Part shown: positions 1 through 64,000 of the stretch, piece by piece
Numbering within the stretch: position 1 is the first letter of the stretch
Layout of the letters: the number at the start of each line of letters is the position of its first letter
Virus record (IMG/VR): IMGVR_UViG_3300023174_000039
Location: 1-64,000 of that record
Length of the DNA stretch: 64,000 nucleotides
Direction: 5' to 3' (one strand)
Made by a program: the position numbers and the translations under genes
The notes under the pieces: model-generated
The model's input: the letters and a program-made list of their open reading frames with translations, nothing else
Databases searched by the model: none
What the model was told of the DNA's origin: nothing

Positions 1-619
1 AACAAATACAGCATTATTACTTGATATGACAAATGCCGGTATCATTGACAATGCAATGATGAACAACTTAGAAACAGTTGGTAATGCACAGATTTCTACT
101 ACACAAAGTAAGTTTGGTGGAAGTAGTATGTATTTTGATGGTACTGGCGATTATTTAACAACACCCTCGTCACTTGCAATGGCACTTGGATCAACATTCA
201 CAGTTGAATGTTGGATTTATGTTATTGGCTGGGGGGGAGGTTCCCCAATGATTCTTGATGTGCGTGATTCAAATATTGTTGGGGCAATATATCTTGTAAG
301 TGACGGAACTGCAAGAATGCAAACAACTGGTACTGGTACTATTGCATCACAATCTGGAATTACCCTTAATACATGGATCCATGTTGCTTTTGTAAGTGAT
401 GCAACTTCTTCTAGAGTTTATGTAAACGGTTCAAATACAAGTGCAACAAATCAAGGCCAAGCATTATTTCCCACTACTGCTAAAGTTGGATTTATTGGTG
501 CAGACTTTAGCGGAACCTCTGGTTTTAATGGTTACATAGATGATTTCCGCATTACAAAAGGTTATGCTAGATATACTGCTAACTTTACCCCACCAACCAC
601 GGCGTTCCCGTTATGTTAA
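1..619 (+). CDS. C-terminal part of a tail fibre/virion protein with LamG (concanavalin A-like) domain; probably begins upstream of the window
   Basis: SKFGGSSMYFDGTGDYL, FTVECW, WIHVAFV and FNGYIDDFRITKGYARY are typical LamG-3 motifs; the frame is open from the window edge. Confidence 0.85.
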   Translation, partial: TNTALLLDMTNAGIIDNAMMNNLETVGNAQISTTQSKFGGSSMYFDGTGDYLTTPSSLAMALGSTFTVECWIYVIGWGGGSPMILDVRDSNIVGAIYLVSDGTARMQTTGTGTIASQSGITLNTWIHVAFVSDATSSRVYVNGSNTSATNQGQALFPTTAKVGFIGADFSGTSGFNGYIDDFRITKGYARYTANFTPPTTAFPLC

Positions 620-620
620 A

Positions 621-1043
621 TTAAGATTTTTGAAAAGCATTTTCAATGGACGCAAGTTTGGTCTGAATGCTTTCCAAGTTCACAGTGGACCACAAGCCAG
701 GATGCATGGGGCGAGGCCATGTGCCTTGATCAATCCAGGCATAGCCAAGATGTTCGTCGTTTAGCACAGGCACAAACTCCAGGTCAACAACACACACCCA
801 GGTATGATATTCAAATATGCCATCAGCTGATGTGAACTTTTCCAAGGGCATGAGTCTGGTGTAGGCAGGAAAACTGCCCAGCTCTTCCACACACTCACGT
901 TCCATGCCACCCAGCAGGGTCTCGCCTGTTTCTATTTTGCCGCCAGGCAGTCCCCAGGATCCAGGATGTTTAGAGTCGTTGCGCAACAAGTACAGGTATC
1001 GGCCAGTTGCCTGACTTAGAAACCATACACCTACTGCTTTCAC
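621..1043 (-). CDS. NUDIX hydrolase
   Basis: Nudix box GGKIETGETLLGGMERECVEELG; start reassigned to the GTG at 1043, which overlaps the upstream TGA and has GGAG upstream. Confidence 0.85.
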   Translation of the reverse strand: MKAVGVWFLSQATGRYLYLLRNDSKHPGSWGLPGGKIETGETLLGGMERECVEELGSFPAYTRLMPLEKFTSADGIFEYHTWVCVVDLEFVPVLNDEHLGYAWIDQGTWPRPMHPGLWSTVNLESIQTKLASIENAFQKS

Positions 1044-2455
1044 AGTACTAGACTCCACGTGCCTCCAGGATAGATACCTTGATATGATTTGATCCACATT
1101 TCGCCAGTCCATTCGTACTGTGTGCCTGTGGTGATGTTGGTGACATATTGTACAGCAGTGGAATCTGCTGACACAAACACCACACGCCACCGGGTACCGT
1201 TCCATTCAATGATGTCATTGGCCATGGCAACCAAGGGTTGGCCGCTATCACCTAACCAGGCTTGGGGATTGGCTGCATTGTTGTAGTCACCAGTTGACTC
1301 TGTCAACAAATAACGTTGTCCTGTTATGGGCACAGGTAATCCGTCACCGGGCGCACTGGCCAGAGGATTGATAATTGCTGTGATCGGATCAAGGGTGTTT
1401 TGCGGAGCAGTATCCTGGTCCACATTGAATATCACTAGACGATCATCATTGGGGTCAATCACAATTGTGCCAATGATGGGATTGGCAGGGGTTTCTGTAT
1501 TGGGAGGATTGTTCAGGCGTATTTGACTAATTCCCGGACGCAAGGTCCCATAAGCATTGATTACCGCAGGCCACAACAGCGGCGAGTCGGCAACAATGGC
1601 AGTGGGATCTAGATCTTCGTAGCTGCCATTGGGCACTACCACAGGATTGTACAGCACCTGAATCTTGTTTTCAATCACAACCAATTTATACATCCATGGT
1701 GTGATCATTTGTCGTGTGCCCAGCAACAGGTCGTTGTGCAAAATAGCATCCACAAAGTCGCCCTGAGCATCGTACATGCTGGCAATAACACGTTCAATAA
1801 CACCCAGTTTCTTGACCTTGGCAGGAGGACTGATCCAGATAGGCAAGGTAAATTTTAAGGTAGCAATATCAATGGGATTTTCTGTGCTCATGGGAATGGT
1901 TCTAGAAGTCCATTGCGTTGATTCCAGTTCCACAACACTCAGCGATGTCCAATCCAGGAAGTTGTCTGTGCTTTGTATTTCTAAACTGGGATTGAACAAG
2001 GTTAGAATTTGTTCCAACAACTGCATTTTTTGGTTAGTATTGCTAGTCCAAATGTCCAGAGTAATTGTCAGCTTGTATGGCACAGGCATCAGTCGTTCAA
2101 CTGTGAATGCATTGCCTTGTGTGGTTTCATAGCTCTCGGTAGCACTGTCATAGGTGCGTTGACGAACCACAGTGCGTTGCACGTGATATGGTTCTTGCAT
2201 TCTGGGACGATCATAATCCAGCCCGGTAATGTAAAAAGTCATCATGGGACTGGATGGCAATGAGTTGGCAGAGTTATCCTGCAAGATGGTTTGTGCTTGA
2301 CGGCTTGCATCACCATAGCGAATAGGCACACGTAGCAAGGCCGCCACATTAGGGTTGTCAGATTCACGGCCGTACTCTACCTGGAATCCAGAAAAGATTC
2401 TGGTAAACTGTAATAGAAAGCGACGTATTTGTTCGTCGTAAAAGAATTGTTGCAT
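1040..2455 (-). CDS. gp15: Tail sheath stabilizer/terminator protein (T4 gp15-like) with C-terminal extension
   Basis: FFYDEQIRRFLLQF, VPIRYG, MPVPYKLTITLDIW and EQILTLFNP resemble gp15 family motifs; lies directly downstream of the gp14-like gene. Confidence 0.75.
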   Translation of the reverse strand: MQQFFYDEQIRRFLLQFTRIFSGFQVEYGRESDNPNVAALLRVPIRYGDASRQAQTILQDNSANSLPSSPMMTFYITGLDYDRPRMQEPYHVQRTVVRQRTYDSATESYETTQGNAFTVERLMPVPYKLTITLDIWTSNTNQKMQLLEQILTLFNPSLEIQSTDNFLDWTSLSVVELESTQWTSRTIPMSTENPIDIATLKFTLPIWISPPAKVKKLGVIERVIASMYDAQGDFVDAILHNDLLLGTRQMITPWMYKLVVIENKIQVLYNPVVVPNGSYEDLDPTAIVADSPLLWPAVINAYGTLRPGISQIRLNNPPNTETPANPIIGTIVIDPNDDRLVIFNVDQDTAPQNTLDPITAIINPLASAPGDGLPVPITGQRYLLTESTGDYNNAANPQAWLGDSGQPLVAMANDIIEWNGTRWRVVFVSADSTAVQYVTNITTGTQYEWTGEMWIKSYQGIYPGGTWSLVL

Positions 2456-2457
2456 TG

Positions 2458-3831
2458 TTAACTCGATTTCTGCCCAGGTCGTGTGTCAGGGAACGGCTTG
2501 GGAGCCTTGCCCCCATTTTGATCACCATTGTCTGCACGTGGTTTAAGCAACTCGCTCAAGCTCTGACGACTTGGAATGTTGCCAAGATCTGTTGTTGGCA
2601 CAGTGTATGTATTGTTAACGAAGCTGGACCGTAAAGTATTGTTGTTAGGCCCGTTGTTGAGATCTGTTCGTACATTCTCGGCAATTTTGTGCCAACGCCG
2701 GCCATCATAACGGAACATGCGATTTGGAAAATAATCTAATCTCAAAGTATAATCTCCAGCCACTGCGTCTAGTGGAAAACTCACACCGGCAGTGACAGGC
2801 AAACCATTTGGTGCGTGTGCGTCGCCAGTTAGGTAACCCGAAGTCCAGCCAAATCCATCTGGAGTAACACTCATACCGCCTTGTGTGCCATCCACTGTGT
2901 CGCCATCTATTGTGCTCAGTGATGTGGGATTAGCAGGTTGTCCGTCCAACAGTGTGGGTACAACATACAACGGCTTGTTGTCGTAGCCAGATTTTGGCAC
3001 TTCCACGTCGGCTTGTGCAAGGATAGCATCATTGAGTTGGTAATCTTTTTCTCGTGTGCCCTGTTTGTCACTGATGGTAGGCGGAGTGTACTCACGCCAG
3101 TAATCGGTATTGGTAATCGGTGTACCAGCAGGTGTGTTGACCCGGGCTTGATAATACACGTCACCAGCATTGACAATAGCACCAGCAGGATAAAAATCAC
3201 TTGGATCCCAAATGTATTCAGCCACAAATGGTTTGTTGGTGATCGAGTTGTATTCTTGTGCATCAGTCAGTGGTGTGGCTTTCACACGCCACAAGTGTGG
3301 TAACCAAGTTTGACTGAAACCTTCACTTGCAAATGCCGCATCTTGCACCACATAGTATTTGGGCAATGATCTACTTAGATCCTTGTTCAGGGGATTGTAG
3401 TCTCGTAAGTTTGGGACTTCAAGCACATCGCCACTCATGAGTTTGCGACCAAATGTGTCAATCATGTCATTGTAGTGAAACGTGATAAACAGGGTATCGT
3501 TGTTCAAAAACAATCCAAACTGACTCAAATCAAAGTCGATGTCTTGTGCATTATAAACACCACGCATGACATACACATCATCGTCATACACGCGATCTCT
3601 GTTTTCCAGCAACAGCAAATCTTGTATGTTCATAGGGTTGAGCTCGTCGTAAACAGGTTGTGTGGCATCACCGTTGCCGCTGAGTACAGAATCTTCGCCG
3701 CCAGTTTGCGGTCCCAGGTACTTGTGGACAAAGAGGTCAAGGCCACCAACAGTGTATTGCTCACTGATTGTGCGGTCTAGAAATTGGTAATCTCTAGTGC
3801 GATTGGGGCGGTATAGGCTTAAACGTGGCAT
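2458..3831 (-). CDS. gp14: Neck/head-closure protein (T4 gp14-like)
   Basis: DLSQFGL and GDVLEVP motifs plus position before the gp15-like gene; start set at MPRLSLY (3831), 5 nt after TATAAATA. Confidence 0.65.
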   Translation of the reverse strand: MPRLSLYRPNRTRDYQFLDRTISEQYTVGGLDLFVHKYLGPQTGGEDSVLSGNGDATQPVYDELNPMNIQDLLLLENRDRVYDDDVYVMRGVYNAQDIDFDLSQFGLFLNNDTLFITFHYNDMIDTFGRKLMSGDVLEVPNLRDYNPLNKDLSRSLPKYYVVQDAAFASEGFSQTWLPHLWRVKATPLTDAQEYNSITNKPFVAEYIWDPSDFYPAGAIVNAGDVYYQARVNTPAGTPITNTDYWREYTPPTISDKQGTREKDYQLNDAILAQADVEVPKSGYDNKPLYVVPTLLDGQPANPTSLSTIDGDTVDGTQGGMSVTPDGFGWTSGYLTGDAHAPNGLPVTAGVSFPLDAVAGDYTLRLDYFPNRMFRYDGRRWHKIAENVRTDLNNGPNNNTLRSSFVNNTYTVPTTDLGNIPSRQSLSELLKPRADNGDQNGGKAPKPFPDTRPGQKSS

Positions 3832-3836
3832 AATGT

Positions 3837-3844
3837 TATTTATA
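3837..3844 (-). promoter_or_regulatory. T4-type late promoter TATAAATA
   Basis: Exact TATAAATA on the minus strand, 5 nt before the ATG at 3831. Confidence 0.85.
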
Positions 3845-3852
3845 GCATTCGG

Positions 3853-3881
3853 TTGACTGAATATTCCCAAACTGCTATAAT
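3853..3881 (+). promoter_or_regulatory. Sigma70-type early promoter
   Basis: TTGACT-N17-TATAAT with extended -10 TG. Confidence 0.85.
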
Positions 3882-3909
3882 TAGCACTTAACAACAACGG
3901 GAGCCACCT

Positions 3910-4167
3910 ATGCTTACAGATGCACAAAGCGCACAAATTAATAATACTGAAGTATACACTTTAGATTATGAGGCAGAAGCCCTGCAAAGCTACGAGGACA
4001 CAGGCGAGGACTTAATGGACGAGCTGGAAGTTCGTGCCACTAATGTTATTTTGGAACAAACAGCCTGGGACGCTCGCGAGGACTTGGGCGGCATTACAGT
4101 TTACTTCCGAGATAGTACTTTAGTAGCATTTTACGATTACGAGCAGTTTCGCGGCACTGTGTTCTAA
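3910..4167 (+). CDS. Small highly acidic early protein
   Basis: 85-aa ORF with GGAG RBS directly after the early promoter; 19 D/E, 4 R, no K. Confidence 0.7.
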   Translation: MLTDAQSAQINNTEVYTLDYEAEALQSYEDTGEDLMDELEVRATNVILEQTAWDAREDLGGITVYFRDSTLVAFYDYEQFRGTVF

Positions 4168-4185
4168 AAACAACACCAGCAAAGA

Positions 4186-4214
4186 TTGACATCAAAATCA
4201 ATCTTTGCTATAAT
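4186..4214 (+). promoter_or_regulatory. Sigma70-type early promoter
   Basis: TTGACA-N17-TATAAT with extended -10 TG. Confidence 0.9.
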
Positions 4215-4242
4215 ACATACTTAACCACTCTAGGAGTATGTT

Positions 4243-4530
4243 ATGAAAGCCGCTAACTTTTTAACAAAGTACACAGGCCCAAAAGGCAAGGGGTTTATAC
4301 AGCCCTACGACAAAGTAAAAGCCACAGAAAAATGGGTGGAGTATGCTCTTGACATTGTGGACATGAGCCGTATAATAATGACAGTGGACTTCAACACTAA
4401 ATGGAAACTGGCAGAGGCACTGGAAGTGGCAGAGCGCAAAAAAGCCTGGATGTACAAGCACAAAAATTTTGATGTTAAACGTGCCGCAAAACTTTTTGAC
4501 GCTGTTAAACACTTGCCCAAAACTAAGTAA
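4243..4530 (+). CDS. Hypothetical basic early protein
   Basis: AGGAG RBS; 95-aa ORF after the promoter. Confidence 0.75.
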   Translation: MKAANFLTKYTGPKGKGFIQPYDKVKATEKWVEYALDIVDMSRIIMTVDFNTKWKLAEALEVAERKKAWMYKHKNFDVKRAAKLFDAVKHLPKTK

Positions 4531-4538
4531 GGAATATT

Positions 4539-5675
4539 ATGATTGCAACCAAACCCGTTAAACCCCTAAACCCTCGTAGTGCAGATACCAATGCCATGGG
4601 CATGGAGCCCACCTGGCGGGTGCAACCTACAGAAGGCCGTATCAGTGCCTTTAGTCATGCGTTCTCTTGGTACAACTACTTTTATGGTAAAAAAGATGCC
4701 CGTGAGATGATTGTAAATTACCTGGAAGCACACGGCCGCAAAGCAGATGTTCGCACACTCAAACGCATTCCAGACAGCTCAATCCGGTTGACCACAGGTT
4801 GGTTGTGCCGCATGAGCATGGTGGGTCTGGAGCTCACAGAACACGAACAGATCAAATTGGATAACTTGCTTAACGAAATTTTGGAATCCAAGCAAGATGA
4901 AGAAGCAGTGGTAGCACCTGTAGATGATTCAGTGCCAAAAATTACAATTCAGGACAGACTCCGGGAAAAGGTATCAGAGTGTGCAGGTGAACTGGACGGC
5001 TTGTTTGATGACTTTATTGCATCGGGTGCCAAACTCACGGCAGACTACAAACCCGTGGTACTCATGCGCAGTCTAAACATTGCTCCACAAATGGTCAATG
5101 ACATCAAACAAATCTGGACCCGTAAACTCACAGAGTTTGATGAAGCAGTAGCCGGCAAAGATGCAGACTTGTCACAGGGCTACAATTACTTGACCAAAAT
5201 ACAGTTAAAGAATTGCGTAAAGTTCTGTGAGCTTGTGATTTCGGACTGTGGTGCCTATGTGCAGATTAAAAAGGTTGAGCGCAAGCCGCGGGCAGTCAAG
5301 GCAGTGCCACCAGAGAAACGTGCCGCAAAGTTCAAGTGCATTACGGAATTTGCAGAGCTCAAACTCAAAGGTCTTCCTGCCGCAAGCCTAGTAGACAAAG
5401 CAGAAGCCTGGTTGTATGACACCAAAAAGCGCAAGCTGATCCACATTGTTGCTGACAGTCATGCACAGGCATTTACTGTAAAGAGCAACGCTATCATTGG
5501 ATTTAGCACAATAGAGAGCCAGCAAAAAACTGTGCGTAAGCCAGCAGAGATACTCAAAGCCATGGGCGCCGCAGGCAAGCCGGCTGCCAGGAAGATCTAC
5601 AAGGACTTGACCACTACAGAAACACCGTTTAACGGACGTGGCACAGAGAACTTGATCATTCTAAAAAGCTGGTAA
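4539..5675 (+). CDS. Hypothetical phage protein
   Basis: 378-aa ORF with AAGGA RBS; no recognisable motif. Confidence 0.8.
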   Translation: MIATKPVKPLNPRSADTNAMGMEPTWRVQPTEGRISAFSHAFSWYNYFYGKKDAREMIVNYLEAHGRKADVRTLKRIPDSSIRLTTGWLCRMSMVGLELTEHEQIKLDNLLNEILESKQDEEAVVAPVDDSVPKITIQDRLREKVSECAGELDGLFDDFIASGAKLTADYKPVVLMRSLNIAPQMVNDIKQIWTRKLTEFDEAVAGKDADLSQGYNYLTKIQLKNCVKFCELVISDCGAYVQIKKVERKPRAVKAVPPEKRAAKFKCITEFAELKLKGLPAASLVDKAEAWLYDTKKRKLIHIVADSHAQAFTVKSNAIIGFSTIESQQKTVRKPAEILKAMGAAGKPAARKIYKDLTTTETPFNGRGTENLIILKSW

Positions 5676-5695
5676 ATAAAGGGGACGGAGTCCCC
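5673..5695 (+). promoter_or_regulatory. Late promoter TAAATA followed by an RBS-occluding hairpin
   Basis: TAAATA 5673-5678; GGGGAC-GGA-GTCCCC stem 5681-5695 contains the GGAG SD. Confidence 0.7.
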
Positions 5696-5697
5696 CA

Positions 5698-6465
5698 ATG
5701 GCAGAACAGCAACAAAACACACTTGAGTCGCTCAAGCAAAACTTGATAGAATATGTAAAGCTTCAACTCGGTGATCAGATCATTGATCTCGAGTTGGACC
5801 CTGCACACTATGAAGCCGCCTATCAAAAAACACTAGGCACTTACCGCCAACGGGCCAGCAATGCCTATGAAGAAAGCTACAGCTTTATGGAACTGGTTAA
5901 AGATGTCAACATCTATCAGTTGCCACAAGAGGTTGTGAGTGTACGCCAGATATTCCGCAGACAGTTTGGTGATGCTACTGGACAAGCCAGTAACTTTGAT
6001 CCGTTCTCTCAGGCCAGCATGAATGTTTACCTAATGAACTTTAACGTAGCAGGCGGCCTTGCCACATACGACTTCTACAGCCAATACGTTGAACTGGCCG
6101 CACGTATGTTTGGCGGCTACATGAACTACACTTGGAATCCAGTTACCAAGAAAATTCAGCTGATTCGTGACCCAAGAGGCACAGGAGAGAATGTGTTGCT
6201 TTGGACATACAACCTAAAACCCGAAGTTAACTTGTTGCAAGACTTCCAAATTCAGCAATGGATCAAGGACTACATGGTTGCCAACTGTAAAATGATCATT
6301 GGTGAAGCACGTGAGAAGTTTGGTTCAATTGCCGGACCACAGGGCGGCGGTACACTAAACGGTGCCGCAATGAAAGCCGAAGCCAAAGAAGCTATCACAG
6401 CCCTAGAAGAACAGCTCAAGAACTACGTGGATGCCAGCCAACCACTTACTTGGGTAATTGGCTAA
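5698..6465 (+). CDS. gp13: Neck protein (T4 gp13-like)
   Basis: LQLGDQIIDLEL, WIKDYMVANCKMIIG and KF..GPQGGGTLNG match the gp13 pattern. Confidence 0.85.
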   Translation: MAEQQQNTLESLKQNLIEYVKLQLGDQIIDLELDPAHYEAAYQKTLGTYRQRASNAYEESYSFMELVKDVNIYQLPQEVVSVRQIFRRQFGDATGQASNFDPFSQASMNVYLMNFNVAGGLATYDFYSQYVELAARMFGGYMNYTWNPVTKKIQLIRDPRGTGENVLLWTYNLKPEVNLLQDFQIQQWIKDYMVANCKMIIGEAREKFGSIAGPQGGGTLNGAAMKAEAKEAITALEEQLKNYVDASQPLTWVIG

Positions 6466-6472
6466 CATACAG

Positions 6473-6501
6473 TAGACTTGCGATAAAAATTCTGTTATAC
6501 T
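6473..6501 (+). promoter_or_regulatory. Sigma70-type promoter, probably leaderless
   Basis: TAGACT-N17-TATACT, 6 nt before the ATG at 6508. Confidence 0.6.
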
Positions 6502-6507
6502 TGCAGT

Positions 6508-7032
6508 ATGGCAGACTTAATGATCGACTTAGAAGGGCTTGCTACAGGCCCAGACACTACAATACTAACTATTGCGGCCCAGAGCTTTGACCCTTTTGGG
6601 CAAGGCCACTCTGGCCAGAGTTACTATGCCAGAGTCACACTAGAAAGCCAAGAAGATCGCGCTATTGATCAAGGCACAATTGATTGGTGGGCTACACAAC
6701 CTGCTGTGGTTCGAGACGAAGCATTCAATGAACAAGACCGCATCCCATTGGATCAAGCTCTAGATGGGTTAGGTCGGCTGATTTGGCACTCCAACAGAAT
6801 CTGGGCCCAAGGACCCACGTATGACATGAACATTCTGGAGCATGCCTACAAGAGCTATCGCAAGCCCTTGCCTTGGAAATACTACATGGTGCGTGATAGC
6901 CGTACGGTGTTTAGCTTGTGGCCTGATCAGCCTATCCCGCCCACCAGCCACCATGCCCTAGAAGACTGCCGCAGACAAATTGGCATGCTACAACACACAC
7001 TAAAACATCTTGGGGTTACTGCGCTGAAGTAG
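6508..7032 (+). CDS. DEDDh 3'-5' exonuclease (DexA/RNase AS-like)
   Basis: MIDLEGL, GPTYDM, RDSRT and HHALEDC motifs. Confidence 0.85.
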   Translation: MADLMIDLEGLATGPDTTILTIAAQSFDPFGQGHSGQSYYARVTLESQEDRAIDQGTIDWWATQPAVVRDEAFNEQDRIPLDQALDGLGRLIWHSNRIWAQGPTYDMNILEHAYKSYRKPLPWKYYMVRDSRTVFSLWPDQPIPPTSHHALEDCRRQIGMLQHTLKHLGVTALK

Positions 7033-8986
7033 GTTTAGGTCTTGACCAAGTACCACTGCCTGTCCACGGTAGCCTAAACGTAAATTCCTTACCAAATTCA
7101 ATTGGTGGATGGTCCTGACCGTCTATAAAAATCTCATGGTCAAAATCTGCAGTCCACTCACCACTGCTGTTGATGTTGAACTGATATCTGGCTCGATAGT
7201 AACTGTTTATTCTTGGCAAATTAAAAGCACCCAGTTCTTGTGTGTCATGTGCAGGGTCAAATTTTAAATCAAGTTCATACGGGCCCAACGCCAACCACAA
7301 CACACGAAGCAGCGGCCAGATTTCGTTGACCACAGTGACATTCAATGGATGGTCATCAATTTTAATAATGTTAAAATCAAACTGTTCATATGGTATATCT
7401 GTAATGATATTTTCAGGATCGTAACTGAGCGTGTAGTGTTCAGGCTTTTCCAGTCCTGGGCGCTCGTTCAGTGTTTCGTATGTTACACTGCGATTCTTAA
7501 TAAGATGATTGAGAATAACGTTGACAGACTTGTAGCGTATGAGACGTTGAAAAATAGTGTTGGTATAGTCGTCAGTTTTCCATTGATGTGTTAGATTGTG
7601 GTTGGAAATGCCAAATTTTGATCTTTCATAGTTCAGAGGAGTGTCCATGCCAATTTGGCAAGTGCCAAAACTACGCCCAAAAATATTACAATTACGTGTG
7701 CGCCACAACAAGGTCATGGTGTCAGCAACATCATTATATCCCTCGCCAGGAAATCCCACAAACCAATTTGTGTGTGACCGAATTCCTACAGTGGTAAAGT
7801 CTTTGAGATTTTGTTCTATATCATTGCGTTTGACATTCTTTTTCATGACGTCCAACACATGCTGGCTTCCTGACTCTACACCAAAACTCAGCATGTTGCA
7901 GCCACCGTTTTTGAGATCATTAATGTAGTCGAGATCCATGCGCCCGTCACATCTGGCGTACCCCATCCAACTCAGATGAATGTTTCGTTCAACCAATCCT
8001 TTTGCAAATGCACTTAGTTCTTTTAAATTGCCATTGATCAAACTGTCAATAAACCACACGCTGTCAATGCCCAAGGTTTTGTATTGGTGTTCTAATTCAT
8101 CCAGTATGTTGTTTGCTTGTCGGCCGCGGTATCTCCAAAATGTTGTTTCACTGCAAAACTGACATTTGGCCACACACCCGCGACTCAGTTCAGCACTTAC
8201 TCCATTTTGTTGATACAATGATAAATCTAAATCAGAGTAGTCTGGGTACGGCAAGCTGTCAAGATCAATACGTATGCTCTTGTCATGCACAAGGAATTTT
8301 TCAGTAACAGGAATGTTATTCTCAATCTTCTCCATCAAGTCCAAGAAAATTGCTTCGCCCTCTCCTACCACAATGTGGTCAATGATATCGGTGTTTTCTA
8401 TTTTTTCTTGAATAGCAGTTGGGCCGCCTGCTATAATAATAGTGTCGGGCAGCCTGCTACGAATTTGATTGATCATCCAGGTCGTGGCTTTGTTGCTGGT
8501 GGTAAAAATACTGAAGCCCATGACATCTGGTTTGAACGCCACAATCTTGTCAAGGTATTCATTCAGTATAGGTTCAATAAGAGGATGTACATCGGTGTAA
8601 TAACTGTCAGTGGTCCACACCCAGTCCTTGTATCCACTCCAGTACGCTTGATCTATTTTTGAATAACACACAGCATTGATATCGTATGCAACTGTTTCAA
8701 ATCCGCTATCTCGGCTGAGTGCAGTTATTCTAGCCAAATTGTAAGGAGGGATGTACGGAGCCCATTCAGGTAAAATAGCCAATGCCACACGAGTTTTTCG
8801 TGTCACTTGCCGATTGACCACTACCTGGGTTAGATTTTTTTGGGGCTTTGATCGGCCTGCACTGTCTAATTGCAATGCTTTGAGCATGGCCAAATCTCGA
8901 GCACCACCGTCGCTGTTGTTTACTATCTTGGTTAAATCAGGCTCAACTTTATCTGAAGTGGTCAATATATCAAATATTTTATTCAT
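7016..8986 (-). CDS. B12-binding domain radical SAM enzyme (class B methyltransferase-like)
   Basis: PDVMGFS and IIAGGP (B12-binding), SRGCVAKCQFC (CxxxCxxC), FGVESGSQHVL, VGFPGE. Confidence 0.9.
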   Translation of the reverse strand: MNKIFDILTTSDKVEPDLTKIVNNSDGGARDLAMLKALQLDSAGRSKPQKNLTQVVVNRQVTRKTRVALAILPEWAPYIPPYNLARITALSRDSGFETVAYDINAVCYSKIDQAYWSGYKDWVWTTDSYYTDVHPLIEPILNEYLDKIVAFKPDVMGFSIFTTSNKATTWMINQIRSRLPDTIIIAGGPTAIQEKIENTDIIDHIVVGEGEAIFLDLMEKIENNIPVTEKFLVHDKSIRIDLDSLPYPDYSDLDLSLYQQNGVSAELSRGCVAKCQFCSETTFWRYRGRQANNILDELEHQYKTLGIDSVWFIDSLINGNLKELSAFAKGLVERNIHLSWMGYARCDGRMDLDYINDLKNGGCNMLSFGVESGSQHVLDVMKKNVKRNDIEQNLKDFTTVGIRSHTNWFVGFPGEGYNDVADTMTLLWRTRNCNIFGRSFGTCQIGMDTPLNYERSKFGISNHNLTHQWKTDDYTNTIFQRLIRYKSVNVILNHLIKNRSVTYETLNERPGLEKPEHYTLSYDPENIITDIPYEQFDFNIIKIDDHPLNVTVVNEIWPLLRVLWLALGPYELDLKFDPAHDTQELGAFNLPRINSYYRARYQFNINSSGEWTADFDHEIFIDGQDHPPIEFGKEFTFRLPWTGSGTWSRPKPTSAQ

Positions 8987-8990
8987 AGTG

Positions 8991-8996
8991 TATTTA
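8991..8996 (-). promoter_or_regulatory. Late promoter TAAATA
   Basis: TAAATA 4 nt before the ATG at 8986. Confidence 0.65.
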
Positions 8997-9074
8997 CATC
9001 GTTGTCTCTAGACCATCAAATCAAACGGCTAATTGCCAGTTGATTTGTATTTTTGTTTGTGCTAATATACAACT

Positions 9075-9605
9075 ATGTCAACAACTCATACATCACATCT
9101 TCCAAAACTGCTAATCATCGGCAATGCTCGTCACGGCAAAGACACTGTGTGCGATATTCTGCGTAAAGAATTTGGTTACTCATTCCGTTCAAGCTCGGAC
9201 TTTTGTGCCGAAAAGTTTATCTACAACGAGCTCAAACTCAAGTACGGTTATACCTCCTATGCCCAGTGTTTTGAAGATCGACACAATCACAGAGCTGAGT
9301 GGTACAACATGATTCATGAATACTGTCGAGATGACTATGCTAGATTGGGTAGAGAAATTTTTGCTGAAAATTCTATCTATTGCGGTCTTCGCAACAAGTC
9401 AGAATTCCATGCTATGAAGAATACACAGGTATTTGATTATGCTGTTTGGGTGGATCGTAGCGACCACTTGCCTGTAGAAGATCGTTCAAGTATGAGCTTG
9501 GAAATTTGGATGGCCGACTACGTGATTGACAACAATGGTGGATTACAAGATCTGCGTCGCAATACCTGTGAATTAATGACCGCACTGTTAAAGATCCACA
9601 GATAG
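9075..9605 (+). CDS. Deoxynucleoside monophosphate kinase-like P-loop protein (T4 gp1-like)
   Basis: IIGNARHGKDT Walker A, GLRNKSEF, ADYVIDNNG. Confidence 0.7.
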   Translation: MSTTHTSHLPKLLIIGNARHGKDTVCDILRKEFGYSFRSSSDFCAEKFIYNELKLKYGYTSYAQCFEDRHNHRAEWYNMIHEYCRDDYARLGREIFAENSIYCGLRNKSEFHAMKNTQVFDYAVWVDRSDHLPVEDRSSMSLEIWMADYVIDNNGGLQDLRRNTCELMTALLKIHR

Positions 9606-9932
9606 ATCACCAGGTTTCCAGGGTAACGTGCTCTTAGACACTTCTTCTACGCAATTACGACAAATGCACTTTAGATTTTTGACACTAGTGTTGTTTAAGT
9701 TACCATCAACATGATATACTAGAATCTGACTAGAGTATCGGGCCTTAAACCCGCACTTGTCACACACGAGCTTTTTTTTAAATCCTGCGGCTTCCCATCG
9801 TGGGATTCTTTTTTTCAGCCCACGATGCTTCCTTGCACAACTCTCGCATCTGGTACGATAGTGTGCAACATCGTTACGATAATAGTTAACAGCACAAGGC
9901 AGTTGATTGCATGCTTGACAAATGGGTCTCAT
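9588..9932 (-). CDS. Zn-binding HNH-like endonuclease domain protein
   Basis: Several CxxC pairs and VYHVDGNLNNTSVKNLKCICRNC (degenerate HNH); TAAATA at 9937-9942. Confidence 0.7.
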   Translation of the reverse strand: MRPICQACNQLPCAVNYYRNDVAHYRTRCESCARKHRGLKKRIPRWEAAGFKKKLVCDKCGFKARYSSQILVYHVDGNLNNTSVKNLKCICRNCVEEVSKSTLPWKPGDLSVDL

Positions 9933-9995
9933 ACGGTATTTAGCACCAGGGCCTTTAATAAAGGGTACCGTAACGGCACCTTTTTAGCAGTTATC

Positions 9996-10003
9996 TATAA
10001 ATA
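9996..10003 (+). promoter_or_regulatory. T4-type late promoter TATAAATA
   Basis: Exact consensus upstream of the tail sheath gene. Confidence 0.85.
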
Positions 10004-10027
10004 TTGTATCTTGAAAAGGAATTGACC

Positions 10028-13000
10028 ATGGCTCTAGTATCACCAGGCGTAGAAGTAACAGTAATTGACGAAAGTCAGTATATCCCTTCTGCAGTAAACA
10101 CAGTACCGTATTTTTTAATCGCTACTGCTCAGAACAAAGTAAGCTCTAACGGTGTTACCGTTGCAGCTGGCACATTGGCAGCCAATGCCAATAAGACTTA
10201 TTTAATCACAAGTCAACGAGATTTGGCAGCCACATTTGGCGTGCCATTCTTCTATAAAACAACCACAGGTACCCCAATCAACGGTTACGAACTCAACGAG
10301 TACGGATTGTTGGCTGCATATTCAGCGTTGGGTATCACAAATCGTTGTTATGTGCAACGGGTTGACATTGACCTAACAGAGCTAACTGCTAGTTTGGTTC
10401 GTCCAACAGGCTCTCCTGCCAATGGCGACTACTGGTTAGACACAGGTACTAGTGTATGGGGTATACAAGAATACAACCAAGAAACCAACACGTTCATGGT
10501 TGAAACTCCAATGATTATTACTGATACTGCTGATGTAGTAGATCCAGACACTGATCCTGCCCCGTTGGCCACAATAGGCAGCATTGGTGACTACGCAGTG
10601 GTCACCTGTTCAGGAACTGCTCACAACACAATTTTTTACAAAAACTCCAACAACACTTGGGTTGAACTAGGTAGTGACGCCTGGAAAACATCTTGGCCCA
10701 CTATTGAAGGAACAGCAACTCCTACCAGTCTGACTGCTGCCTCAAGTATGTTTATCAATGACAGTGAAATATTTGTTCCGGCTTCTCCAAATAACACAGT
10801 GGCTGGCTTTGCAGGTGCAATCAATACTGCCTCCATTACCGGTGTTACTGCTGCCGCAGTAAGTGGTAAACTTTACATGTATGCTGATTCAACTGCTACC
10901 AATGATACTTCAACCCTGAATGGTGGTGTAATTTCCATTCAAACAGGGGCTTCAGCAGGCGCCGCATTGTTGACTGCTTTGGGAATTGACACAGGTGAAT
11001 TTAGAGCTCCTAACTATTTGCCATCATACAGTTATCAAGCACCACGTTGGGCAGTTGGGCAAACAGCACCAGCACCAACTGGGTCAGTTTGGAACAACCT
11101 TAGCCCAGCCAACAATGGACTGAGTTTACGAGTCAAGAAATACAGCACATCACTTGGTTCATTTATTACACAAGCATGTCCGGCATACTACTCAGATACT
11201 CAGGCAATTTATGCATTAGACCCAACAGGCGGTGGTAAAAACATTCCAGTTGGCACAACATATGTGTTATATGATGCTGGTTCGTACGGTAACCCGATCC
11301 CAACAGCTGAGTTTGAGATACTAGAAAGATATGCACTGGGTGCCACAATCATCACTGGAAATGTAACTAATCCAGTATTTGCGTCAGGAAACAGTTTTGA
11401 AATCTACGCAACAGAACCTGGCCAACCTGGTAACACATTTGGAACAGCTACCTTAACAGGAACTACACCAAGTGCATTTATCACAGCATTGAGTGCCGCT
11501 GCCATTCCTAATGTAAGTGCAAGCGTCAATAGCTCGGGCGCCCTGGTGATCACACATGCCACTGGTGGATCAGTCACATTGAAAAATATTTCAGGAACTC
11601 CTGTAACAGTAGCTGGATTCACGCCGGCTGTGGAAGGTGTTAGACCTACGCCAAAGCTGGCTGATGCAGTTACTTTGAGCAACTGGGTTGGTGCTCCAAC
11701 ATTCACATATACTGCCAGTAGCACAACACCTGACCAGGATCCAGTGAATGGTCGTTTATGGTATTATAGCACAGTTAGCGATGCTGATATCATGATTCAA
11801 AACAACGGACAATGGATTGGTTATCAAAATTGTACCAACGATGTTCGTGGATTTTCTCTAAATCTTACCAATGCCAGCGGCCCAATTATTGCAGCCACTG
11901 CACCAAAAACACAAAATAACACAGCTTTGTCTCCATTGGTACTGGGTGATTTGTGGATTGACACTAGCGATTTAGAAAATTATCCTAAATTGTATCGCTG
12001 GCAACCAGTTGACGGTGTTAATCAGTGGGTAGAGATTGACACAACTGACCAGGTTACACAAAGTGGTATCTTGTTTGCAGATGCACGTTGGGCACCAAAC
12101 GGCACAACTGATCCTGTAATGGATGCTATTCCCACTATCAACAGTTTGTTGACCAGTAATTATTTAGACCTAGATGCTCCAAATCCAGCACTATATCCAC
12201 AAGGCATGCTGTTGTTTAACACACGTCGCTCAGGATACAATGTCAAGAGTTTCCAGAGCAACTATTTCAATGCAACCAAATACCCAGCAGATCCTTGGGT
12301 AAATGTCACAAGCTACAGCATTGGAAGTTATGTCAGCTATTCAGGAACAAATTACATTTCGTTGCAGAACTTTAATCGTAACAATGTTCCGGGCACAACT
12401 GCATTCTGGACGCCAGTTACACAAACCAGCACATGGTTAACAGCCAGTGGCAACAGAGACACAGGTGCAATGTGGTCAGGTCGTCAAGCACAACGTCAGT
12501 TGGTTGTTCAAGCAATGAAAGCCGGTCTTGATGGTAGCTCAGCGGCACGTGAAGAACAAGCACAATTCAGTTTGATTGCCGCTACTGCTTACCCTGAGTT
12601 GATTCCCAACATGGTTGCACTCAGCAATGAACGCAACAACACATTGTTTGTGGTTGGTGACACACCAATGCGCCTTGAAGGCAACGGCACTGCACTAGCA
12701 GCCTGGGCGACCAACAATGGTGGATTAGGATTCCCAAGTGAGGACGGCTTGTTGACTGCTAGCCAGTACCTGGGTACATTCTGGCCAAGTTGCCAGACCA
12801 CAGACACAACTGGTAACCCAGTGGTGACAGCACCAAGTCACATGATGATGCGTACTATTATCCGCAGTGATGCAGTGAGCTATCCTTGGTTAGCACCTGC
12901 TGGCACACGTCGTGGTGTAGTTGACAATGCTGTTGCAATTGGTTATATTGATGCCATGTCAGGTGAATTCCAGCAGATCAATGTTGGCCAAGGACTACGT

Positions 13001-13426
13001 GATGTGCTGTATGAAAACGATATCAACCCAATCACCTTTATCCCAGGTGTGGGCATTACCAACTTTGGTAACAAGACCACAACCAGTGTTACTAGTGCGC
13101 TGGATCGTATCAACGTATCACGACTGGTTGCGTTCTTGCGTGGCAGACTTGAAGAAATTGGTAAACTGTATCTGTTTGAACCCAATGACGACATCACCCG
13201 CGCTGAAATTACTAACACAGTCAACTCATTGATGATTGACTTGATAGCAAAACGCGGTATCTATGACTACTTGGTGGTTTGTGACTTGAGCAACAATACT
13301 CCAGCACGTATTGATCGCAACGAGTTGTGGGTTGACATTGCTATTGAGCCAGTGAAAGCAGTGGAATTTATCTATATTCCTTTGCGTATCAAGAACACTG
13401 GTGAAATATCAGGACAAGCAGCCTAA
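10028..13426 (+). CDS. gp18: Tail sheath protein with large internal insertion
   Basis: MALVSPGVEVTVIDES, PWLAPAGTRRG, ALDRINVSRL and IEPVKAVEFIYI; start reassigned to the ATG at 10028. Confidence 0.95.
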   Translation: MALVSPGVEVTVIDESQYIPSAVNTVPYFLIATAQNKVSSNGVTVAAGTLAANANKTYLITSQRDLAATFGVPFFYKTTTGTPINGYELNEYGLLAAYSALGITNRCYVQRVDIDLTELTASLVRPTGSPANGDYWLDTGTSVWGIQEYNQETNTFMVETPMIITDTADVVDPDTDPAPLATIGSIGDYAVVTCSGTAHNTIFYKNSNNTWVELGSDAWKTSWPTIEGTATPTSLTAASSMFINDSEIFVPASPNNTVAGFAGAINTASITGVTAAAVSGKLYMYADSTATNDTSTLNGGVISIQTGASAGAALLTALGIDTGEFRAPNYLPSYSYQAPRWAVGQTAPAPTGSVWNNLSPANNGLSLRVKKYSTSLGSFITQACPAYYSDTQAIYALDPTGGGKNIPVGTTYVLYDAGSYGNPIPTAEFEILERYALGATIITGNVTNPVFASGNSFEIYATEPGQPGNTFGTATLTGTTPSAFITALSAAAIPNVSASVNSSGALVITHATGGSVTLKNISGTPVTVAGFTPAVEGVRPTPKLADAVTLSNWVGAPTFTYTASSTTPDQDPVNGRLWYYSTVSDADIMIQNNGQWIGYQNCTNDVRGFSLNLTNASGPIIAATAPKTQNNTALSPLVLGDLWIDTSDLENYPKLYRWQPVDGVNQWVEIDTTDQVTQSGILFADARWAPNGTTDPVMDAIPTINSLLTSNYLDLDAPNPALYPQGMLLFNTRRSGYNVKSFQSNYFNATKYPADPWVNVTSYSIGSYVSYSGTNYISLQNFNRNNVPGTTAFWTPVTQTSTWLTASGNRDTGAMWSGRQAQRQLVVQAMKAGLDGSSAAREEQAQFSLIAATAYPELIPNMVALSNERNNTLFVVGDTPMRLEGNGTALAAWATNNGGLGFPSEDGLLTASQYLGTFWPSCQTTDTTGNPVVTAPSHMMMRTIIRSDAVSYPWLAPAGTRRGVVDNAVAIGYIDAMSGEFQQINVGQGLRDVLYENDINPITFIPGVGITNFGNKTTTSVTSALDRINVSRLVAFLRGRLEEIGKLYLFEPNDDITRAEITNTVNSLMIDLIAKRGIYDYLVVCDLSNNTPARIDRNELWVDIAIEPVKAVEFIYIPLRIKNTGEISGQAA

Positions 13427-13429
13427 TGA

Positions 13430-13459
13430 AATTGGCGGGTGATTTTTCACTCGCCAATT
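13430..13459 (+). terminator. Stem-loop between sheath and tube genes (terminator or processing site), followed by late promoter TAAATA at 13464-13469
   Basis: AATTGGCGGGTGA/TCACTCGCCAATT inverted repeat. Confidence 0.65.
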
Positions 13460-13493
13460 CAACTAAATAAACGTAACAGGAGATACCTACAAA

Positions 13494-14129
13494 ATGTCTA
13501 GTTCATCACTATCAAGAATGTCAGTCCCACTGGGAGGCCAGGCTGATCAGGGCTTGTTGATGCCCAAGCTCAAATATCGCTTCCGCGTATTTTTTGAGAA
13601 CTTTGGCGTGGCAAAACCCACAACAGAATTAACCAAACAAGTAATGACCTTTGCAAGACCTAATTTGAGTTTTGAAGAAGTCACTATTCCAATTTATAAC
13701 TCAACACTGAAGTTGGCCGGTAAACCTACCTGGCAAGACGTTGCCTGCGAAATTCGTGACGACGCCGCTGGTTCAGTTAGCAAGTTAGTTGGCGAGCAAA
13801 TGCAAAAGCAAATGGACTTCTTGGAAATGGCATCAGCCAGTTCTGGTATTGACTACAAGTTCTTGACACGTATTGAAATCCTTGACGGCGGCAACGGTGC
13901 TGCTGATCCAGTGGTTCTTGAGACATGGGAACTGTATGGTTGCTACCTGAAGTCAGCAGACTACGGTCAATTGAGTTATGCCGAAAGTGCAGTTGTTACA
14001 ATTAACTTGGGTATTGCGTATGATAACGCCAACCAAATTCCATCTGGCTCTAACGGTGCTGGTATTGGTGGTGCTATTGGCCGAACATTAGGCGACATTG
14101 TTACAGGTGCCGGCACAACAAACGGCTAA
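13494..14129 (+). CDS. gp19: Tail tube protein
   Basis: PKLKYRFRV, KLAGKPTWQ and WELYGCY; follows the sheath gene. Confidence 0.85.
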   Translation: MSSSSLSRMSVPLGGQADQGLLMPKLKYRFRVFFENFGVAKPTTELTKQVMTFARPNLSFEEVTIPIYNSTLKLAGKPTWQDVACEIRDDAAGSVSKLVGEQMQKQMDFLEMASASSGIDYKFLTRIEILDGGNGAADPVVLETWELYGCYLKSADYGQLSYAESAVVTINLGIAYDNANQIPSGSNGAGIGGAIGRTLGDIVTGAGTTNG

Positions 14130-14135
14130 TAACTA

Positions 14136-15314
14136 ATGTCATTAGCCACATTTGGTCAACAGATTTTTCAAGGATTCACCGCAGTCAATGGACTGCGTGG
14201 ATACAATCATGCCAACAGAGTTTTTACTCCCAATGGATACGAACTAAAGCCACGCTTTAAGTTCCTGTTCCATGTGGCGTTTACAATCAACACTGCACAA
14301 ATTCCTGCCTTGCGCGGTGCACTTGGACTAACTGATATTTCTAACATTAGTCTCCTGGTCAAAACAGTTGATTTGCCCAAGTATACTATCAACACAGAAA
14401 CTCTAAATCAATACAATCGTAAACGTATTATTCAAACCAAGATCAATTATGATCCGGTGAATATCACATTTCACGATGACGGATCAGATTTAATTCGTAA
14501 CATGTGGTACAACTACTACAGTTACTACTACAAAGATGCCAGCCAGAACTATGGCGCCACCAACAGCACCAATGGTAGCATGGGTGCCGAAGGTAACGGA
14601 ACAAACGGATTTGGGTACAGTGGTCGTGACATTTACAATCAAGACCGTATGGGTGGTGTAAACGATTGGGGTTACATAGGCGAAGCAATCAACGACGGCA
14701 CAACCAGTTCCTCGGGCAAGCCTCCATTCTTTACAGACATAAGAATTTTTGGTTTTGATTATCAACACAAATATGCCGAGTATGTGTTGATTAATCCACT
14801 GATTTCAAATTGGAGTCATGACACATACGATTACAGTCAAGGCAATGGCCTTATGCAACACTCAATGACCATTGCATATGAAACTGTGAAGTACAAACAA
14901 GGTGCCCCTAACACACAGGCACCCGGTTTTGCCAATGCCGCACATTATGACACAACACCAAGTCCATTGGCTCGAGTGGGCGGTACATCTACTATTCTTG
15001 GACAAGGCGGATTGATTCAAGCCGCTGGCGGTATTGCTGAAGACCTGCAGTCTGGTTCAGTACTGGGATTGATTGGTGCGGCACAAAAAGCTGGTACACT
15101 GTATAATACATTCAAAGGCAAAAATCTCAAGAGTATTGCAGTGGCAGAAGCTACAGCAATTGGTACACAAGTTATTCAAGGCAGCTTGCCCGGAGCAGTA
15201 AGAAGTGTGGCCAGCAAAGCTGATGGATTTTTCTTTCCAACAGCTACCACGGCTCGCAACCAAGCCACAGTAAATCAAATCAATAAAAATCAACCAGTGG
15301 GCGGTGGTGTATGA
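14136..15314 (+). CDS. Tube-fold baseplate/tail-tube initiator protein (gp48/gp54-like)
   Basis: VKTVDLPK and YDPVNITFHDD tube-like motifs; follows gp19. Confidence 0.6.
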   Translation: MSLATFGQQIFQGFTAVNGLRGYNHANRVFTPNGYELKPRFKFLFHVAFTINTAQIPALRGALGLTDISNISLLVKTVDLPKYTINTETLNQYNRKRIIQTKINYDPVNITFHDDGSDLIRNMWYNYYSYYYKDASQNYGATNSTNGSMGAEGNGTNGFGYSGRDIYNQDRMGGVNDWGYIGEAINDGTTSSSGKPPFFTDIRIFGFDYQHKYAEYVLINPLISNWSHDTYDYSQGNGLMQHSMTIAYETVKYKQGAPNTQAPGFANAAHYDTTPSPLARVGGTSTILGQGGLIQAAGGIAEDLQSGSVLGLIGAAQKAGTLYNTFKGKNLKSIAVAEATAIGTQVIQGSLPGAVRSVASKADGFFFPTATTARNQATVNQINKNQPVGGGV

Positions 15315-15667
15315 GCACGGTAAATTACGCAAATTACAAAAAAGATCTCACAGTACGTGTGTTTGACAGTTTTTACAACTATGACACCAATGTTCCTGCA
15401 GAAGAATATGATATTGTGTATTCATACTTTTCCAGTGTCATGCCCAAAAAAGCCGCAGGAAATTTTACTGTGAGTTTGTTTAGAGTAGCAGAAGACACCA
15501 ATATCCCTGCACTGACACTATTGCAGGTCATGCAGGGTCAAACTGGGTTGAATCTAAATGCCAGTCTAGCTTACTACCTGAATATGATTCGTAGCAGAGC
15601 TACACTTCTTGGTATCAATGCCAGTTCAACACCCAATCAATACGCCGCACGTTTGGTAATACAATGA
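15311..15667 (+). CDS. Hypothetical protein (tail/head operon)
   Basis: ATGA-coupled to neighbours on both sides. Confidence 0.75.
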   Translation: MSTVNYANYKKDLTVRVFDSFYNYDTNVPAEEYDIVYSYFSSVMPKKAAGNFTVSLFRVAEDTNIPALTLLQVMQGQTGLNLNASLAYYLNMIRSRATLLGINASSTPNQYAARLVIQ

Positions 15668-16095
15668 GTCGTTGGGCACAAGGTCAATACATAGTGCAAA
15701 ACCCTTCTAAATATGTGGGTCGAGGCACACCTCGTTATAGATCTGGATGGGAACACAGCTTCATGCGTTTTTGCGACACCAACGACAATGTGTTGCAATG
15801 GGCCAGCGAAAGCATTGCCATACCTTACATGAATCCAGTAACAGGCAAAAAAAGCAACTATGTGCCTGACTTCTTGATCACTTATCGTCAAAAGGATAAC
15901 ACTGTCAAGGCCGAGCTGATTGAGATCAAACCAAAAAAGCAAAGTGTTATTGAAAGCAAAATGAGCAGCCGTGACCGTGCTGTGGTAGCAGTTAACTATG
16001 CCAAATGGGGCGCCGCCCAGAAGTGGTGCGCCCGCCAAGGACTTACCTTTAGAGTGATCACCGAAAACGATATGTTTTCCAATGGTCGTAATTGA
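15664..16095 (+). CDS. gp4: Head completion nuclease (T4 gp4, TnsA-like)
   Basis: NPSKYVG, YRSGWE, WASE, YVPDF, IEIKP, NYAKW and FRVITE. Confidence 0.9.
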   Translation: MSRWAQGQYIVQNPSKYVGRGTPRYRSGWEHSFMRFCDTNDNVLQWASESIAIPYMNPVTGKKSNYVPDFLITYRQKDNTVKAELIEIKPKKQSVIESKMSSRDRAVVAVNYAKWGAAQKWCARQGLTFRVITENDMFSNGRN

Positions 16096-16110
16096 TCCAT
16101 AAATATCCGC

Positions 16111-16599
16111 ATGACGCGGAAATTAGAAGACCTTTTTGACTTACCCTCTTCGGTTGAAATTGAAACCAAAGACGACGCCCCCACCATTGAAGAAGCACAA
16201 ACACAACTGGCTGCAATAGACATAGCCATTGACAAGATTGACACAGCATTGCCTGCTGTTAAAGATCTAAGTGCCAGTGACACTGAGATGGACGAACTAG
16301 CAAACTTGGCAAAAGACAGCTATAAAGATCTCATGGATCTTGGCATGCAAGTAGATTCACGCTTTGCCAGCGAGATATTCAATGTAGCAGGCACTATGTT
16401 AGGCCATGCTATCACTGCTAAAACAGCCAAAATGAACAAGAAACTCAAGGTTATTGATCTACAGTTGAAGAAAATGCGACTGGATCAACAAACGCCAGCC
16501 GACGAACAAATAGCCACAGCACAAGGTCAAGTGTTGAATCGCAACGATTTATTGGAACGTTTACTTAAAGGTAAAGACCAAAATAACGGAAAAGTATAA
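16111..16599 (+). CDS. Putative terminase small subunit
   Basis: Helical 162-aa protein with central two-helix and coiled-coil pattern, late promoter 16100-16105, upstream of terL; weak motif evidence. Confidence 0.45.
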   Translation: MTRKLEDLFDLPSSVEIETKDDAPTIEEAQTQLAAIDIAIDKIDTALPAVKDLSASDTEMDELANLAKDSYKDLMDLGMQVDSRFASEIFNVAGTMLGHAITAKTAKMNKKLKVIDLQLKKMRLDQQTPADEQIATAQGQVLNRNDLLERLLKGKDQNNGKV

Positions 16600-16619
16600 A
16601 TATACAATAGGATACTGAC

Positions 16620-17228
16620 ATGAAACCATTTGCAAAATATCTATTAGAAAGTGACCGCACTTATGCGTATCGCATCAAAGTAGTGGGCGATATACCCAAG
16701 GACTTCTTCAAACAGTTTGAAGAAAAACTCAGCCAATTTGACATTGCTAAAATGTCAACTCCAAAGAGTACTCCGGTACGTGCTGTGATCCCTGACTTCC
16801 CTGCTTTCCCCAATCAATCTGTAACACGAGTTGATGTAGAGTTCAAGTATCCTGCTATTGAACCACAGATCAAACAGATTGCTAGATTACTGGGACTAGA
16901 TGAAAATCGTATTGTGATGATGACCACACCATACGAAGAAAGTCTAGACACTGAGTCAGTCAAGATTACTGACCAAAACAAAGACCTGTTGGATGATCCT
17001 GATTATCCTGCAGATGACAAATTGCAAAAGAATCTCAAGAAAGACTATTCAGCAGAGCCACACAACCATGTGGTCTTAAAGAATGCCTATCGTTCAAACT
17101 TTTCAGTGGCTGGTGGAAAAACACCTGCTGCTAAGACCTCTAATGATTTGCCAATGGGAACCAAAAGCCCAATGACCAACGTAAAGAGACCACCCAAGCC
17201 TGCTACCGGCGCACAACCAAGAGGATAA
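16620..17228 (+). CDS. Probable internal head protein
   Basis: TATAAATA 16595-16602; N-terminus MKPFAKYLLE resembles a T4 capsid-targeting/cleavage sequence. Confidence 0.6.
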   Translation: MKPFAKYLLESDRTYAYRIKVVGDIPKDFFKQFEEKLSQFDIAKMSTPKSTPVRAVIPDFPAFPNQSVTRVDVEFKYPAIEPQIKQIARLLGLDENRIVMMTTPYEESLDTESVKITDQNKDLLDDPDYPADDKLQKNLKKDYSAEPHNHVVLKNAYRSNFSVAGGKTPAAKTSNDLPMGTKSPMTNVKRPPKPATGAQPRG

Positions 17229-17232
17229 TCCA

Positions 17233-19263
17233 ATGACATTTTTCTATGACTTAAACAAACGCCTGGCTGCTGTTAATGACGCACCAGAATCCAAACAACT
17301 CAACGAGCGCGACATGAGCCGTGCTGCCAAGGGTTACGAAAAATACGGCAAAGAAGGCATGGAAGCATTGGCCAAAGCTGGCCGCGAAGGCAAATCTTTG
17401 GATCCTGTTCGTAAAAAATACGACAAGTATGACAACAAAGAAGTTGATGAAGGTGCATATCAAGGCGGTCCAGACAAGAGTCAGATTCCTGCAGTGAATC
17501 GCCCTGGTAACAGAATGACCCTACAAGATCTTGACAAGGAACGCACACAGAGTCCTACAAGTCCTGAAGGATTAAAACGTGCTCAACAACGTCTGGGTCA
17601 ACAACATCCTATCAAAGAAAAAATGAATCCTGCCAAGCAAAAATCTTTTGCTGCCTTGGCACCCCCAAAAGACAAAATTACATTTGCTGATAAAATTGCT
17701 GGTGCCAAAAAAGAAGTTGACGAAATGCTAGGCGATGTTGCCGCAGAAGCAATGAAATCTGCACTGAGTGGCGGTCAAAAGAAACTTGACAAGAACGACA
17801 ATGGCAAACTAGATGCCAATGACTTTGCTATGCTACGCAAAGGTGGTAAGAAACCCACAGCTGAGGACGATGATAAAAATCCGTTTACAAACTTCAAAAA
17901 ATCACGTGCTGACAAACCACGTGTGGGAGATGTAGAGCATGGATCCAAACACGATATCACTCACACTGCTACAGGTCGGAAGGTAATACGTCGTGCAGAT
18001 GACCAAGGTATTTCGGTTGGGTCAGACACTGACGATGAAGGCAATCAACACGAAAAACGCAGCCGTGGTCGTCCAAAGGGTCCTGCCAAGGGCACAGAAC
18101 GTGTGACCGGTAAAGCTACCAAACACAAAGGTGAGCGCGAGAAAAAAGGATCCGCTGGGTCAGTGTCTGATTCTGGCAAGGCTTTGCAAGGATTTATGAT
18201 TGGTAACAAACCTAACAAGCCTGTGGGTAAAGTAAGTGTTAGCCACAAGATGAAAGAAGGCGATGCCGACCCAACCAACAATGATTCAGGGGAACTAAAA
18301 GCAGCCATGGCTCTGTTGAAGAAAGCCGGCTACAAAGTCAGCAAAGGTGAACAAGAGCTGGACGAAAAAGCAGTAAGCAAAAAGCAACAAAAGTTCATGG
18401 GCATGGTTCATGCAACACAAAAGGGAGAAAAAGCTCCTAGCAAAGAAGTTGCCAAAGTTGCCAAGTCAATGAAAAAGGGCGATGCAGAAGATTTTGCAAG
18501 TACCAAGCACAAAGGTCTGCCAGAAAAGGCTTCCAAGAAAAAAGAAAAAACTGAAGAAGCAGGCGGAACAGGAACTCCTACAGCAAGCAGTGGCTTTGGC
18601 TACGGCAAAGGCATTTACGACAGTTTAAATCGTGACGTTGAAAACGCTATTAACGAATCAATGCAACAACTGAGTGAGTCAATGAGTGTTAACATGAGTG
18701 ACTCGTCTGAAGGCGGCAAGAGCCTGACTATCACTGCCACTGACGAAGATGCATTAAAGTTGGCAACATTGTTGAAGTCAGCAGGACTGGGTGGCGGAGA
18801 CGCACATGATGCATATAGTCATGATGAAGGTTGTTCATCATGTGGTCAATCACCATGTGGTTGTGAAGAAGTAGAAATTGACGAAGTTTCTATGAACGAA
18901 CCTGACTATCCTACCAACACAGAAACTGGCAGCTCAATGCAGTACAGTGGTGGACTAGATGGTCCTAAGTCAACTGGACAATCAACCCTAACAGGCGGCG
19001 GCATACCAAACTTAGATCCAGACCGTCAAGACAGTTATGCTGACGTTGAAGAAGATGCCATCAAGCGCATGATGGAAATGGCTGGTATTAAAAAAGTTGA
19101 TGAAGACGATGTGGAAGAAGGCAACAAGTTCACTGCAGGTCTAGCCGACGATGATATCAAAGTTGGAGAAAAAATTCCTGGAACCAATGCTGTAAAGAAA
19201 AAAGACATTGACGAAGGCATTTTGGCCAGCACTCGTGCTTTGTGGAAAAAATACCAGGAGTAA
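17233..19263 (+). CDS. Low-complexity modular prohead core/internal protein
   Basis: K/E/D/G-rich with many [LIV]xE sites; EF-hand-like DKNDNGKLDANDF, AT-hook RGRP, DUF3008-like KAVSKKQQKFMG...DFASTKHKGLPEK. Confidence 0.7.
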   Translation: MTFFYDLNKRLAAVNDAPESKQLNERDMSRAAKGYEKYGKEGMEALAKAGREGKSLDPVRKKYDKYDNKEVDEGAYQGGPDKSQIPAVNRPGNRMTLQDLDKERTQSPTSPEGLKRAQQRLGQQHPIKEKMNPAKQKSFAALAPPKDKITFADKIAGAKKEVDEMLGDVAAEAMKSALSGGQKKLDKNDNGKLDANDFAMLRKGGKKPTAEDDDKNPFTNFKKSRADKPRVGDVEHGSKHDITHTATGRKVIRRADDQGISVGSDTDDEGNQHEKRSRGRPKGPAKGTERVTGKATKHKGEREKKGSAGSVSDSGKALQGFMIGNKPNKPVGKVSVSHKMKEGDADPTNNDSGELKAAMALLKKAGYKVSKGEQELDEKAVSKKQQKFMGMVHATQKGEKAPSKEVAKVAKSMKKGDAEDFASTKHKGLPEKASKKKEKTEEAGGTGTPTASSGFGYGKGIYDSLNRDVENAINESMQQLSESMSVNMSDSSEGGKSLTITATDEDALKLATLLKSAGLGGGDAHDAYSHDEGCSSCGQSPCGCEEVEIDEVSMNEPDYPTNTETGSSMQYSGGLDGPKSTGQSTLTGGGIPNLDPDRQDSYADVEEDAIKRMMEMAGIKKVDEDDVEEGNKFTAGLADDDIKVGEKIPGTNAVKKKDIDEGILASTRALWKKYQE

Positions 19264-19267
19264 CATC

Positions 19268-19441
19268 ATGAAACTTTATACAGAAGTAGCAACTGAATTG
19301 GCCAATCGCCAGGCAAATGCGTACACGCCACCTAGTATCCCACAAGTCAAACAGACTGCTGTGGAAATTCCTGGAGTGATGTATCAAGCCCGTGAGTTGT
19401 TTCAGCCCGTGGTCAGTCAACCCAACCAGGACAAGAAATAA
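19268..19441 (+). CDS. Small hypothetical protein
   Basis: AGGAG RBS before MKLYTEV; TAATG coupling to the next gene. Confidence 0.6.
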   Translation: MKLYTEVATELANRQANAYTPPSIPQVKQTAVEIPGVMYQARELFQPVVSQPNQDKK

Positions 19442-19734
19442 TGGCTATTCAAGTAATTAAGGACACAGCAGGTAATGTATTGTGGACCACAGACAAGGCT
19501 GAAATCAATTCAGAAAGTAGTAATGTTACCTATCAAGTATTTGCTACTGCCTTGGGCACAGCCAATGCTGTAGGCAATTTATATGCCGCCGCAGTATCTG
19601 TGCCCAACGGAACCACAAAAGAAATTTACGTAGGCGCAGGTAACTATTTGATTCTGACTGGTACAAATTTTACTGCTGTTGCATTGGGCACAGCAAGTTC
19701 TGCACAAAGTGGTGTAATTGGCGGCGGCAGCTGA
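19441..19734 (+). CDS. Small beta-rich virion protein (hypothetical)
   Basis: A/G/T/V-rich 97-aa ORF coupled within the late operon. Confidence 0.65.
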   Translation: MAIQVIKDTAGNVLWTTDKAEINSESSNVTYQVFATALGTANAVGNLYAAAVSVPNGTTKEIYVGAGNYLILTGTNFTAVALGTASSAQSGVIGGGS

Positions 19735-20117
19735 TGAGAGCAAATGAATTTATTGTTGAAGACCGCAAGGGAAAGATTCCAGGTGGTCACGACAATGCCA
19801 TGCCAGGTGCTCACATCATGCGAGACAATGGCGGATATGATCGTATCAATCACATGAATCGTATGATGATGGCAGCAGCCATGCATGACGGCAAAAGCAA
19901 AAAAGCAATTCCTAGAGACCAAATGGATCCTGCAAGTTGGATTGAAAAATATAACTCGGCACACCCATACACCAAAGAAGAAGACAACATGATTCACGGT
20001 GCAATGAAAACCATTGGTGCAGAAAACATTCACACAGTTGGCGACCATCGTAGTTTAGAAAAACCTGATACACACAAAACCAGTCCAGTAACAGCATTCA
20101 AGGGCTACCCTAGATGA
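19734..20117 (+). CDS. Probable internal head protein, paralog A
   Basis: Starts MRANEFIVE; ends SPVTAFKGYPR. Confidence 0.65.
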   Translation: MRANEFIVEDRKGKIPGGHDNAMPGAHIMRDNGGYDRINHMNRMMMAAAMHDGKSKKAIPRDQMDPASWIEKYNSAHPYTKEEDNMIHGAMKTIGAENIHTVGDHRSLEKPDTHKTSPVTAFKGYPR

Positions 20118-20500
20118 GAGCCCGTGAGTTCTTAACTGAACAATCAACTTTGCCTCCCGAGCAGGCAGACCCCATGCGTTACACTTATGTAATTCCAGGA
20201 CTCAGTGCCGCTGATCCTTATCGCAATTATAGATTTGGAGTGGCACTTGCACGAGCACGTAGCAATGCAGGCACAGATGGTCTCACTGATAAGTTGCCTG
20301 AATGGTCACCAGAAACAGCATTTGGCGAACACGGTGTAGTAGAAGGTATGGCTGCTAACATTGCTGAAATTATTGACCAAGCATTGGCCATGACCAATAC
20401 CCCAGGCGGAAAGCAACTGGTTTCGACCCCCACAAGCACAGAACCTACATTTGTGGACACCCAAAGTCCAGTAAAGCCATTTAAAGGCTATCCACGCTGA
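20114..20500 (+). CDS. Probable internal head protein, paralog B
   Basis: Starts MRAREFLTE; ends SPVKPFKGYPR. Confidence 0.65.
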   Translation: MRAREFLTEQSTLPPEQADPMRYTYVIPGLSAADPYRNYRFGVALARARSNAGTDGLTDKLPEWSPETAFGEHGVVEGMAANIAEIIDQALAMTNTPGGKQLVSTPTSTEPTFVDTQSPVKPFKGYPR

Positions 20501-20521
20501 CCCAGGGCAACTAAATACCCA

Positions 20522-21337
20522 ATGAAAAAACTTTTAATTGTGCTGTTGCTAGCAGCCTCTAGTCTAGCACAAGCGTGGGAACAACGTGCCCCATTACCCC
20601 CTCAAGCCTGTGCTGTACACAGCCCGTATGGATTTGCACAAACACAACGAGCCGCACAACCCATCTGCCGTGAAGCATATTTTGTGGCCTACGATGCTCC
20701 TGTAAAGATTCCTGTGTATGTTGCTTACACACTAACACCCCCTAATGCACTAGGTTGTTTCCCTCGCACTAACGCATTTGTTGCTGACCGTTCAGTGCCT
20801 AATGGTGCCAGGCCAGATGACTATGCTGGCACAGGTTATGACAAAGGCCATGCCGCTCCAGATGGCGACCTGAGTTGGAGTGAACAAGTTGAATATGAAT
20901 CATTCCTAATGACCAACATGTATCCACAACATGGCAGTTTGAATCGTGGTGTTTGGAAACTGTTAGAAACATCAGTACGTGGATGGGCAGTACAACGCAA
21001 CCAACCTTACACAATTTATGTAGGTGCAATGTATGCTCCTAATGATCCTACTATTGGTGCAGGAGTAATTGTTCCACATGGTTACTATAAAATTGTAATC
21101 AATAACACCACTCACGAAATTGCTGGTTGGAGTTTTCCGCATACAAAACCCTACGTTAACCTGGGCAACGACTTGACCAAGTTTAGATTACCTGTTAGTC
21201 AAATTCAAACAATGGCCAGTGTAGCACACAAGTTTCCTGTTAACGCAAAGGAATTGCCACCAGGTGCTGAATGGCCAGTAGACTACGGTGCATTGACCAA
21301 CGCTAAACGTGCCAAGTGCGGCAAGAACGCAGAATAA
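20522..21337 (+). CDS. DNA/RNA non-specific endonuclease (NucA/EndoG family) with Sec signal peptide
   Basis: YDKGHAAP, TNMYPQ..SLNRGVWK..E and VPHGYYK; MKKLLIVLLLAASSLAQA signal peptide; TAAATA 20512-20517. Confidence 0.92.
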   Translation: MKKLLIVLLLAASSLAQAWEQRAPLPPQACAVHSPYGFAQTQRAAQPICREAYFVAYDAPVKIPVYVAYTLTPPNALGCFPRTNAFVADRSVPNGARPDDYAGTGYDKGHAAPDGDLSWSEQVEYESFLMTNMYPQHGSLNRGVWKLLETSVRGWAVQRNQPYTIYVGAMYAPNDPTIGAGVIVPHGYYKIVINNTTHEIAGWSFPHTKPYVNLGNDLTKFRLPVSQIQTMASVAHKFPVNAKELPPGAEWPVDYGALTNAKRAKCGKNAE

Positions 21338-21370
21338 TTGACCCCTGGTATCAGGCATGTAAATAACTGC

Positions 21371-22516
21371 ATGTCTGATACTTTCTATTGTGCCGCACCT
21401 TGGCGTGGCCTACACATAAATCCCCGTGGTGATGTTAAAACTTGTTGTGCAGGCGATCCCAACATGCTGGGCAACTTGAACACCAACAACATTATTGAAA
21501 TACTCAACGGAGATCTACTGCAAGAAATTCGCGGTAGCATTGCACAAGGCAAGCCACACAAGTATTGCTCTAACTGCGTACAAGCCGAACGCTTTGGTGC
21601 CGACTCAGAACGCAAATGGCACAACGATCAGAACCAAGATTTAGATTATACGACTGCCGGATCACTGTACCACTATCCTGTTATAGTGGACGTGAGATGG
21701 AATACCACCTGTAACCTTTCATGTAACTACTGTAGTGAATGGGCCAGTTCAAAATGGTCCGCACTCAAAGGTATTCCATTCAAGTCCGGCAGTCGTCCCT
21801 ATTATGATGATGTGTGTGACTTCATTGCGGCGCATCACGAGCACATTCGAGATGTAGCACTTGTGGGCGGTGAGCCCTTGCTGTTACCAGAAAACGAACG
21901 ACTACTAGATGTCATTCCAGAAGATTGTACAGTAACCATCATTACCAACATGAATGTGGATCTTGACCGAAACAAGATCTTCAAGAAACTAGCACAACGT
22001 AAGAAAGTTGGCTGGAGCATGAGCTTTGACAACATTGACGACCGCTTTGAATATGTGCGATATGGCGGCGAGTGGTTACAAGTTGAAAACAACATTGCTA
22101 TAGTCAAAGATTTGTTTTCAAAAGGACACTGGGGCGGCATACATGCAGTGTACAACATCTACAATGCCACACGCATTACAGAATTCCGTGAATGGGCTGT
22201 GGCACGAGGTGTAACTGTACTCTGGCAAAACCTGTTTCAACCTGACTACCTTGATCCATTCTTGCATGGACCTGAAGTTGCTGAACTGGCAGCCGCCGAA
22301 ATTGAGCGATTCTATGCAACAGGACTTGCAACAGATGCAGAGCGCATGTTCTTTGACAATGCATTAAACACTTATCGTAATGTTAAACAAGAACGCCCAG
22401 GCATCACCGCCAAATTTAAACAACACATTGCAGAAATTGAAACAAAATATCATCCAGACAAGTCAGGTGAGTTTGTGAGATGCTGGCCTGAACTTGCGGC
22501 ATTATTAGATAATTAA
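21371..22516 (+). CDS. Radical SAM protein with N-terminal twitch-type Cys domain
   Basis: CAAPW..TCC..CSNC, CNLSCNYC and GGEPL; start at MSDTFYC, 5 nt after TAAATA. Confidence 0.9.
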   Translation: MSDTFYCAAPWRGLHINPRGDVKTCCAGDPNMLGNLNTNNIIEILNGDLLQEIRGSIAQGKPHKYCSNCVQAERFGADSERKWHNDQNQDLDYTTAGSLYHYPVIVDVRWNTTCNLSCNYCSEWASSKWSALKGIPFKSGSRPYYDDVCDFIAAHHEHIRDVALVGGEPLLLPENERLLDVIPEDCTVTIITNMNVDLDRNKIFKKLAQRKKVGWSMSFDNIDDRFEYVRYGGEWLQVENNIAIVKDLFSKGHWGGIHAVYNIYNATRITEFREWAVARGVTVLWQNLFQPDYLDPFLHGPEVAELAAAEIERFYATGLATDAERMFFDNALNTYRNVKQERPGITAKFKQHIAEIETKYHPDKSGEFVRCWPELAALLDN

Positions 22517-22520
22517 TAGC

Positions 22521-24101
22521 ATGGCTATCAGTCCAGAAACAGTACTAGTCAAAGCACCACACCGCAGAGAAACATTCACTGAAGACCAGTTAATGGAGTT
22601 CATGCAGTGTGCTGATTCTGTGGATGGCCCGTTGTTCTTCATGGACAACTTCTTTTATATCCAGCACCCCACACGCGGTAAGATGTTGTACCATCCGTTT
22701 GATTATCAGAAAAAGTTAATTTACACCTACCACAACTATCGCTATTCAATTTCGTTAATGCCTCGACAAACTGGCAAGTCAACTTCGGCAGCTGGTTACT
22801 TGTTATGGTATGCAATGTTTGTACCAGACTCAACTATTCTAATCGCCGCTCACAAGTATACAGGTGCACAGGAAATTATGCAACGTATTCGCTATGCCTA
22901 TGAGCTGTGCCCTAACCATATACGAGCAGGTGTAACCAGTTACAACAAAGGATCTATAGACTTTGACAACGGGTCACGTATTGTATCGCAAACAACAACA
23001 GAAACAACAGGCCGAGGTATGTCTATCTCGCTACTATACTCGGATGAGTTTGCATTCGTACGCCCTACCATTGCCAAAGAGTTTTGGACTTCCATCAGCC
23101 CCACATTAGCAACTGGTGGTAAAGCCATTATTACAAGTACCCCCAACTCAGACGAAGATCAGTTTGCTTACCTGTGGAAAGGTGCCAACAAGACCGAAGA
23201 TGAATTTGGCAACCAACGACCAAATGGCCTGGGCATAAACGGTTTCAAAGCATATCGTAGTTACTGGCGTGATCATCCTGATCGTGACGAGTCCTGGGGA
23301 GATCAGCAACGAGCACAGCTAGGTGAAGAACGTTTCCGTCGAGAGATGGATTGTGAATTTGTTATCAATGACGAAACATTGATATCTCCTATCAAACTGT
23401 TGGATATTGAAGGAGTTGAGCCCACGAGGAAAACTGGCCAAGTACGCTGGTATGCACCCATACACGCAGACAAAATATACATTGTGGCACTGGATCCCAG
23501 TTTGGGCACAGGCAGCGACCCTGCAGCCATACAAGTGTTTGAAGCAGACACCACAACACAGGTAGCTGAGTGGAGACACAATCGCACTGATGTGCCAACA
23601 CAGGTTAAAATTCTAGCAGATATTGTAAAAGAAATCAATGCAGTGGTCAAAGATGAAAGAAAAGTCTACTATTCTGTGGAGAATAACACCCTTGGCGAAG
23701 CCGCACTAATTTCCATTGCAGAGTATGGAGAAGAAAACATTCCAGGATACTTCCTTAGCGACAACTCTGTGCAGGGCACAGCAGGACGTAGAATACGCAA
23801 AGGATTCACAACCACAAACAAAAGCAAAATTGTGGCCTGCAACAAGTTCAAGATACTTGTGGAATCAGATCGCATGAAACTACACTCAAAGCCCTTGATT
23901 TCTGAACTCAAAACATTTGTAGCCATGGGCTCAAGCTACGCCGCCAAACCAGGAGAGACAGATGATCTTGTAATGAGCAGTTTGCTAGCAGTACGCATGC
24001 TCATGCTGTTGCAAACATATCACGCAGACCTAAACACACACCTTAAAGATCACGCAGACAATCAAATTGAACCTATGCCTTTTGTGGCTCTTCTTAGATA
24101 A
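22521..24101 (+). CDS. terL: Terminase large subunit (T4 gp17-like)
   Basis: PRQTGKST Walker A, LLYSDEFAF Walker B, ITSTPN, ALDPSLG and DDLVM. Confidence 0.97.
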   Translation: MAISPETVLVKAPHRRETFTEDQLMEFMQCADSVDGPLFFMDNFFYIQHPTRGKMLYHPFDYQKKLIYTYHNYRYSISLMPRQTGKSTSAAGYLLWYAMFVPDSTILIAAHKYTGAQEIMQRIRYAYELCPNHIRAGVTSYNKGSIDFDNGSRIVSQTTTETTGRGMSISLLYSDEFAFVRPTIAKEFWTSISPTLATGGKAIITSTPNSDEDQFAYLWKGANKTEDEFGNQRPNGLGINGFKAYRSYWRDHPDRDESWGDQQRAQLGEERFRREMDCEFVINDETLISPIKLLDIEGVEPTRKTGQVRWYAPIHADKIYIVALDPSLGTGSDPAAIQVFEADTTTQVAEWRHNRTDVPTQVKILADIVKEINAVVKDERKVYYSVENNTLGEAALISIAEYGEENIPGYFLSDNSVQGTAGRRIRKGFTTTNKSKIVACNKFKILVESDRMKLHSKPLISELKTFVAMGSSYAAKPGETDDLVMSSLLAVRMLMLLQTYHADLNTHLKDHADNQIEPMPFVALLR

Positions 24102-24140
24102 TATACTATTTATTGCTATACTATACTATTTATTGCTATG
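24102..24140 (+). repeat. Imperfect tandem duplication TATACTATTT(T)ATTGCTAT x2
   Basis: Copies at 24102-24119 and 24122-24140, at the left edge of the HNH gene. Confidence 0.8.
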
Positions 24141-24156
24141 TCTGATAAATACTAGT

Positions 24157-24792
24157 ATGTTCATAGAAAACAAATATACATTGTGGTACTACAATATTAT
24201 TAACAACGCCCGTGCAAGAAAGGCTACAGGTTATGTTGAGAAGCATCATATTGTTCCTAAGAGTCTTGGTGGAACTAATAGCAATGAAAACCTTGTAGAA
24301 TTAACAGCAAGAGAACATTTTATATGTCATTATCTTCTGACAAAAATGACAATTGGATTAGAAAAACGGAGTATGTGGCATGCAACATGGGCTATGGCAA
24401 ATTTACATAATACAACTACACAGCAACGATATAAAATAACATCAAGAATATACGAAGTGATTAAAAAGAATAATGCAACTGCATTGTCTGAATCTAATAG
24501 AGGCAAACCGAGCAAGCACAAAGGTAGAAGGCTCACACCCGAATGGAGGGAAAAAATTAGTAAAACTCTTAGTGGCACCAAACCTAGCGCCGAACGCAAT
24601 CTTAAAGTAAGTCAAGCACTAACTGGAAAGAAAAGGCCACAAAGATCTGCAGAATGGATGAATAATCTAAAGTCATCTATTAATGATAGTAAAACAACTT
24701 GTGAGCATTGTGGAAAAACAATTATTAAGGCTGCCTATACACGATGGCACGGAGATAAATGTCATACTAGGCAGACTACAACATTAGACTAA
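24157..24792 (+). mobile_element. Free-standing HNH homing endonuclease with NUMOD3-like repeats
   Basis: EKHHIVPKSLGG..NLVELTAREHFICH, basic repeats (EWREKISKTLSG) and C-terminal CEHC; AT-rich relative to its flanks. Confidence 0.85.
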
Positions 24793-24802
24793 ATATACAA
24801 CT

Positions 24803-26770
24803 ATGGCACAAGAACTCAATTTTGAACAAAAACTAGCCGATTTGCTGGACACCCGCGATTTTCAAGCTGAAACCACAGGAAAAGATGGCCGCCCGTGCGA
24901 TACCGATAAGGCCAAAGTGTTTACTTTTGACTATGTATCGCAGTCAGGTAAAAATTACGGTACCATGGTTATAGTAGCAGGATCCAAAGACAATCCTACT
25001 GAAATGCTGATCATGTATGGTGACAATCTTGGCAAGACCATGGAGAGCCCCGAAGACCGCAACGACTTTTTTGAGTTCCAACAACAGTTAATGGCACTGT
25101 GCCACCGAAACAGATGGACCGGCACCATGATGGACATTAGCAAACTACACCAGGTGCGGGCATCCTTAAAGGCCTTGACTGAAGGCTTGTTTGAAGGCTA
25201 TTACGGAAACAAGCGTACCAGCTACAGTGGTGAGCCCACAGAAGCACGACTGGTAATTAACCATAATCGTGTGCTAGGTGAAAACGACAAACGCTATCGC
25301 TATGTGGAAAGTTTGTTTATTGAAACTGCTGATCGTGAACGTTTTAAATTACAATTTACAAATCTAGCAGGCGGCCGTGCCATGCTAGAACATGTGCGAC
25401 AAGGCGGCAAGCCCTACGATATTCGTGGCAGCCATATTAATAATATGGTAACCGAAATGAAAGTGTTAAACCGTTTCAATCGTGCCAGTCAAGGACGTGT
25501 GATGGAAGGTGTCACACAAGAGATTACAGAACAAGCTCAATCATACTATCAAAGTCTACGTGAAAGTGTCAAACGCATGGGCACACCACGTGGGTATGCC
25601 CACTACTTTGAGTCTTGGCATCCTGCTGAAATTGGTGCGCAAGAAGAACTGGTAGAAAACATCAAAACAATGTTTATTGAACAAACATTGGACTCACGAA
25701 TCGAAGAGGCTCTGCCACTATTGGCTCGTATACAACAACAAGGAAATGCTATGAGAGAAGCAGATATATTTGAATCGTGGATCAACAACTTGGCCGAAGG
25801 CACGTGGGAATTACCCGAAACGTCCAAACAAGTAAACAAGCTCAAAGAGTTGCTGAGCAAAGACTTGATTGTAGGTCCAGATGCAACCAATGCCAGAGAA
25901 CTGTTAGGCGGCATAGTTGGCGATGACATCTTGTTTGATCGTTTAGATGCATTAGCCAAGCAAGATGCTGATGCTAATGCCTGGAATGATACCGAAGTTA
26001 TGGCTCGTTTGGAAGAACTAGGCATTGACACAAGCCCACAAGAGCCAGCTGGTGTATTACCAGATGATGGCACAGAACCAGGTATCCAGCCTGAACAACC
26101 AGTGGCACCCACACAGGACATGCCTGAAGAACCTGAAATGGCTCCTGTAAGCGAAGCAGTTGAAAGTCTCAATGCCATGCGCAAGGCAGCCGGATTGCCT
26201 GTTGCAGAAAGTCGTGACCACGCAGGCAGTGAATACATTGACGAACTAGTGGGCAAGATTCTGGCACTAGAAAAGCCAGGTATGAGCACCAACAGCGACA
26301 ACGATGATTTCTACAAAGCTGTGTACGACGAATTAATTGAAATAGGTATGACTCCAAAAGCAGCTCGTTACAAAATCAACTATGACGAAGACTTTATAAG
26401 CGATGTAGCGTCAGCTTACCACCATTTCAGTAGTCATCCCGAAGTTGACGAAGGTGCGGCAGTTGATGCGTTCATGGTAGGTAAAAGCCCAGCGGTTGCA
26501 CATTTTGCCGACCAATTGGACAAGAGTGCAGAAAAATCAGTAGCTGAATGCAATTACACCATGGAAGGTGAATACTGTCCAGAACATGGACTTGCCGAAT
26601 GCGGTGGCATGTATGAAATGGGCACTGTGGCAGGCAGCATGGCTCCTGTCATGGGCGAAGGAAATGACGATCCCATGAACAGCAACAGTGCTATTACTGG
26701 TGCCTACTATGAAAGCAAGGACGGCGACGCATTGCTAGCCAGAATCAAATCTCTAGCCTTGGTGAAATAA
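24803..26770 (+). CDS. Large acidic virion/prohead core-like protein
   Basis: TAAATA 24790-24795; multiple LTE/LFE/LAE/VAE sites; acidic low-complexity C-terminal half. Confidence 0.6.
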   Translation: MAQELNFEQKLADLLDTRDFQAETTGKDGRPCDTDKAKVFTFDYVSQSGKNYGTMVIVAGSKDNPTEMLIMYGDNLGKTMESPEDRNDFFEFQQQLMALCHRNRWTGTMMDISKLHQVRASLKALTEGLFEGYYGNKRTSYSGEPTEARLVINHNRVLGENDKRYRYVESLFIETADRERFKLQFTNLAGGRAMLEHVRQGGKPYDIRGSHINNMVTEMKVLNRFNRASQGRVMEGVTQEITEQAQSYYQSLRESVKRMGTPRGYAHYFESWHPAEIGAQEELVENIKTMFIEQTLDSRIEEALPLLARIQQQGNAMREADIFESWINNLAEGTWELPETSKQVNKLKELLSKDLIVGPDATNARELLGGIVGDDILFDRLDALAKQDADANAWNDTEVMARLEELGIDTSPQEPAGVLPDDGTEPGIQPEQPVAPTQDMPEEPEMAPVSEAVESLNAMRKAAGLPVAESRDHAGSEYIDELVGKILALEKPGMSTNSDNDDFYKAVYDELIEIGMTPKAARYKINYDEDFISDVASAYHHFSSHPEVDEGAAVDAFMVGKSPAVAHFADQLDKSAEKSVAECNYTMEGEYCPEHGLAECGGMYEMGTVAGSMAPVMGEGNDDPMNSNSAITGAYYESKDGDALLARIKSLALVK

Positions 26771-26787
26771 TTTACCATTCTCTAAAG

Positions 26788-26812
26788 AGCCCGGCCTAGT
26801 CGGGCTTTTTTA
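26788..26812 (+). terminator. Rho-independent terminator
   Basis: AGCCCGG-CCTAG-TCGGGCT followed by a T run. Confidence 0.85.
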
Positions 26813-26849
26813 TGGCTGACAAGAAAGGCAAAAGTCTTGCCATTTGCTA

Positions 26850-26878
26850 TTGCGATGCTAAATACATTCGTATACAAT
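26850..26878 (+). promoter_or_regulatory. Nested sigma70-type and late promoters for the SSB gene
   Basis: TTGCGA-N17-TACAAT with TAAATA (26859-26864) inside the spacer. Confidence 0.6.
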
Positions 26879-26958
26879 ACAACTTGTATGCACAGGCAAC
26901 ACACATCTAAGTTTTTAGATAGGCATATTACATAGGCAACTTAACAAGGAGAAACACT

Positions 26959-27963
26959 ATGGCATCATTAGCAGAAATCAGAGCACGACTACAGGCAGCA
27001 GAAGGCAACAAAGGCGGACAAGGTTCGCAAGGTGGCGGAGACAAATCGATCTATCCACACTGGAACATGGAAGAAGGCCAATCGGCTACACTACGCTTCC
27101 TCCCTGATAGTAACACAAAAAACACATTCTTCTGGCAAGAACGAGCAATGATTCGTTTGCCTTTCAACGGTATCAAGGGAGAAATGGAATCTAAACAGGT
27201 CATGGTACAAGTACCCTGTGTTGAGATGTGGGGCGACGCTTGCCCAATCTTGGCAGAAGTACGTACATGGTTCAAGGACAAGAGTCTTGAAGACATGGGT
27301 CGTAAGTACTGGAAAAAACGCAGTTACATTTTCCAAGGCTTTGTTCGCGAGAACCCAATTGCTGACGACAAGACTCCGGACAATCCTATTCGCCGATTCA
27401 TCATTGGTCCTCAATTGTTCACGCTTATCAAAGGTGCGTTGATGGATCCTGAATTGGAAGAATTGCCAACAGACGCCATGCGTGGTCTGGACTTCCGTAT
27501 CACAAAAACACAAAAAGGTGGATACGCTGACTATAATACTTCAAAGTGGGCCCGTAAGGAATCTGCATTGACAGAAACTGAGCAAGCCGCAGTCGAAGCA
27601 CACGGCTTGTTTGACTTGAGCACATTCTTGCCCAAGCGTCCAACAGACGTGGAGTTGAAGGTTATCAAAGAGATGTTCGAAGCATCGGTAGATGGCCAAC
27701 CGTACGACACAGAGCGTTGGGGTCAGTACTTCCGTCCAGCAGGTGTTAACGCACCAGCAGGTGGCAACAGTGGAGTAACTGAAGACGATATTGTGGCCGC
27801 AAGTGCTCCTGTAGCCAAGGCAGCACCTGCCCCGGTAGCCGCATCACCATTTGATGATGAAGAAGAAGCGCCAGTTGCTACAGCACCAGTTGCCAAACCC
27901 GCTGCCGCCAGCGGTAATGCCCAAGATATTTTGGCCATGATTCGTGCTCGTCAGCAAAAATAA
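26959..27963 (+). CDS. gp32: Single-stranded DNA-binding protein (T4 gp32-like)
   Basis: LRFLP, CVEMWGDACPI, YWKKRSY, GLDFRI and GYADY; acidic Ala/Pro tail. Confidence 0.92.
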   Translation: MASLAEIRARLQAAEGNKGGQGSQGGGDKSIYPHWNMEEGQSATLRFLPDSNTKNTFFWQERAMIRLPFNGIKGEMESKQVMVQVPCVEMWGDACPILAEVRTWFKDKSLEDMGRKYWKKRSYIFQGFVRENPIADDKTPDNPIRRFIIGPQLFTLIKGALMDPELEELPTDAMRGLDFRITKTQKGGYADYNTSKWARKESALTETEQAAVEAHGLFDLSTFLPKRPTDVELKVIKEMFEASVDGQPYDTERWGQYFRPAGVNAPAGGNSGVTEDDIVAASAPVAKAAPAPVAASPFDDEEEAPVATAPVAKPAAASGNAQDILAMIRARQQK

Positions 27964-27976
27964 TTGACACCACATC

Positions 27977-28008
27977 ACGCAAGGGGATAACACCTCTTGC
28001 GTTTCTTT
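27977..28008 (+). terminator. Rho-independent terminator
   Basis: ACGCAAGGGG/CCTCTTGCGT stem followed by TTCTTT. Confidence 0.75.
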
Positions 28009-28025
28009 CTATACATAGGTGAATT

Positions 28026-29081
28026 ATGGGAAAACCATTTGACGTTTCAAAGTTCCGCAAGGAAATTACAAAAAGCATTGACGGCCTGAGTATTGGCTTC
28101 AATGATCCTACAGATTGGATCAGCACAGGCAATTATGCCCTAAACTATTTGATCTCTGGTGACTTCAACCGCGGCATTCCGTTGGGCAAAGTCACTGTGT
28201 TTGCTGGTGACTCGGGTGCTGGTAAATCTTACATCTGTAGTGGCAACATTGTTAAACACGCACAAGAGCAAGGCATCTTTGTGGTGTTGATTGACAGTGA
28301 GAACGCACTAGATGAAGACTGGCTCAAAGCACTAGGCGTTGACACAGGCCAGGACAAACTGCTTAAATTAAGCATGGCCATGATTGATGATGTTGCCAAA
28401 ACAATTTCCACATTCATGAGTGATTACAAAGCCTTGCCCGATGGTGAGCGTCCCAAAGTCATGTTTGTTATTGACTCCTTGGGCATGTTGTTAACACCCA
28501 CAGACGTTAATCAGTTTGATGCAGGTGAAATGAAAGGTGACTTGGGTCGCAAGCCCAAAGCACTCACAGCACTTGTTCGTAACTGTGTTAATATGTTTGG
28601 TAGCTACAATGTTGGATTGGTATGTACCAACCACACATACGCATCACAAGACATGTTTGATCCGGATGACAAGATTAGTGGCGGGCAAGGCTTTATCTAT
28701 GCCAGCTCTATTGTGGTTGCCATGAAGAAGATGAAGCTCAAAGAAGATGAAGATGGCAACAAAGTTTCAGAAGTAAACGGTATCCGTGCTGGTTGCAAAG
28801 TTATGAAAACACGTTATGCTAAACCGTTTGAAGGAGTACAAGTCAAGATCCCTTACACAACAGGTATGAGTCCTTACTCAGGGCTAGTTGACTTGATTGA
28901 AAAGAAAAACTTACTCAAACGTGAAGGCAACAGCCTTGTGTTCACTACCAGTGCAGGCGAGATTATCAAGAAGTTCCGCAAAGCATGGGAAAAGAACGAC
29001 GACGGGTGTCTTGATACTGTGATGAAAGACTTTGCAAATCAGAAGGCAGAGGTAACTACAGTCGAGGAGGAAACAGAATGA
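28026..29081 (+). CDS. uvsX: RecA-like recombinase UvsX
   Basis: ISTGNYALN, GDSGAGKS, IDSENAL, VIDSLG, TNHTY and SGGQG. Confidence 0.95.
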   Translation: MGKPFDVSKFRKEITKSIDGLSIGFNDPTDWISTGNYALNYLISGDFNRGIPLGKVTVFAGDSGAGKSYICSGNIVKHAQEQGIFVVLIDSENALDEDWLKALGVDTGQDKLLKLSMAMIDDVAKTISTFMSDYKALPDGERPKVMFVIDSLGMLLTPTDVNQFDAGEMKGDLGRKPKALTALVRNCVNMFGSYNVGLVCTNHTYASQDMFDPDDKISGGQGFIYASSIVVAMKKMKLKEDEDGNKVSEVNGIRAGCKVMKTRYAKPFEGVQVKIPYTTGMSPYSGLVDLIEKKNLLKREGNSLVFTTSAGEIIKKFRKAWEKNDDGCLDTVMKDFANQKAEVTTVEEETE

Positions 29082-29347
29082 GCGAAGTAGTAGCAAGCGA
29101 AATTTGGGGTGAACTCAAACGTTTTGTAAACACCGTGGATCGTGCAGAAGCCGCAGAAACTGTGGTACAGATCTTGATGGACAATGATTCAGATGTTGAT
29201 GATATTCGTAGTGCTTTCAAAGGTGATTCAGATATCAAACGTGCGTTGACTGCATACCTTGACAATGACAAAGACTACATCGAAGAAGAAGATGCAGAAG
29301 AAGATGAAGACTTTGACGACTTTGACAAGGACGACTGGGAAAATTAA
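29078..29347 (+). CDS. Small protein with acidic C-terminal tail
   Basis: ATGA-coupled to uvsX; ends in a D/E run. Confidence 0.8.
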   Translation: MSEVVASEIWGELKRFVNTVDRAEAAETVVQILMDNDSDVDDIRSAFKGDSDIKRALTAYLDNDKDYIEEEDAEEDEDFDDFDKDDWEN

Positions 29348-30591
29348 TGTCCTTGACATATTTTCCAATCCGAACTGCAACAAGTTGTCAATTAAAATGG
29401 AATTGGACGGCATTGTACCTCAATGGCGGGTTCTCTCGAACTTGCCATCGTACTGCTGAAACACAATTAACTCCAGAAAATTTTAGTGATTTTCACAATA
29501 CTGAAGTTGTGTTAAGCGATCGTACAAGAATGTTGCAAGGCCTATGGCCAGAGAAAAGTTGTTCGTATTGTAAAAATATTGAAGAAGCAGGCGGAACAAG
29601 TGATCGATTGCGACAAATTGACAATCCAAATTTATCTCCGCCTGAACTTGTTGATGATCCTTCTGCAATTGTAGTAAGTCCCACGGTACTAGAAGTATTT
29701 TTTAATAATACATGCAACCTAGGATGCTTGTACTGCACACCCTCATTGAGTTCTGTGATAAACACTGAAAATCACAAGTTTGGTAACTTTGATCAAAACG
29801 GTGTTTCGTTGACTCCTGTAGACATACACTATAAGGATCTATCTCCACATTTTTGGCAATGGTTTCCTGACGGCTTTCCCAAGCTCAAACGATTTGGAGT
29901 GCTAGGTGGTGAACCGTTCTATCAAAAAGAGTTTGAAAAACTTTTAGACATGATAGAGCAACATCCCAATCCCAATTGCGAACTCAACATCATAACCAAT
30001 CTTATGGTATCTCCGGACAGGTTAAGTATGTTTGTTGAACGTTTTAAAAAACTGTTGCTGACAAAAAAAATAAAACGAGTTGATATAACGTGCAGTATAG
30101 ATTGCTGGGGACCACAACAAGAGTATGTGAGATGGGGAATTGATCTTGAGCAATGGCAACAGAATTTTGAATCTCTAATCAAGCACAAATGGTTGTACAT
30201 TAGTATAAATCAAACTATAACAGCGTTGACTATCAAGACCATGCCTGATTTGTTGCTAAAGTTAAAAGAATGGAACGCTATACGCCCAGTACATCATCAC
30301 TTTAGTGGCCCGTCGCCGACTCCGAGCTACTTTGATGCTGGCATATTAGGCGGCGACGAGTTTAAACATGACTTTGATCAAATATTATCCTTGATGCCAC
30401 AATCTACTGATGAAGATAAAATAACATACAACTACATGTTGGGTATAGCAAATGGCATCGTACAGTCCCGGATTAATCCTGATGAGATTAACAAATTGTT
30501 AACTTATCTTGACGAGAAGGATCGCCGACGTGGCACAGATTGGAAAATATTATTTCCGTGGTTAGTGGAGTATAAAAAATATGTGGTATAG
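29347..30591 (+). CDS. Radical SAM protein, twitch-type
   Basis: CQLKW..TCH..CSYC, CNLGCLYC and GGEPF. Confidence 0.9.
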   Translation: MSLTYFPIRTATSCQLKWNWTALYLNGGFSRTCHRTAETQLTPENFSDFHNTEVVLSDRTRMLQGLWPEKSCSYCKNIEEAGGTSDRLRQIDNPNLSPPELVDDPSAIVVSPTVLEVFFNNTCNLGCLYCTPSLSSVINTENHKFGNFDQNGVSLTPVDIHYKDLSPHFWQWFPDGFPKLKRFGVLGGEPFYQKEFEKLLDMIEQHPNPNCELNIITNLMVSPDRLSMFVERFKKLLLTKKIKRVDITCSIDCWGPQQEYVRWGIDLEQWQQNFESLIKHKWLYISINQTITALTIKTMPDLLLKLKEWNAIRPVHHHFSGPSPTPSYFDAGILGGDEFKHDFDQILSLMPQSTDEDKITYNYMLGIANGIVQSRINPDEINKLLTYLDEKDRRRGTDWKILFPWLVEYKKYVV

Positions 30592-31033
30592 TAAAGTTAC
30601 GTCTAATCTTGGACTCATTCCTGATTTTATATCGCATTACGAAAACGAATTAGATCTGGCCAAACGAGACTGCAAAATTGGTGGTATAGTAGAAAAAAAT
30701 ATCACTGCATTACCGGGTATTACTGAGCACAGGTTTAATCAACTGCAAGAGATTGAAGCAGTATTGAATTTTCTCAACATCCAGTTGCGCAAGATTAGAC
30801 GCAAGCACTTCCAGAAATATTTAGAAGGCTATGCCAGAGCCTTAACTAGTAGGGATGCGGAGAAATATGTTGATGGTGAGGACGAAGTAATTGATTACGA
30901 AACCATCATCAACGAAGTAGCATATTTGCGAAATCGTTGGCTAGGGATCATGAAAGGTCTTGATACCAAACAGTGGCAAATGGGCCACGTGGTACGATTA
31001 CGTACTGCTGGCATGGAAGATATACAAGTTTAA
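30581..31033 (+). CDS. uvsY: Recombination mediator UvsY
   Basis: 150-aa helical protein with AEKYVDG...WQMGHVVRLR; near uvsX. Confidence 0.8.
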   Translation: MWYSKVTSNLGLIPDFISHYENELDLAKRDCKIGGIVEKNITALPGITEHRFNQLQEIEAVLNFLNIQLRKIRRKHFQKYLEGYARALTSRDAEKYVDGEDEVIDYETIINEVAYLRNRWLGIMKGLDTKQWQMGHVVRLRTAGMEDIQV

Positions 31034-31041
31034 AGGAATCA

Positions 31042-32142
31042 ATGAGTTATCTATTTACAAGTGAAAGTGTGTCTGAAGGACACCCAGATAAAATAGCAGA
31101 CGCCATTAGCGATGCTGTATTAGATCTAGTTATGACCAAACAAGACACAGCATTGCGATGCGCATGCGAGACATTGGTTACTACCAATCGTGTCATAGTT
31201 GCAGGAGAATACAAAGGCATTTTACACGCCGAGGAAGTTGATTCTGCAGTTCGCAAAGTTATCAAAGATGTTGGGTACAAACAAGCAGGATTTAATTGGC
31301 AAACAGTAGAGATTACAAATTTATTGCATGGGCAAAGTGCTGACATTGCATTAGGAACTGACACCTTTGGCGCCGGAGATCAAGGATTGATGTTTGGATA
31401 TGCTTGCAATGAAACTGATGCACATATGCCTAGTGCAATTTATTGGAGCCACAAGATTGTAGAACAGCTTGCCAAGCTACGCAAAAACAATGACTTGCCT
31501 TGGTTAGGTCCAGATGCTAAGAGTCAGGTCACATTTGAATACAATGACGATGGCTCTCCTAAACGTATTGCTAAAGTGGTATGCTCTACGCAACATCACG
31601 AGTCAGTGGATATTGAGCAAGTTCAAATGTCTGTTGAAAGTGTGATTCGCAGTGTCTTACCGGAGAAATATGTTGACAATGCTACTGAGTTTTTTATTAA
31701 TCCTACTGGCCGTTTTGTTATTGGTGGCCCTGATGGTGATACAGGTCTCACCGGTCGTAAGATTATTGTTGATACTTATGGTGGGTATAGCCCTCATGGG
31801 GGCGGGGCTTTCTCAGGGAAAGATCCCACAAAGGTGGACCGTAGTGCCGCTTACATGATGCGCTATCTTGCCAAGAACATTGTAGCAAGTGGTCGAGCAG
31901 ATTGGGCTACAGTACAGATTAGTTATGCTATTGGTCTAGCACAGCCCATGAGCTTCTATGTAGAAACCGCAGACTTACAACAGAGTCGCGATCTAACCAA
32001 ATGGTTACAAGACAATGTTGATTTAACACCTCGTGGTATTATTGAACGTTTTAATTTGTTTAGGCCAATCTATAGTACAACAACCAATTACGGACACTTT
32101 GGCAAAGATTATTTGCCCTGGGAAAAAACAGACCTGTTCTAA
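31042..32142 (+). CDS. metK: S-adenosylmethionine synthetase
   Basis: FTSESVSEGHPDK, GAGDQG and GGGAFSGKD signatures. Confidence 0.98.
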   Translation: MSYLFTSESVSEGHPDKIADAISDAVLDLVMTKQDTALRCACETLVTTNRVIVAGEYKGILHAEEVDSAVRKVIKDVGYKQAGFNWQTVEITNLLHGQSADIALGTDTFGAGDQGLMFGYACNETDAHMPSAIYWSHKIVEQLAKLRKNNDLPWLGPDAKSQVTFEYNDDGSPKRIAKVVCSTQHHESVDIEQVQMSVESVIRSVLPEKYVDNATEFFINPTGRFVIGGPDGDTGLTGRKIIVDTYGGYSPHGGGAFSGKDPTKVDRSAAYMMRYLAKNIVASGRADWATVQISYAIGLAQPMSFYVETADLQQSRDLTKWLQDNVDLTPRGIIERFNLFRPIYSTTTNYGHFGKDYLPWEKTDLF

Positions 32143-32162
32143 TACTGTGTTTAAATAGCAGT

Positions 32163-32918
32163 ATGAAAATTGTACTTGTAACAGGTGGGTTCGATCCCAT
32201 ACACTCCGGACACCTTGCCTACTTTCAGGCAGCAAAACAACTAGGTGATAAACTCATAGTTGGACTTAACTCAGATGAATGGCTTACTCGTAAAAAGGGC
32301 AAGCCATTCATGCCCATGAGTGAACGCTTTGCACTAGTTAGTGCATTGAGCATTGTGGATCAAGTGATTGTTTACAATGACAACGATAACTCCAGTTGTG
32401 ATGCAATTCAACTGATAAAAACACGTTACCCTAACGATACTATTGTGTTTGCCAACGGGGGCGATCGCACCAAGGATAACATTCCAGAAATGGTATTTGA
32501 CGATGTGGAGTTTGTGTTTGGTGTTGGTGGCGAAAACAAGATGAACTCTAGTTCCTGGATATTGGAAGATTGGAAGAAACCCAAGACCTCACGTGCCTGG
32601 GGGTATTATCGTGTGTTACACGAAGTTGGGCCAAACACCAAACTCAAAGAACTTACTGTGGCACCCAAGACCTGCTTGAGTATGCAACGACACGATCGAC
32701 GTGCTGAGTTTTGGTTTGTGGCAGAAGGTGAAGCCGCAGTGTATACCCTGGACAATTCCAGCGATCACGATCTTGTTGGTCATTTCAATGTGCATGACTA
32801 TATCTGGATCAAGAAAAATCAATGGCACATGCTGTGCAATGAAACTGACCAACCTCTTAAACTGATTGAAATTCAGTATGGTGAAGATTGTGTGGAAGAG
32901 GATATTGAGCGTCGATGA
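32163..32918 (+). CDS. Cytidylyltransferase (HIGH family) fused to a mannose-6-phosphate-isomerase-type cupin
   Basis: TGGFDPIHSGH and FANGGDR; C-terminal RAWGYY, LSMQRH..RAEFW, H and IEIQYG; TAAATA 32152-32157. Confidence 0.9.
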   Translation: MKIVLVTGGFDPIHSGHLAYFQAAKQLGDKLIVGLNSDEWLTRKKGKPFMPMSERFALVSALSIVDQVIVYNDNDNSSCDAIQLIKTRYPNDTIVFANGGDRTKDNIPEMVFDDVEFVFGVGGENKMNSSSWILEDWKKPKTSRAWGYYRVLHEVGPNTKLKELTVAPKTCLSMQRHDRRAEFWFVAEGEAAVYTLDNSSDHDLVGHFNVHDYIWIKKNQWHMLCNETDQPLKLIEIQYGEDCVEEDIERR

Positions 32919-33604
32919 AAGCCATACCAGTTTACGTTGGGTATGATCCTAGAGAAGCAATTGCTTTTCATACCTGTGCTAACTCAATCATACGACATGC
33001 ATCAAAGCCTGTGGCTATTATTCCTGTGGCGCTGAACCTGTTTCGTGACTACGAAGAAACACATACAGATGGCAGCAATCACTTTATCTACACACGATTT
33101 CTTGTGCCACACCTGCAAGAATACACAGGATGGGCAATATTCATTGACGGCGACATGATTGTGCGTGATGACATTGTTAAACTATGGGAGTTGAAAAATC
33201 CCTACAATGACGTGATGGTAGTCAAGCACGATTACAAAACACGCATGCCTGTAAAATATTTAGGAGCACGAAATGAAGACTATCCTCGAAAAAATTGGTC
33301 TAGTGTTATTCTGTGGAATTGTAATAGCTTTCCTAACAGACAGCTTACTCCTGAGTTTGTCCAGCGAGCCACGGGCAGTGAGCTCCACCGCTTCTCGTGG
33401 CTAGATGATGCCCGCATAGGTGAACTGCCACCAGAGTGGAATTGGCTGCCAGATGAATATGGTGTCAACAAGGACGCTAAACTATTGCACTACACTCTGG
33501 GCACACCGTGCTTTCAAGAGTTTGCTGACACACCACAAGGTGATGAATGGCACAGAGAACGCATACTTACTGAATATTGTTTACAGAGGTCAATAGATGA
33601 ATGA
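32915..33604 (+). CDS. Glycosyltransferase (GT-A, GT8-like)
   Basis: VGYDPRE, FIYTRFLVP, FIDGDM (DxD), YPRKNWSS and LHYTLGTP. Confidence 0.85.
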   Translation: MKAIPVYVGYDPREAIAFHTCANSIIRHASKPVAIIPVALNLFRDYEETHTDGSNHFIYTRFLVPHLQEYTGWAIFIDGDMIVRDDIVKLWELKNPYNDVMVVKHDYKTRMPVKYLGARNEDYPRKNWSSVILWNCNSFPNRQLTPEFVQRATGSELHRFSWLDDARIGELPPEWNWLPDEYGVNKDAKLLHYTLGTPCFQEFADTPQGDEWHRERILTEYCLQRSIDE

Positions 33605-34592
33605 CTGGGAACTCGAAGACGAAACCAATTACGTTCCACCCCTGCCGCCACCGCCGCCGCCGCCGCATGTGCTTGATCAAACTGTACCAGAAATAAGATA
33701 TTTGTTTGATAATATATTAAAATATCGTGTGGACCCTGCAGGATTGTACTATGGAATTACGTTAGAAGTATTACACCAGCAGTTGGCTGCTATACCAGTC
33801 AATCAAGTTGTGGCACTAGATAGTGAATATAGATACGAAAGAAAAGGTCATATGTACGACCCACTACTACAAAGTTTTGTTCAAGGTGCAGGTGGACAAC
33901 TCAGCACCTGGGAAAAAGAAGAACACTCAATGACCCCGGCTGTGTTGCGCGGCATTACCAAACGCAAGCAAATGGAAGGCTGTCGAGCAGTTGGTAGAGA
34001 TTTTTACTACATGGACACTGGTTACTTTGGCAATAGCAAGCGAAAGTTATATCATCGCATTACAAAGAACGATGTACAGTATTTTGGTCCAGTTATAGAA
34101 CGTCCTAGAGATAGACTAGATGCAACAGGTGTAAAGTTTAAAAAGTTTACGTCAGGCACAAACATACTGTTGGCACCACCTAGCCAAAAATTATTAAACC
34201 TATATGATATCAATTTAGAAGAGTGGCTTGAAACCACACAAGAAACTTTAAGAAAACACACAAACCGTCCAATTGTAGTACGCACTAAACAAGGGCGTAG
34301 TACCAGAGTCAATACCGATACCATGGAAATGGCACTGGATCAAGATGTACATTGCTTGGTAACATATTCAAGTATTGCTGCCACAGAAGCACTATTGTTG
34401 GGTAAACCAGCAATCACACTAGGGCCAAACGCTGCCTCACCGTTATGCAGAAAAAATATTGCCGATATTGAAAATCCTTACATACCGAGCCTCGACGAAG
34501 TTGATGCATGGGCACGTAGCCTAGCCTATTGCCAATTTACCGAAGTAGAAATGCGAAACGGTACTGCTTGGCGTATTCTAAATGAGCGTTGA
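33597..34592 (+). CDS. Capsule-biosynthesis (KpsS/KpsC-like GT-B) protein, paralog 1
   Basis: YYMDTGY, RPIVVRTK, LVTYSSIAATEALLLGKP and LAYCQFT..E. Confidence 0.6.
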   Translation: MNDWELEDETNYVPPLPPPPPPPHVLDQTVPEIRYLFDNILKYRVDPAGLYYGITLEVLHQQLAAIPVNQVVALDSEYRYERKGHMYDPLLQSFVQGAGGQLSTWEKEEHSMTPAVLRGITKRKQMEGCRAVGRDFYYMDTGYFGNSKRKLYHRITKNDVQYFGPVIERPRDRLDATGVKFKKFTSGTNILLAPPSQKLLNLYDINLEEWLETTQETLRKHTNRPIVVRTKQGRSTRVNTDTMEMALDQDVHCLVTYSSIAATEALLLGKPAITLGPNAASPLCRKNIADIENPYIPSLDEVDAWARSLAYCQFTEVEMRNGTAWRILNER

Positions 34593-35511
34593 TGTTGTTG
34601 TTTATGTCAGTAGTGTAGCAAATCCTCGAAAACACGCAAGGAAAATTGCCTGCCTAGAAAGTTTTGCCGAAGGTGTTAAAAATACCGGGCATCGAGTTCA
34701 TGTGGAATGGGATTTTAAGTATCGTCCCAGCAGACTGGCAGTGATGTTGGGTTGGGCAACAACCAACACAGGCGGTCGTAATATCACTTTGCGAAAAGAA
34801 ATAATTGCCGAACAGCAACGTCGTGGATTTAACACCATGTGCATTGATGCCAGTTGTTGGAAGTATCTTGATGACTCAGGTACCTATTTGCGTTATAGCC
34901 TGGGCGGTCCGTTTTACGATCGTGCTGAGTATGCAAATAAAAATAGTAGCCCAGAGAAGTGGACAGAAATTAGTCAACGACTAAACATACATCTGCAACC
35001 TGTAAAAAATAACAATAATGGGTATATTTTGATTTGTATGCAACGTGATGGCGGCTTTGCTATGAAGACATTGAGTCCCGTGGCCTGGCTAGAAGATAAA
35101 ATTAAAACTATTCGTCAATATACAAAAAGACAAATTGTTGTGAGACCACATCCTGGTGCATACCTAATGAAAGATTTTTCACACATACGTCAATTGAATA
35201 CTAGTGTAATTGATCCTGCGCATAGTAAACTGCTAGATAATTTAATCGATGCGCATTCAGTAGTATTGTTCAACAGTTCAGCCAGTGTGGCTGCTGTGTG
35301 CGCAGGCGTTCCAGTGTTTGCAGATGATGCCAGTTGTGTTAGTTGGGCAGTAGCCAACCGAGATATATCACGTATTGAATCTCCGGAAATATTTGATCGG
35401 CAGCAATGGATTCAAGATTTATCAGCGGCCCATTGGAGTGATGCCGATGCTTGCCAAGGCCTTGTGTACCAAAAGTTTTTGCCTTATTTGACTTCAACTA
35501 CCACATCGTAA
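34582..35511 (+). CDS. Capsule-biosynthesis (KpsS/KpsC-like GT-B) protein, paralog 2
   Basis: ILICMQ, IVVRPHP and FNSSASVAAVCAGVP. Confidence 0.6.
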   Translation: MSVDVVVYVSSVANPRKHARKIACLESFAEGVKNTGHRVHVEWDFKYRPSRLAVMLGWATTNTGGRNITLRKEIIAEQQRRGFNTMCIDASCWKYLDDSGTYLRYSLGGPFYDRAEYANKNSSPEKWTEISQRLNIHLQPVKNNNNGYILICMQRDGGFAMKTLSPVAWLEDKIKTIRQYTKRQIVVRPHPGAYLMKDFSHIRQLNTSVIDPAHSKLLDNLIDAHSVVLFNSSASVAAVCAGVPVFADDASCVSWAVANRDISRIESPEIFDRQQWIQDLSAAHWSDADACQGLVYQKFLPYLTSTTTS

Positions 35512-36041
35512 TTGTGTCCTACAATGTCGGACCACTTGTGACTTTTGTCAACCACACTTATATCTTCTTTGACTATAGTAAGTTGCATAACCTTTAGTAT
35601 GCGATCTCTCCACCATTCGGGAGTCTCTACAATTAGATGAGCATTACGTCCATCGGGCAAGTGCTTTTTAGCTGGATAACAGGCAATTCTAAACCAACCA
35701 GCTTTTTGTATTTTACCACGTATCAAGGTCAACGTTTGGTCAAGGTATGCTGGCTCAATATGCTCAAACACATCCGCACTCACAACAACATCAAAATTGC
35801 GTTTGGGCATTTGATTATGATCAGTATTGCCGGGGTCGTACCCTTCCACACGCATAGCAGGATATAGTTCTTGTATACTTGCTATTAATGCCCCGTGGCC
35901 ACAGCCGTAGTCTAATAAACTTGCAGGCCGGTATTGGTCAATAAATGGTTTTACATTTTTTAAAATCTTACTGCCTCTAACAAATTGACCACGCCCATGC
36001 ATGGTTGCCAACTGTTTTTGATAATTTGGATCTATAATCAT
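35484..36041 (-). CDS. Class I SAM-dependent methyltransferase
   Basis: LLDYGCGHG, GYDPG and DVFEHIEP; start at MIIDPNY. Confidence 0.88.
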   Translation of the reverse strand: MIIDPNYQKQLATMHGRGQFVRGSKILKNVKPFIDQYRPASLLDYGCGHGALIASIQELYPAMRVEGYDPGNTDHNQMPKRNFDVVVSADVFEHIEPAYLDQTLTLIRGKIQKAGWFRIACYPAKKHLPDGRNAHLIVETPEWWRDRILKVMQLTIVKEDISVVDKSHKWSDIVGHNYDVVVEVK

Positions 36042-36712
36042 CTGTGATTTACCTCTACATATTTGTACTTGCCAGTCCATGTTGCAGGAACATCGGACCA
36101 CTTGCCTGTGAGTTGATCATCTAACCATCCAGGATAGTACTCGCGATCTTTAAACCACCAAAACAAATCACCACCTGTCCAGTCTTGGTAGTAACTACGA
36201 AAGAATTCTCTAGTGCGTGGTTTACAAAAATATGCAGGATCATACATGGTCTTTTTACTCTTGGCTTCACGTTGAAAATTCAATCCAATAAAGCAAAACT
36301 TACTGGCATAACTTTCCATCAACTCTCTCACCCAAGTCATGTCATCATCTGGTATGCTGTTTAATACCTGAGTACAAATTACTCCGTCAAACTTGGTTCC
36401 TCTCGGAGGCAACTGATCAAATTCAGCAACGCAAGGATCGTAGCAGTATACCTTGACTCCTAGATACTCGTCAAACGTTCTCCAGTCGCTTTCGGGTATG
36501 CCCACACTGCCTGTTTGGCTGTAGGGAAGTTTTTCTTTGTATTGTAATCCCTTACCACACCCGTAATCAAGTATGGTCTTTGCACCATAATGATCCACTA
36601 GGTCTTTGATCTTCTTTTGATATTTTACAACATCGTACCCGGCCCAGTTTTTATTGCTTTCTTGAAAATTGGTGCCTAGCCGAACTGATTGCGTATAATA
36701 AGAACTCACCAT
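36038..36712 (-). CDS. Class I SAM-dependent methyltransferase
   Basis: ILDYGCGKG, CYDP and FDGVICTQVL. Confidence 0.85.
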   Translation of the reverse strand: MVSSYYTQSVRLGTNFQESNKNWAGYDVVKYQKKIKDLVDHYGAKTILDYGCGKGLQYKEKLPYSQTGSVGIPESDWRTFDEYLGVKVYCYDPCVAEFDQLPPRGTKFDGVICTQVLNSIPDDDMTWVRELMESYASKFCFIGLNFQREAKSKKTMYDPAYFCKPRTREFFRSYYQDWTGGDLFWWFKDREYYPGWLDDQLTGKWSDVPATWTGKYKYVEVNHR

Positions 36713-37353
36713 CCCATAATCCAGTCATCTTTAACTTGATCTAGTTTGCGCATGCCAAAGGATTCTAGTAATCCAATGGCTGCAAACTGTCCATAGTCTT
36801 TTGAATACATATCGTGTGGCTTTTGCTCCACTACCACAACTGGGCGCCATTGTCGAATTGTTTGCTCAGCACCTTGTATCACACGATATTCAAATCCTTC
36901 GCAGTCCATTTTGATATAGTCTACATTGTCAATGTACAAGTTATCTAGTTTGACCACAGTGGTATCACCAGATCCAATGCTGGTAGGATCAATATGCGTG
37001 TGTCCTGTATTACCAGCAGTTATGTTCATACGTGCTGTGGTATCCTGATCACCTAAGGCCATGGGGCTGATAAAAAAGTTTTTGCCTGTGACATTTTTAT
37101 GCAAGCATTCTCTAAACATTGGTACAGGCTCAAACGCAATCACACGTTCAAACTTTGACACAAGTGAACGACTCCATAAGCCTACATTGGCACCAATGTC
37201 TATGCCAGTTCTAAACTGTTTGACATAGGTCAAACTCTTGTTGCGTACCTGATACTGATATTCAGCAGGTCCACCTTTACTGATACTCTTGTTGAGCATT
37301 TGTGGGAAGTGTGTTTCCGTATCTGGAAACCACCATCCGTGGCTTTCATACAT
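36706..37353 (-). CDS. FkbM-family methyltransferase
   Basis: IDIGANVG, AFEP and IKMDCEGFE. Confidence 0.92.
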   Translation of the reverse strand: MYESHGWWFPDTETHFPQMLNKSISKGGPAEYQYQVRNKSLTYVKQFRTGIDIGANVGLWSRSLVSKFERVIAFEPVPMFRECLHKNVTGKNFFISPMALGDQDTTARMNITAGNTGHTHIDPTSIGSGDTTVVKLDNLYIDNVDYIKMDCEGFEYRVIQGAEQTIRQWRPVVVVEQKPHDMYSKDYGQFAAIGLLESFGMRKLDQVKDDWIMGW

Positions 37354-38149
37354 TGTAGGTCTCCTTGAGTATGCGTGTGGCAACTCCGTTTTTTAACTCG
37401 TCGTTATGGAACTGTCCATACGCAAGATGATGTGCCCAAGCATGTACTTGATCTTGGTCAGCATAAGTGGGGGTGTCTATTTTGGCTAAGTCTGTGTCGG
37501 CTACAGGCATGGCCGCGTTACAAGGTGCTAGAACAAACGCTGGCACGCCTGATAAAATACTTTCTGTGGCAGCAATTGAGTTAAAGGTAACCACAGCATG
37601 TACATCATCTAGTGCAGATTCAATGTTGTGTTTGACCCTGGCCCGCCTATCAGGATTGCGTTGCCGTATTTCCACCGGACGATCAGTGTGTCGTTTTATA
37701 GTAGTCATAGTTTGTGCAATCCATTGCTCAAGATCAATGCCGTAAAATATACAAGGCTTTTCATCTGGCGCCGCAATTAAAATTTTACTGCCTGTGCGCC
37801 TCCAAGGCTGTATGTTGATTCTTAATCGCTCCCAGCGATCAGCAGGGCGTGACACAATTTTATCATGCTGTAAGTTGTTGAATACAATACGATGATAGTA
37901 CTTCCATCCATTGGGATTGGCACTACTGGCACGATTGCCTACATAGCCAGAATCCATGTACAAAAATGGTCTTTGATCCTGCCAACATTGTTTGATAATC
38001 TTGTGCTTCATTATGCCACGTACTACAATTGTATTTTGACTGGATTCGTATTGCCAAGTTTCAAGTGGGGTAGACGTTGACCCTGACCCATGAGCCAACA
38101 TTTCCATGTACTCATCCTGATTGTTCTTGCTTAAAAATATCCAGTTCAT
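37346..38149 (-). CDS. Capsule-biosynthesis (KpsS/KpsC-like GT-B) protein, paralog 3
   Basis: YMDSGY, RPVEIRQR, VVTFNSIAATESILSGVP and LAYGQF; clearly similar to 33597-34592. Confidence 0.6.
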   Translation of the reverse strand: MNWIFLSKNNQDEYMEMLAHGSGSTSTPLETWQYESSQNTIVVRGIMKHKIIKQCWQDQRPFLYMDSGYVGNRASSANPNGWKYYHRIVFNNLQHDKIVSRPADRWERLRINIQPWRRTGSKILIAAPDEKPCIFYGIDLEQWIAQTMTTIKRHTDRPVEIRQRNPDRRARVKHNIESALDDVHAVVTFNSIAATESILSGVPAFVLAPCNAAMPVADTDLAKIDTPTYADQDQVHAWAHHLAYGQFHNDELKNGVATRILKETYNV

Positions 38150-38949
38150 TGCCAGTATGCTTCTGTTCTTGTGACTTTAAGGTCCACACGCTTGCTACGT
38201 CCAAGGTCTTTTCTTGCACCCTTAAGATGATCTAACCATGCTCCCCACTCACAGTTGATTAAGGGATGTCCTTCGCCGGTGATCAAATGACTTGACCAGT
38301 CAAGTTCTATCAACGTACTATTACGACGTACGGCATCAAACACAAATGAGTCGTGCCACTCGTCCAGTTTAAAAATACCATTCTCGGCATCATCGTAGGC
38401 CTGCTGAAACTTGCTTAAAAACAAACAAGTAGCAGGGCTTGTTAAATTCATAGCATACAATCCGCATTCGGTATACTTTTGTCTACGTCCCAGGAAGCAA
38501 AGGTCCATTCTTGGGGGACACATTTTTTGTAAATCAGCAAGCCTGATCGGGCTATGGCATATGGTATCAGCATCCATCCACAACAACCAATCAGTTGATG
38601 TAGTTTTTGCACAGTGAAATACGGCATAAACTTTGTGAGCAAATCGAATTGCATCCCACTTGAAGCCTTTACCGGCATCCTTGCGTTGAGACCGTGCTGG
38701 ATCAGCACTTACATCACCATTTGCTTTGGGCACACCGCGCCACTTGTGTTTGAATGCAACCAGTTCTGGACTAGCAACCGCAAGGTCATGCACAATCAAG
38801 TTAGGTGCCGATTCACTTACCGCACAAGCTTCGGCATACACAACCAATTGAACCTCTTGCGGCCAATTCTGCAAAAAGGTTTGTATCATGCGTCGGCCAT
38901 ACTTCTCATAACCGCCGGCGTTAAAAGTGGTACATACAGTATATTTCAT
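38146..38949 (-). CDS. Glycosyltransferase (GT-A, nucleotide-diphospho-sugar transferase)
   Basis: RFAHKVYA, WMDADT (DxD), WHDSFVFD and DHLKG. Confidence 0.75.
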   Translation of the reverse strand: MKYTVCTTFNAGGYEKYGRRMIQTFLQNWPQEVQLVVYAEACAVSESAPNLIVHDLAVASPELVAFKHKWRGVPKANGDVSADPARSQRKDAGKGFKWDAIRFAHKVYAVFHCAKTTSTDWLLWMDADTICHSPIRLADLQKMCPPRMDLCFLGRRQKYTECGLYAMNLTSPATCLFLSKFQQAYDDAENGIFKLDEWHDSFVFDAVRRNSTLIELDWSSHLITGEGHPLINCEWGAWLDHLKGARKDLGRSKRVDLKVTRTEAYWQ

Positions 38950-38960
38950 CAAGAATACTT

Positions 38961-39803
38961 ATGATTAAAAACATAGCATATTATCCTTTACAACGTGCTC
39001 TAAATGGCGGCCCTCCTATGAATGCCATGCTTACTGCTCTGCACAACGCTGGCATAGAAACACACGATCGTGGACTAGATTCTGACGCTGTGCTCATATG
39101 GTCAGCACTATGGTCTGGTAGAATGGCAGCCAACCAAGCAGTATATAGACATTATAGGGCACAAGGCAAGCCAGTAATCATCATTGACATTGGGGCACTA
39201 AATCGTGGCACAACATGGAAGGTTGCAGTGAACAACATCAATGCCAATGGTTATTATGGGCACTTAGACAACCTAGATTGGGATCGTCCCCGGAAGATGA
39301 ATCTAGTACTTGGCACTCCCACAAATACCAAATCTCACATTGTGATTGCGGCACAGCACACGCAAAGCGAACAATTGGCAGGAGTTGATCTTACTATGTG
39401 GATACATGCTCAAATACAATTGATAAAAAACAACACGGATAGACCCATACACATTAGACCACATCCCAGATGCAGTCTTAACACTACCAGTTTTGCTGGA
39501 GTCAAAATTGAGTCGCCCAGTAGAGTATCCAACACATACGACAGTTTTGATTTGGGATTGAATTGTCATGCCATTGTAAATTACAACTCGGGACCGGGCA
39601 TACAAGCAGCCATAGCAGGTGTTCGTCCCATAGTTGAAATGAGTAGTTTGGCATATCCTGTTGGGGTTGGCATTGCTGATATAGAAAAACCTTACACAAC
39701 TGACCGTGAATTGTGGCTCGCACAAATTAGTCATACTGAATACACAGTACCTGAATTAGAACAAGGCTTATGGCTAAAAAGAATAGAATCGGCACTGGCA
39801 TAA
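38961..39803 (+). CDS. Capsule-biosynthesis (KpsS/KpsC-like GT-B) protein, paralog 4
   Basis: IVIAAQ, IHIRPHP and VNYNSGPGIQAAIAG. Confidence 0.6.
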   Translation: MIKNIAYYPLQRALNGGPPMNAMLTALHNAGIETHDRGLDSDAVLIWSALWSGRMAANQAVYRHYRAQGKPVIIIDIGALNRGTTWKVAVNNINANGYYGHLDNLDWDRPRKMNLVLGTPTNTKSHIVIAAQHTQSEQLAGVDLTMWIHAQIQLIKNNTDRPIHIRPHPRCSLNTTSFAGVKIESPSRVSNTYDSFDLGLNCHAIVNYNSGPGIQAAIAGVRPIVEMSSLAYPVGVGIADIEKPYTTDRELWLAQISHTEYTVPELEQGLWLKRIESALA

Positions 39804-40507
39804 CTGATTGTGCCTGTGTGATACACAGCACCGGCTATGACTGGACCTATGTTGAACGACTGTACAACATGCTGGATCGTAACTTGCCCGGTGACATACG
39901 CTTTCATGTTTATACCGAACATGATCGTAGTGTGCCTCCTTACATGATCAAACACATACTAGAAGACTGGCCAGGCATTGCTGGTCCAAAGAAGTCATGG
40001 TGGCACAAGCTACAGGTGTTTAATCCTGAACATTATGAAGGCAATTTGCTTTACTTTGATCTTGACACAGTGATTGTTCGTGACGTAGGTTGGATTACTC
40101 AACTGGATCCCAATTACCTCTGGGGCATTAGAGATTTTAGGCACTTACAAAATCCCAGACTTAACACATTGAACTCCAGTGTAATGTGGTGGAATGTCAA
40201 ACAGTTTGGATGGGTATGGGACAAGTTTAAAACAGATGACATTGACAAAGTGTCAAGACAGTATCCTGGAGACCAAGATTACCTGTATGCAACACTTGGT
40301 CACAACAAAGTTCGGTATTTTGATGATGCACAATTAAAAAGTTGGCGTTGGCAGTGTTTTGATGGCGGATATGACTTTCAGTACAGAAAGCACAGAGCAC
40401 CGGGACAAGGTACCTTTATTGATGGTAATACTTCTGTTTTAGTATTTCATGGCAACCCTAAACCCCATAAAATTAACGATAAAGTAGTACAAGACCTTTG
40501 GAAGTAA
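39770..40507 (+). CDS. Glycosyltransferase (GT-A)
   Basis: YVERLYNM, WWHKLQVF, YFDLD, NSSVM, GDQ and VFHGNPKP. Confidence 0.85.
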   Translation: MAKKNRIGTGITDCACVIHSTGYDWTYVERLYNMLDRNLPGDIRFHVYTEHDRSVPPYMIKHILEDWPGIAGPKKSWWHKLQVFNPEHYEGNLLYFDLDTVIVRDVGWITQLDPNYLWGIRDFRHLQNPRLNTLNSSVMWWNVKQFGWVWDKFKTDDIDKVSRQYPGDQDYLYATLGHNKVRYFDDAQLKSWRWQCFDGGYDFQYRKHRAPGQGTFIDGNTSVLVFHGNPKPHKINDKVVQDLWK

Positions 40508-40511
40508 ACGG

Positions 40512-40540
40512 TTGACCAATAATTCCCCATTTGCTACAAT
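40512..40540 (+). promoter_or_regulatory. Sigma70-type early promoter
   Basis: TTGACC-N17-TACAAT with extended -10 TG. Confidence 0.8.
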
Positions 40541-40570
40541 AGAAGTATTGTAAGAAATAAGGAGTCCAAA

Positions 40571-40780
40571 ATGGGTTACAAGGTTGTTGACACTACAGAC
40601 ATGATGCGTACCAAGTACGAGCCTCGTAAGGGACTGGAAGGTCCGTTTAACTTCTCAGGCCAAGTGTTGTATTATGACAACAAAGAGGGTGCCTACTACG
40701 ATCCCACTACAGATTTCTACGTTTCCAAAGAGGAAATGGACATTATCAACCAGCGGTTTTACAAAGTGCTTAAAAAATAA
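40571..40780 (+). CDS. Small early hypothetical protein
   Basis: TAAGGAG RBS; GLEGPF..YYDNKEGAYYDP. Confidence 0.8.
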   Translation: MGYKVVDTTDMMRTKYEPRKGLEGPFNFSGQVLYYDNKEGAYYDPTTDFYVSKEEMDIINQRFYKVLKK

Positions 40781-40814
40781 GCAGTTTTGTTGTAAAAAAG
40801 CCACATTTTACCAT

Positions 40815-40843
40815 TTGACCATTAAATCTCAAACTGCTATAAT
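40815..40843 (+). promoter_or_regulatory. Sigma70-type early promoter
   Basis: TTGACC-N17-TATAAT with extended -10 TG. Confidence 0.85.
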
Positions 40844-40873
40844 ACTTGTATAGTAATTAAAAAGGAGCCAAAG

Positions 40874-41269
40874 ATGCAAAACTGGACTGACAAGATCATT
40901 CATTGGAATCAACTGCCCGGCACAGAAGTCAAACGTCTGTTAGCTACCTGGGGCAAGTCTCCAGTAGAGATTGCCAAGTATGACCGTAAGCACGGCTTTA
41001 CAAGCTCTGCCCCAAAAGCACAAGTGCCAGTCAAAGCAGAAAAACCAGTACCGGCTGTGACAAAACCCGTTGCTAAAAAAGCAGTGGCCAAACCAGCCGC
41101 TCGCCAAAAGCACACAGGTGCCGACGGTGAAATCAAGTTTGTAGCACACAGAAATCTCTATGTGGGATTCCTGGGCGGCCGGGTTGTAGTAACCAAACGT
41201 ACAGTAGATGCCTGCCGTGCTGTGTTGCTCGAACAGTTTGGAATCGAAGGCGTGCAGGTTGACGCCTAA
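40874..41269 (+). CDS. Basic early hypothetical protein with K/A/P-rich linker
   Basis: AAGGAG RBS; two small domains joined by a histone-like linker. Confidence 0.75.
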   Translation: MQNWTDKIIHWNQLPGTEVKRLLATWGKSPVEIAKYDRKHGFTSSAPKAQVPVKAEKPVPAVTKPVAKKAVAKPAARQKHTGADGEIKFVAHRNLYVGFLGGRVVVTKRTVDACRAVLLEQFGIEGVQVDA

Positions 41270-41287
41270 TTCGATATCTGCTATAAT
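41259..41287 (+). promoter_or_regulatory. Sigma70-type early promoter
   Basis: TTGACG-N17-TATAAT with extended -10 TG. Confidence 0.85.
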
Positions 41288-41317
41288 TTAATTTTAACGC
41301 ACAACAAGGAGCCAACC

Positions 41318-42340
41318 ATGAGTGCCATTCGTATTATTAAGGGCGAGTACCGTAACAAGCCCGTCCGCAATATTGCTTTTACTTTAGTGTCAGGCTATGT
41401 CACAGGCGCCAAAGGCAATTATGTTACTGTCAAGAATGATGGTAACTTTCCCAACTGCCCAGATACCGTACGTATCAAGGTAGATTCCATCCAAAATTTT
41501 GAATATGTCACAGGAGATGCCGTGCAAGACAATACAGTACATTTTGAGAAACCCGCAGTTGTGGAAACAGATGACGAGGCTATGGATCGTATCCGTGAGC
41601 GTTTTGACATCCTACACGAGATGACAAAAGCCACTGTGAGCGGTGACATCCGTGCTATGATTGTGAGCGGCCCTCCAGGAGTGGGCAAGAGCTACGGCGT
41701 TGAGACAGAGATTGAGAAGGCTTGCTTGTTTGACAAACTAGCAGGCAAACGACTCCGTGCTGAGGTAGTTAAAGGCAGTGCCACTCCCATTGGACTGTAC
41801 CAAACCCTGTACAAATACAGTGACGCCAACAGTGTCGTGGTATTTGACGACTGTGACAGCATCTTGTTAGATGACGTTGCTCTTAACTTGCTCAAGGGTG
41901 CCTTGGACTCAGGCAAGAAGCGTGTGATCTCCTGGTTGTCAGAGAGCAGTGCCTTGCGCCGCGAAGGCATCCCAGACCGTTTTGAGTTCAAAGGCAGTGT
42001 CATCTTTATTACAAACTTAAAGTTTGACAAGATGAAGTCGCAAAAATTGCGTGACCACTTGGATGCCTTGCAGTCACGTTGCCACTATTTGGACTTGACA
42101 CTTGATACCATGCGTGACAAGTTGTTGCGTATCAAACAGATTGCCAAAGATGGTGTGTTGTTTGCAGACTACGACTTTAATGAGTATGCACAAGACGACA
42201 TCATTGACTTTATGCATGCCAACAAAGATCGTTTGCGTGAGGTATCCTTGCGCATGGCGCTCAAGATTGCAGACTTGCGCAAGAGCTTCCCCAATAACTG
42301 GAAGCGCATGAGTGAGACAACATGTATGAAGAGTGCCTAA
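41318..42340 (+). CDS. AAA+ P-loop ATPase (early)
   Basis: GPPGVGKS Walker A, VVFDDCD Walker B, FITN sensor 1 and ALQSRC arginine finger. Confidence 0.9.
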   Translation: MSAIRIIKGEYRNKPVRNIAFTLVSGYVTGAKGNYVTVKNDGNFPNCPDTVRIKVDSIQNFEYVTGDAVQDNTVHFEKPAVVETDDEAMDRIRERFDILHEMTKATVSGDIRAMIVSGPPGVGKSYGVETEIEKACLFDKLAGKRLRAEVVKGSATPIGLYQTLYKYSDANSVVVFDDCDSILLDDVALNLLKGALDSGKKRVISWLSESSALRREGIPDRFEFKGSVIFITNLKFDKMKSQKLRDHLDALQSRCHYLDLTLDTMRDKLLRIKQIAKDGVLFADYDFNEYAQDDIIDFMHANKDRLREVSLRMALKIADLRKSFPNNWKRMSETTCMKSA

Positions 42341-42342
42341 TT

Positions 42343-42444
42343 ATGTATAAAATTTATGATGGTGAGTTGTTTCTGTTTGCTGTGGATACCACGTATGAGG
42401 CAGACGAACAACGGCAACAAGGTTTTCGCGTGGTAGTTGATTAG
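42343..42444 (+). CDS. 33-aa small ORF not in the supplied track (MYKIYDGELFLFAVDTTYEADEQRQQGFRVVVD)
   Basis: Starts 2 nt after the ATPase stop and fills the gap before the terminator. Confidence 0.5.
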   Translation: MYKIYDGELFLFAVDTTYEADEQRQQGFRVVVD

Positions 42445-42497
42445 TTCATTTTGTTTCCTTTTTCCCGGGCATTGGTTGGCTCCGGCTCGGGCTTTAT

Positions 42498-42531
42498 GAC
42501 AGGTACCCTTAAAAAAGGTACCTGTCTTTTT
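42498..42531 (+). terminator. Rho-independent terminator
   Basis: GACAGGTACC/GGTACCTGTC perfect stem followed by TTTTT. Confidence 0.88.
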
Positions 42532-42566
42532 GACTTTGTGACTGTGCTACTGTATAATCTTAAATA
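42530..42566 (+). promoter_or_regulatory. Tandem sigma70-type and late promoter
   Basis: TTGACT-N17-TATAAT, then TAAATA 42561-42566, 6 nt before the ATG. Confidence 0.75.
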
Positions 42567-42572
42567 CATAAC

Positions 42573-43700
42573 ATGACTTTTTGCTATTCCCCTTGGTCCA
42601 ACATTGACATTAGTCCTCAAGGTGACCTCACGCCTTGTTGCAAATTTCAAATGTCCAAGTACAATGAGTCGTTTAATGTGCAAACGCAAACCTTGCCTGA
42701 GTATTTTGGCAGTGCCTTTTTGGCAGAAATCAAGCAAGAATTTGCACAAGGACAATGGCCACGTGGATGTGAACGGTGTCGTATTGAGGAAGAGAACAAC
42801 ATTGCCAGCAAGAGACAATTGGATTATGAACGCTGGCAACAACATTACCAACTGTATGATCTTGCCAGCAGTAAGTGTATCACCGCCAGCATTGCATTTG
42901 GAAACACCTGTAATCTAAAATGCATAACCTGCAGTCCTTACAGTAGCAGTAAATGGCATCAAGAACATCTAAAAATACACAATGTTGATATTGGACCTGT
43001 TAAATTTTACAGGAGTGATTTTGTAGAAAAGTTTATAGACCAGTCACCAGATGTTGTTCATTTGGACATACCCGGAGGCGAACCTTTCCTATCTGGTGTG
43101 CAAGAACAAAAACGCTTGTTGAATCATTATATAACAACAGGACAGGCCAAACATATTAGTTTACATTACACTACCAACGTAACGCTATTTCCTGATCAAG
43201 AGTGGTGGGATATTTGGCAGCATTTTGAGAACGTCGACATCCAACTCAGCATAGACGGAGTGGGCAACAGATATGAGTACATTAGATATCCGGCCAAATG
43301 GGCAGAAGTTGTTGATAACACTGCTCGGTACTTAGAACGGCACCAAGGCAATATCCAGCTTAGTGTAAGTCATACCGTGAGTGCCTACAACATTTATTAT
43401 CTTGATGAATTTTTTACATGGTGCAAACACATGGGATTGCCTGATCCGTGGCTGGGCCGAGTTCATAATCCCATGCACATGCGACCCACAGTATGGCCTA
43501 CTGCTGTCAGAAATCACATTGCTGAACATTTACAATCCAGCAGTTACACACATGTGCGCACCTGGGCACAACTGTTACAAAGCCAAGATGACAGCGAGAA
43601 GTTTGATAAATTTAAGACTTATCTGCTACAGCATGATCAATATAGAGGATTAAACTTTGCAGAAACGTTTCAGGAACTATCGGAGTTTTTAAATGTCTAG
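42573..43700 (+). CDS. Radical SAM protein, twitch-type
   Basis: CYSPW..PCC..CERC, CNLKCITC and GGEPF. Confidence 0.9.
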   Translation: MTFCYSPWSNIDISPQGDLTPCCKFQMSKYNESFNVQTQTLPEYFGSAFLAEIKQEFAQGQWPRGCERCRIEEENNIASKRQLDYERWQQHYQLYDLASSKCITASIAFGNTCNLKCITCSPYSSSKWHQEHLKIHNVDIGPVKFYRSDFVEKFIDQSPDVVHLDIPGGEPFLSGVQEQKRLLNHYITTGQAKHISLHYTTNVTLFPDQEWWDIWQHFENVDIQLSIDGVGNRYEYIRYPAKWAEVVDNTARYLERHQGNIQLSVSHTVSAYNIYYLDEFFTWCKHMGLPDPWLGRVHNPMHMRPTVWPTAVRNHIAEHLQSSSYTHVRTWAQLLQSQDDSEKFDKFKTYLLQHDQYRGLNFAETFQELSEFLNV

Positions 43701-45012
43701 TAGAAAAGACTATCCAATATATCAGGTGCTTGAAGAAAAGAGCAAGTTTTTTTGTCCTGCCAAGTGGACAGAGTTGTTCTTGTATCTCAATCATGGAACC
43801 AGTAATAGTTGTCATCATCCTATTCCACACAACATACCACAAGAGTTGCTGAGCAATCCGGCAGTGTTACACAACACCCCGCACAAGTTAAAAATGCAAC
43901 AGCTCATGATAGACGGAGTCAGGCCAGACGAATGTCACATGTGTTGGCATATAGAAGATGCAGATCCTGACGCTGTGAGTGACCGCATTACCAAAAGTCA
44001 GCACTGGCAAGATAGAATTGCAGGACTTGCAGTTGATCCAGAATATGTGCCGCCATTCATTGAAGTGGTATTTGACAACTATTGTAACCTAACCTGTAGC
44101 TATTGCGACTCCGGGCAAAGCTCATCCTGGGCTGCCAAAGTACACAAACAACCGTTGCACTTGCTCACCGACTATCGTGAGTTGTATTCCAAAATTCATA
44201 TTGCACCCGGAACAACCAAGCAACAGTATCTTGATGCCTGGCTAACCTGGTGGCCAACCATACGTGATCAAGTACAGGTACTCAAAATCAGTGGCGGCGA
44301 GCCATTGATGAGCAAAAACTTTTGGCGCTTTGTTGATGAACTTGGAACAGCACCCAACTTGTCTATTGCCATCAACAGTAATTTTTCTGTGGACCACGAG
44401 TTGGTAAAACGCTTTGCAGCCTATGCACCAAACTTTCGTAAAGTAACAATATCTGCTAGCATTGATGCAACTGAAAGCATTGCAGAATACGCCAGGCAAG
44501 GGCTAAACTACCAGCAATTTTTACACAATGTGCATTATTGGTGCTCAAGTACTCCGGACAATTGTTTCCTCAAACTACAAAGCACAGTCAACGTATTAAA
44601 TGTATGGGGGCTAACTGATAAGTTTGAATTAAACGCACACCTGCGACAACTATATCCTGCTCGTGTGTTGGATTTTTATAGCACAATTGTGCGAGCACCA
44701 GAGTTTCAGTCAATCTTGATACTGCCCAATAATGTCAGACACCAACTTGGTATCCAGATTCAAACTTGGATTAAGCACAATAGTCAGCTGTTGTCATCTG
44801 CGGAAAAGGTACTGGCAAACAAAACTGCAAGCTACCTGGTAAACAACCCGGAACCCATGCACAAGTTTGAGCAACGCCAATTAGAGCTTGACTTTGTGAC
44901 ATTTTTACTGTATTATAATCAAACAAGCAAACTACAATATCAACATGTATACCCTAAAGAATTCTTAGAATGGATAGAAACAATTGAAACAATGCACAAT
45001 ACAAATACGTGA
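43693..45012 (+). CDS. Radical SAM protein, twitch-type
   Basis: CPAKW..SCHH..CHMC, CNLTCSYC and GGEPL. Confidence 0.9.
   Translation: MSSRKDYPIYQVLEEKSKFFCPAKWTELFLYLNHGTSNSCHHPIPHNIPQELLSNPAVLHNTPHKLKMQQLMIDGVRPDECHMCWHIEDADPDAVSDRITKSQHWQDRIAGLAVDPEYVPPFIEVVFDNYCNLTCSYCDSGQSSSWAAKVHKQPLHLLTDYRELYSKIHIAPGTTKQQYLDAWLTWWPTIRDQVQVLKISGGEPLMSKNFWRFVDELGTAPNLSIAINSNFSVDHELVKRFAAYAPNFRKVTISASIDATESIAEYARQGLNYQQFLHNVHYWCSSTPDNCFLKLQSTVNVLNVWGLTDKFELNAHLRQLYPARVLDFYSTIVRAPEFQSILILPNNVRHQLGIQIQTWIKHNSQLLSSAEKVLANKTASYLVNNPEPMHKFEQRQLELDFVTFLLYYNQTSKLQYQHVYPKEFLEWIETIETMHNTNT
44888..44920 (+). repeat. Second copy of the 42530 promoter sequence, embedded in the radical SAM coding region
   Basis: TTGACTTTGTGAC-N5-TACTGTAT is shared with 42530-42555. 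Confidence 0.7.
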
Positions 45013-46453
45013 CGAAGTCAACATCAAGTTAGAAGGACTTGATTTGGATGTGCGTAAAAAACTAGTCAACACATTCAAGTATGAAAATCCGGCAGCTAGA
45101 TATTTGCCTGCGGTTAGGCTTGGCCGCTGGGATGGCAAGATTGCCTACTTCCAACTTGGTGGTAGCACCTACACCAATCTGTTGCCTGAGATCATTCCCA
45201 TTTTAGAGCAGTACAACTACGACATTGAACTAGATGACCAGCGTGAATACTCAACCACATTTGAGTTTGCATTGATGCAGGAAGATACCTTTGCTGGCAC
45301 ATTATGGCCCAAAGGACATCCACAAGAAGGACAGCCTATTGTGTTGCGTGACTATCAAGTGGAAATCATCAACAACTACTTGCAAAATCCGCAATGCATA
45401 CAAGAAGTGGCCACAGGTGCAGGCAAGACTATTATGACAGCGGCCTTGAGTTGGAACGTACAGCCGTATGGTAGATCAATTGTGATTGTGCCCAACAAGA
45501 GCTTGGTAACACAAACAGAAAAGGACTATGCAAACCTGGGTCTGGATGTGGGTGTGTACTTTGGTGATCGTAAAGACTACGGCAAGACACATACTATCTG
45601 TACTTGGCAGAGTCTAAATAACTTGCTTAAAGATAGCAAGGACGGTACAGCAAAATTCACCATACAAGACTTTATGGAAGATGTAGTATGTGTTATTGTA
45701 GATGAAGTACACATGGCCAAAGCAGATGCACTCAAAACTCTGCTGACCGGCATCATGGCTAGAGTGCCAATTCGATGGGGGCTGACAGGTACAATCCCCA
45801 AAGAGAAGTTTGAAAGTCAAGCATTATTGGTGGGACTAGGTCCTGTTGTTAGCAAACTATCAGCAAGTGAACTACAGGACCGTGGTGTGCTGGCTCAGTG
45901 TCACGTTAACATTGTGCAGTTGGTAGACCATGTGGAATATTCTAACTATCAAAGTGAGCTCAAATACTTGCTGGAAGAATCCGGACGCCTCGATACCATG
46001 GCAGACCTTGTGCGCAGAGTCAACGAAACAGGCAACACACTTGTGTTGGTAGACAGAACCGAATGTGGCAGACAACTAGTAGAACGACTAGGTGACGGAG
46101 CAGTATTTGTATCCGGAGCCACAAAAGCAAAGGCTAGACAAGATGAATATGATGAAGTGGCTGATGCAACAGGCAAAATTATTGTGGCCACATATGGAGT
46201 GGCTGCTGTTGGCATTAACATTCCCCGCATTTTTAATCTGGTGCTTATTGAACCTGGCAAGAGTTTTGTGCGTGTTATACAGTCAATTGGTCGTGGCATA
46301 CGTAAAGCAGAAGACAAAGATCATGTTCAGATCTGGGACATAACGTCAACATGCAAGTTTGCAAAACGCCACTTGACCAAACGCAAACAGTTTTACCGCG
46401 AAGCCAACTATCCGTTCTCTGCAGAGAAATTAGAGTGGATGAAGATCAAATAA
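44984..46453 (+). CDS. uvsW: SF2 DNA helicase UvsW
   Basis: ATGAGKT, DEVH, GLTGT and QSIGRGIR; TTG start. Confidence 0.93.
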   Translation: MKQCTIQIRDEVNIKLEGLDLDVRKKLVNTFKYENPAARYLPAVRLGRWDGKIAYFQLGGSTYTNLLPEIIPILEQYNYDIELDDQREYSTTFEFALMQEDTFAGTLWPKGHPQEGQPIVLRDYQVEIINNYLQNPQCIQEVATGAGKTIMTAALSWNVQPYGRSIVIVPNKSLVTQTEKDYANLGLDVGVYFGDRKDYGKTHTICTWQSLNNLLKDSKDGTAKFTIQDFMEDVVCVIVDEVHMAKADALKTLLTGIMARVPIRWGLTGTIPKEKFESQALLVGLGPVVSKLSASELQDRGVLAQCHVNIVQLVDHVEYSNYQSELKYLLEESGRLDTMADLVRRVNETGNTLVLVDRTECGRQLVERLGDGAVFVSGATKAKARQDEYDEVADATGKIIVATYGVAAVGINIPRIFNLVLIEPGKSFVRVIQSIGRGIRKAEDKDHVQIWDITSTCKFAKRHLTKRKQFYREANYPFSAEKLEWMKIK

Positions 46454-46455
46454 AT

Positions 46456-46484
46456 TTGACTTTTACTACAAAATACTGTAATAT
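46456..46484 (+). promoter_or_regulatory. Sigma70-type promoter, probably leaderless
   Basis: TTGACT-N17-TAATAT, 6 nt before the ATG at 46491. Confidence 0.65.
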
Positions 46485-46490
46485 ACAATT

Positions 46491-46991
46491 ATGCGAATAC
46501 TAACACTAGATAACCAACACTATGACCTTGATCACTTGCCTGAAGAGGTGGATGACATGAGGTTTGCCATACTAGATAACTCTAATCCAGCAGATCCTGA
46601 CTATCACTTTATTCCTTTGATCTTCTTGGAAAGTTTTAACTCACCGGCCTTGGTGTTGCGCATAGGCGATAACACAATCAAGATGCCCATGGACTGGCAA
46701 GTGTTAATTGGAGAACCCGAGATTGGCGACCTAGAAGTACTGCCCTTGACCAGCATCAATGATCGTGGATTCAAGGTATTCCAGTTTAACCCTTTAACTA
46801 GTTTCCGTCCCAGTTTTCCTGACATTGAGATCCTGGATGTGTATCATGAAGTATCTTGGTATGCCCCCAAACTCAAGAATGGACAAATGCTTGCGGTGCC
46901 AATCACAGATGGTGACGAACCAGAATGTGTGTACTTTGTCAAAGACATCAGTCGCAACTGCGAGATTGTGGATTATAACAAGGCTTGGTAA
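46491..46991 (+). CDS. Hypothetical beta-rich protein (possible degenerate Hint fold)
   Basis: 166-aa ORF with its own promoter; the fold assignment is speculative. Confidence 0.7.
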   Translation: MRILTLDNQHYDLDHLPEEVDDMRFAILDNSNPADPDYHFIPLIFLESFNSPALVLRIGDNTIKMPMDWQVLIGEPEIGDLEVLPLTSINDRGFKVFQFNPLTSFRPSFPDIEILDVYHEVSWYAPKLKNGQMLAVPITDGDEPECVYFVKDISRNCEIVDYNKAW

Positions 46992-46997
46992 GACATT

Positions 46998-47255
46998 ATG
47001 GGCAGCCTCAAACCCAACGCAACTTACATATATGAGCGTGTCGGAGACACAGTGTTTAGACGCGAAAGTGGCCAAACAGAACGAGAAGTAGTGGGTTACG
47101 ATTACCGCACGTCAGATGGTCGCCCACTAGTTGACCACATGAAAGAAGACCAGCTGTGGGGCAATATCAGGAGAGAGGCTCAAACCAATCCTGCTTTACA
47201 AGATGCCCTGGATCGTGCTATAATAATCTACAATTTGAGCAAAACAAATGACTGA
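46998..47255 (+). CDS. Hypothetical protein
   Basis: 85-aa ORF in operon, overlapping the next gene. Confidence 0.75.
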   Translation: MGSLKPNATYIYERVGDTVFRRESGQTEREVVGYDYRTSDGRPLVDHMKEDQLWGNIRREAQTNPALQDALDRAIIIYNLSKTND

Positions 47256-47700
47256 TAAACTAAGCATTGCCAACGAAATGAAAATGTTTGACCACAAGGT
47301 TAGAGATTTCTACGACGAGTTAACAGACGAAGAGCGCAAAAAGTTTGCCCCATTCCTAATGATACGCTGGGGTAGTGCAGTAGAAGGCTCTAGAGACCTT
47401 CAAGAGTTTTATGTAATTTCCACAAACGAACGACTGAACAAAAACTTCTTTAACATCAGTTCATCTAAACATCGTAAACTGCAATGGCTAATGGCCACAA
47501 CTGTGAGTCCAGGCATGGGCTCGCTACGACACAACTGGATTGCACCCAAGAAAAAAGAAGCAGGGGCAGGTTCAATGAAAAAGCAATTGACCGAACTGTT
47601 CCCGCACTACAAGCCAGACGAAATAGATGTCATGGCAGCAATCACAACCAAAAAAGAACTTGACCAATACATTAGACAGCATGGACGAGACACCAAGTAA
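47248..47700 (+). CDS. Clamp loader small subunit-like protein (T4 gp62-like)
   Basis: KFAPFLMIRW, NERLN, LQWL and WIAPKKK resemble gp62. Confidence 0.55.
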   Translation: MTDKLSIANEMKMFDHKVRDFYDELTDEERKKFAPFLMIRWGSAVEGSRDLQEFYVISTNERLNKNFFNISSSKHRKLQWLMATTVSPGMGSLRHNWIAPKKKEAGAGSMKKQLTELFPHYKPDEIDVMAAITTKKELDQYIRQHGRDTK

Positions 47701-48370
47701 GTTTACCTGTGAGTTTTGTAAAAAAGAGTTTGCACGTGAAAGCTCCATTGCAGTACACATGTGCGAGCCCAAGCGCAGGCGCATGGAACAAAGTGAACGT
47801 GGGGTACAACTGGGCTTTCAAGCCTACATCAAGTTTTACGAACTGGCACAAGGTAGTGCCAAACTAAAAACATTTGAGGACTTTTGTGACTCACCTTACT
47901 ACCGAGCATTTGTCAAGTTTGGCCGCTATTGTGTAAACACACGAGTCATTAATCCTGCACAGTTTATGTCATGGTTATTGAAAAACAACAAGAAAATTGA
48001 CCACTGGTGCAGTGACAAAATCTACACTGAGTACTTGTTGTTTTATCTACGAGTAGAAGCTGTAGCAGATGCCCTGGCTCGTGCAATAGAGTACAGTATT
48101 GACTGGAGTGAAAAGACCACGCACCCTGCATATGATTGCATGCGTTATGGTAATATCAATTTGCTATGTCATGCTGTGACAACAGGACGTATATCGCCCT
48201 GGGTGATTTATAATTCAGCATCTGGACAAGAGTTCTTGAACAACCTGGACTCTTCTCAGATTGCAATGATCTGGCCCTACATTGATAGTGATGCGTGGCA
48301 AAAGAAATTCCATGACTACTCAGCGGATCAAGAGTATGCCAAAGAGATTTTGAGGCAAGCAGGATGGTGA
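47681..48370 (+). CDS. C2H2-like zinc finger-containing hypothetical protein
   Basis: FTCEFCKKEF....HMC at the N-terminus. Confidence 0.7.
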   Translation: MDETPSKFTCEFCKKEFARESSIAVHMCEPKRRRMEQSERGVQLGFQAYIKFYELAQGSAKLKTFEDFCDSPYYRAFVKFGRYCVNTRVINPAQFMSWLLKNNKKIDHWCSDKIYTEYLLFYLRVEAVADALARAIEYSIDWSEKTTHPAYDCMRYGNINLLCHAVTTGRISPWVIYNSASGQEFLNNLDSSQIAMIWPYIDSDAWQKKFHDYSADQEYAKEILRQAGW

Positions 48371-49866
48371 CTAGAAAACTTTGCCTTGGCAACAATACCG
48401 AACTTACTGATCAACAGACAAGAAAACTAGCAGCCGAGCAAGGCACAATTTGTCACGGGCTGTTGAGCGAGCTAGACGGTGAAATCGCAAACTACTCAGT
48501 TGACGGGTTTTATCATAGTAGCGTGTATGATATAATGCCAGGAAGATTGCGAGAAATTTGTTTAGATATTGGGCATGTAATAGTATTGCCGCAAACAAAG
48601 TCAGATTATCAAGATCCAGAATCATTTTATCAAACAGTTCAATTGTGTAAACAGCTAGAGACAACCATCACTGTGGAATGGTTAGATCCAGAAATTAAAA
48701 ATACAAATCAATTTTTTGAACAGCTGGTCAATACCAATAGCAGTTTTTGCATCTATCCCTTTATTGAGTTATTGGTACAGAATGGTTCTACTACTGTATG
48801 TTGTAGATCATCTAATCCGGTAACAGAACTAAGTCAACTGAAAGACTACGGAACTGATCCAGGGTACACTGCTATTAGAGATAAAATGTTACAAGGTGTA
48901 CGTGTTCCAGAACATTGTTCTGCATGCTATAAACTAGAAAATGTTGGGATCACGAGTCCCAGGAAACAAGAAACAATTGAATGGGCAAACAGATTAGGAC
49001 TCAATGGCCTAGAAGATTTGCAACAAATTACACAACCTGTGTATTACGAAATTAGACCAAGCAACATATGCAATTTGCAATGCAGGATGTGCTCTCCGAC
49101 TTACAGTCATCTTATTGATCAAGAATACCAACAGTTGGGATTATCGGCACCTATAAAGATCGACCACACTGGATTTGATATTGTGGATATCAACAATGTT
49201 AACAAACTCTATGTGGCTGGAGGAGAACCAATGGCCATGCCTGATTTTTATGAATTTGTAGACCAATGTATTGATACTCATAACACTGATTTTGAATTTG
49301 TTATAAACACAAATGGTACCAAGTTAAGCGATCGGTTTAAACGTCAACTACAGCACTTCTCTCGAATGCAGTTTATTGTAAGCATTGACGGGGCTGATCG
49401 ACTAAATCACTATATTAGATGGCCCAGTAACTGGAGCACAATAGTAGACAATGTCACTTACTTGGTCACAAACAATTACTATGTGACATTCAACGTTACT
49501 GTGAGCATGTACAATGTACTGGATTTAAATAATCTGTTTAGATTTTTTGAACAACATTGGCCGAGGCAGGCAGTGCATTTACAATTGGCGGGATCTCGAG
49601 ATGATTATCTGTCAGCATTTAACCACCCGTCAAGCGACTTGGTAGTACATATGTTGACACAATCTCAACAGACTGCCACCTATCGTGACAATGCATTGGT
49701 AGCAAACTTTGTTGACACAATGCTAGCCCATTACAAAAATAACCATCAATGTGATTTGGTAAAACTTAAAAAATTCTTTGAGATAAATGACAAGTTAGAT
49801 CAATCAAGGAACATATATCTTGAGGACTACTTGCCCGATCTGTCTAACGCCAGGAGCATGATATGA
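48364..49866 (+). CDS. Radical SAM protein, twitch-type, with extra N-terminal domain
   Basis: CIYPF..VCC..CSAC, CNLQCRMC and GGEPM. Confidence 0.9.
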   Translation: MVTRKLCLGNNTELTDQQTRKLAAEQGTICHGLLSELDGEIANYSVDGFYHSSVYDIMPGRLREICLDIGHVIVLPQTKSDYQDPESFYQTVQLCKQLETTITVEWLDPEIKNTNQFFEQLVNTNSSFCIYPFIELLVQNGSTTVCCRSSNPVTELSQLKDYGTDPGYTAIRDKMLQGVRVPEHCSACYKLENVGITSPRKQETIEWANRLGLNGLEDLQQITQPVYYEIRPSNICNLQCRMCSPTYSHLIDQEYQQLGLSAPIKIDHTGFDIVDINNVNKLYVAGGEPMAMPDFYEFVDQCIDTHNTDFEFVINTNGTKLSDRFKRQLQHFSRMQFIVSIDGADRLNHYIRWPSNWSTIVDNVTYLVTNNYYVTFNVTVSMYNVLDLNNLFRFFEQHWPRQAVHLQLAGSRDDYLSAFNHPSSDLVVHMLTQSQQTATYRDNALVANFVDTMLAHYKNNHQCDLVKLKKFFEINDKLDQSRNIYLEDYLPDLSNARSMI

Positions 49867-49877
49867 CTTCAAATAAG

Positions 49878-49907
49878 TTGACTAATAGTCATGGCCAAAT
49901 GTACAAT
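49878..49907 (+). promoter_or_regulatory. Sigma70-type promoter
   Basis: TTGACT-N18-TACAAT. Confidence 0.55.
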
Positions 49908-49929
49908 CTATGCTAAAGGACATAAAATT

Positions 49930-50280
49930 ATGATTAAAACAATCAACGCTGGAGCAGGAATTAGAATTCAGAATGGGTATACTTCTACAACTTATGTTAG
50001 TATGAGCAATTCCAGTGCTGGCATGGTTAGGTACAATGGAAATTCAAACAACATGGAAGTGTATGACGGATCATCGTGGTTGACACTAAACGCCGCATAC
50101 CCCATTGTAGAACTTGATGGTGATGTACTGGCTGTGGTAAACTGGGCCAAAGAAAAAATGAACAAAGAAGCCCGGATTCAAGAGTTAGCACAGCAAAATA
50201 AAACTGTAGCAGATGCATTAGAGGCTGTGGAAAAAGCACAACAGCAATTGGACATTGTTGCAAAGTTGGTCACTGTATGA
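49930..50280 (+). CDS. Hypothetical protein
   Basis: AAGGA RBS; [15 protein letters not shown] followed by a coiled coil. Confidence 0.7.
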
Positions 50281-50693
50281 GTACTTTTCACCAGTTCTTT
50301 GACGGTGTTGAGGAAAAAACAAAAGTATGTGGGATATGCTCAATAAAAAAACCACTTGGAAGTTTTGGCAACGATGGCGGAGCAAACTACAAAAGATACG
50401 AGTGCAAAGAATGTGCCCGAAAACAAGCCAAGATAATTGCTAAGATAAAAAAATCAGTGCAGAAGCCATCACATGATTATCGATGTCCAATATGCAATCG
50501 AACAGCTGATGAAGCACAAGGTCATAGCATAAAAAAGAAACAAGTTTGGTGCGCCGATCACGATCACGAAACAGGACAATTTAGAGGATGGTTGTGTCAT
50601 AAGTGCAATTTAGGGTTAGGAAACTTTGGGGATGATCGAAAGAGATTACAGGCTGCTGACAAATATTTGGAAAAACATGAGCGCGGACATTGA
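50277..50693 (+). CDS. Endonuclease VII-family nuclease (possible homing endonuclease)
   Basis: CPIC...[22 protein letters not shown] with additional N-terminal CxxC pairs. Confidence 0.9.
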
Positions 50694-51255
50694 CATTGAC
50701 TTTGCTGACAGAGATCTTGTGTTGAAGTTGATTCAGCATACTCCGGCACGACAATGGCACCAAGGACAAGTGCGCCGACACAATTCAGGAGTGTATGTTA
50801 CAGACATTCCGTACGATCCCATACACAACTGTGCGGCATTGGATTACGAAGAAGCTGAACAGCGTGGGTATTTTAAAATAGACTTTTTGAACATGGGTGT
50901 GTATCAGTTGGTCAAGAGCCCCGAACACTATGAACAGATGTTATCAGCTACTCCGCCTTGGGATAGACTTTGGCAAGATACAGAATGGGCTCGACAGTTG
51001 GTTCACGTGGGCAACTACACAGACCTGCTAAAGAACATGCGTCCTGCAACCATACCACAGATGGCAGCATTTATTTCAATTATTAGGCCTGGCAAAGCAC
51101 ACTTACAGAACCAGTCTTGGGCAGATGTGTTTGCAAGTGTATGGGACGGTGATGACTCACAGGGATACACGTTTAAAAAGTCACACAGTTTGTCTTATGC
51201 AATGTTGGTTGTGTTGCACATGAACTTGCTCAATCAAGACGCCGAACCAGTGTAA
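50677..51255 (+). CDS. Miniature DNA polymerase III alpha (DnaE)-like catalytic-core protein
   Basis: ADIDIDF, HNSGV, YFKIDFL, IIRPG and [12 protein letters not shown] correspond in order to DnaE PDIDIDF, HAAGV, KFDFL, RPG and YGFNKSHA. Confidence 0.8.
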
Positions 51256-51607
51256 TTGACTTGCGTTTGCTTTTCTTGCGAGATATATCCAGTAGACTGC
51301 AAGCAGGGCCATGTAATATTTCTAAATCTTTGTTGACAAAAGTGCGTAGTGTGTAGCGGAAAGGTTCCCACTCTGTGCGCAAAAATATGTTGATAGGAAT
51401 AGATCTGTTGCTCTCCCACCACCAGGTTGTGGCCAGCTCTAAGAATTTCATCTTGTTTTCCGGCAATAGTATGCTACCAAAGTCGTAGATAGTTGTGACT
51501 GTGTCGTCCCTGTTCTGTACAATGCCCACATACTCAGCGTTTGCATACACGCACAGCGTGATAAACGGATACTTTTCCGTCAGTTTGTCAAAGATATTGT
51601 TGCCCAT
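51230..51607 (-). CDS. Hypothetical protein
   Basis: 125-aa ORF filling the gap; basic C-terminus. Confidence 0.75.
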   Translation of the reverse strand: MGNNIFDKLTEKYPFITLCVYANAEYVGIVQNRDDTVTTIYDFGSILLPENKMKFLELATTWWWESNRSIPINIFLRTEWEPFRYTLRTFVNKDLEILHGPACSLLDISRKKSKRKSITLVRRLD

Positions 51608-51619
51608 AAATATTGTTCT

Positions 51620-52690
51620 ATGTATTCCACTACAGCATACTTATATCAGCAAATCACCAGAGTGTTATTGATTGACACCAGCGGTGGCTATTTCACAGCG
51701 AGGTACGATCCAGTGTACGCAAAACAACTAACAGTAAACAAAGGTGTTGACAACGTTCTACTCTTTGAATTTATCAATCAGGAACAAAAACCTGTAAACA
51801 TCACCGGCAGCACTTTTGTGTTCCGTATGATCAGCCAAAACGGCGATGTACTACTACTCAGCAAACGGATGGAAACACTCAGTGCCGCACTTGGCAGAGT
51901 CAAGGTAGTGCTAACAACTGAAGACACTATTGATTTAACAGCACAACCTGCCAGTTACAGTATCCAACGCACATCGGGTGATTATGTTCAAGCTGTGTAC
52001 ACAGATGCCAATTCGCAAGCTCGAGCAGACTGCAACATTGTGGATTCAATACTGCCCGAATTTCAAGACAGTGCCAATTTAACTATTCCCACAATTTATG
52101 GACCAAATGCATGGCCACAAAGTCCACCAAGTAGTTGGCCTGATTGGGCACTTACACCGCAGCCATTGAACGCCGCACATGCAACAGAATTTTATTCAAG
52201 CCAAATTCCCACACATGGTGCCAGCTTGACCACAATCAAAATGGATCTAACACATTACACAGGCACAATCAAAGCACAAGCCGCACAGGACTATGAAGCA
52301 CCATGGTATGATGTAACAGATTCAACACAGTACATGGATGCAACAGAAAGCATTTATCTTAATGTGGTTGGGTTCCATCCCTTGATACGTGTGGCATTTA
52401 ACCAAAGTCAAGGATGGGGCGCCACTGCCACTGCCACTGTGGTCAATGGAGTGGTCACAGGTATCACGGTCAACAACACCGGACAACGCTATATTGCCGC
52501 ACCAAATGTAATGATTATTGGCAACGGTGCAGGAGCCCGAGCAATAGGCAGCGTGGGGGCAGATGGCGGAATTGGTCCAATCACCGTGACTGATGGCGGC
52601 AACGGTTATCTACCTGTGACGTTTGGCAATCCGGTCTACGCTAGTGTTGTCATAAACAACGGCACTGTTACCAATTTGATGTATCGTTGA
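51620..52690 (+). CDS. Virion structural protein (baseplate/tail-associated)
   Basis: TAAATA 51607-51612; C-terminal VTGITVNNTGQRYIAAP and ITVTDGGNGY repeats typical of T4-like structural proteins. Confidence 0.65.
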   Translation: MYSTTAYLYQQITRVLLIDTSGGYFTARYDPVYAKQLTVNKGVDNVLLFEFINQEQKPVNITGSTFVFRMISQNGDVLLLSKRMETLSAALGRVKVVLTTEDTIDLTAQPASYSIQRTSGDYVQAVYTDANSQARADCNIVDSILPEFQDSANLTIPTIYGPNAWPQSPPSSWPDWALTPQPLNAAHATEFYSSQIPTHGASLTTIKMDLTHYTGTIKAQAAQDYEAPWYDVTDSTQYMDATESIYLNVVGFHPLIRVAFNQSQGWGATATATVVNGVVTGITVNNTGQRYIAAPNVMIIGNGAGARAIGSVGADGGIGPITVTDGGNGYLPVTFGNPVYASVVINNGTVTNLMYR

Positions 52691-52719
52691 TTGATCTTTG
52701 TTGAGCAATCTGTTATACT
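52691..52719 (+). promoter_or_regulatory. Sigma70-type promoter, probably leaderless
   Basis: TTGATC-N17-TATACT, 6 nt before the primase ATG. Confidence 0.65.
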
Positions 52720-52725
52720 ATACAG

Positions 52726-53709
52726 ATGCTAGACATTGTTTCCTACTTACCCGGCAAACGCAAACACACTCCATCTGGGTGGATCAGCTTCAATGCAGTT
52801 TGTTGCAGTCACAATGGGAATAGTCCAGACAAACGACAGCGTGGCGGACTCAAAGCAACAGAACAGGGTTGGAGTTATCACTGCTTTAACTGCGGATACA
52901 CCGCCAGCTTTATCCTTGGCCGCACTGTAAGCTTCAAAGCCCGCAGGCTCTTGAGTTGGATGGGTGTACCAGATGCTGAAATTGATCATCTCAATTTGGA
53001 AAGTTTGCGACACAGATCAATCAACGGCATATTAGAAGATCGACAAAAGATAGTCAATGTATTAAGTTCAATTGAGTTTGATGAACGAGACTTGCCGCCA
53101 TATGCTGAATTGTTGACTGATGAAGGCAATTACAGAGATTATGTGCGACGTCGTTGTGTGCCAGAAGACTTTCCTGTAATGGTACAGTTACATAACGATG
53201 GTATTCATTGGACACGCCCACATGTGATAATTCCATTTACCCATAATGATCAAGTTGTGGGTTATACATGTAGATTTCTCGACAACAAAACGCCTAAGTA
53301 CATATCCGACAGCCAACCTAACTATGTGTTTGGCACAGATCTACAAAACAAAGCCTGGGACCATGCGTTAGTAATGGAAGGTATCTTTGATGCACTCAGC
53401 ATCGGAGGTCTTGCCGTGATGCACAACACCATCAGCGATGGACAGGCTAGACTCATACGCAGTCTAGGAAAACAAATAACAGTAGTGCCAGACCAAGATG
53501 TGCCTGGCCTAGAACTAATTGATCGTGCTGTAGAACTAGGATGGGCTGTGAGCATACCCAACTGGCCCGCACACATTAAAGATGTAAATGATGCTGTGAT
53601 AGAGTTGGGTCGACTTGGCACCTTGCTGACTATTATGCAGGCTAGAGAAACAAGTCGAATCAAGATAGAAATAAGGAAGAAACAACTTGCTAAAAGAATA
53701 CGGACTTGA
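52726..53709 (+). CDS. gp61: DNA primase (T4 gp61-like)
   Basis: Zn finger CC..HCFNC and TOPRIM motifs EGIFDA, PDQD and KDVND. Confidence 0.92.
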   Translation: MLDIVSYLPGKRKHTPSGWISFNAVCCSHNGNSPDKRQRGGLKATEQGWSYHCFNCGYTASFILGRTVSFKARRLLSWMGVPDAEIDHLNLESLRHRSINGILEDRQKIVNVLSSIEFDERDLPPYAELLTDEGNYRDYVRRRCVPEDFPVMVQLHNDGIHWTRPHVIIPFTHNDQVVGYTCRFLDNKTPKYISDSQPNYVFGTDLQNKAWDHALVMEGIFDALSIGGLAVMHNTISDGQARLIRSLGKQITVVPDQDVPGLELIDRAVELGWAVSIPNWPAHIKDVNDAVIELGRLGTLLTIMQARETSRIKIEIRKKQLAKRIRT

Positions 53710-55159
53710 CGTCCAAAGACTATTTTTAGAGATGATGTTGGAAGATGCGTCTAGCTATGTGCGCATTCAAAATATCTACAACCCAGAGAACTTTGACAAG
53801 AGCTTGCGCAAAGCCGCAGAGTTTATTAAAGAACACTCAGACAAACACAAAACCATGCCTGACAGGTTGCAGATTAGTGCCACCACAGGAGTTAAACTGC
53901 AACCGGTGCCAGACTTAAACGAAGGTCACTATGACTGGTTCATGCAGGAGTTTGAATCATTTACCAAGCGTCAAGAACTTGAACGTGCTATCTTAAAGGC
54001 AGCAGACTTGCTGGAAAAGGGCGACTTTGATCCTGTGGAAAAACTCATCAAAGATGCTGTACAAATCTCACTTACCAAAGACATGGGCACAGACTACTTT
54101 GCTGATCCGGCTGCCAGGATCAACAAATATTTCAACTCAGGTGGGCAAGTATCAACAGGCTGGCCACAGATGGATCGATTGTTGTATGGTGGATTCTCAA
54201 GAGGAGAACTAAACATCTTTGCAGGTGGATCGGGTTCGGGCAAGAGCTTGGTCATGATGAACATTGCGTTAAACTGGTTACAGCAAGGACTAAGTGGTGT
54301 TTATATCTCACTAGAACTTTCAGAAGAACTCACAAGTTTGCGCACAGATGCCATGTTAACACAAACCAGTACCAAAGACATTCGAAAAGATATTGACACA
54401 ACCACAATGAAAGTCATACTGGTGGGCAAGAAGTCGGGAAATTATCAAGTTAAAGGATTACCGGCACAGAGCAATATCAATGATATTCGCGCTTATTTAA
54501 AAGAGTATCAAATTCAAACAGGCAAGAAAGTGGACTTTGTGATGATTGACTACTTGGATTTGTTGATGCCAGTAAGTGCTAAGGTCAGTCCCAACGACTT
54601 GTTTGTGAAAGACAAGTATGTGAGTGAGGAATTGCGCAACTTGTCCAAAGAACTGGGAGTGTTAATGGTCACCGCATCACAGTTGAATCGATCAGCTGTG
54701 GAAGAAGTTGTGTTTGATCACTCACACATTTCAGGTGGTATTTCCAAGATCAACACAGCAGACAATGTGTTTGGTATCTTTACCAGTCGGTCAATGAAAG
54801 AGCGTGGCAAGTATCAAATACAATGTATGAAATCACGTAGTTCAACAGGTGTGGGACAAAATATCGATCTGGAATACAACATTGAAACCATGCGTATTAC
54901 TGATGAGGGCGGTGACGAAGGAACTGGTTACAACAAACCACAGAGCAGTATCATGGACACAATCAAAGCACGTAGCCAAATAACCACTGTTGATAGTGAA
55001 AGTACCAAGTCTACCAAGTGGGAGAAGCCAACCGGTAAACACGCATGGGAATATCAAACTGGCAGTACAGATCAGAAATCAGACGATACAGAAAAAGTCA
55101 CAGCAGATGTGCAAAGTGCAAAACTTAAACAAATGCTTGCAGGTATTAAAAAGGGTTAG
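53687..55159 (+). CDS. gp41: Replicative DnaB-like helicase (T4 gp41-like)
   Basis: GGSGSGKS, SLELSE, IDYLDL, TASQLNR and KSR. Confidence 0.95.
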   Translation: MLKEYGLDVQRLFLEMMLEDASSYVRIQNIYNPENFDKSLRKAAEFIKEHSDKHKTMPDRLQISATTGVKLQPVPDLNEGHYDWFMQEFESFTKRQELERAILKAADLLEKGDFDPVEKLIKDAVQISLTKDMGTDYFADPAARINKYFNSGGQVSTGWPQMDRLLYGGFSRGELNIFAGGSGSGKSLVMMNIALNWLQQGLSGVYISLELSEELTSLRTDAMLTQTSTKDIRKDIDTTTMKVILVGKKSGNYQVKGLPAQSNINDIRAYLKEYQIQTGKKVDFVMIDYLDLLMPVSAKVSPNDLFVKDKYVSEELRNLSKELGVLMVTASQLNRSAVEEVVFDHSHISGGISKINTADNVFGIFTSRSMKERGKYQIQCMKSRSSTGVGQNIDLEYNIETMRITDEGGDEGTGYNKPQSSIMDTIKARSQITTVDSESTKSTKWEKPTGKHAWEYQTGSTDQKSDDTEKVTADVQSAKLKQMLAGIKKG

Positions 55160-56052
55160 GCAAACACGCAACCGTTGTTGCCTATGCAATACCATTTGTT
55201 GTTGATGTACTGTAGTGTGCAACCGTCACCAATGTCGTTGAGAGTGATAGTACCGGTGCCGGATGATTTCCATCCTGCATTGGTCACTGTGATAACCATG
55301 TCGCCAAGATCTGCAACCATCATAAAGGTTTTGATTTGACCATTGGTACCAGCAGCCAATGTAGCAGTTTCTGCTGAGGAAGTAGAAATATAGCTGGCAG
55401 TTGTTGCTAGGCTTACCGCTGCCGATGCGGCTAGATCTTCACTGCTGGCCAACAACAATGGATTTGTGTACAACCTCAAAGGACGATTTAAATCAAACAT
55501 GGTAACAGTTGTACCACCATTCTTGGTTTGGAATGCAAACTCGTATGTGCCCGCGGCAGCAAAGGTAATGGTATTGCCTGAAATGCCCTGTACGCCAGTT
55601 GTGCCGTACAGTGTGGTCATGCCCGAGAATGTGACAGTTCTACCTGCAATGTCTATGACAAGTTGTAATTTAATATAGCCAAAAGTAGGAGCAATTGGCC
55701 AATTATTAATGCTGACATTGATATTGCCCGTAGTTGTGATACTTTGATAATGACCGGCTGCGTAATCCACTGCAATTGATCCTGCTGTGGCAGTGATGTT
55801 GACTGCTGTGGCTGAAAAATCTTGAATTTTGGCCGCATAAATTAGCGCATCATTCATGTTGTTGTCCAAGGTGGTGCCATTCAGTGCAGCCTTTAATACA
55901 GCTTTGTTTTCTAGATCGTTTATTTCGTTTTCTGCGTATTGAAAATTTGTTTGAATTGCTGTAAAATTATCACGAAATCCCTGTGTATTGTTAGGTTGTC
56001 CGGCCACAGGATATGCGGTATCTATATTGTTTGGGTTGATCTGACTGGTCAT
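55156..56052 (-). CDS. Virion structural/fibre-like protein
   Basis: YPVAGQPNNTQGFRDNF N-terminus and T/A/G-rich beta body; AAGGA RBS; minus-strand TAAATA 56084-56089. Confidence 0.7.
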   Translation of the reverse strand: MTSQINPNNIDTAYPVAGQPNNTQGFRDNFTAIQTNFQYAENEINDLENKAVLKAALNGTTLDNNMNDALIYAAKIQDFSATAVNITATAGSIAVDYAAGHYQSITTTGNINVSINNWPIAPTFGYIKLQLVIDIAGRTVTFSGMTTLYGTTGVQGISGNTITFAAAGTYEFAFQTKNGGTTVTMFDLNRPLRLYTNPLLLASSEDLAASAAVSLATTASYISTSSAETATLAAGTNGQIKTFMMVADLGDMVITVTNAGWKSSGTGTITLNDIGDGCTLQYINNKWYCIGNNGCVFA

Positions 56053-56083
56053 TATTATTCCTTTGCTTTGCAAGCAGTATAGA

Positions 56084-56113
56084 TATTTATTAGAATTCAA
56101 AAAGCACTAAATA
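56084..56113. promoter_or_regulatory. Divergent pair of late promoters
   Basis: TATTTA 56084-56089 (minus-strand TAAATA) and TAAATA 56108-56113. Confidence 0.7.
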
Positions 56114-56132
56114 ATCCAAAGGTTCTTGAGTA

Positions 56133-56381
56133 ATGCAAAAAAAGACACGTAGTTTGTTGGAAGAATTAGACTCAATGTATGTTGAGCGAGATCGTCGCCT
56201 CATCATTGAATCACGTGCAGATAATATAATTGCCAGTGCAATCAGGCTGGTTGAACAAATTGAACACGAGTTTGGCACTGAGCAAGCAGAGAATCTCACA
56301 AGAAAATTGCTCAATGCCATACGAACAAAGGATGCTGGAAAGTTTTCTAGATCCGTTAGGAAAACCAATGCAGATTCATGA
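56133..56381 (+). CDS. Hypothetical late protein
   Basis: 82-aa helical ORF after a late promoter; RSLLEE. Confidence 0.75.
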   Translation: MQKKTRSLLEELDSMYVERDRRLIIESRADNIIASAIRLVEQIEHEFGTEQAENLTRKLLNAIRTKDAGKFSRSVRKTNADS

Positions 56382-57069
56382 AATAACACGCAAACAAATA
56401 GCCGAAGCTGTTGGCGATAAAATATTAGGTGGCTTGACCAACATGCTGTACAAATCAGCAGGTGCTACCAATCCACATGATCAAAATGGTCTTCAAGGCC
56501 CTGCCACAGCTGGCAATCTAAGACAAGGTGCCGCTGGTGAAATGAATAAGACATTGCTAGCACCACTTGCAAAAGAAATGCAAAAACGTTGGGCACAAAC
56601 AGTGCAACAACTGTTGATAAAATCAGTTGATAAAACCACAGGTGCCCCTGCCACCAGTGCGGCGGGAATTGATAGCACGGCATTAGAAAAAGAAATGTAT
56701 ACGTTTATAAATACATTGGTTGGGTTTGACGTGGGCACATTGCCCAGCATGGATGATGGTTCAGGGCAGGCCAAGCAACTGGATTCAGAACTAAAGCCAC
56801 AGATCACAGCGGCCATTGCCAACACACAAAAGCCCACAACTGGAGCAGATGTTTGGCTGCCATTGGCCACTAGTATACAACGTGCAAAAAGCATAAAGAA
56901 TTTTGCTAGTGGCGGTAAAGCTGCCGGAGGCCCCAGCAAGTTCTTACCTATTACACCAACAGGAGTAGCAGGCAAAGTACTAGTAGATGGCCAGCCATAC
57001 AACCGAACTAATCCAATTCATATAGCATCAGTCAAGGCGGCGGGAATTGACCCTGCCACACTCAAATAA
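56368..57069 (+). CDS. Probable internal head protein
   Basis: MQIHEITRKQIAE N-terminus; A/G/K-rich. Confidence 0.6.
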   Translation: MQIHEITRKQIAEAVGDKILGGLTNMLYKSAGATNPHDQNGLQGPATAGNLRQGAAGEMNKTLLAPLAKEMQKRWAQTVQQLLIKSVDKTTGAPATSAAGIDSTALEKEMYTFINTLVGFDVGTLPSMDDGSGQAKQLDSELKPQITAAIANTQKPTTGADVWLPLATSIQRAKSIKNFASGGKAAGGPSKFLPITPTGVAGKVLVDGQPYNRTNPIHIASVKAAGIDPATLK

Positions 57070-58961
57070 TGAAATATCTAACAAAACTACTAGAAGGCGG
57101 CAATGTGTTCAAGGACAAACAAGGCCAGCCACTCACACAACGCATCAATCAAGCTGATGTGCCTGCCACCATCAAATACATTGAAAATATTTTGGGAATT
57201 GAATTCCCGCCCGAACGCTGGTTGGGATCTACGGGCCGCAAGCCCACATCAGGCGACTTGGATCTTGGTGTGGACCTAAATGAAATTGACAAAGATCAAT
57301 TGGCTGCTGCACTACAGCAAATTGTAACTGGCCAGGGACTGGATCCACGTGAATGGGTTGTTAAAAAGGGCGAAGTACACTTTAGAACCCCCATTGCTGG
57401 AGATCCCAACAAAGGTTATGTACAAACAGACTTTATGTTTTTCCCCAATTTGGACTGGGGCACATTCTATTATGGTGGCGCAGAAGGGTCTGCATACAAA
57501 GGCATGAACCGCAATGTGCTAATGTCAAGTATGGCCAAGGCCTTGGGCTTTAAAGTGGGTGCAAATGGCATGTTCAGCAGATCAACTGAGCAACTGGTTC
57601 CTGGCGGAATGGATCCCAATCATGTGGCTCAAGTGTTATTGGGCCCAGCATTCACAAAAGAAAATCTAAAGAATGTGGAAAGCATCTACGCCGCATTGAG
57701 TAATGATCCCAATAAAGATGCCAAGCTAAAAGATTTCCGTGAATATCTAGCACGTGAAGGATTCAAAGAGCCACAACTGTCGGTGTCTGAAGATGATGTG
57801 GGCTTTTTGGGACGCCTGCGTGATCGTATTGTTAACAAGGGCTATGTGGCACTGGTAGAAGCCGAGGAACCTGGAGTAGGCGGCCGAGCCAAGGGCATTG
57901 AACACCTGGAAGATCTAGTGTTCCGTCGTGGCACACAAGGTATTCAAGACGCCTTGGACATTGTGCAACATGCTACAGAGAATCCCCGAACAACCACTGC
58001 CAAGTGGGACGGTAAGCCAGCTGTGATTTGGGGTCGCAAACCCAGCACAGGCGAGTTTGTGTTGACTGATGGATCCGGCTTTGAAGCCAAGGGCTACGAC
58101 GGTCTTGCTACCAGTCCACAAATGATGGCTGCTATCCAACGCACACGGTCAGGCAATCGCGATGAATTGATCAACTTGTATGCACAGCTATTCCCTGTGC
58201 TAGAAGCCACACTGCCAGCCAACTTCCGCGGCTACGTCAAAGGTGATCTGTTGTACATGTCAACCCCGCCAGAAATTGCCGGTAACTATGTGTTCCGCCC
58301 CAACACTATTGAGTATAAAATTCCAGCTCGAAGTAAATTGGGACAACGCATCGGAAACAGTGACATTGGTATTGCTGTACACTCAATGTATTCGGATGTG
58401 GGCGATGCACGTCAACCACTTAAAGGTGTGACATTTAATGAAGTACCTGGCCTAATGCTAGAGCGTCCAGCAACACCATCAGCATTGGTAACAGAACCTG
58501 CCAAAGTCAAACAACTCAAGCAATTGATACGCACAGATGGTGCAGACATTGCCACATTGTTTAATCCTGCCGAACTGCGAGCACACAAGATCACAGACCT
58601 TGCCAAACTATGCGTGGACTATATCAACACCAAGGTTGGTGCACCACTGAACCCGCAAACACTATTGCCCGAGTTTGGCCACTGGTTGCAAAGCCGAGTA
58701 ACACCCAGCAAGTTCCGTAATATTGTGGAGTATCTGGAAAGCCCCAGTAGCAATACCCCTGCGCTGGCCGCTGCCTTTACTGCGTTTATACTGTTGCATG
58801 ATTTGAAGATGGACATTCTAAAACAAGCAGATCTAGAGCATCCAGGACAAGAAGGCTGGGTCATGGCCACCCCTGCAGGTTATGCCAAGGCTGTAAATCG
58901 CTTTGATCCCAATGCTTTTGCTGCTCAAAATCGGCAGAGAAATAACCCTCAACCCACGTGA
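57069..58961 (+). CDS. Fusion of Pol-beta-type nucleotidyltransferase and RNA-ligase-like (KxDG) domain
   Basis: GSTG..SGDLD..VQTD in the N-terminal half; KWDG, KGDLL, EGWV and YAK ligase motifs in the C-terminal half. Confidence 0.7.
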   Translation: MKYLTKLLEGGNVFKDKQGQPLTQRINQADVPATIKYIENILGIEFPPERWLGSTGRKPTSGDLDLGVDLNEIDKDQLAAALQQIVTGQGLDPREWVVKKGEVHFRTPIAGDPNKGYVQTDFMFFPNLDWGTFYYGGAEGSAYKGMNRNVLMSSMAKALGFKVGANGMFSRSTEQLVPGGMDPNHVAQVLLGPAFTKENLKNVESIYAALSNDPNKDAKLKDFREYLAREGFKEPQLSVSEDDVGFLGRLRDRIVNKGYVALVEAEEPGVGGRAKGIEHLEDLVFRRGTQGIQDALDIVQHATENPRTTTAKWDGKPAVIWGRKPSTGEFVLTDGSGFEAKGYDGLATSPQMMAAIQRTRSGNRDELINLYAQLFPVLEATLPANFRGYVKGDLLYMSTPPEIAGNYVFRPNTIEYKIPARSKLGQRIGNSDIGIAVHSMYSDVGDARQPLKGVTFNEVPGLMLERPATPSALVTEPAKVKQLKQLIRTDGADIATLFNPAELRAHKITDLAKLCVDYINTKVGAPLNPQTLLPEFGHWLQSRVTPSKFRNIVEYLESPSSNTPALAAAFTAFILLHDLKMDILKQADLEHPGQEGWVMATPAGYAKAVNRFDPNAFAAQNRQRNNPQPT

Positions 58962-59024
58962 TTTTTGCCAAAAGGCTAAATAAAAGCAGACCCACTGTGG
59001 TCACAAACTTAAAGGAAATTCATC

Positions 59025-59426
59025 ATGGCATATTTAATCCCCGTAAATGGCGATTCACAACCAGTATTCGCAATCGACGTACTGAACGGCCCTGTAAGCG
59101 CATCAGCTTCCACAGCCGCTACACCAGTTAACCTAGCTGGTCCTAAACTAGACTTCTTCCGTGCTGTCGCCAACACCACTGTTGTTTCACAACAAGGTGT
59201 GCAAGAGTATGTTGGAAACGTTATTCAAGCTATCCAACAAACTGCTACAGTTGCAATGTATCAAGTTGACGGCACAGTGTTGAGCTTTGCTACGTACCCA
59301 ACAGGTGCGTTTGCTAATGCTACAACAAACACCAGCGCCGCTACCTTCTTGGCCGCTGCCAACGTAACCTACACAGGTTACCAGTTAGACAGTTGCACCA
59401 GCGTTGGCTTCAAGCTATCGACCTAA
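59025..59426 (+). CDS. Small structural protein, probably abundant (possible capsid decoration)
   Basis: Own late promoter (58977-58982), AAGGA RBS and own terminator; A/T/V-rich. Confidence 0.6.
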   Translation: MAYLIPVNGDSQPVFAIDVLNGPVSASASTAATPVNLAGPKLDFFRAVANTTVVSQQGVQEYVGNVIQAIQQTATVAMYQVDGTVLSFATYPTGAFANATTNTSAATFLAAANVTYTGYQLDSCTSVGFKLST

Positions 59427-59445
59427 TCAATCTTTGATTAACAAC

Positions 59446-59476
59446 AAGCCCGGCTTAGAAATATCCCGGGCTTTTT
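59446..59476 (+). terminator. Rho-independent terminator
   Basis: AAGCCCGG/CCGGGCTT stem followed by a T run. Confidence 0.8.
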
Positions 59477-59499
59477 GTTGGCCGTTAAATACTCCTATA

Positions 59500-59922
59500 A
59501 TGCGAATACTCTGTAGAACTCTTTTTGATTGCTCGGCCACTGGCATCACTGGTCATTATAGACCCAGCCAGATACCATTTACGGATGGTGCTGGCAACAC
59601 AATTAAAAATCAGCACGACTGGACATTTGCCAGGAATCAGCAACGCAATTGGGAAACTCTGAATCAACTGATCAGCTTGCGTACACAACCAGTGGATGTT
59701 GTGCCCTTGGGATGTGATTCGGGCATTTGGCATTTTGAATTTGAAGTTGAACACGGAGAAGTATACAGCACTACTGGATATGTAGGTGACTTGACTGGCT
59801 TGGTAAATGAATGTGCTGGTGTGCCTATGTTGACAGGACTGACAGAAAAGTTAACTGAGCAAGCTGTATTAGTAACCCAAGGCGCAGATCAGAACATTTG
59901 GTTTGAACCCATAAATAAATGA
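59500..59922 (+). CDS. Hypothetical late protein
   Basis: Start at MRILCRTLFD, 8 nt after TAAATA 59486-59491. Confidence 0.7.
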   Translation: MRILCRTLFDCSATGITGHYRPSQIPFTDGAGNTIKNQHDWTFARNQQRNWETLNQLISLRTQPVDVVPLGCDSGIWHFEFEVEHGEVYSTTGYVGDLTGLVNECAGVPMLTGLTEKLTEQAVLVTQGADQNIWFEPINK

Positions 59923-59934
59923 TGGGAACCCATT

Positions 59935-60195
59935 ATGGACACAACTGATATTGAAAAAAAGAGTCTTGAAGCGCACGTGGAATTATGTGCCGAGCGATAT
60001 AAATTGCTAGAACTCAAATTAGAGACTGTGGAGTCCACAGTGGACAGTCTCAGAGACACCATTGACCAAGTACACAATATAGTGCAAGGAATGGCAGCCA
60101 AACGCAATGATCAATTGATCCACTGGGGATCGGGCGTCATTGGTGTGCTGTTAGGCACCATTGGATGGCTGGTTTCGCATTACATACTCAAATGA
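59935..60195 (+). CDS. Coiled-coil protein with C-terminal transmembrane helix (XhlA/holin-like architecture)
   Basis: HVELCAERY coiled coil followed by WGSGVIGVLLGTIGWLV. Confidence 0.6.
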   Translation: MDTTDIEKKSLEAHVELCAERYKLLELKLETVESTVDSLRDTIDQVHNIVQGMAAKRNDQLIHWGSGVIGVLLGTIGWLVSHYILK

Positions 60196-60689
60196 ACAAA
60201 CAACACAAGCTAGAAGCTTTTGCCGCAAAAGAAATACTCAATCTGACTGATAAATTGATTGTGGGTGATGGCCGCGGCGGCATCTTGGCTTTTGGAAAAT
60301 ACAATATAGTTCCTACAGATTACAAGTTTGTGGTCAATATAAAAAATCAAGATTCTGTCACATTTGGCAGCAAACGCAGTGCAATCAGCTGGTGTATTGC
60401 AGATCAACACAATCAACTCACACTGGCACGTATTATACACACGCTAGACACTAAAAAACACACACTGGCAGCGGATATACACTGCCGCAAGACCCTTGCA
60501 GAACGTAGCAAGCACGAAGATTTTTACGAAGGTGTTTCCATCAAACTTCAACGCAAGATTGATCATATGGAAGCAGTTGATGCCGAATTAGAGAAATGTT
60601 TAATTTCGGCTAAATATATGCAAATTAGAGGATTCTCAAATGAAACTGCAAGAACTGGCCGCCCCGTCGCCAACAAAACAAATCGCTAA
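60192..60689 (+). CDS. Hypothetical protein
   Basis: ATGA-coupled; start at MNKQHKL. Confidence 0.7.
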   Translation: MNKQHKLEAFAAKEILNLTDKLIVGDGRGGILAFGKYNIVPTDYKFVVNIKNQDSVTFGSKRSAISWCIADQHNQLTLARIIHTLDTKKHTLAADIHCRKTLAERSKHEDFYEGVSIKLQRKIDHMEAVDAELEKCLISAKYMQIRGFSNETARTGRPVANKTNR

Positions 60690-61530
60690 AGTTTTCGAAA
60701 GTTACTTTGGTTCCAACATTGAATTTGACCGTTTGACTCAGCGTCAGACTCAACACCTGTTGCAACGTGTGCAAGGGTTGTTGCGTGAACATCGTTCAGG
60801 TTCAGACAGATATCAAAGCCAACAAAATCCAGGTTACCTTAAACTGGTAATGATGGAGCAGGCATTGACCACACGCATGGCCGAAGAAGCTATTCCTGTT
60901 GCTCCAGCCGCTGGTGTTGGTGCCGCACCCGGTGCCAAGCCTGCACAACCAAGCACTGTGCAAGTTAAAGATCCTAAATTGGCTGCCGCATTAAAGAAAA
61001 GCACAGCTGGTCAGGCATTGAATCCTGAAGAACAAAAGCTAGTGGCTGGTGCTGCCATGATGCAGGCTGAAAGCCGTTTGCGTCGTGCAATGACTCGATT
61101 GAACGAATCAGAAGTACAACAAGCCCAAGTGGTGTTGGCCGCACAAGACATGGTTGACAAGATGCAAGGCATGTTGGAAGATGTTACTGAGTTGCAGTTC
61201 AAAGAATTGCCAGCTCTGGTTGACTCAATCAAGAATCAAGTGGGTATTGACCAAGCCACACAATTCAACACAGATGCCACAGCCGCTCTTGCTGGCCTGG
61301 TACAGAATCTACAAGGCGCCAAAGCCGCATTGGATCAAGCACTTGGTGTGGTAACCGGTCAAGCACCTCCACCGGATGCTGGCATGGCAGCACCTGCTCC
61401 TGGCGCAGTTGATCCAGCAGCCGGTATGGCGCCACCTGCACCCGAAATGGGCGGCGAAATGCCTCCTGAGATGCCTGCTGATCCAGAAGCAGCCGCAGGC
61501 GGCCCTGCCCTAGGCAGAGCACGTAGATAA
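60640..61530 (+). CDS. Prohead core/scaffold-like protein
   Basis: MKLQEL start, LNESE site, helical core and P/A/G/M-rich tail. Confidence 0.55.
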   Translation: MKLQELAAPSPTKQIAKVFESYFGSNIEFDRLTQRQTQHLLQRVQGLLREHRSGSDRYQSQQNPGYLKLVMMEQALTTRMAEEAIPVAPAAGVGAAPGAKPAQPSTVQVKDPKLAAALKKSTAGQALNPEEQKLVAGAAMMQAESRLRRAMTRLNESEVQQAQVVLAAQDMVDKMQGMLEDVTELQFKELPALVDSIKNQVGIDQATQFNTDATAALAGLVQNLQGAKAALDQALGVVTGQAPPPDAGMAAPAPGAVDPAAGMAPPAPEMGGEMPPEMPADPEAAAGGPALGRARR

Positions 61531-61889
61531 TGCGATTCCGTGAATTCATAACAGAATCCACAACACCCAGCCCCGACGAACTGTTAGGGCTGGTCAACTT
61601 TCTTGCCGGACGTGCCGATGACGAAGGCGCACAAAAACAGATTTCTCGAGGTGCATTTATTAGTCTTGCACAAAGTCTAAACATCAATGTTACCGAAGAC
61701 AACATTGAAGAAATTGTAGGACAACCTCCACTGAGTTCGGTGCTGGAACCCATGACTCCAGAATCACAAGAAATCATATTCAAAGGCGCAGGCGAACCCG
61801 AAGCGCCTGCCACAATGCCTGTGAACAAAGCACAAGACATAGTTGCCAATGCCGCTAAATCGGCAATGAATAAACCACGAGGCGTTTAA
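61530..61889 (+). CDS. Probable internal head protein
   Basis: MRFREFITE N-terminus. Confidence 0.6.
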   Translation: MRFREFITESTTPSPDELLGLVNFLAGRADDEGAQKQISRGAFISLAQSLNINVTEDNIEEIVGQPPLSSVLEPMTPESQEIIFKGAGEPEAPATMPVNKAQDIVANAAKSAMNKPRGV

Positions 61890-61909
61890 TCAAAACTGTC
61901 AACATTTGG

Positions 61910-61938
61910 TTGACGGTAGGCGTTATATATAGTATAAT
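61910..61938 (+). promoter_or_regulatory. Sigma70-type early promoter
   Basis: TTGACG-N17-TATAAT. Confidence 0.85.
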
Positions 61939-61956
61939 AACTCAAAGGAGATCGCG

Positions 61957-62268
61957 ATGAAAAAGATCTTAATCACACTCATTTTAGCGGCAGCTGCCGT
62001 TCCTGCCTTGGCACAGCACTGGCAACATCACGGTTATAGACCCTACAGACCTTATGGACCTCCTGTATACAGTGGCGGTGGTTGGGTGGCACCACTCATA
62101 ATTGGTGGTGTAGTGGGTGCGGCAATTGCCAATCGTCCTGTGCCGGCAGAAACTGTGATTGTGCAGAGACAACCCGTAATTGTGCAACAGCAAGAATCAT
62201 GCACAGCTTGGAAAGAAATACAAACATCGGATGGTAACACCTACCGAGAAAGAACCTGTACACAATAA
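61957..62268 (+). CDS. Exported/membrane protein with signal peptide and glycine-zipper-like segment
   Basis: MKKILITLILAAAAVPALA, WVAPLIIGGVVGAAIA and a C-terminal Cys pair. Confidence 0.75.
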   Translation: MKKILITLILAAAAVPALAQHWQHHGYRPYRPYGPPVYSGGGWVAPLIIGGVVGAAIANRPVPAETVIVQRQPVIVQQQESCTAWKEIQTSDGNTYRERTCTQ

Positions 62269-62269
62269 T

Positions 62270-62662
62270 ATGGCATACTCACAAAAAGTTGTAGACCACT
62301 ACGAAAACCCACGCAACGTGGGTTCCTTCTCCAAGGACGACACTGACATTGGCACAGGCATGGTAGGTGCTCCTGCCTGCGGTGATGTAATGAAATTGCA
62401 GATCAAAGTTGTAGATGGAATAATTACAGATGCACGATTTAAAACATATGGCTGCGGGTCAGCCATTGCATCAAGTTCATTGATCACTGAAATGGTCAAA
62501 GGCATGACACTAGATAATGCTTCACAAATTAAAAACTCAGAAATTGCTGAAGAACTAGCACTACCTCCTGTAAAAATACACTGTAGTATTCTTGCAGAAG
62601 ATGCTATCAAAGCCGCAGTTGAAGACTACAGAAAGAAACATGACACAACGCATCTTAATTGA
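62270..62662 (+). CDS. iscU: Fe-S cluster scaffold IscU
   Basis: MAYSQKVVDHYENPRNVG, GAPACGDVM, TYGCGSA and LPPVKIHCS. Confidence 0.98.
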   Translation: MAYSQKVVDHYENPRNVGSFSKDDTDIGTGMVGAPACGDVMKLQIKVVDGIITDARFKTYGCGSAIASSSLITEMVKGMTLDNASQIKNSEIAEELALPPVKIHCSILAEDAIKAAVEDYRKKHDTTHLN

Positions 62663-63539
62663 CAAACTGGAATTTTATGTTACAAACGTTTGTAACTTGA
62701 CCTGCAACGGGTGTAACCGCTACAATAATTATAAATTTGCCGGATGGCAAAGTTGGGACGAATATGGCCCCATACTAGAACGCTGGGCAGAAAAAATTGA
62801 TATCCGCCATCCTGTTATTCTTGGCGGCGAGCCATTGCTCAATCCAGAAATCAACAAGTGGGTGGAAGGACTAAAACGCTTGTGGCCCGACCATTCCGGC
62901 GTACAAATTCAGAGCAACGGCACACGAATTGACAAGGTCAAGGGTTTGTATGAAGCTCTGGGCAACGGGCAAGGACACTGGATTGGTATCAGCATACACA
63001 ATCCCGACGACAAAGAAGAAATCTTTTCACGCATTAGAAACTTCTTGACAGCACCCATTACAGAAACCAGTGATCCCAATCATCCCATTGGTTCAGACTT
63101 TCAGTTTACTGACGTAAACAAAAACTATGTGCATGCCTGGATGAGCAACAAGTTTGTACAAAGTAATATTTTAGAATTGCCCAATGGAAGATTTGGACTG
63201 TACAACAGCGATCCTGTCAAGGCACATGACAATTGTGCCTTTGCTAGATTTAAAAACTATCACATGATCCGTGGCAAGATCTACAAGTGCGGCCCTGCTG
63301 CCTTGATGCCAGAATTTGATGAGCAGTATCAATTTGATATCTCGGACGAAGATCGATTGTTGATGAAAGGTTACAAGCCCTTGGCCATTGACGAGTTTGA
63401 CACACGTGGTGCTGAGTTCTTGGGCAATATTGACAATGTGATTGATCAATGCAAATTTTGCCCAGAATCATATGACTACAAACCTATTACTTTCACCAAC
63501 TTGAAAAAGAACTGGAAGAAAGATGATGTTGTAGCATGA
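62640..63539 (+). CDS. Radical SAM protein with C-terminal Cys cluster
   Basis: CNLTCNGC and GGEPLL; C..KC..CKFC at the C-terminus. Confidence 0.9.
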   Translation: MTQRILIDKLEFYVTNVCNLTCNGCNRYNNYKFAGWQSWDEYGPILERWAEKIDIRHPVILGGEPLLNPEINKWVEGLKRLWPDHSGVQIQSNGTRIDKVKGLYEALGNGQGHWIGISIHNPDDKEEIFSRIRNFLTAPITETSDPNHPIGSDFQFTDVNKNYVHAWMSNKFVQSNILELPNGRFGLYNSDPVKAHDNCAFARFKNYHMIRGKIYKCGPAALMPEFDEQYQFDISDEDRLLMKGYKPLAIDEFDTRGAEFLGNIDNVIDQCKFCPESYDYKPITFTNLKKNWKKDDVVA

Positions 63540-63859
63540 TCTCTGTAACAGATATTGCAGCCAATAAAATCTTAAAGAGCATTGCCAAACGCGGCCGAGG
63601 GCAAGGCATTCAAGTAGGTGTTAGAACTACAGGTTGCTCAGGCCTGGCCTACGTGCTAGAATATGTAGACAACCCCAACTTACATTGTGTTAGACACTAC
63701 GATAGCAATGGGGTTAGGATATTTGTAGATCCCAAGAACATACCTTATCTTGACGGCATGATTATCGATTTCAAAAGAAATGGCCTCAATGAAGGCTTTG
63801 AATTTATCAACAAAAATGAACGTGACCGCTGTGGTTGCGGAGAATCTTTTCGAGTGTAA
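63536..63859 (+). CDS. iscA: A-type Fe-S carrier IscA
   Basis: TTGCSGLAY and CGCGESF. Confidence 0.97.
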   Translation: MISVTDIAANKILKSIAKRGRGQGIQVGVRTTGCSGLAYVLEYVDNPNLHCVRHYDSNGVRIFVDPKNIPYLDGMIIDFKRNGLNEGFEFINKNERDRCGCGESFRV

Positions 63860-63861
63860 CT

Positions 63862-64000
63862 TTGTACAATCCAAAATTTGACTATAAGCCTATCCCACGA
63901 GTTGTGTTAGAAGGCAAACGTTTCTATGCCACCCCAGATGGACGAAACCTTCCTAGTGTAACTACTATACTTGACAAAACCAAAAGTCCAGACAAAATTG
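63862..64000 (+). CDS. N-terminus of a PD-(D/E)XK/Cas4-like phage exonuclease (truncated by the window end)
   Basis: TTG start; translates as YNPKFDY...GKRFYATPDGRNLPSVTTIL. Confidence 0.7.
   Translation, partial: MYNPKFDYKPIPRVVLEGKRFYATPDGRNLPSVTTILDKTKSPDKI

What the first reader, a model, noticed from the sequence alone, without database searches (positions are those of the whole stretch)
31042..40507. Late glycan-building cluster: MetK, CTP-transferase-cupin, three GT-A, four KpsS-like paralogs and three methyltransferases
Twelve contiguous genes could supply SAM, activate a sugar or polyol phosphate, polymerise it and O-methylate it. TAAATA at 32152 points to late expression, which fits virion glycosylation better than DNA modification. 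No hydroxymethylase or other base-modification gene is visible here. Four diverged KpsS/KpsC-like genes in a phage is unusual, since those families transfer Kdo from CMP-Kdo in capsule synthesis. An alternative is remodelling of the host surface. The cluster may act with the rSAM set.
Basis: partly seen in the sequence, partly recalled or inferred. Interest (0 to 1): 0.7.

Follow-up and report, generated by a model that had tools for sequence, protein, structure and literature searches.

The report
Late glycan-building gene cluster, jumbo phage
A 331-kb freshwater T4-like phage carries a late-expressed block of seven sugar-adding enzymes and three methylating enzymes, four of them from a large, unnamed, mostly viral enzyme family shaped like bacterial capsule Kdo transferases but without their catalytic aspartate; it most likely decorates the phage particle with a methylated sugar chain, though the target is not proven.

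Summary
In detail: twelve tightly packed genes lie at 31042-40507. They are MetK, a nucleotidyltransferase-cupin fusion, three GT-A glycosyltransferases, four paralogs and three SAM methyltransferases.

TAAATA is this phage's late-promoter motif. It precedes portal, baseplate and tail-fibre genes. It sits 5 nt before g02, at a position conserved in relatives, and a variant precedes the minus-strand operon.

No hydroxymethylase, TET or C5 DNA methylase exists in the genome, which argues against DNA glycosylation. The genome also encodes ADP-heptose, GalE and amino-sugar genes elsewhere.

Related modules occur in Pelagibacter phage Mosig and, next to tail-fibre genes, in Caulobacter jumbo phages. 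Virion glycosylation is the best reading (about 0.45). Remodelling of host LPS remains a serious rival.

The parts
31042..32142 (+). g01, S-adenosylmethionine synthetase (MetK). Adjacent SAM supply, but upstream of the cluster's late promoter and not conserved with the cluster.
   Evidence: Pfam N, M and C domains. TIGR01034 at 477 bits, above the cut-off. Present in L026 and L027. Absent in L002, L028 and L031, where a methyltransferase or uvsY abuts g02.
32152..32157 (+). TAAATA late-type promoter core, 5 nt before the g02 ATG. This spacing predicts a leaderless or near-leaderless transcript for g02-g05.
   Evidence: The motif is enriched about 15-19 fold upstream of genes. It precedes portal, baseplate wedge, tail-fibre-like and virion structural genes. 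TAAATA-N5-ATG is conserved before g02 orthologues in L002, L024, L026, L027 and L028.
32163..32918 (+). g02, an HxGH nucleotidyltransferase (RfaE domain II / TagD-like) fused to a type II PMI-like cupin. Probably activates or isomerises a sugar phosphate; the sugar is unknown.
   Evidence: PF01467 and PF01050 both score above their cut-offs. TIGR02199 scores 78 bits against a cut-off of 181.5. The HSGH motif is at residues 14-17, and the cupin reads H-D-R where the H-x-H metal motif is expected. The protein is 78-96% identical across many metagenomic phage contigs.
32915..33604 (+). g03, a GT8-family GT-A glycosyltransferase (retaining type).
   Evidence: PF01501 scores 30.6 bits against a cut-off of 24.3. 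phrog_28018 at 1e-36. D78-G-D80. The most conserved glycosyltransferase of the cluster, 80-94% identical in relatives.
33597..34592 (+). g04, a KpsC/WbbB-fold paralog of the P/K subclass (P128 and K164 in g09 numbering), with an N-terminal extension of about 87 residues that contains a polyproline run.
   Evidence: 40% identical to g09. Motif columns. Sequence.
34582..35511 (+). g05, a KpsC/WbbB-fold paralog of the Q/H subclass. It keeps Gln and R-P-H-P, but has Gly where the nucleophile Asp would be.
   Evidence: blastp E about 1e-12 to g09 and g11. Motifs.
35484..36101 (-). g06, a class I SAM methyltransferase. The true start is probably at 36041, giving 185 aa.
   Evidence: PF13489 scores 39 bits. 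phrog_24759. The orthologue in L002 is 185 aa.
36038..36712 (-). g07, a class I SAM methyltransferase and distant paralog of g06.
   Evidence: Weak PF13489 match, 23.0 bits against a cut-off of 27. phrog_24759 at 1.9e-11. blastp to g06 at 5e-7.
36706..37383 (-). g08, an FkbM-family methyltransferase.
   Evidence: PF05050 scores 64.6 bits. TIGR01444 scores 95.4 bits against a cut-off of 37.7. Counterparts in Mosig and CcrBL9.
37346..38149 (-). g09, a KpsC/WbbB-fold paralog of the P/K-like subclass (P128, R164). This is the modelled representative.
38146..38949 (-). g10, a GT-A glycosyltransferase (retaining GT6/GT8-like fold) and first gene of the minus-strand operon. A TAAGTA variant of the late motif lies 6 nt before its ATG.
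   Evidence: Model pLDDT 85.6. Foldseek matches alpha-1,3-GalT, the ABO transferases and glycogenin at E about 1e-7 to 1e-5. D-A-D motif. Orthologues carry a perfect TAAATA 5-6 nt before the ATG.
38961..39803 (+). g11, a KpsC/WbbB-fold paralog of the Q/H subclass (Gln and R-P-H-P, no Asp at Q+4). The most divergent gene among relatives.
   Evidence: 34-64% identical in relatives.
39770..40507 (+). g12, a GT-A-like glycosyltransferase.
   Evidence: phrog_1962 'glycosyltransferase' at 1.7e-21. ESM-atlas neighbours are GT8 / Nucleotid_trans clusters. D97-L-D99.

Best explanation
This is a late-expressed, entirely cytoplasmic glycan assembly line of a T4-like freshwater jumbo phage.

Proposed steps:
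1. Sugar donors. Some come from the host. Others come from phage enzymes: g02 inside the cluster, and, elsewhere in the genome, a split HldE kinase and adenylyltransferase with HldD (ADP-heptose), GalE, and a 4,6-dehydratase-like enzyme with an aminotransferase.
2. Chain building. Seven glycosyltransferases (three retaining-type GT-A and four enzymes with the rare KpsC/WbbB architecture) each add one residue or linkage, building a hetero-oligosaccharide.
3. Methylation. Three SAM methyltransferases then O-methylate it.

The four paralogs fall into two subclasses. The Q/H class (g05, g11) keeps the CMP-binding R-x-H-P motif that Kdo transferases share with sialyltransferases, so it may use a CMP-ulosonic acid such as host CMP-Kdo. 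Without the Asp nucleophile it would probably work by single displacement. The P/K class (g04, g09) replaces Gln and His with Pro and Lys/Arg, so it may use a different donor.

The acceptor is most likely one or more virion proteins made at the same time.

Shown: gene families, folds, motif status, late-type promoters, conserved synteny, and the absence of DNA hydroxymethylation genes. Inferred: donors, order of action, methylation of sugars, and the acceptor.
For: - Gene families.
- Folds: g09 resembles KpsC/WbbB/KrkA. g10 is GT-A.
- A 103-sequence profile of the family hits WbbB by sequence (E 0.002) and aligns R-x-H-P and N-S-x4-E-A.
- Natural fusions of GT8 with this domain tie the family to glycan synthesis (atlas row 4).
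- No predicted membrane segment in any of the 12 proteins, and no flippase or polyprenyl-phosphate transferase in the cluster.
- Late motif: genome-wide enrichment before structural genes. It is conserved as TAAATA-N5-ATG before g02 orthologues and as TAAATA or TAAGTA before g10 orthologues.
- The core genes g02-g05 and g08-g12 keep their synteny down to about 39-64% identity, while methyltransferase number and extra GT8 copies vary. The glycosyltransferases evolve faster than the flanking replication genes.
- Similar modules occur in Pelagibacter phage Mosig and, directly after tail-fibre genes, in Caulobacter phage CcrBL9.
- The same fold occurs four times in Tetraselmis virus 1, an algal giant virus. 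Its host has no LPS (own knowledge).
- Sugar-nucleotide genes elsewhere in the genome.
- No ThyA-like hydroxymethylase, TET/JBP or C5 DNA methylase; ThyX is present.
Against: - There is no direct evidence for any acceptor.
- The cluster sits among replication and recombination genes (gp32, uvsX, uvsY, uvsW-like helicase), not among structural genes.
- Heptose, Gal, GT8 and Kdo-transferase-like enzymes are also the toolkit of LPS core synthesis. That process likewise uses soluble enzymes at the inner face of the membrane.
- No promoter was recognised for g11-g12.
- The late assignment rests on a motif association, not on transcript data. No RNA run holds this region.
- Donor assignments are inferred from motifs only.
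Confidence: 0.45

Rival explanations
1. The cluster remodels the host envelope. The enzymes would extend or alter the LPS core, or a capsule-like glycolipid, at the cytoplasmic face of the inner membrane. The host's own MsbA/Lpt or ABC exporters would then carry the product out. The changed surface would block superinfection, or stop progeny from adsorbing to debris.
For: - GT8 is the family of LPS core alpha-glycosyltransferases. KpsC, KpsS and WbbB act on lipid-linked capsule or O-antigen acceptors without membrane-spanning segments.
- The genome encodes the ADP-L,D-heptose pathway and GalE, both typical of core sugars.
- The pelagimyophage study (PMC7029224) proposed this role for GT8 and rfaE genes.
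- Methyltransferase number and glycosyltransferase content vary between relatives, in the manner of O-antigen loci.
Against: - Late-type promoters drive at least nine of the twelve genes. Exclusion functions are expected early.
- There is little time after late expression for newly made LPS to replace the existing surface.
- The same fold family occurs in an algal giant virus.
- In Caulobacter phages the module lies within the tail-fibre and lysis late region.
Confidence: 0.25
2. The cluster hypermodifies phage DNA. The glycosyltransferases would attach sugars, possibly heptose or Kdo and then methylated, to phage DNA bases. This would resemble T4 glucosylation or the metagenomic 5hmC-glycan pathways.
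For: - The cluster lies between uvsX/uvsY and a uvsW-like helicase.
- A preprint (10.1101/2023.12.21.572611) shows phage glycosyltransferases placing Kdo and heptose on 5hmC. In the heptose case a CTP_transf-like enzyme is required.
Against: - No ThyA-type hydroxymethylase, TET/JBP dioxygenase or C5 DNA methylase in a record that is 95% complete. ThyX is present.
- Seven glycosyltransferases and three methyltransferases appear to exceed what any described DNA glycan needs (own knowledge).
- The DNA glycosyltransferases described in that work are T4 beta-GT-like GT-B or TarP/JGT-like GT-A, not KpsC-like.
- Late promoters fit poorly with modification that accompanies replication.
- A FolE-QueD-radical-SAM set elsewhere hints at a different, 7-deazaguanine type of DNA modification.
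Confidence: 0.1
3. The cluster makes a soluble product. This could be a free cytoplasmic polymethylated oligosaccharide or polysaccharide, or a glycosylated small molecule or peptide. The neighbouring radical-SAM/SPASM enzymes might take part.
For: - All the enzymes are soluble, and methyltransferases are prominent.
- Three radical-SAM paralogs flank the cluster, and one of them has a late motif.
Against: - Only the radical-SAM gene between uvsX and uvsY keeps its place in L002. A counterpart of 42573-43700 appears in one relative (L028, 59% identity), and only weak radical-SAM matches appear elsewhere.
- No precursor-peptide gene or hydrolase typical of such pathways was seen.
- It is unclear how a lytic phage would benefit.
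Confidence: 0.1

Closest known systems
Retaining beta-Kdo transferases: KpsC (GT107), WbbB N-terminal domain (GT99), KrkA (GT140), and KpsS
   Same: - A profile of the family aligns to WbbB's R-A-H-P and N-S-S-x3-E-A motifs.
- g05 and g11 keep Gln128 and R-P-H-P.
- Like KpsC's two modules, the paralogs occur in multiple copies, which suggests different linkages.
   Different: - No Asp at Q+4 in any of the four. In the family that column reads S35, G14 and D10 of 103 sequences.
- g04 and g09 also replace Gln with Pro and His with Lys or Arg.
- Pfam Capsule_synth does not match.
- No KdsB or other CMP-sugar synthetase is encoded.
- Sequence identity is 8-14%.
- The proteins are shorter, 245-330 aa.
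- Members are mostly viral.
Mycobacteriophage virion glycosylation clusters (Freeman et al. 2023, PMC10527164; seen here only as a citation in PMC12619734, not read)
   Same: Phage-encoded soluble glycosyltransferases that decorate capsid and tail-tube proteins in the cytoplasm.
   Different: As far as I recall, those clusters are small, lie next to structural genes, and belong to phages of Actinobacteria. The present cluster has seven glycosyltransferases and three methyltransferases, lies in the replication region, and includes KpsC-fold enzymes.
'LPS-related' auxiliary genes of pelagimyophages and cyanomyophages (PMC7029224)
   Same: GT8 and rfaE-like genes in aquatic T4-like phages. Pelagibacter phage Mosig holds counterparts of g08, g10, g03, g09 (twice) and g12.
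   Different: In that study the KpsC-fold genes were left as 'hypothetical', and the genes were read as modifiers of the host O-chain. Here the cluster is larger, carries late promoters, and is fixed next to uvsY.
Capsid glycosylation machinery of chloroviruses and other giant viruses (own knowledge)
   Same: Virus-encoded cytoplasmic glycosyltransferases and sugar methyltransferases that build methylated glycans on capsid proteins. Tetraselmis virus 1 has four proteins with the same fold as g09.
   Different: Those are eukaryotic viruses. No sequence-level orthology was shown, and their acceptors and glycans are unrelated.
Phage DNA glycosylation (T4 alpha/beta-GT; 5hmC-glycan pathways, 10.1101/2023.12.21.572611)
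   Same: Glycosyltransferases near replication genes. A CTP_transf-type nucleotidyltransferase is used for heptose activation.
   Different: The genome has no source of hydroxymethyl-pyrimidine. The glycosyltransferase folds differ, and there are many more enzymes here.

Membership tests
Retaining beta-Kdo transferases (GT99/GT107/GT140; Pfam Capsule_synth PF05159) | Modified GT-B architecture shared by WbbB, KpsC and KrkA | tested here: met
   [not shown]
Retaining beta-Kdo transferases (GT99/GT107/GT140; Pfam Capsule_synth PF05159) | QXXXD motif: a nucleophile Asp and a Gln that binds the Kdo carboxylate (PMC12887879, PMC9587256) | tested here: not met
   g09 reads P-D-E-K-P, g04 reads P-S-Q-K-L, g05 reads Q-R-D-G-G and g11 reads Q-H-T-Q-S. 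Only about 10 of 103 family members have Asp at Q+4. This rests on a sequence alignment; no residue-level structural superposition was available.
Retaining beta-Kdo transferases (GT99/GT107/GT140; Pfam Capsule_synth PF05159) | (K/R)XHP CMP-binding motif | tested here: inconclusive
   Met in g05 and g11 (R-P-H-P). Not met in g04 (R-T-K-Q) or g09 (R-Q-R-N). The motif aligns to WbbB R-A-H-P.
Retaining beta-Kdo transferases (GT99/GT107/GT140; Pfam Capsule_synth PF05159) | Match to the family's sequence model | tested here: not met
   PF05159 has no match at E<=10 anywhere in the genome. The only Pfam hit is a weak one to DUF6716. PDB sequence hits to WbbB are marginal, at E 0.002-1.
Retaining beta-Kdo transferases (GT99/GT107/GT140; Pfam Capsule_synth PF05159) | Transfer of Kdo from CMP-beta-Kdo with retention of configuration | not testable with these tools
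   Needs an enzyme assay. The phage encodes no KdsB, so the donor would have to come from the host.
GT8 / retaining GT-A glycosyltransferases (g03, g10, g12) | GT-A fold with a D-x-D metal and nucleotide motif | tested here: met
   g03 matches PF01501 above the cut-off. The g10 model matches GT6 and GT8 structures. g12 matches phrog_1962. D-x-D motifs. The fold of g12 was not modelled.
HldE domain II (heptose-1-phosphate adenylyltransferase), for g02 | Score above the TIGR02199 equivalog cut-off | tested here: not met
   78.3 bits against a cut-off of 181.5. This shows superfamily membership only; the HSGH motif is. A closer RfaE-II homologue lies at 229010-229405, at 116.7 bits, also below the cut-off.
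Type II phosphomannose isomerase cupin, for the g02 C-terminal domain | PF01050 match and the cupin H-x-H...E metal motif | tested here: inconclusive
   PF01050 scores 69.5 bits against a cut-off of 23.6. However, the motif reads H-D-R...E, so isomerase activity is uncertain.
Phage DNA glycosylation systems | A source of 5-hydroxymethyl-pyrimidine: a ThyA-like hydroxymethylase, or a C5 methyltransferase with TET | tested here: not met
   PF00303 gives only an 11.9-bit fragment with an internal stop. PF12851 and PF00145 give no match.
T4-type late transcription unit | A late-promoter core upstream, shared with structural genes | tested here: met
   TAAATA precedes g02, and TAAGTA (TAAATA in orthologues) precedes g10. 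The same motif precedes portal, baseplate and tail-fibre genes. No transcript data were available.

The most novel reading that the evidence does not exclude
The four paralogs would represent a large, mostly viral glycosyltransferase family, with at least 4386 clusters at 50% identity. It keeps the rare architecture of retaining Kdo transferases but has lost their Asp nucleophile and split into two donor-site subclasses. Together with GT-A enzymes and FkbM-type methyltransferases it would form a mobile cassette. With this cassette, abundant aquatic phages (freshwater jumbo phages, pelagimyophages, Caulobacter jumbo phages) coat their virions with a methylated glycan containing heptose and ulosonic acid. 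That would be a bacterial-virus counterpart of giant-virus capsid glycosylation.
Probability: 0.3. Interest if true: 0.78.

Novelty: new variant of a known kind. Interest (0 to 1): 0.6.

Why it matters
If the reading is right, virion glycosylation, so far documented mainly in mycobacteriophages and giant viruses, would extend to abundant phages of freshwater and marine Gram-negative bacteria. The machinery would be far more elaborate than any described in phages.

The KpsC/WbbB/KrkA architecture has so far been tied to a double-displacement Kdo-transfer mechanism. A huge viral sister family without the nucleophile would be a natural experiment on how that scaffold changes mechanism and donor, and a candidate new CAZy family.

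Variation of the glycan between related phages would bear on host recognition, on phage-phage competition, and on how virus particles behave in lakes.

Tried and rejected
- Megablast of the cluster against GenBank phages gave no match.
The cellular distribution therefore rests only on AlphaFold DB and ESM-atlas hits.
- A profile of the Q/H subclass alone against PDB sequences gave only non-significant hits to WbbB (E 0.18) and KpsC (E 0.38). It was no better than the whole-family profile.
- The early PDB hits of the four-sequence profile to Photorhabdus lectins came from a repeat-like N-terminal stretch. I dismissed them.
- The 'moraphage' paper (PMC12619734) describes a different lineage.
- A search for RNA runs, meant to map transcript starts, found only DNA metagenomes.
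- The generic sigma-70 and terminator scan inside the cluster was no better than shuffled sequence.
- No residue-level structural superposition with KpsC or WbbB was possible with these tools. The equivalence of the general-base Glu and the exact position of the nucleophile remain at sequence-alignment level.
- Searches for GmhA (SIS_2), NeuB and KdsB in the genome were negative.

Full report
CONTEXT. The window is the first 64 kb of a 331,654-bp IMG/VR virus record estimated to be 95% complete. Near-identical DNA occurs in lake and other freshwater metagenomes from many studies. Its UvsX is 62-67% identical to those of the large myophages of Proteobacteria: Sinorhizobium Phosso, Vibrio 2.275.O, Agrobacterium Atu_ph07, Pectobacterium CBB and Cronobacter GAP32. 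The host is therefore probably Gram-negative. That is an inference.

The cluster sits in a replication and recombination region. The order is gp32-like SSB, UvsX, a small ORF, a radical-SAM gene, UvsY, [the cluster], two small genes, an AAA protein, two radical-SAM/SPASM genes, and a UvsW-like helicase.

OBSERVATION. Twelve ORFs fill 31042-40507. They form three tightly overlapping blocks:
- g02-g05 on the plus strand.
- g10-g06 on the minus strand.
- g11-g12 on the plus strand.

g05 and g06 converge and overlap by 28 nt. g10 and g11 diverge, with about 11 nt between their starts.

Family assignments:
- MetK.
- Nucleotidyltransferase plus PMI-type cupin.
- GT8 (g03).
- Methyltransferases: g06 matches Methyltransf_23 above its cut-off. 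g07 matches it only below the cut-off, but also matches a methyltransferase PHROG and g06. g08 is FkbM.
- g12: a PHROG 'glycosyltransferase'.
- g10 had no family hit. An AlphaFold model (pLDDT 85.6) matches the retaining GT-A enzymes alpha-1,3-galactosyltransferase, the ABO transferases, glycogenin and XXYLT1.

All three GT-A candidates carry D-x-D after a hydrophobic strand, and none of the twelve proteins has a membrane-like segment.

g04, g05, g09 and g11 are paralogs. g04 and g09 are 40% identical; the other pairs have E 2e-12 to 4e-7. They are the only members of their family in the genome.

THE FOUR PARALOGS. A profile of the four finds 4386 cluster representatives at E<=1e-3 among 1.84 billion proteins. 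ESM-atlas clusters with this shape are 94-100% viral, and one carries Pfam Capsule_synth in 18% of its members.

By sequence, the family profile hits WbbB at E 0.002.

Membership, however, fails on the catalytic motif. The literature defines these enzymes by three features:
- QXXXD, in which the Asp forms the covalent Kdo adduct and the Gln binds the carboxylate.
- The (K/R)XHP CMP motif, shared with sialyltransferases.
- A general-base Glu.

In the alignment the Gln column reads Q53/P42 and the His column reads H51/K44. The Q+4 column reads S35, G14 and only D10.

g05 and g11 belong to a Q/H subclass: Gln, R-P-H-P and no Asp at Q+4. g04 and g09 belong to a P/K subclass: Pro, then a conserved Lys three residues on, and Lys or Arg in place of His. 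A minority of family members do keep a canonical QXXXD, which links the family to true Kdo transferases.

I infer that the Q/H enzymes may still use a CMP-activated ulosonic acid. Host CMP-Kdo is the obvious candidate, since the phage has no KdsB or NeuB. They would probably work without a covalent intermediate. The P/K enzymes may use another donor. Neither inference has been tested.

EXPRESSION. TAAATA is 15-19 fold enriched in the 60 nt upstream of genes. It lies within 45 nt of 67 starts. These include portal, baseplate wedge, a tail-fibre-like protein and several virion structural proteins.

A second promoter class, GGTTGACC-N17-TGCTATAAT, precedes small genes. Three of these lie immediately downstream of the cluster, with promoters at 40512, 40815 and 41259. 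TAAATA is thus the late class and the sigma-70-like motif the early class.

The g02 copy at 32152 lies 5 nt before the ATG. TAAATA-N5-ATG is conserved before g02 orthologues in five diverged relatives, even though the upstream gene differs between them. Before g10 the window has TAAGTA-N6-ATG, and orthologues carry either perfect TAAATA or TAAGTA at 4-6 nt. At least nine of the twelve genes are therefore probably late.

MetK lies upstream of the g02 promoter and is absent from several relatives. I treat it as an accessory neighbour.

CONSERVATION AND DISTRIBUTION. The core genes g02, g03, g04, g05, g08, g09, g10, g11 and g12 keep their order, next to uvsY, in relatives down to about 39-64% identity. 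Several things vary:
- The number of methyltransferases ranges from 1 to 3.
- An extra GT8 paralog and a 4.5-kb insert are present in some relatives.
- g05, g11 and g12 diverge much faster than the flanking UvsY, AAA and helicase genes.

This is the pattern expected of a structure under diversifying selection.

Pelagibacter phage Mosig carries counterparts of g08, g10, g03, g09 (twice) and g12, plus a sulfotransferase. Caulobacter phage CcrBL9 carries two g09-like genes, a g03-like gene and a methyltransferase directly after its tail-fibre genes and before the lysozyme gene. BFVD shows the fold in CcrColossus and four times in Tetraselmis virus 1.

THE REST OF THE GENOME. The following lie outside the window:
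- An RfaE domain II adenylyltransferase at 229010-229405.
- An RfaE domain I heptose-7-P kinase at 229347-230105.
- An HldD epimerase at 230332-231231.
- GalE, above its equivalog cut-off, at 202858-203808.
- A 4,6-dehydratase-like SDR with a DegT/PseC-type aminotransferase at 241067-243119.

The phage therefore invests widely in nucleotide sugars, which fits a complex heteroglycan.

There is no ThyA-like hydroxymethylase, TET/JBP or C5 DNA methylase, and ThyX is present. FolE, QueD and a small radical-SAM gene at 204-209 kb suggest a possible 7-deazaguanine pathway instead.

INTERPRETATION. That this is a glycan-building, methylating, late-expressed cluster is well supported; I put it at about 0.85. 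The acceptor is not shown.

In favour of virion proteins:
- The late promoters.
- The module's position after tail-fibre genes in the Caulobacter phages.
- The fold's presence in a giant virus of algae.
- The precedent of virus-encoded cytoplasmic glycosylation with methylated sugars.

In favour of host LPS remodelling:
- The heptose, Gal, GT8 and Kdo-transferase-like toolkit.
- LPS core synthesis likewise needs no membrane proteins.
- The earlier proposal for pelagimyophages.

DNA glycosylation is the weakest rival, because its entry chemistry is absent.

NOVELTY. Glycosyltransferase islands in aquatic T4-like phages are known. The literature I could search describes neither a KpsC/WbbB-fold family in phages nor its loss of the nucleophile. 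The relevant genes are annotated 'hypothetical' in Mosig and in the Caulobacter phages. I rate the finding a new variant of a known kind.

Noticed in passing
whole genome; in the window e.g. 32152, 24790, 42561, 51607, 20512: Late-type TAAATA motifs fall into two spacing classes. Of 170 copies, 39 are followed within 12 nt by an ATG that opens an ORF of at least 60 aa, with a sharp peak at 4-5 nt. This suggests leaderless late mRNAs, the portal gene among them. A second class lies 15-30 nt upstream with a Shine-Dalgarno sequence in between.
   Followed up: partly
window 40512-40540, 40815-40843, 41259-41287; also 3.9-4.5 kb and many sites outside the window: A strongly conserved early-type promoter, GGTTGACC-N17-TGCTATAATACT, precedes many small genes of 70-130 aa. 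Three lie directly downstream of the cluster.
   Followed up: partly
G000:C1:229010-231231 (loci L034, L038, L040): A split HldE (adenylyltransferase of 131 aa and kinase of 252 aa) and an HldD-like epimerase. [quoted passage not shown] GmhA (SIS_2) was not found.
   Followed up: partly
G000:C1:202858-210385 (locus L039): GalE, a DegT fragment, GTP cyclohydrolase I, a HIT protein, a PTPS/QueD-like protein, a weak GT2, a methyltransferase, a small radical-SAM protein and a third CTP_transf-like enzyme. Part of this may be a 7-deazaguanine pathway, and the rest a second sugar island.
   Followed up: partly
window 29347-30591, 42573-43700, 43693-45012; G000:C1:198919-200094: Four radical-SAM proteins, two of them with a SPASM match. 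The three in the window are paralogs. Only the one between uvsX and uvsY keeps its place in L002. One relative (L028) has a 59% identical counterpart of 42573-43700. Function unknown.
   Followed up: partly
window 33597-33860 (g04 residues 1-87): g04 has an N-terminal extension with a run of nine prolines in ten residues. Its paralog g09 lacks the extension. The g04 orthologue in L002 aligns over 330 residues, so it carries an extension too. It may be a docking or linker segment.
   Followed up: no
L033:532-1473: In one distant relative the UvsX homologue carries an intein (Hom_end_hint and Intein_splicing Pfam hits), and a SegE-like GIY-YIG gene lies nearby.
   Followed up: no
G000:C1:232620-233540: A phage ORF matches the TctC tripartite tricarboxylate transporter receptor family (60.7 bits). 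This is an unusual auxiliary gene.
   Followed up: no
window 38949-38961 and 35484-35511: The g10 and g11 starts diverge with only about 11 nt between them, so each promoter lies inside the other gene. g05 and g06 converge with a 28-nt overlap and no terminator.
   Followed up: partly
BFVD hits A0A2P0VP54, A0A2P0VNK4, A0A2P0VP74, A0A2P0VP72: Tetraselmis virus 1, an algal giant virus, has four proteins with the same fold as g09. Two of them are annotated as capsule polysaccharide biosynthesis proteins.
   Followed up: no

What the first reader, a model, noticed from the sequence alone, without database searches (positions are those of the whole stretch)
50677..51255. 192-aa miniature DnaE retaining the catalytic motifs
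Bacterial DnaE is over 1000 aa. This ORF keeps the palm aspartates (DIDID and KID) and the RPG and FKKSH motifs in order, with the intervening regions deleted and no PHP, clamp-binding or OB domain. It is an intact ORF among T4-type replication genes, whose usual replicase is family B. It may be a minimal C-family nucleotidyltransferase with a new role (priming, repair, end or protein modification) or one part of a split enzyme.
Basis: partly seen in the sequence, partly recalled or inferred. Interest (0 to 1): 0.65.

Follow-up and report, generated by a model that had tools for sequence, protein, structure and literature searches.

The report
C-terminal half of split mini-Pol III
The 192-aa ORF is real and conserved, but it is only one half of a two-gene, stripped-down relative of the bacterial replicative polymerase, a feature of T4-like jumbo phages published in 2021 and still untested at the bench.

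Summary
It is not a self-contained miniature DnaE. It is the C-terminal unit (phrog_11778, E 1.9e-54) of the split minimal DNA polymerase III alpha that Iyer et al. 2021 (PMC7824862) described in group 2.2 jumbo phages. The missing N-terminal unit carries the GRGS nucleotide-binding motif. It is a 169-aa gene about 99 kb away in the same 331,654-bp phage record (G000:C1:150588-151097; PF07733 over cut-off). Structure models map the N unit onto E. coli Pol III alpha 271-393 and the C unit onto 399-781, so the two abut. A complex prediction scores 0.90 against a best control of 0.41. D4, D6, D8, K67, D69, R137, P138, K140, F166, K167 and H170 are invariant in 86 of 86 sequences, and dN/dS is about 0.06-0.10. 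Both units co-occur in about 92-96 cultured jumbo phages, always tens of kb apart, each in conserved synteny. The genome also has an intact family B polymerase and no other Pol III module. The role is inferred, most likely an accessory DNA polymerase. This is a new member of a published kind.

The parts
50677..51255 (+). C-terminal unit of the split minimal Pol III alpha, 192 aa. It holds the metal-binding palm strands and a reduced fingers module.
   Evidence: phrog_11778 E 1.9e-54. AF2 model pLDDT 90.9. VIA-align: PolC 3f2b Z 9.7 (187 aligned, rmsd 3.6), Taq Pol III alpha 3e0d Z 9.3, M. tuberculosis DnaE1 5lew Z 9.0, E. coli 2hnh Z 7.8 (chain 399-781); the best unrelated chain scores Z 2.7.
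50686..50700 (+). DIDID (D4, D6, D8). By established knowledge of E. coli Pol III alpha, D6 and D8 correspond to catalytic D401 and D403.
   Evidence: D4, D6 and D8 are invariant in 86/86 sequences. The motif aligns to MPDIDIDF of M. tuberculosis DnaE1. This strand touches strand 130-143 of the N unit in the complex model.
50875..50883 (+). KID (K67, D69), the third acidic residue of the palm, equivalent to E. coli D555.
   Evidence: K67 and D69 are invariant in 86/86. The profile aligns this motif to the K-M-D-F-L-G segment of DnaE1.
51085..51096 (+). RPGK finger motif (R137, P138, G139, K140).
   Evidence: R137, P138 and K140 are invariant in 86/86; G139 is kept in 83/86. The motif aligns to YRPG of DnaE1 and to PF17657 positions 53-83.
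51172..51186 (+). FKKSH finger motif, followed by a hydrophobic helix (residues 168-185).
   Evidence: F166, K167 and H170 are invariant in 86/86. The motif aligns to YAFNKSHA of DnaE1. Residues 167-180 lie in the predicted interface with the N unit.
47627..48370 (+). Conserved upstream neighbour, 247 aa, phrog_11058, function unknown. It directly precedes the C unit in most relatives.
   Evidence: Present in 77/77 relatives that have enough upstream DNA, and in Phosso, PA5oct, Atu_ph07, GAP32 and XaC1.
48364..50693 (+). Lineage-variable inserted cassette, not part of the enzyme. It holds a radical-SAM protein (48364-49866), a 129-aa ORF (49891-50280) and an endonuclease VII-type nuclease (50277-50693, overlapping the C unit by 17 nt).
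   Evidence: PF04055 E 3.7e-10 and PF02945 E 9.3e-15. The cassette is absent from the closest relative L005. Among 77 relatives the endonuclease is present in 4 and the radical-SAM gene in 1-2.
51230..51607 (-). Conserved downstream neighbour on the opposite strand, 125 aa, phrog_11637, function unknown.
   Evidence: phrog_11637 E 5.8e-29. It is found next to the C unit in all 85 related loci, including the five cultured phages.
52726..55159 (+). Primase (52726-53709) and DnaB-like replicative helicase (53687-55159). They close the conserved replication module that contains the C unit.
   Evidence: The same order (helicase, small genes, C unit, reverse gene, structural protein, primase, DnaB) is annotated in GAP32 and XaC1, with Phosso, PA5oct and Atu_ph07 showing the part downstream of the C unit.

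Best explanation
The ORF encodes the C-terminal unit of a two-gene, minimal C-family (Pol III alpha-like) nucleotidyltransferase that is conserved in T4-like 'group 2.2' jumbo phages. This unit supplies the three metal-binding aspartates (D6, D8, D69), the triphosphate-contacting lysine next to the third aspartate, and a cut-down fingers module. A separate 169-aa protein, encoded about 99 kb away at G000:C1:150588-151097, supplies the first part of the palm with the G-x-G-R-G-S nucleotide-binding motif. The two proteins assemble non-covalently. The GS-motif strand of the N unit pairs with the DIDID strand of the C unit and rebuilds a Pol-beta-like active site. No intein or other joining sequence is present. 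Shown here: the homology, the fold, the complementary boundaries, co-occurrence, purifying selection and a predicted interface. Inferred: the heterodimer is catalytically active. It lacks the thumb, the PHP domain, the clamp-binding domain and a proofreader, so it would act as a low-processivity accessory DNA polymerase (repair, gap filling or primer extension) beside the phage's family B replicase.
For: The C unit matches phrog_11778 at E 1.9e-54. The N unit matches phrog_11127 at E 3.8e-41 and PF07733 at 35.3 bits against a cut-off of 23.9.

The structure models abut. N-unit residues 58-169 align to E. coli alpha 270/271-393 (Z 8.8-9.6) and to DnaE1 304-413 (Z 10.6). C-unit residues 1-190 align to E. 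coli 399-781 (Z 7.8) and to PolC 970-1295 (Z 9.7).

The complex prediction gives ipSAE 0.90 in three runs against a best control of 0.41. This mark was reached by 58 of 80 solved complexes and 2 of 110 mismatched pairs. The runs share at least 96% of contacts and partner pLDDT is at least 89. N 133-135 touches C 7-9.

The catalytic and finger residues are invariant in 86/86 sequences, and the N-unit GxGRGS motif is invariant in 15/15. dN/dS is 0.06-0.10.

Both units occur in 96 and 92 phage records with the same host spectrum, 31-182 kb apart. They occur in 6 of 6 near-complete IMG/VR records tested.

Both units keep their own synteny. The genome has a family B polymerase in an uninterrupted 896-aa frame. 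It has no PHP, HhH beta-binding domain, epsilon-type exonuclease or beta clamp.

The same conclusion was published by Iyer et al. 2021.
Against: No biochemical or genetic test of any member was found in the held literature, so activity and role are inferred.

The complex score may reflect the model's memory of intact Pol III alpha. It shows compatibility, not binding.

Without a thumb or a duplex-binding domain, stable primer-template binding is doubtful, so templated synthesis may need unknown partners.

No RNA run holds the locus, so co-expression of the halves is unknown.

Sequence-only matches to cellular DnaE are weak: Pfam E 0.093, NCBIfam 12.3 bits against a 434-bit cut-off, and PDB profile E 0.0016.
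Confidence: 0.8

Rival explanations
1. The 192-aa protein is a self-sufficient miniature polymerase or nucleotidyltransferase that works without the other gene.
For: It carries all three acidic residues and the finger motifs. It folds confidently on its own, with pLDDT 90.9.
Against: It begins at the DxD strand. It therefore lacks the preceding GS-motif strand and helix that every Pol-beta-like nucleotidyltransferase uses to hold the triphosphate. That element is invariant on the partner gene. The partner is present in all 6 near-complete related genomes checked. The predicted interface buries residues 2-10, the DIDID strand.
Confidence: 0.04
2. The heterodimer is an active nucleotidyltransferase but not a templated DNA polymerase. 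It could be a terminal transferase, a primer or end modifier, a protein- or DNA-nucleotidylating enzyme, or a maker of a nucleotide signal used in phage-host conflict.
For: The thumb, the duplex-binding HhH domain, the clamp-binding region and a proofreader are all absent. The Pol-beta-like fold supports many non-polymerase chemistries (established knowledge). The phage already has a complete family B replicase.
Against: The parts retained beyond the palm are the finger motifs (RPGK, FKKSH), which align to the finger region of Pol III alpha. The C unit sits in a conserved replication module with primase and helicase.
Confidence: 0.13
3. It is a catalytically dead relic kept as a structural or regulatory subunit of the replisome.
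For: The enzyme is extremely reduced, and no activity has ever been shown.
Against: Every catalytic residue is invariant across 86 sequences that diverge down to 35% identity. dN/dS is about 0.1. None of the 85 homologues is decayed; the three apparent internal stops are simply earlier natural stops in the variable tail.
Confidence: 0.03

Closest known systems
Split minimal DNA polymerase III alpha of group 2.2 jumbo phages (Iyer, Anantharaman, Krishnan, Burroughs and Aravind 2021, Viruses 13:63, PMC7824862); PHROGs phrog_11778 (C unit) and phrog_11127 (N unit)
   Same: It has the same two-gene architecture, the same split point and the same motifs. It shows the same co-occurrence with a family B polymerase and the same absence of other Pol III domains. 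It keeps the same synteny as in GAP32, PA5oct, Atu_ph07, XaC1 and Phosso.
   Different: It differs only in lineage. This is an uncultured lake or freshwater phage whose C unit is 35-44% identical to those of cultured phages. The halves are farther apart (about 99 kb) than in Rak2-like phages (31-34 kb). A variable radical-SAM and endonuclease VII cassette lies directly upstream.
Bacterial Pol III alpha (DnaE) and PolC, the C-family replicative polymerases
   Same: It shares the Pol-beta-like palm with the GS motif, DxD and the third Asp, the finger motifs in the same order, and the fold (Z 7.8-10.6).
   Different: The phage enzyme is 169 + 192 aa on two polypeptides, against more than 1,000 aa on one. 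It has no PHP, thumb, HhH beta-binding, OB or tau-binding parts. About 100 residues are missing at the thumb position, and about 87 within the fingers. It falls far below the curated family cut-offs.
Cyanobacterial split-intein DnaE (DnaE-n and DnaE-c)
   Same: This is also a C-family polymerase encoded by two distant genes.
   Different: In cyanobacteria the halves carry split-intein pieces and are ligated into one full-length chain, and the split lies in the fingers (my own knowledge). Here the break lies inside the palm, between the GS motif and the DxD. There is no room for intein sequence: the N unit ends at the equivalent of E. coli 393 and the C unit starts at 399. Assembly must therefore be non-covalent.
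Full-length, PHP-bearing Pol III alpha of group 3.2 jumbo phages such as phage G, and PHP-less phage DnaE-like proteins (phrog_405, phrog_11165, phrog_12219)
   Same: They are phage-encoded C-family polymerases. Weak profile matches fall at the same motifs.
   Different: Those are single chains of about 780-1,190 aa, close to host enzymes, and serve as the main replicase. The present one is minimal, split, and accompanies a family B replicase.

Membership tests
Split minimal Pol III alpha of group 2.2 jumbo phages, C-terminal unit (phrog_11778) | Full-length sequence match to the family profile | tested here: met
   E 1.9e-54; residues 3-187 match profile positions 7-193 of 197.
Split minimal Pol III alpha of group 2.2 jumbo phages, C-terminal unit (phrog_11778) | A separate N-terminal NTP-binding unit encoded by a distant gene in the same genome | tested here: met
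   G000:C1:150588-151097, 169 aa. phrog_11127 E 3.8e-41 and PF07733 35.3 bits (cut-off 23.9). It lies about 99 kb from the C unit.
Split minimal Pol III alpha of group 2.2 jumbo phages, C-terminal unit (phrog_11778) | Mg-binding acidic residues and template/dNTP-binding finger motifs conserved | tested here: met
   D4, D6, D8, K67, D69, R137, P138, K140, F166, K167 and H170 are invariant in 86/86 sequences.
Split minimal Pol III alpha of group 2.2 jumbo phages, C-terminal unit (phrog_11778) | Host genome is a T4-like jumbo phage with a family B polymerase and no other Pol III domains | tested here: met
   The virus record is 331,654 bp. A PolB hit lies in an 896-aa open frame. There is no PHP, HHH_6, RNase_T or beta clamp.
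Split minimal Pol III alpha of group 2.2 jumbo phages, C-terminal unit (phrog_11778) | The two units reconstitute one enzyme | tested here: inconclusive
   The structural boundaries abut. The complex score is 0.90 against a best control of 0.41; the mark was reached by 58 of 80 solved complexes and 2 of 110 mismatched pairs. This is a prediction only, with no binding or activity data.
Bacterial DnaE / Pol III alpha (TIGR00594, NF004226, Pfam PF07733+PF17657+PF02811+PF14579) | Score over the curated family cut-offs | tested here: not met
   TIGR00594 scores 12.3 bits against 434, NF004226 scores 11 against 1002, and PF17657 scores 12.5 against 22.
Bacterial DnaE / Pol III alpha (TIGR00594, NF004226, Pfam PF07733+PF17657+PF02811+PF14579) | PHP domain, thumb, HhH beta-binding domain and OB domain on one chain | tested here: not met
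   The protein is 192 aa, all aligned to palm and fingers. No PHP or HHH_6 occurs anywhere in the genome.
Bacterial DnaE / Pol III alpha (TIGR00594, NF004226, Pfam PF07733+PF17657+PF02811+PF14579) | C-family palm and fingers fold | tested here: met
   VIA-align Z 7.8-9.7 over 171-188 residues, with only C-family polymerases above Z 6.1; the next chain scores 2.7.
Bacterial DnaE / Pol III alpha (TIGR00594, NF004226, Pfam PF07733+PF17657+PF02811+PF14579) | Template-directed DNA polymerase activity | not testable with these tools
   This needs a primer-extension assay of the co-expressed halves.
Pol-beta-like nucleotidyltransferase superfamily | hG[GS] motif plus DxD plus a third acidic residue in one catalytic core | tested here: not met
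   The ORF alone has DxD (D6, D8) and D69 but no GS motif. The GS motif (G137-R-G-S140) is on the partner protein. The full set exists only in the heterodimer.
Split-intein DnaE (cyanobacterial type) | Intein halves flanking the split | tested here: not met
   All N units end at EFL[RK]-stop, and C units start 3-17 residues before DIDID. The structural boundaries are E. coli 393 and 399, which leaves no intein-sized sequence.

The most novel reading that the evidence does not exclude
The heterodimer might not be a conventional templated polymerase. It could be a nucleotidyltransferase with its own task in the jumbo-phage replisome, for example extending or modifying primers next to the adjacent primase and helicase. 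It could also be a living example of the smallest catalytic core from which C-family replicases were built. Either would make the origin and minimal requirements of bacterial-type replicases directly testable. The idea of an ancestral-like minimal core was already raised in 2021, so only a new activity would be new.
Probability: 0.13. Interest if true: 0.7.

Novelty: new member of a known kind. Interest (0 to 1): 0.3.

Why it matters
A 361-residue, two-chain version of the bacterial replicase core would be the smallest known C-family polymerase. It would serve as a natural experiment in fragment complementation across an active site. It bears on how Pol III-type enzymes arose, and on why T4-like jumbo phages carry a second polymerase type beside their family B replicase. 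This copy adds nothing in kind to the 2021 description. It does add three points. The family is very abundant in freshwater metagenomes, with at least 7,993 related proteins. The catalytic residues are invariant in all 86 sequences sampled, under strong purifying selection. Structure prediction supports the abutting boundaries and the docking of the halves. The open questions are experimental, and can be addressed more easily in cultured relatives such as PA5oct, GAP32 and RaK2.

Tried and rejected
- **Single-sequence searches.** Pfam, NCBIfam and PDB searches gave only sub-threshold DnaE hits. The relation needed the PHROG profile, a family profile and structure comparison.
- **Foldseek on the N unit alone.** It gave only weak E-values (0.1), although all top hits were Pol III alphas. 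VIA-align resolved it.
- **Pattern search for N-unit relatives.** It found only 6 loci. Further N units were obtained by searching the genomes that hold C units.
- **Apparent decay.** Internal stops in 3 homologues proved to be an artefact of my ORF extraction running past earlier natural stops. I reject decay.
- **Split intein or covalent joining.** I reject this because no extra sequence lies at the junction.
- **'Putative membrane protein'.** This annotation appears in GAP32-like records. I reject it because the hydrophobic helix 168-185 is the conserved finger helix and lies in the predicted interface.
- **Expression.** No RNA run holds the locus, and laid contigs cannot show transcription.
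- **Promoter and terminator scan.** Counts were not above shuffled expectation.
- **Supplements.** The supplementary tables of the 2021 paper are not held, so accession-level identity with its examples could not be checked. The match rests on the description and on the named phages.
- **Later literature.** I found no experimental follow-up.
- **Search not run.** I did not run the large representative-protein search for unsplit or cellular versions of the mini enzyme. It was flagged as costly, and no claim here rests on absence.

Full report
**Observation.** The ORF at window 50677-51255 (+) reads through as 192 aa. A TTG at 50626 would give 209 aa, but the ATG at 50677 is the supported start. 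Most homologues begin with the same MSADIDIDF. In run X3, a natural variant has the stop of the upstream conserved gene lying directly against this ATG. An independent freshwater study holds identical contigs over 50016-50966 and 51160-52959, so the sequence is not an assembly artefact.

**What it is.** Direct Pfam and NCBIfam scans give only faint hits to the Pol III alpha finger region. A single-sequence PDB search gives nothing significant.

The PHROG library places the protein, over its full length, in phrog_11778 'DNA polymerase' at E 1.9e-54. tblastn finds full-length relatives of 35-44% identity in 96 phage records, all jumbo phages: Phosso, the PA5oct group, Atu_ph07 and the RaK2/GAP32/121Q group. 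They are annotated variously as hypothetical, 'putative membrane protein', 'DNA polymerase' or 'DnaE-like'.

A profile of 13 members hits M. tuberculosis DnaE1 at E 0.0016. The hit has four collinear pieces: DIDIDF, K-x-D-F-L, RPG and F-x-K-S-H.

An AlphaFold2 model built from 33 sequences has pLDDT 90.9. Its top 16 Foldseek matches are all C-family polymerases. VIA-align covers 171-188 of the 192 residues:

| Structure | Z | Detail |
|---|---|---|
| PolC 3f2b | 9.7 | rmsd 3.6, 187 aligned |
| Taq Pol III alpha 3e0d | 9.3 | |
| M. tuberculosis DnaE1 5lew | 9.0 | |
| E. coli 2hnh | 7.8 | chain 399-781 |
| Best unrelated chain | 2.7 | |

About 380 residues of E. coli alpha are thus compressed into 190. 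The profile alignment places the losses at the thumb position (about 100 residues) and inside the fingers (about 87 residues).

**The other half.** A search of the phage's own 331,654-bp record with PF07733 found one more hit, in a small ORF at G000:C1:150588-151097 (+). This ORF is outside the window.

This 169-aa protein matches phrog_11127 (E 3.8e-41) and PF07733 above its cut-off. It carries an invariant G-x-G-R-G-S motif and ends, in all 15 sequences aligned, at E-F-L-[RK]-stop.

Its model aligns over residues 58-169 with E. coli alpha 270/271-393 (Z 8.8-9.6) and with DnaE1 304-413 (Z 10.6). The N unit therefore stops at the equivalent of E. coli residue 393, and the C unit starts at 399. 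The break lies inside the Pol-beta-like palm, between the GS nucleotide-binding element and the DxD strand.

No intein-sized sequence is present at the break, so any assembly must be non-covalent.

A complex prediction of the two proteins scored 0.90 in three runs against a best control of 0.41. That mark was reached by 58 of 80 solved complexes and 2 of 110 mismatched pairs. The runs agreed in at least 96% of contacts, and partner pLDDT was at least 89. N-unit residues 133-135 lie against C-unit residues 7-9. The tool warns that this may reflect memory of intact Pol III alpha. I take it as evidence of compatibility, not of binding.

**Conservation and distribution.**
- D4, D6, D8, K67, D69, R137, P138, K140, F166, K167, H170 and Y174 are invariant in 86 of 86 sequences.
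- Pairwise dN/dS among close environmental relatives is about 0.06-0.10.
- No decayed copy was seen. Three apparent internal stops were earlier natural stops.
- The N unit is found in 92 phage records, with the same host spectrum as the 96 that hold the C unit.
- The two genes lie 31-34 kb apart in RaK2-like phages, 44 kb in PA5oct, 182 kb in Atu_ph07 and about 99 kb here.
- All six near-complete IMG/VR records that I tested hold both units.
- The family is abundant, with at least 7,993 related proteins in the metagenome protein collection. This phage comes from lake or freshwater samples.

**Synteny.** Each unit keeps its own gene neighbourhood. The C unit lies in a replication module with this order: UvsW-like helicase, small conserved genes, C unit, a reverse-strand phrog_11637 gene, a structural protein, primase, DnaB-like helicase. 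The N unit lies two genes upstream of a GroES-like co-chaperonin. The split is therefore ancestral to this whole phage group.

**Rest of the genome.** A family B polymerase hit lies in an uninterrupted 896-aa frame near 191.7-193 kb. No PHP domain, HhH beta-binding domain, epsilon-type exonuclease or beta clamp was found. The only other finger-domain hit is the ORF itself. The mini enzyme consists of these two pieces only.

**Comparison with what is known.** Iyer et al. 2021 (PMC7824862) described exactly this. [quoted passage not shown] That version is split into an N-terminal NTP-binding protein and a C-terminal Mg- and template-binding protein, encoded by distant genes. The authors proposed that it cooperates with the family B enzyme in synthesis of one strand or in repair.

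I found no later experimental work in the held library. The finding is thus a new, uncultured freshwater member of a published kind.

**Mechanism.** These points are shown:
- the homology and the fold;
- the complementary boundaries of the two units;
- their co-occurrence;
- purifying selection;
- a predicted interface.

These points are inferred:
- The heterodimer rebuilds an active Pol-beta-like site.
- Because the finger motifs are the parts retained beyond the palm, it performs DNA synthesis.
- Without a thumb, a clamp-binding region or a proofreader, that synthesis would have low processivity. It would be an accessory role such as repair, gap filling or primer extension.

A non-polymerase nucleotidyl-transfer role cannot be excluded. 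A self-sufficient C unit or a dead relic are both unlikely.

**Verdict.** The 'split enzyme' reading is supported and the 'stand-alone miniature DnaE' reading is not. Novelty is low because the system is published, but the biology remains experimentally open.

Noticed in passing
window 48364-50693: A 2.3-kb variable cassette lies between the conserved phrog_11058 gene and the C unit. It holds a 500-aa radical-SAM protein, a 129-aa ORF and an endonuclease VII-type nuclease that overlaps the C unit start by 17 nt. The closest relative (L005) lacks it entirely. Among 77 relatives the nuclease is present in 4, the radical-SAM gene in 1-2 and the 129-aa ORF in 33. Run X3 shows the cassette-less junction exactly at 50677. 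This looks like an insertion hotspot, possibly seeded by a free-standing homing-type nuclease.
   Followed up: partly
G000:C1:150588-151097 (outside the window; L001:1213-1722): The first 57 residues of the N unit have no counterpart in Pol III alpha. They are poorly conserved and modelled with low confidence, yet they are predicted to touch the C unit (residues 1-32). Their role is unknown.
   Followed up: partly
window 51178-51231 (residues 168-185 of the ORF): This is a hydrophobic C-terminal helix. It probably explains the 'putative membrane protein, 1 TM' annotations of homologues in GAP32, CBB and Erwinia phages. In the model it is the conserved finger helix, and it lies in the interface with the N unit.
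   Followed up: yes
L087:2986-3561 (Agrobacterium phage Atu_ph07, FDI40_gp074): The RefSeq CDS starts at locus position 3067, downstream of the DIDID motif. The homology starts at 3001, and an in-frame start lies at 2986. The annotated start therefore seems to cut off the catalytic aspartates.
   Followed up: partly
L011-L013, L028, L031, L047, L059, L063, L065, L068: In these relatives, about 0.7-1.1 kb of extra DNA lies between the C unit and the reverse-strand phrog_11637 gene. This is a second variable spot beside the gene.
   Followed up: no
L086:3556-3585 (PA5oct gp264 tail): The PA5oct homologue ends in an acidic tail followed by DPFKLFS. From my own memory, this resembles clamp-binding tails of T4-type polymerases. 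The tail is not conserved in the window's protein, which ends NQDAEPV, or in other groups.
   Followed up: no
window 1-64000: No tRNA or tmRNA gene, and no Rfam family at gathering score, occurs anywhere in the window.
   Followed up: yes

What the first reader, a model, noticed from the sequence alone, without database searches (positions are those of the whole stretch)
57069..58961. Putative virion-packaged nucleotidyltransferase-RNA ligase polyprotein: an injected RNA-repair kit?
Seen: a Pol-beta-type GS..DxD..D domain (about 57225-57435) joined to a domain with ligase motifs I (KWDG, 58002), III (KGDLL), IV (EGWV, 58851) and V (K). It lies in a late operon, begins with a targeting-like MKYLTKLLE and has LVE/VSE sites in the linker. 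Established: CCA-adding-type enzymes and RNA ligases repair tRNAs cut by host defence nucleases. Inference: both enzymes are packaged, separated by the prohead protease and delivered at infection to counter tRNA-targeting defences before phage genes are expressed.
Basis: partly seen in the sequence, partly recalled or inferred. Interest (0 to 1): 0.72.

Follow-up and report, generated by a model that had tools for sequence, protein, structure and literature searches.

The report
Phage PolX-like polymerase fused to ligase
This jumbo-phage gene fuses a miniature repair-type polymerase (family X-like) to a new kind of ligase, a 'fill and seal' pair whose relatives appear to be carried inside phage heads, so it may be an injected nucleic-acid repair kit, though more likely for DNA than for tRNA.

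The parts
57069..58961 (+). Whole gene: 630-aa fusion protein. Its ATG overlaps the stop of the upstream ORF (TAATG).
   Evidence: full-length homologues are abundant in metagenomes
57069..57773 (+). N-terminal domain (aa 1-235): minimal family-X-like (Pol beta palm plus thumb) nucleotidyltransferase.
57093..57104 (+). E9-G10-G11-N12: (near-)invariant N-terminal element of the PolX-like domain.
57225..57263 (+). GS-x8-DxD (G53, S54, D63, D65): nucleotide- and metal-binding motif of the palm.
   Evidence: D63 and D65 invariant, G53 at least 90% conserved
57429..57431 (+). D121: third catalytic carboxylate (VQTDFMF strand).
   Evidence: invariant; strand E117-125 in the model
57447..57680 (+). 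Thumb-like subdomain (aa 127-204), including YYGG, helix 145-158 and beta-hairpin 161-170.
   Evidence: aligned to the Pol beta thumb up to residue 335; R148, A156, K157 at least 90% conserved, S154 and G167 invariant
57774..57884 (+). Interdomain linker (aa 236-272), containing VSE (57783-57791), the conserved helix FLGRLRDRIVNKG (57804-57842) and LVE (57852-57860).
   Evidence: low pLDDT at the start of the C-domain model
57885..58958 (+). C-terminal domain (aa 273-630): DUF6267, a ligase-type lysine nucleotidyltransferase without an OB domain.
58002..58013 (+). Motif I K312-W-D314-G315: predicted nucleotidyl-lysine.
   Evidence: K, D and G invariant
58068..58070 (+). D334 (FVLTD strand): candidate motif III acidic residue.
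   Evidence: invariant; the assignment to motif III is by position only
58242..58256 (+).
   Evidence: D393 invariant; strand 127-135 of the model
58497..58838 (+). Six-helix insertion (aa 477-590) inside the nucleotidyltransferase domain, between the IIIa region and motif IV.
   Evidence: secondary structure of the model; no informative structural match
58851..58862 (+). Motif IV E595-G596-W-V598.
   Evidence: E, G and V invariant
58887..58901 (+). Motif V region K607-A-V-N-R611.
   Evidence: K607 and R611 invariant
56133..56381 (+). Conserved module neighbour: 82-aa protein, homologue of the Atu_ph07 gp068-type small virion protein.
   Evidence: phrog_11854 E 3e-16; 40% identical to the equivalent gene in L014; gp68 found in virions
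56368..57069 (+). Upstream 233-aa ORF, translationally coupled to the fusion gene; no detectable homologues.

Best explanation
The gene encodes two cooperating enzymes in one chain. The first 235 residues are a stripped-down family-X-type polymerase. It has the Pol beta palm with its three catalytic aspartates (D63, D65, D121) plus the thumb, and it lacks the fingers and the 8-kDa lyase domain, like ASFV Pol X. Residues 273-630 are a ligase of the lysine-nucleotidyltransferase superfamily (Pfam DUF6267). K312 in KWDG would be charged with a nucleotide, presumably AMP. Motifs IV and V (E595, K607) complete the active site. The domain has no OB fold, and a 115-residue helical module is inserted in it. 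Shown: the folds, the invariant catalytic residues, the obligate partnership of the two halves, and the family's association with phage heads. Inferred mechanism: the polymerase half extends a 3'-OH at a gap or recessed end in a duplex, and the ligase half seals the resulting nick, as in short-patch repair. Inferred location: a fraction of the protein is incorporated into the prohead, travels with the DNA and acts on the phage genome during packaging or immediately after injection. There it would repair nicks, gaps or breaks before phage genes are expressed. The most likely substrate is phage duplex DNA, possibly with a ribonucleotide patch. Whether the prohead protease separates the two halves at LVE(262-264) is unknown.
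Confidence: 0.5

Rival explanations
1. RNA repair kit. The Pol-beta-type half restores one or a few nucleotides at damaged RNA or tRNA 3' ends, as RlaP nucleotidyltransferases do. The ligase half is an RNA ligase that rejoins the RNA and so counters host anticodon nucleases or other RNase effectors.
Against: The N half is not RlaP: PF10127 finds nothing in the genome at E <= 10, and RlaP has an all-helical second domain. The N half has a PolX thumb, which in known enzymes holds a template-primer duplex. CCA-adding enzymes and TUTases match only the palm. No Rnl1, Rnl2 or AAA_33-type polynucleotide kinase is recognisable in the genome for end healing. Head association puts the enzyme next to DNA.
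Confidence: 0.25
2. Same enzymology, but a cytoplasmic replication or recombination accessory that is not packaged. It would fill gaps and join DNA ends during phage DNA replication, Okazaki-fragment or recombination-intermediate processing. In phages without any other ligase, such as cyanophage S-WAM1, it would be the phage's only ligase.
For: The gene lies a few genes downstream of primase and DnaB helicase here, in Atu_ph07 and in cyanophage S-WAM1. S-WAM1 has neither an ATP- nor an NAD-dependent canonical ligase. The query has no CTS-like leader. A sigma-70-like site precedes the cluster.
Against: Atu_ph07 gp65 was found in virions with 10 peptides. CTS-like leaders are strongly enriched on stand-alone homologues. 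One relative sits in a head-assembly gene cluster. The immediate neighbours are virion-type proteins. In Atu_ph07 the primase/helicase itself lies inside a virion-gene-rich block (PMC6102473).
Confidence: 0.17
3. The ligase-like half does not join nucleic acids. Together with the frequently associated HIGH-motif nucleotidyltransferase it nucleotidylates a protein, a DNA end or a small molecule, for example to cap or modify genome ends or to use NAD+ or another nucleotide made in situ.
For: CTP_transf_like is the most frequent third partner. It is fused at either end of the core, fused to DUF6267 in S-PM2 and adjacent in S-WAM1. It is weakly NMNAT-like. Amidoligase_2 and NT5C fusions occur once or twice each. 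The superfamily also contains capping enzymes.
Confidence: 0.06
4. A catalytically dead structural or scaffold protein of the head that merely retains enzyme folds.
For: Virion detection of a homologue; location among virion-type genes.
Against: All catalytic residues of both halves are invariant over sequences as low as about 32% identical to the query.
Confidence: 0.02

Closest known systems
African swine fever virus Pol X (pO174L) with its DNA ligase (pNP419L) and AP endonuclease
   Different: The ASFV enzymes are separate proteins of a eukaryotic virus, and its ligase is a canonical ATP-dependent DNA ligase with an OB domain. Here the halves are fused, the ligase is DUF6267 without OB, and sequence similarity to PolX is almost nil.
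Phaeocystis globosa virus PgVPolX (PolX-ligase fusion)
   Same: [quoted passage not shown] It has been shown to fill gaps and seal nicks in concert (PMC5537341). Similar NAD-ligase/PolX fusions appear in the ESM Atlas.
   Different: The PgVPolX ligase part is NAD+-dependent LigA-like and the enzyme has dRP/AP lyase activity. Here the ligase belongs to a different family (no PF01653 in the genome) and the 8-kDa lyase domain is absent.
RlaP (PF10127) plus RNA ligase RNA-repair pairs of bacteria and jumbo phages
   Same: A Pol-beta-superfamily NTase genetically coupled to an OB-less ligase; a predicted 'add nucleotide then ligate' logic.
   Different: No sequence match to PF10127. RlaP's second domain is all-helical, whereas this one is a PolX thumb. 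The ligase is not Rnl1 or Rnl2 by Pfam.
Bacterial LigD (NHEJ polymerase-ligase-phosphoesterase)
   Same: A single polypeptide that combines a repair polymerase with a ligase to process and join DNA ends. The LigD ligase domain is among the structural matches (rank 27).
   Different: The LigD polymerase is an archaeo-eukaryotic primase-type enzyme, not PolX. Its ligase has an OB domain, and it needs Ku.
Naegleria/Deinococcus nick-sealing RNA ligases (Rnl5: NgrRnl, DraRnl)
   Different: Rnl5 has an N-terminal OB domain and no helical insertion. Sequence identity is about 13% and no HMM-level match exists.
T4 internal proteins and Alt, targeted to the prohead by an N-terminal capsid targeting sequence
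   Same: Relatives of both halves start with a roughly 10-aa M-[KR]-x-x-[DE]-[FIL]-...-E leader, and a gp21-type protease is present. The CTS concept is from PMC9026906 and PMC10229621.
   Different: The query itself lacks the leader. T4 packages no polymerase or ligase. The T4 CTS sequence used for comparison is from memory, not from a tool.

Membership tests
Family X DNA polymerases (PolX) | Pol beta-type palm with GS...DxD and a third Asp | tested here: met
   G53/S54, D63, D65, D121; the three Asp are invariant in 45 homologues
Family X DNA polymerases (PolX) | Thumb subdomain directly C-terminal to the palm | tested here: met
   The model aligns to Pol beta 139-335 and to whole ASFV PolX. 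Other NTases align on the palm only.
Family X DNA polymerases (PolX) | Fingers (HhH) and 8-kDa dRP-lyase domains | tested here: not met
   The domain is only about 235 aa and alignments start in the Pol beta palm. ASFV PolX lacks them too.
Family X DNA polymerases (PolX) | Sequence match to Pfam DNA_pol_B_palm / DNA_pol_B_thumb | tested here: not met
   No hit for the query at E <= 1. Only 1/45 relatives hits the palm model (E 0.0018) and 1/45 the thumb model (E 0.14).
Family X DNA polymerases (PolX) | Template-directed DNA synthesis | not testable with these tools
   Needs a primer-extension assay.
Lysine (covalent) nucleotidyltransferases: ATP/NAD ligases and capping enzymes | Motif I KxDG with the catalytic lysine | tested here: met
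   K312, D314 and G315 are invariant
Lysine (covalent) nucleotidyltransferases: ATP/NAD ligases and capping enzymes | Motifs IV (EG) and V (K) on adjacent strands | tested here: met
   E595, G596 and K607 are invariant; strands 335-340 and 343-347 of the model
Lysine (covalent) nucleotidyltransferases: ATP/NAD ligases and capping enzymes | Motif III acidic residue and motif IIIa | tested here: inconclusive
   D334 and D393 are invariant, but no residue-level structural alignment was available to assign them.
Lysine (covalent) nucleotidyltransferases: ATP/NAD ligases and capping enzymes | Nucleotidyltransferase fold | tested here: met
Lysine (covalent) nucleotidyltransferases: ATP/NAD ligases and capping enzymes | Formation of an enzyme-NMP adduct | not testable with these tools
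   The complex-prediction job with ATP was not folded.
Canonical ATP-dependent DNA ligases (PF01068 plus OB domain) | C-terminal OB domain with motif VI; HMM match | tested here: not met
   The protein ends 19 residues after R611. There is no PF01068 hit on this gene, and the genome's only PF01068 hit is at 76.7 kb.
RNA ligases Rnl1 / Rnl2 (PF09511, PF09414) | HMM match | tested here: not met
   No hit on the protein or anywhere in the genome. For PF09511 the control genomes were also silent, so that absence is weaker.
RlaP (PF10127) | HMM match; NTase plus all-helical C-terminal domain | tested here: not met
   No match in the genome at E <= 10 and none among 45 relatives. The second subdomain contains a beta-hairpin like the PolX thumb (compared).
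CCA-adding enzymes / class II NTases | Head plus neck/body architecture; structural similarity beyond the palm | tested here: not met
DUF6267 (PF19782) | HMM score above the gathering threshold | tested here: met
   99.6 bits against a cut-off of 27, aa 277-612
CTS-bearing, protease-processed internal head proteins (T4 type) | N-terminal leader M-[KRN]-x2-3-[DE]-[FIL] | tested here: not met
   The query starts MKYLTKLLE and NC fusions carry the leader in 2/43 cases. Stand-alone relatives do carry it: 17/35 C and 7/26 N.
CTS-bearing, protease-processed internal head proteins (T4 type) | gp21-type prohead protease in the genome | tested here: met
   Peptidase_S77, 81 bits, at 319159-319602
CTS-bearing, protease-processed internal head proteins (T4 type) | Presence in virions and cleavage after h-x-E | not testable with these tools
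   Only indirect evidence: the homologue gp65 is in Atu_ph07 virions, and [LI]-x-E is semi-conserved at the junction.

The most novel reading that the evidence does not exclude
T4-like phages, from marine cyano- and pelagiphages to jumbo phages, load a dedicated polymerase-ligase repair pair into their capsids by a CTS-type leader or by fusion. They inject it with the genome, so that nicks, gaps or defence-inflicted breaks in the incoming DNA are repaired before any phage gene is expressed. This would be the first packaged nucleic-acid repair machinery in a bacteriophage, built from a previously unrecognised minimal PolX and a new OB-less ligase family (DUF6267).
Probability: 0.3. Interest if true: 0.85.

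Novelty: new variant of a known kind. Interest (0 to 1): 0.7.

Why it matters
DUF6267 is a large, uncharacterised family: 1,435 representatives at 50% clustering matched this protein, and 305 isolated phage genomes, mostly marine cyanophages, carry a match. This analysis assigns it a ligase fold and active site, and it identifies its partner as a hidden minimal family X polymerase. Such enzymes are hardly known in phages. If the pair is delivered inside the capsid, it adds a new class of injected cargo, genome repair, to the known anti-restriction proteins and virion RNA polymerases. It would also parallel the packaged BER enzymes of ASFV. It may further explain how cyanomyoviruses that lack any recognisable DNA ligase seal DNA. 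Small, self-contained fill-and-seal enzymes could also be useful reagents.

Tried and rejected
1. Sequence searches of the PDB with the protein and with both domain profiles gave only noise.
2. NCBIfam gave no name for the query. PHROGs gave only an unknown-function family.
3. hhalign of the ligase profile against Atu_ph07 gp066 aligned only motif I, at 1% probability. gp066 is therefore called ligase-like, not a DUF6267 member.
4. Complex prediction of the C half with ATP was not folded, because the tool gives no verdict for ligands. It is no evidence either way.
5. A search for a T4 late promoter found TATAAATA three times on the + strand of the window, at about chance level and none in front of the gene or cluster. 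The sigma-70 and terminator scan was at shuffle level. Expression timing therefore cannot be read from sequence.
6. gp53-63 of Atu_ph07 were considered as paralogues of the PolX-like half and rejected: they form a separate family.
7. No paralogues of either half exist in this genome.
8. The AAA_33 hit at 84 kb, considered as a polynucleotide kinase, is ClpX-like.
9. The literature search for the cyanophage 'cytitidyltransferase' gene gave nothing usable, and 'DUF6267' appears in no paper.
10. The neighbourhoods of P0208 and P0127 were too short to be informative.
11. The exact T4 CTS sequence could not be found in the papers read, so that comparison rests on memory.

Full report
OBSERVATION. 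The ORF 57069-58961 (+ strand, 630 aa) exists as described. The window is the first 64 kb of a 331,654-bp jumbo-phage record. A search of 1.8 billion 50%-clustered proteins found 1,435 representatives at E <= 0.001. In 45-sequence alignments of each half (about 32-69% identity to the query) D63, D65 and D121 are invariant. So are K312, D314, G315, R323, D334, D393, E595, G596, K607 and R611. The motifs are therefore real active-site signatures. The linker triplets VSE (aa 239-241) and LVE (aa 262-264) are present, but h-x-E occurs 8 times in the protein against about 7.3 expected.

- Ranks 1-10 are all PolX: Pol beta 10.2, Thermus PolX 9.5, Pol lambda 9.3, Leishmania Pol beta 9.1, ASFV Pol X 9.0 over its whole 174 residues, TdT 8.5, Pol mu 7.9 and Deinococcus PolX 7.2. 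They align over 150-178 residues.
- CCA-adding enzymes score 4.5-4.6.
The ESM Atlas independently places the domain beside phage clusters carrying DNA_pol_B_palm and, by structure, beside giant-virus PolX proteins and NAD-ligase/PolX fusions. By sequence the link is marginal: 1 of 45 relatives touches Pfam DNA_pol_B_palm at E 0.0018. This is a very divergent, minimal PolX-like enzyme without the fingers and 8-kDa domains, architecturally like ASFV Pol X. From memory of the Pol beta sequence, the GS-x8-DxD segment and the YYGG...helix...GFKV hairpin resemble the Pol beta GS-x9-DxD and YFTGS...KGFTI segments. That residue-level equivalence was not verified with a tool.

THE TWO HALVES ARE A FUNCTIONAL PAIR. 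Among the 150 best representatives, 56 have the order N-C, 5 have C-N, 36 have only N and 53 have only C. In metagenomic contig L014 a stand-alone PolX-like gene directly precedes a stand-alone ligase-like gene. In Agrobacterium jumbo phage Atu_ph07 the PolX-like gp065 (E 3e-32 to the N profile) is directly preceded by gp066. By eye, gp066 carries EKLDGS, EGVV and FKTK motifs, and it gives a sub-threshold Pfam RNA_ligase match at E 0.002. T4-like cyanophages have only the ligase half. The most frequent third partner is a HIGH-motif nucleotidyltransferase (CTP_transf_like). It is fused at either end of the core, fused to the ligase half in S-PM2 and adjacent in S-WAM1. Its role is unexplained.

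WHERE DOES IT ACT? Four independent lines tie the family to phage heads.
1. In the Atu_ph07 virion proteome (PMC6102473, Table S5), gp65 was identified with 10 unique peptides and 36.8% coverage at about its full size. The neighbours gp64, gp67 and gp68 were also found. The ligase-like gp66 was not, and the preparation contained some obvious non-structural proteins.
2. Stand-alone relatives of both halves often begin with a leader such as MRFFEF..., MRAQEFLTEE..., MRFTEFKTTLLE... or MRYFEIKSVLLE.... A fixed pattern, ^M[KRN]x(2-3)[DE][FIL], fits 17/35 stand-alone C proteins (p 1e-11) and 7/26 stand-alone N proteins (p 4e-4), against 18/384 ORFs of this genome. Five ORFs of this phage share an almost identical MRxxEF/I...E leader. 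The leader resembles the T4 capsid targeting sequence; the concept is confirmed in PMC9026906 and PMC10229621, while the T4 sequence itself is from memory. I tested whether the leader marks virion proteins. I rebuilt the Atu_ph07 genome and matched 99 Table S5 entries to ORFs by molecular weight and position. The pre-specified pattern occurs in 10/97 virion ORFs against 17/730 others (odds ratio 4.8, p 5e-4). A relaxed, post hoc pattern gives 8/97 against 7/730 (p 9e-5). Some of the positives are paralogues, so they are not fully independent.
3. The module 'gp068-like small virion protein / PolX / ligase / gp064-like protein' is conserved in this window, in Atu_ph07 and in L014.
4. In contig L043 a C-N fusion lies directly upstream, on the same strand, of the terminase, T4-type portal and Peptidase_S77 genes.
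This phage also encodes a gp21-type prohead protease.

Several points weigh against packaging of this particular protein.
- N-C fusions carry the leader no more often than background, 2/43.
- The query's MKYLTKLLE does not fit the pattern.
- That peptide is shortened to MYLKE in 34 close relatives and absent in some distant ones. The conserved element is EGGNVFKD, part of the domain itself.
- VSE is conserved only among close relatives.
LVE falls on a semi-conserved [LI]-x-E-[GAS]-A just before the conserved RIxHxED; an h-x-E lies within 8 residues upstream in 72 of 83 relatives. In stand-alone ligase genes this is the end of the leader, so in fusions it may be a relic or a still-used protease site. 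Nothing here shows cleavage. The linker is not featureless either: it contains a conserved helix, FLARLRDRIVNxG. The 'late operon' claim cannot be assessed, and primase and helicase lie just upstream.

VERDICT. It is wrong on the identity of the first enzyme (PolX-like, not CCA-adding-like) and on the 'targeting' peptide. It is unproven on cleavage, and probably wrong on the substrate. The finding is a new variant of a known kind. PolX-ligase fusions and packaged PolX plus ligase are known in giant eukaryotic viruses. In phages, neither a minimal PolX, nor this ligase family, nor capsid targeting of repair enzymes has been described in the literature I could search. Interest 0.7.

Noticed in passing
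window 20114-20500 and 61530-61889; same genome 169609-170187, 184569-185576, 186603-186821: Five otherwise unrelated ORFs start with nearly the same leader: MRAREFLTEQ, MRFREFITES, MRAREFTTEA, MRAHEFLSEG, MRAHEIMENA. It looks like a T4-type capsid targeting sequence. The same kind of leader is enriched among MS-detected virion proteins of Atu_ph07.
   Followed up: partly
window 60640-61530: A 296-aa protein matching PHROG 14154 ('virion structural protein'), with a long Ala/Pro/Met/Gly-rich low-complexity C-terminus. It may be an internal or ejection protein.
   Followed up: no
window 57804-57842 (aa 246-258 of the fusion): The interdomain 'linker' holds a conserved helix, F-L-A-R-L-R-D-R-I-V-N-x-G. 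It also occurs at the N-terminus of some stand-alone ligase-half proteins (P0156, P0177). Its function is unknown.
   Followed up: partly
relatives P0139, P0140, P0150, P0158, P0169; L003:5173-6228 (S-WAM1); S-PM2 protein A0A0M6VVW4: A HIGH-motif nucleotidyltransferase (CTP_transf_like, weakly NMNAT-like) is the recurrent third partner of the PolX-like/ligase-like pair, either fused or adjacent. In S-WAM1 it carries the MRFRQFIIE leader. This may hint at an unusual nucleotide cofactor for the ligase.
   Followed up: partly
window 32163-32918: One of four CTP_transf_like genes in this phage genome; it is not adjacent to the fusion gene.
   Followed up: no
window 62592-63539: A radical-SAM / QueE-like protein (PHROGs 1802, 13987, 2076). 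It could relate to 7-deazaguanine or another nucleotide modification.
   Followed up: no
same genome, outside the window: 76670-77263; 84007-85197; 216868-225113; 319159-319602: A canonical ATP-dependent DNA ligase, a ClpX-like ATPase, a cluster of 24 tRNA genes, and a T4 gp21-type prohead protease.
   Followed up: partly
L005 (Atu_ph07 gp053-gp063): Eleven tandem paralogues of about 250-aa units (23-47% identical). gp053 (778 aa), gp054 (490 aa, two units) and gp063 (362 aa) are longer. All were detected in virions, and several carry MRxxQL[LI]E-type leaders. They are unrelated to either half of the fusion.
   Followed up: partly
L043:225-10072: A reversed-order (ligase-PolX) fusion sits at the head of a same-strand cluster with terminase, T4-type portal and Peptidase_S77 prohead protease genes.
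   Followed up: no
window 56068-56096 and 61910-61938: Sigma-70-like promoter matches: TTGCAA-17-TAGAAT before the cluster's first gene, and TTGACG-17-TATAAT (11/12) before the ORF at 61957. Overall, such sites are no more frequent than in shuffled sequence.
   Followed up: no
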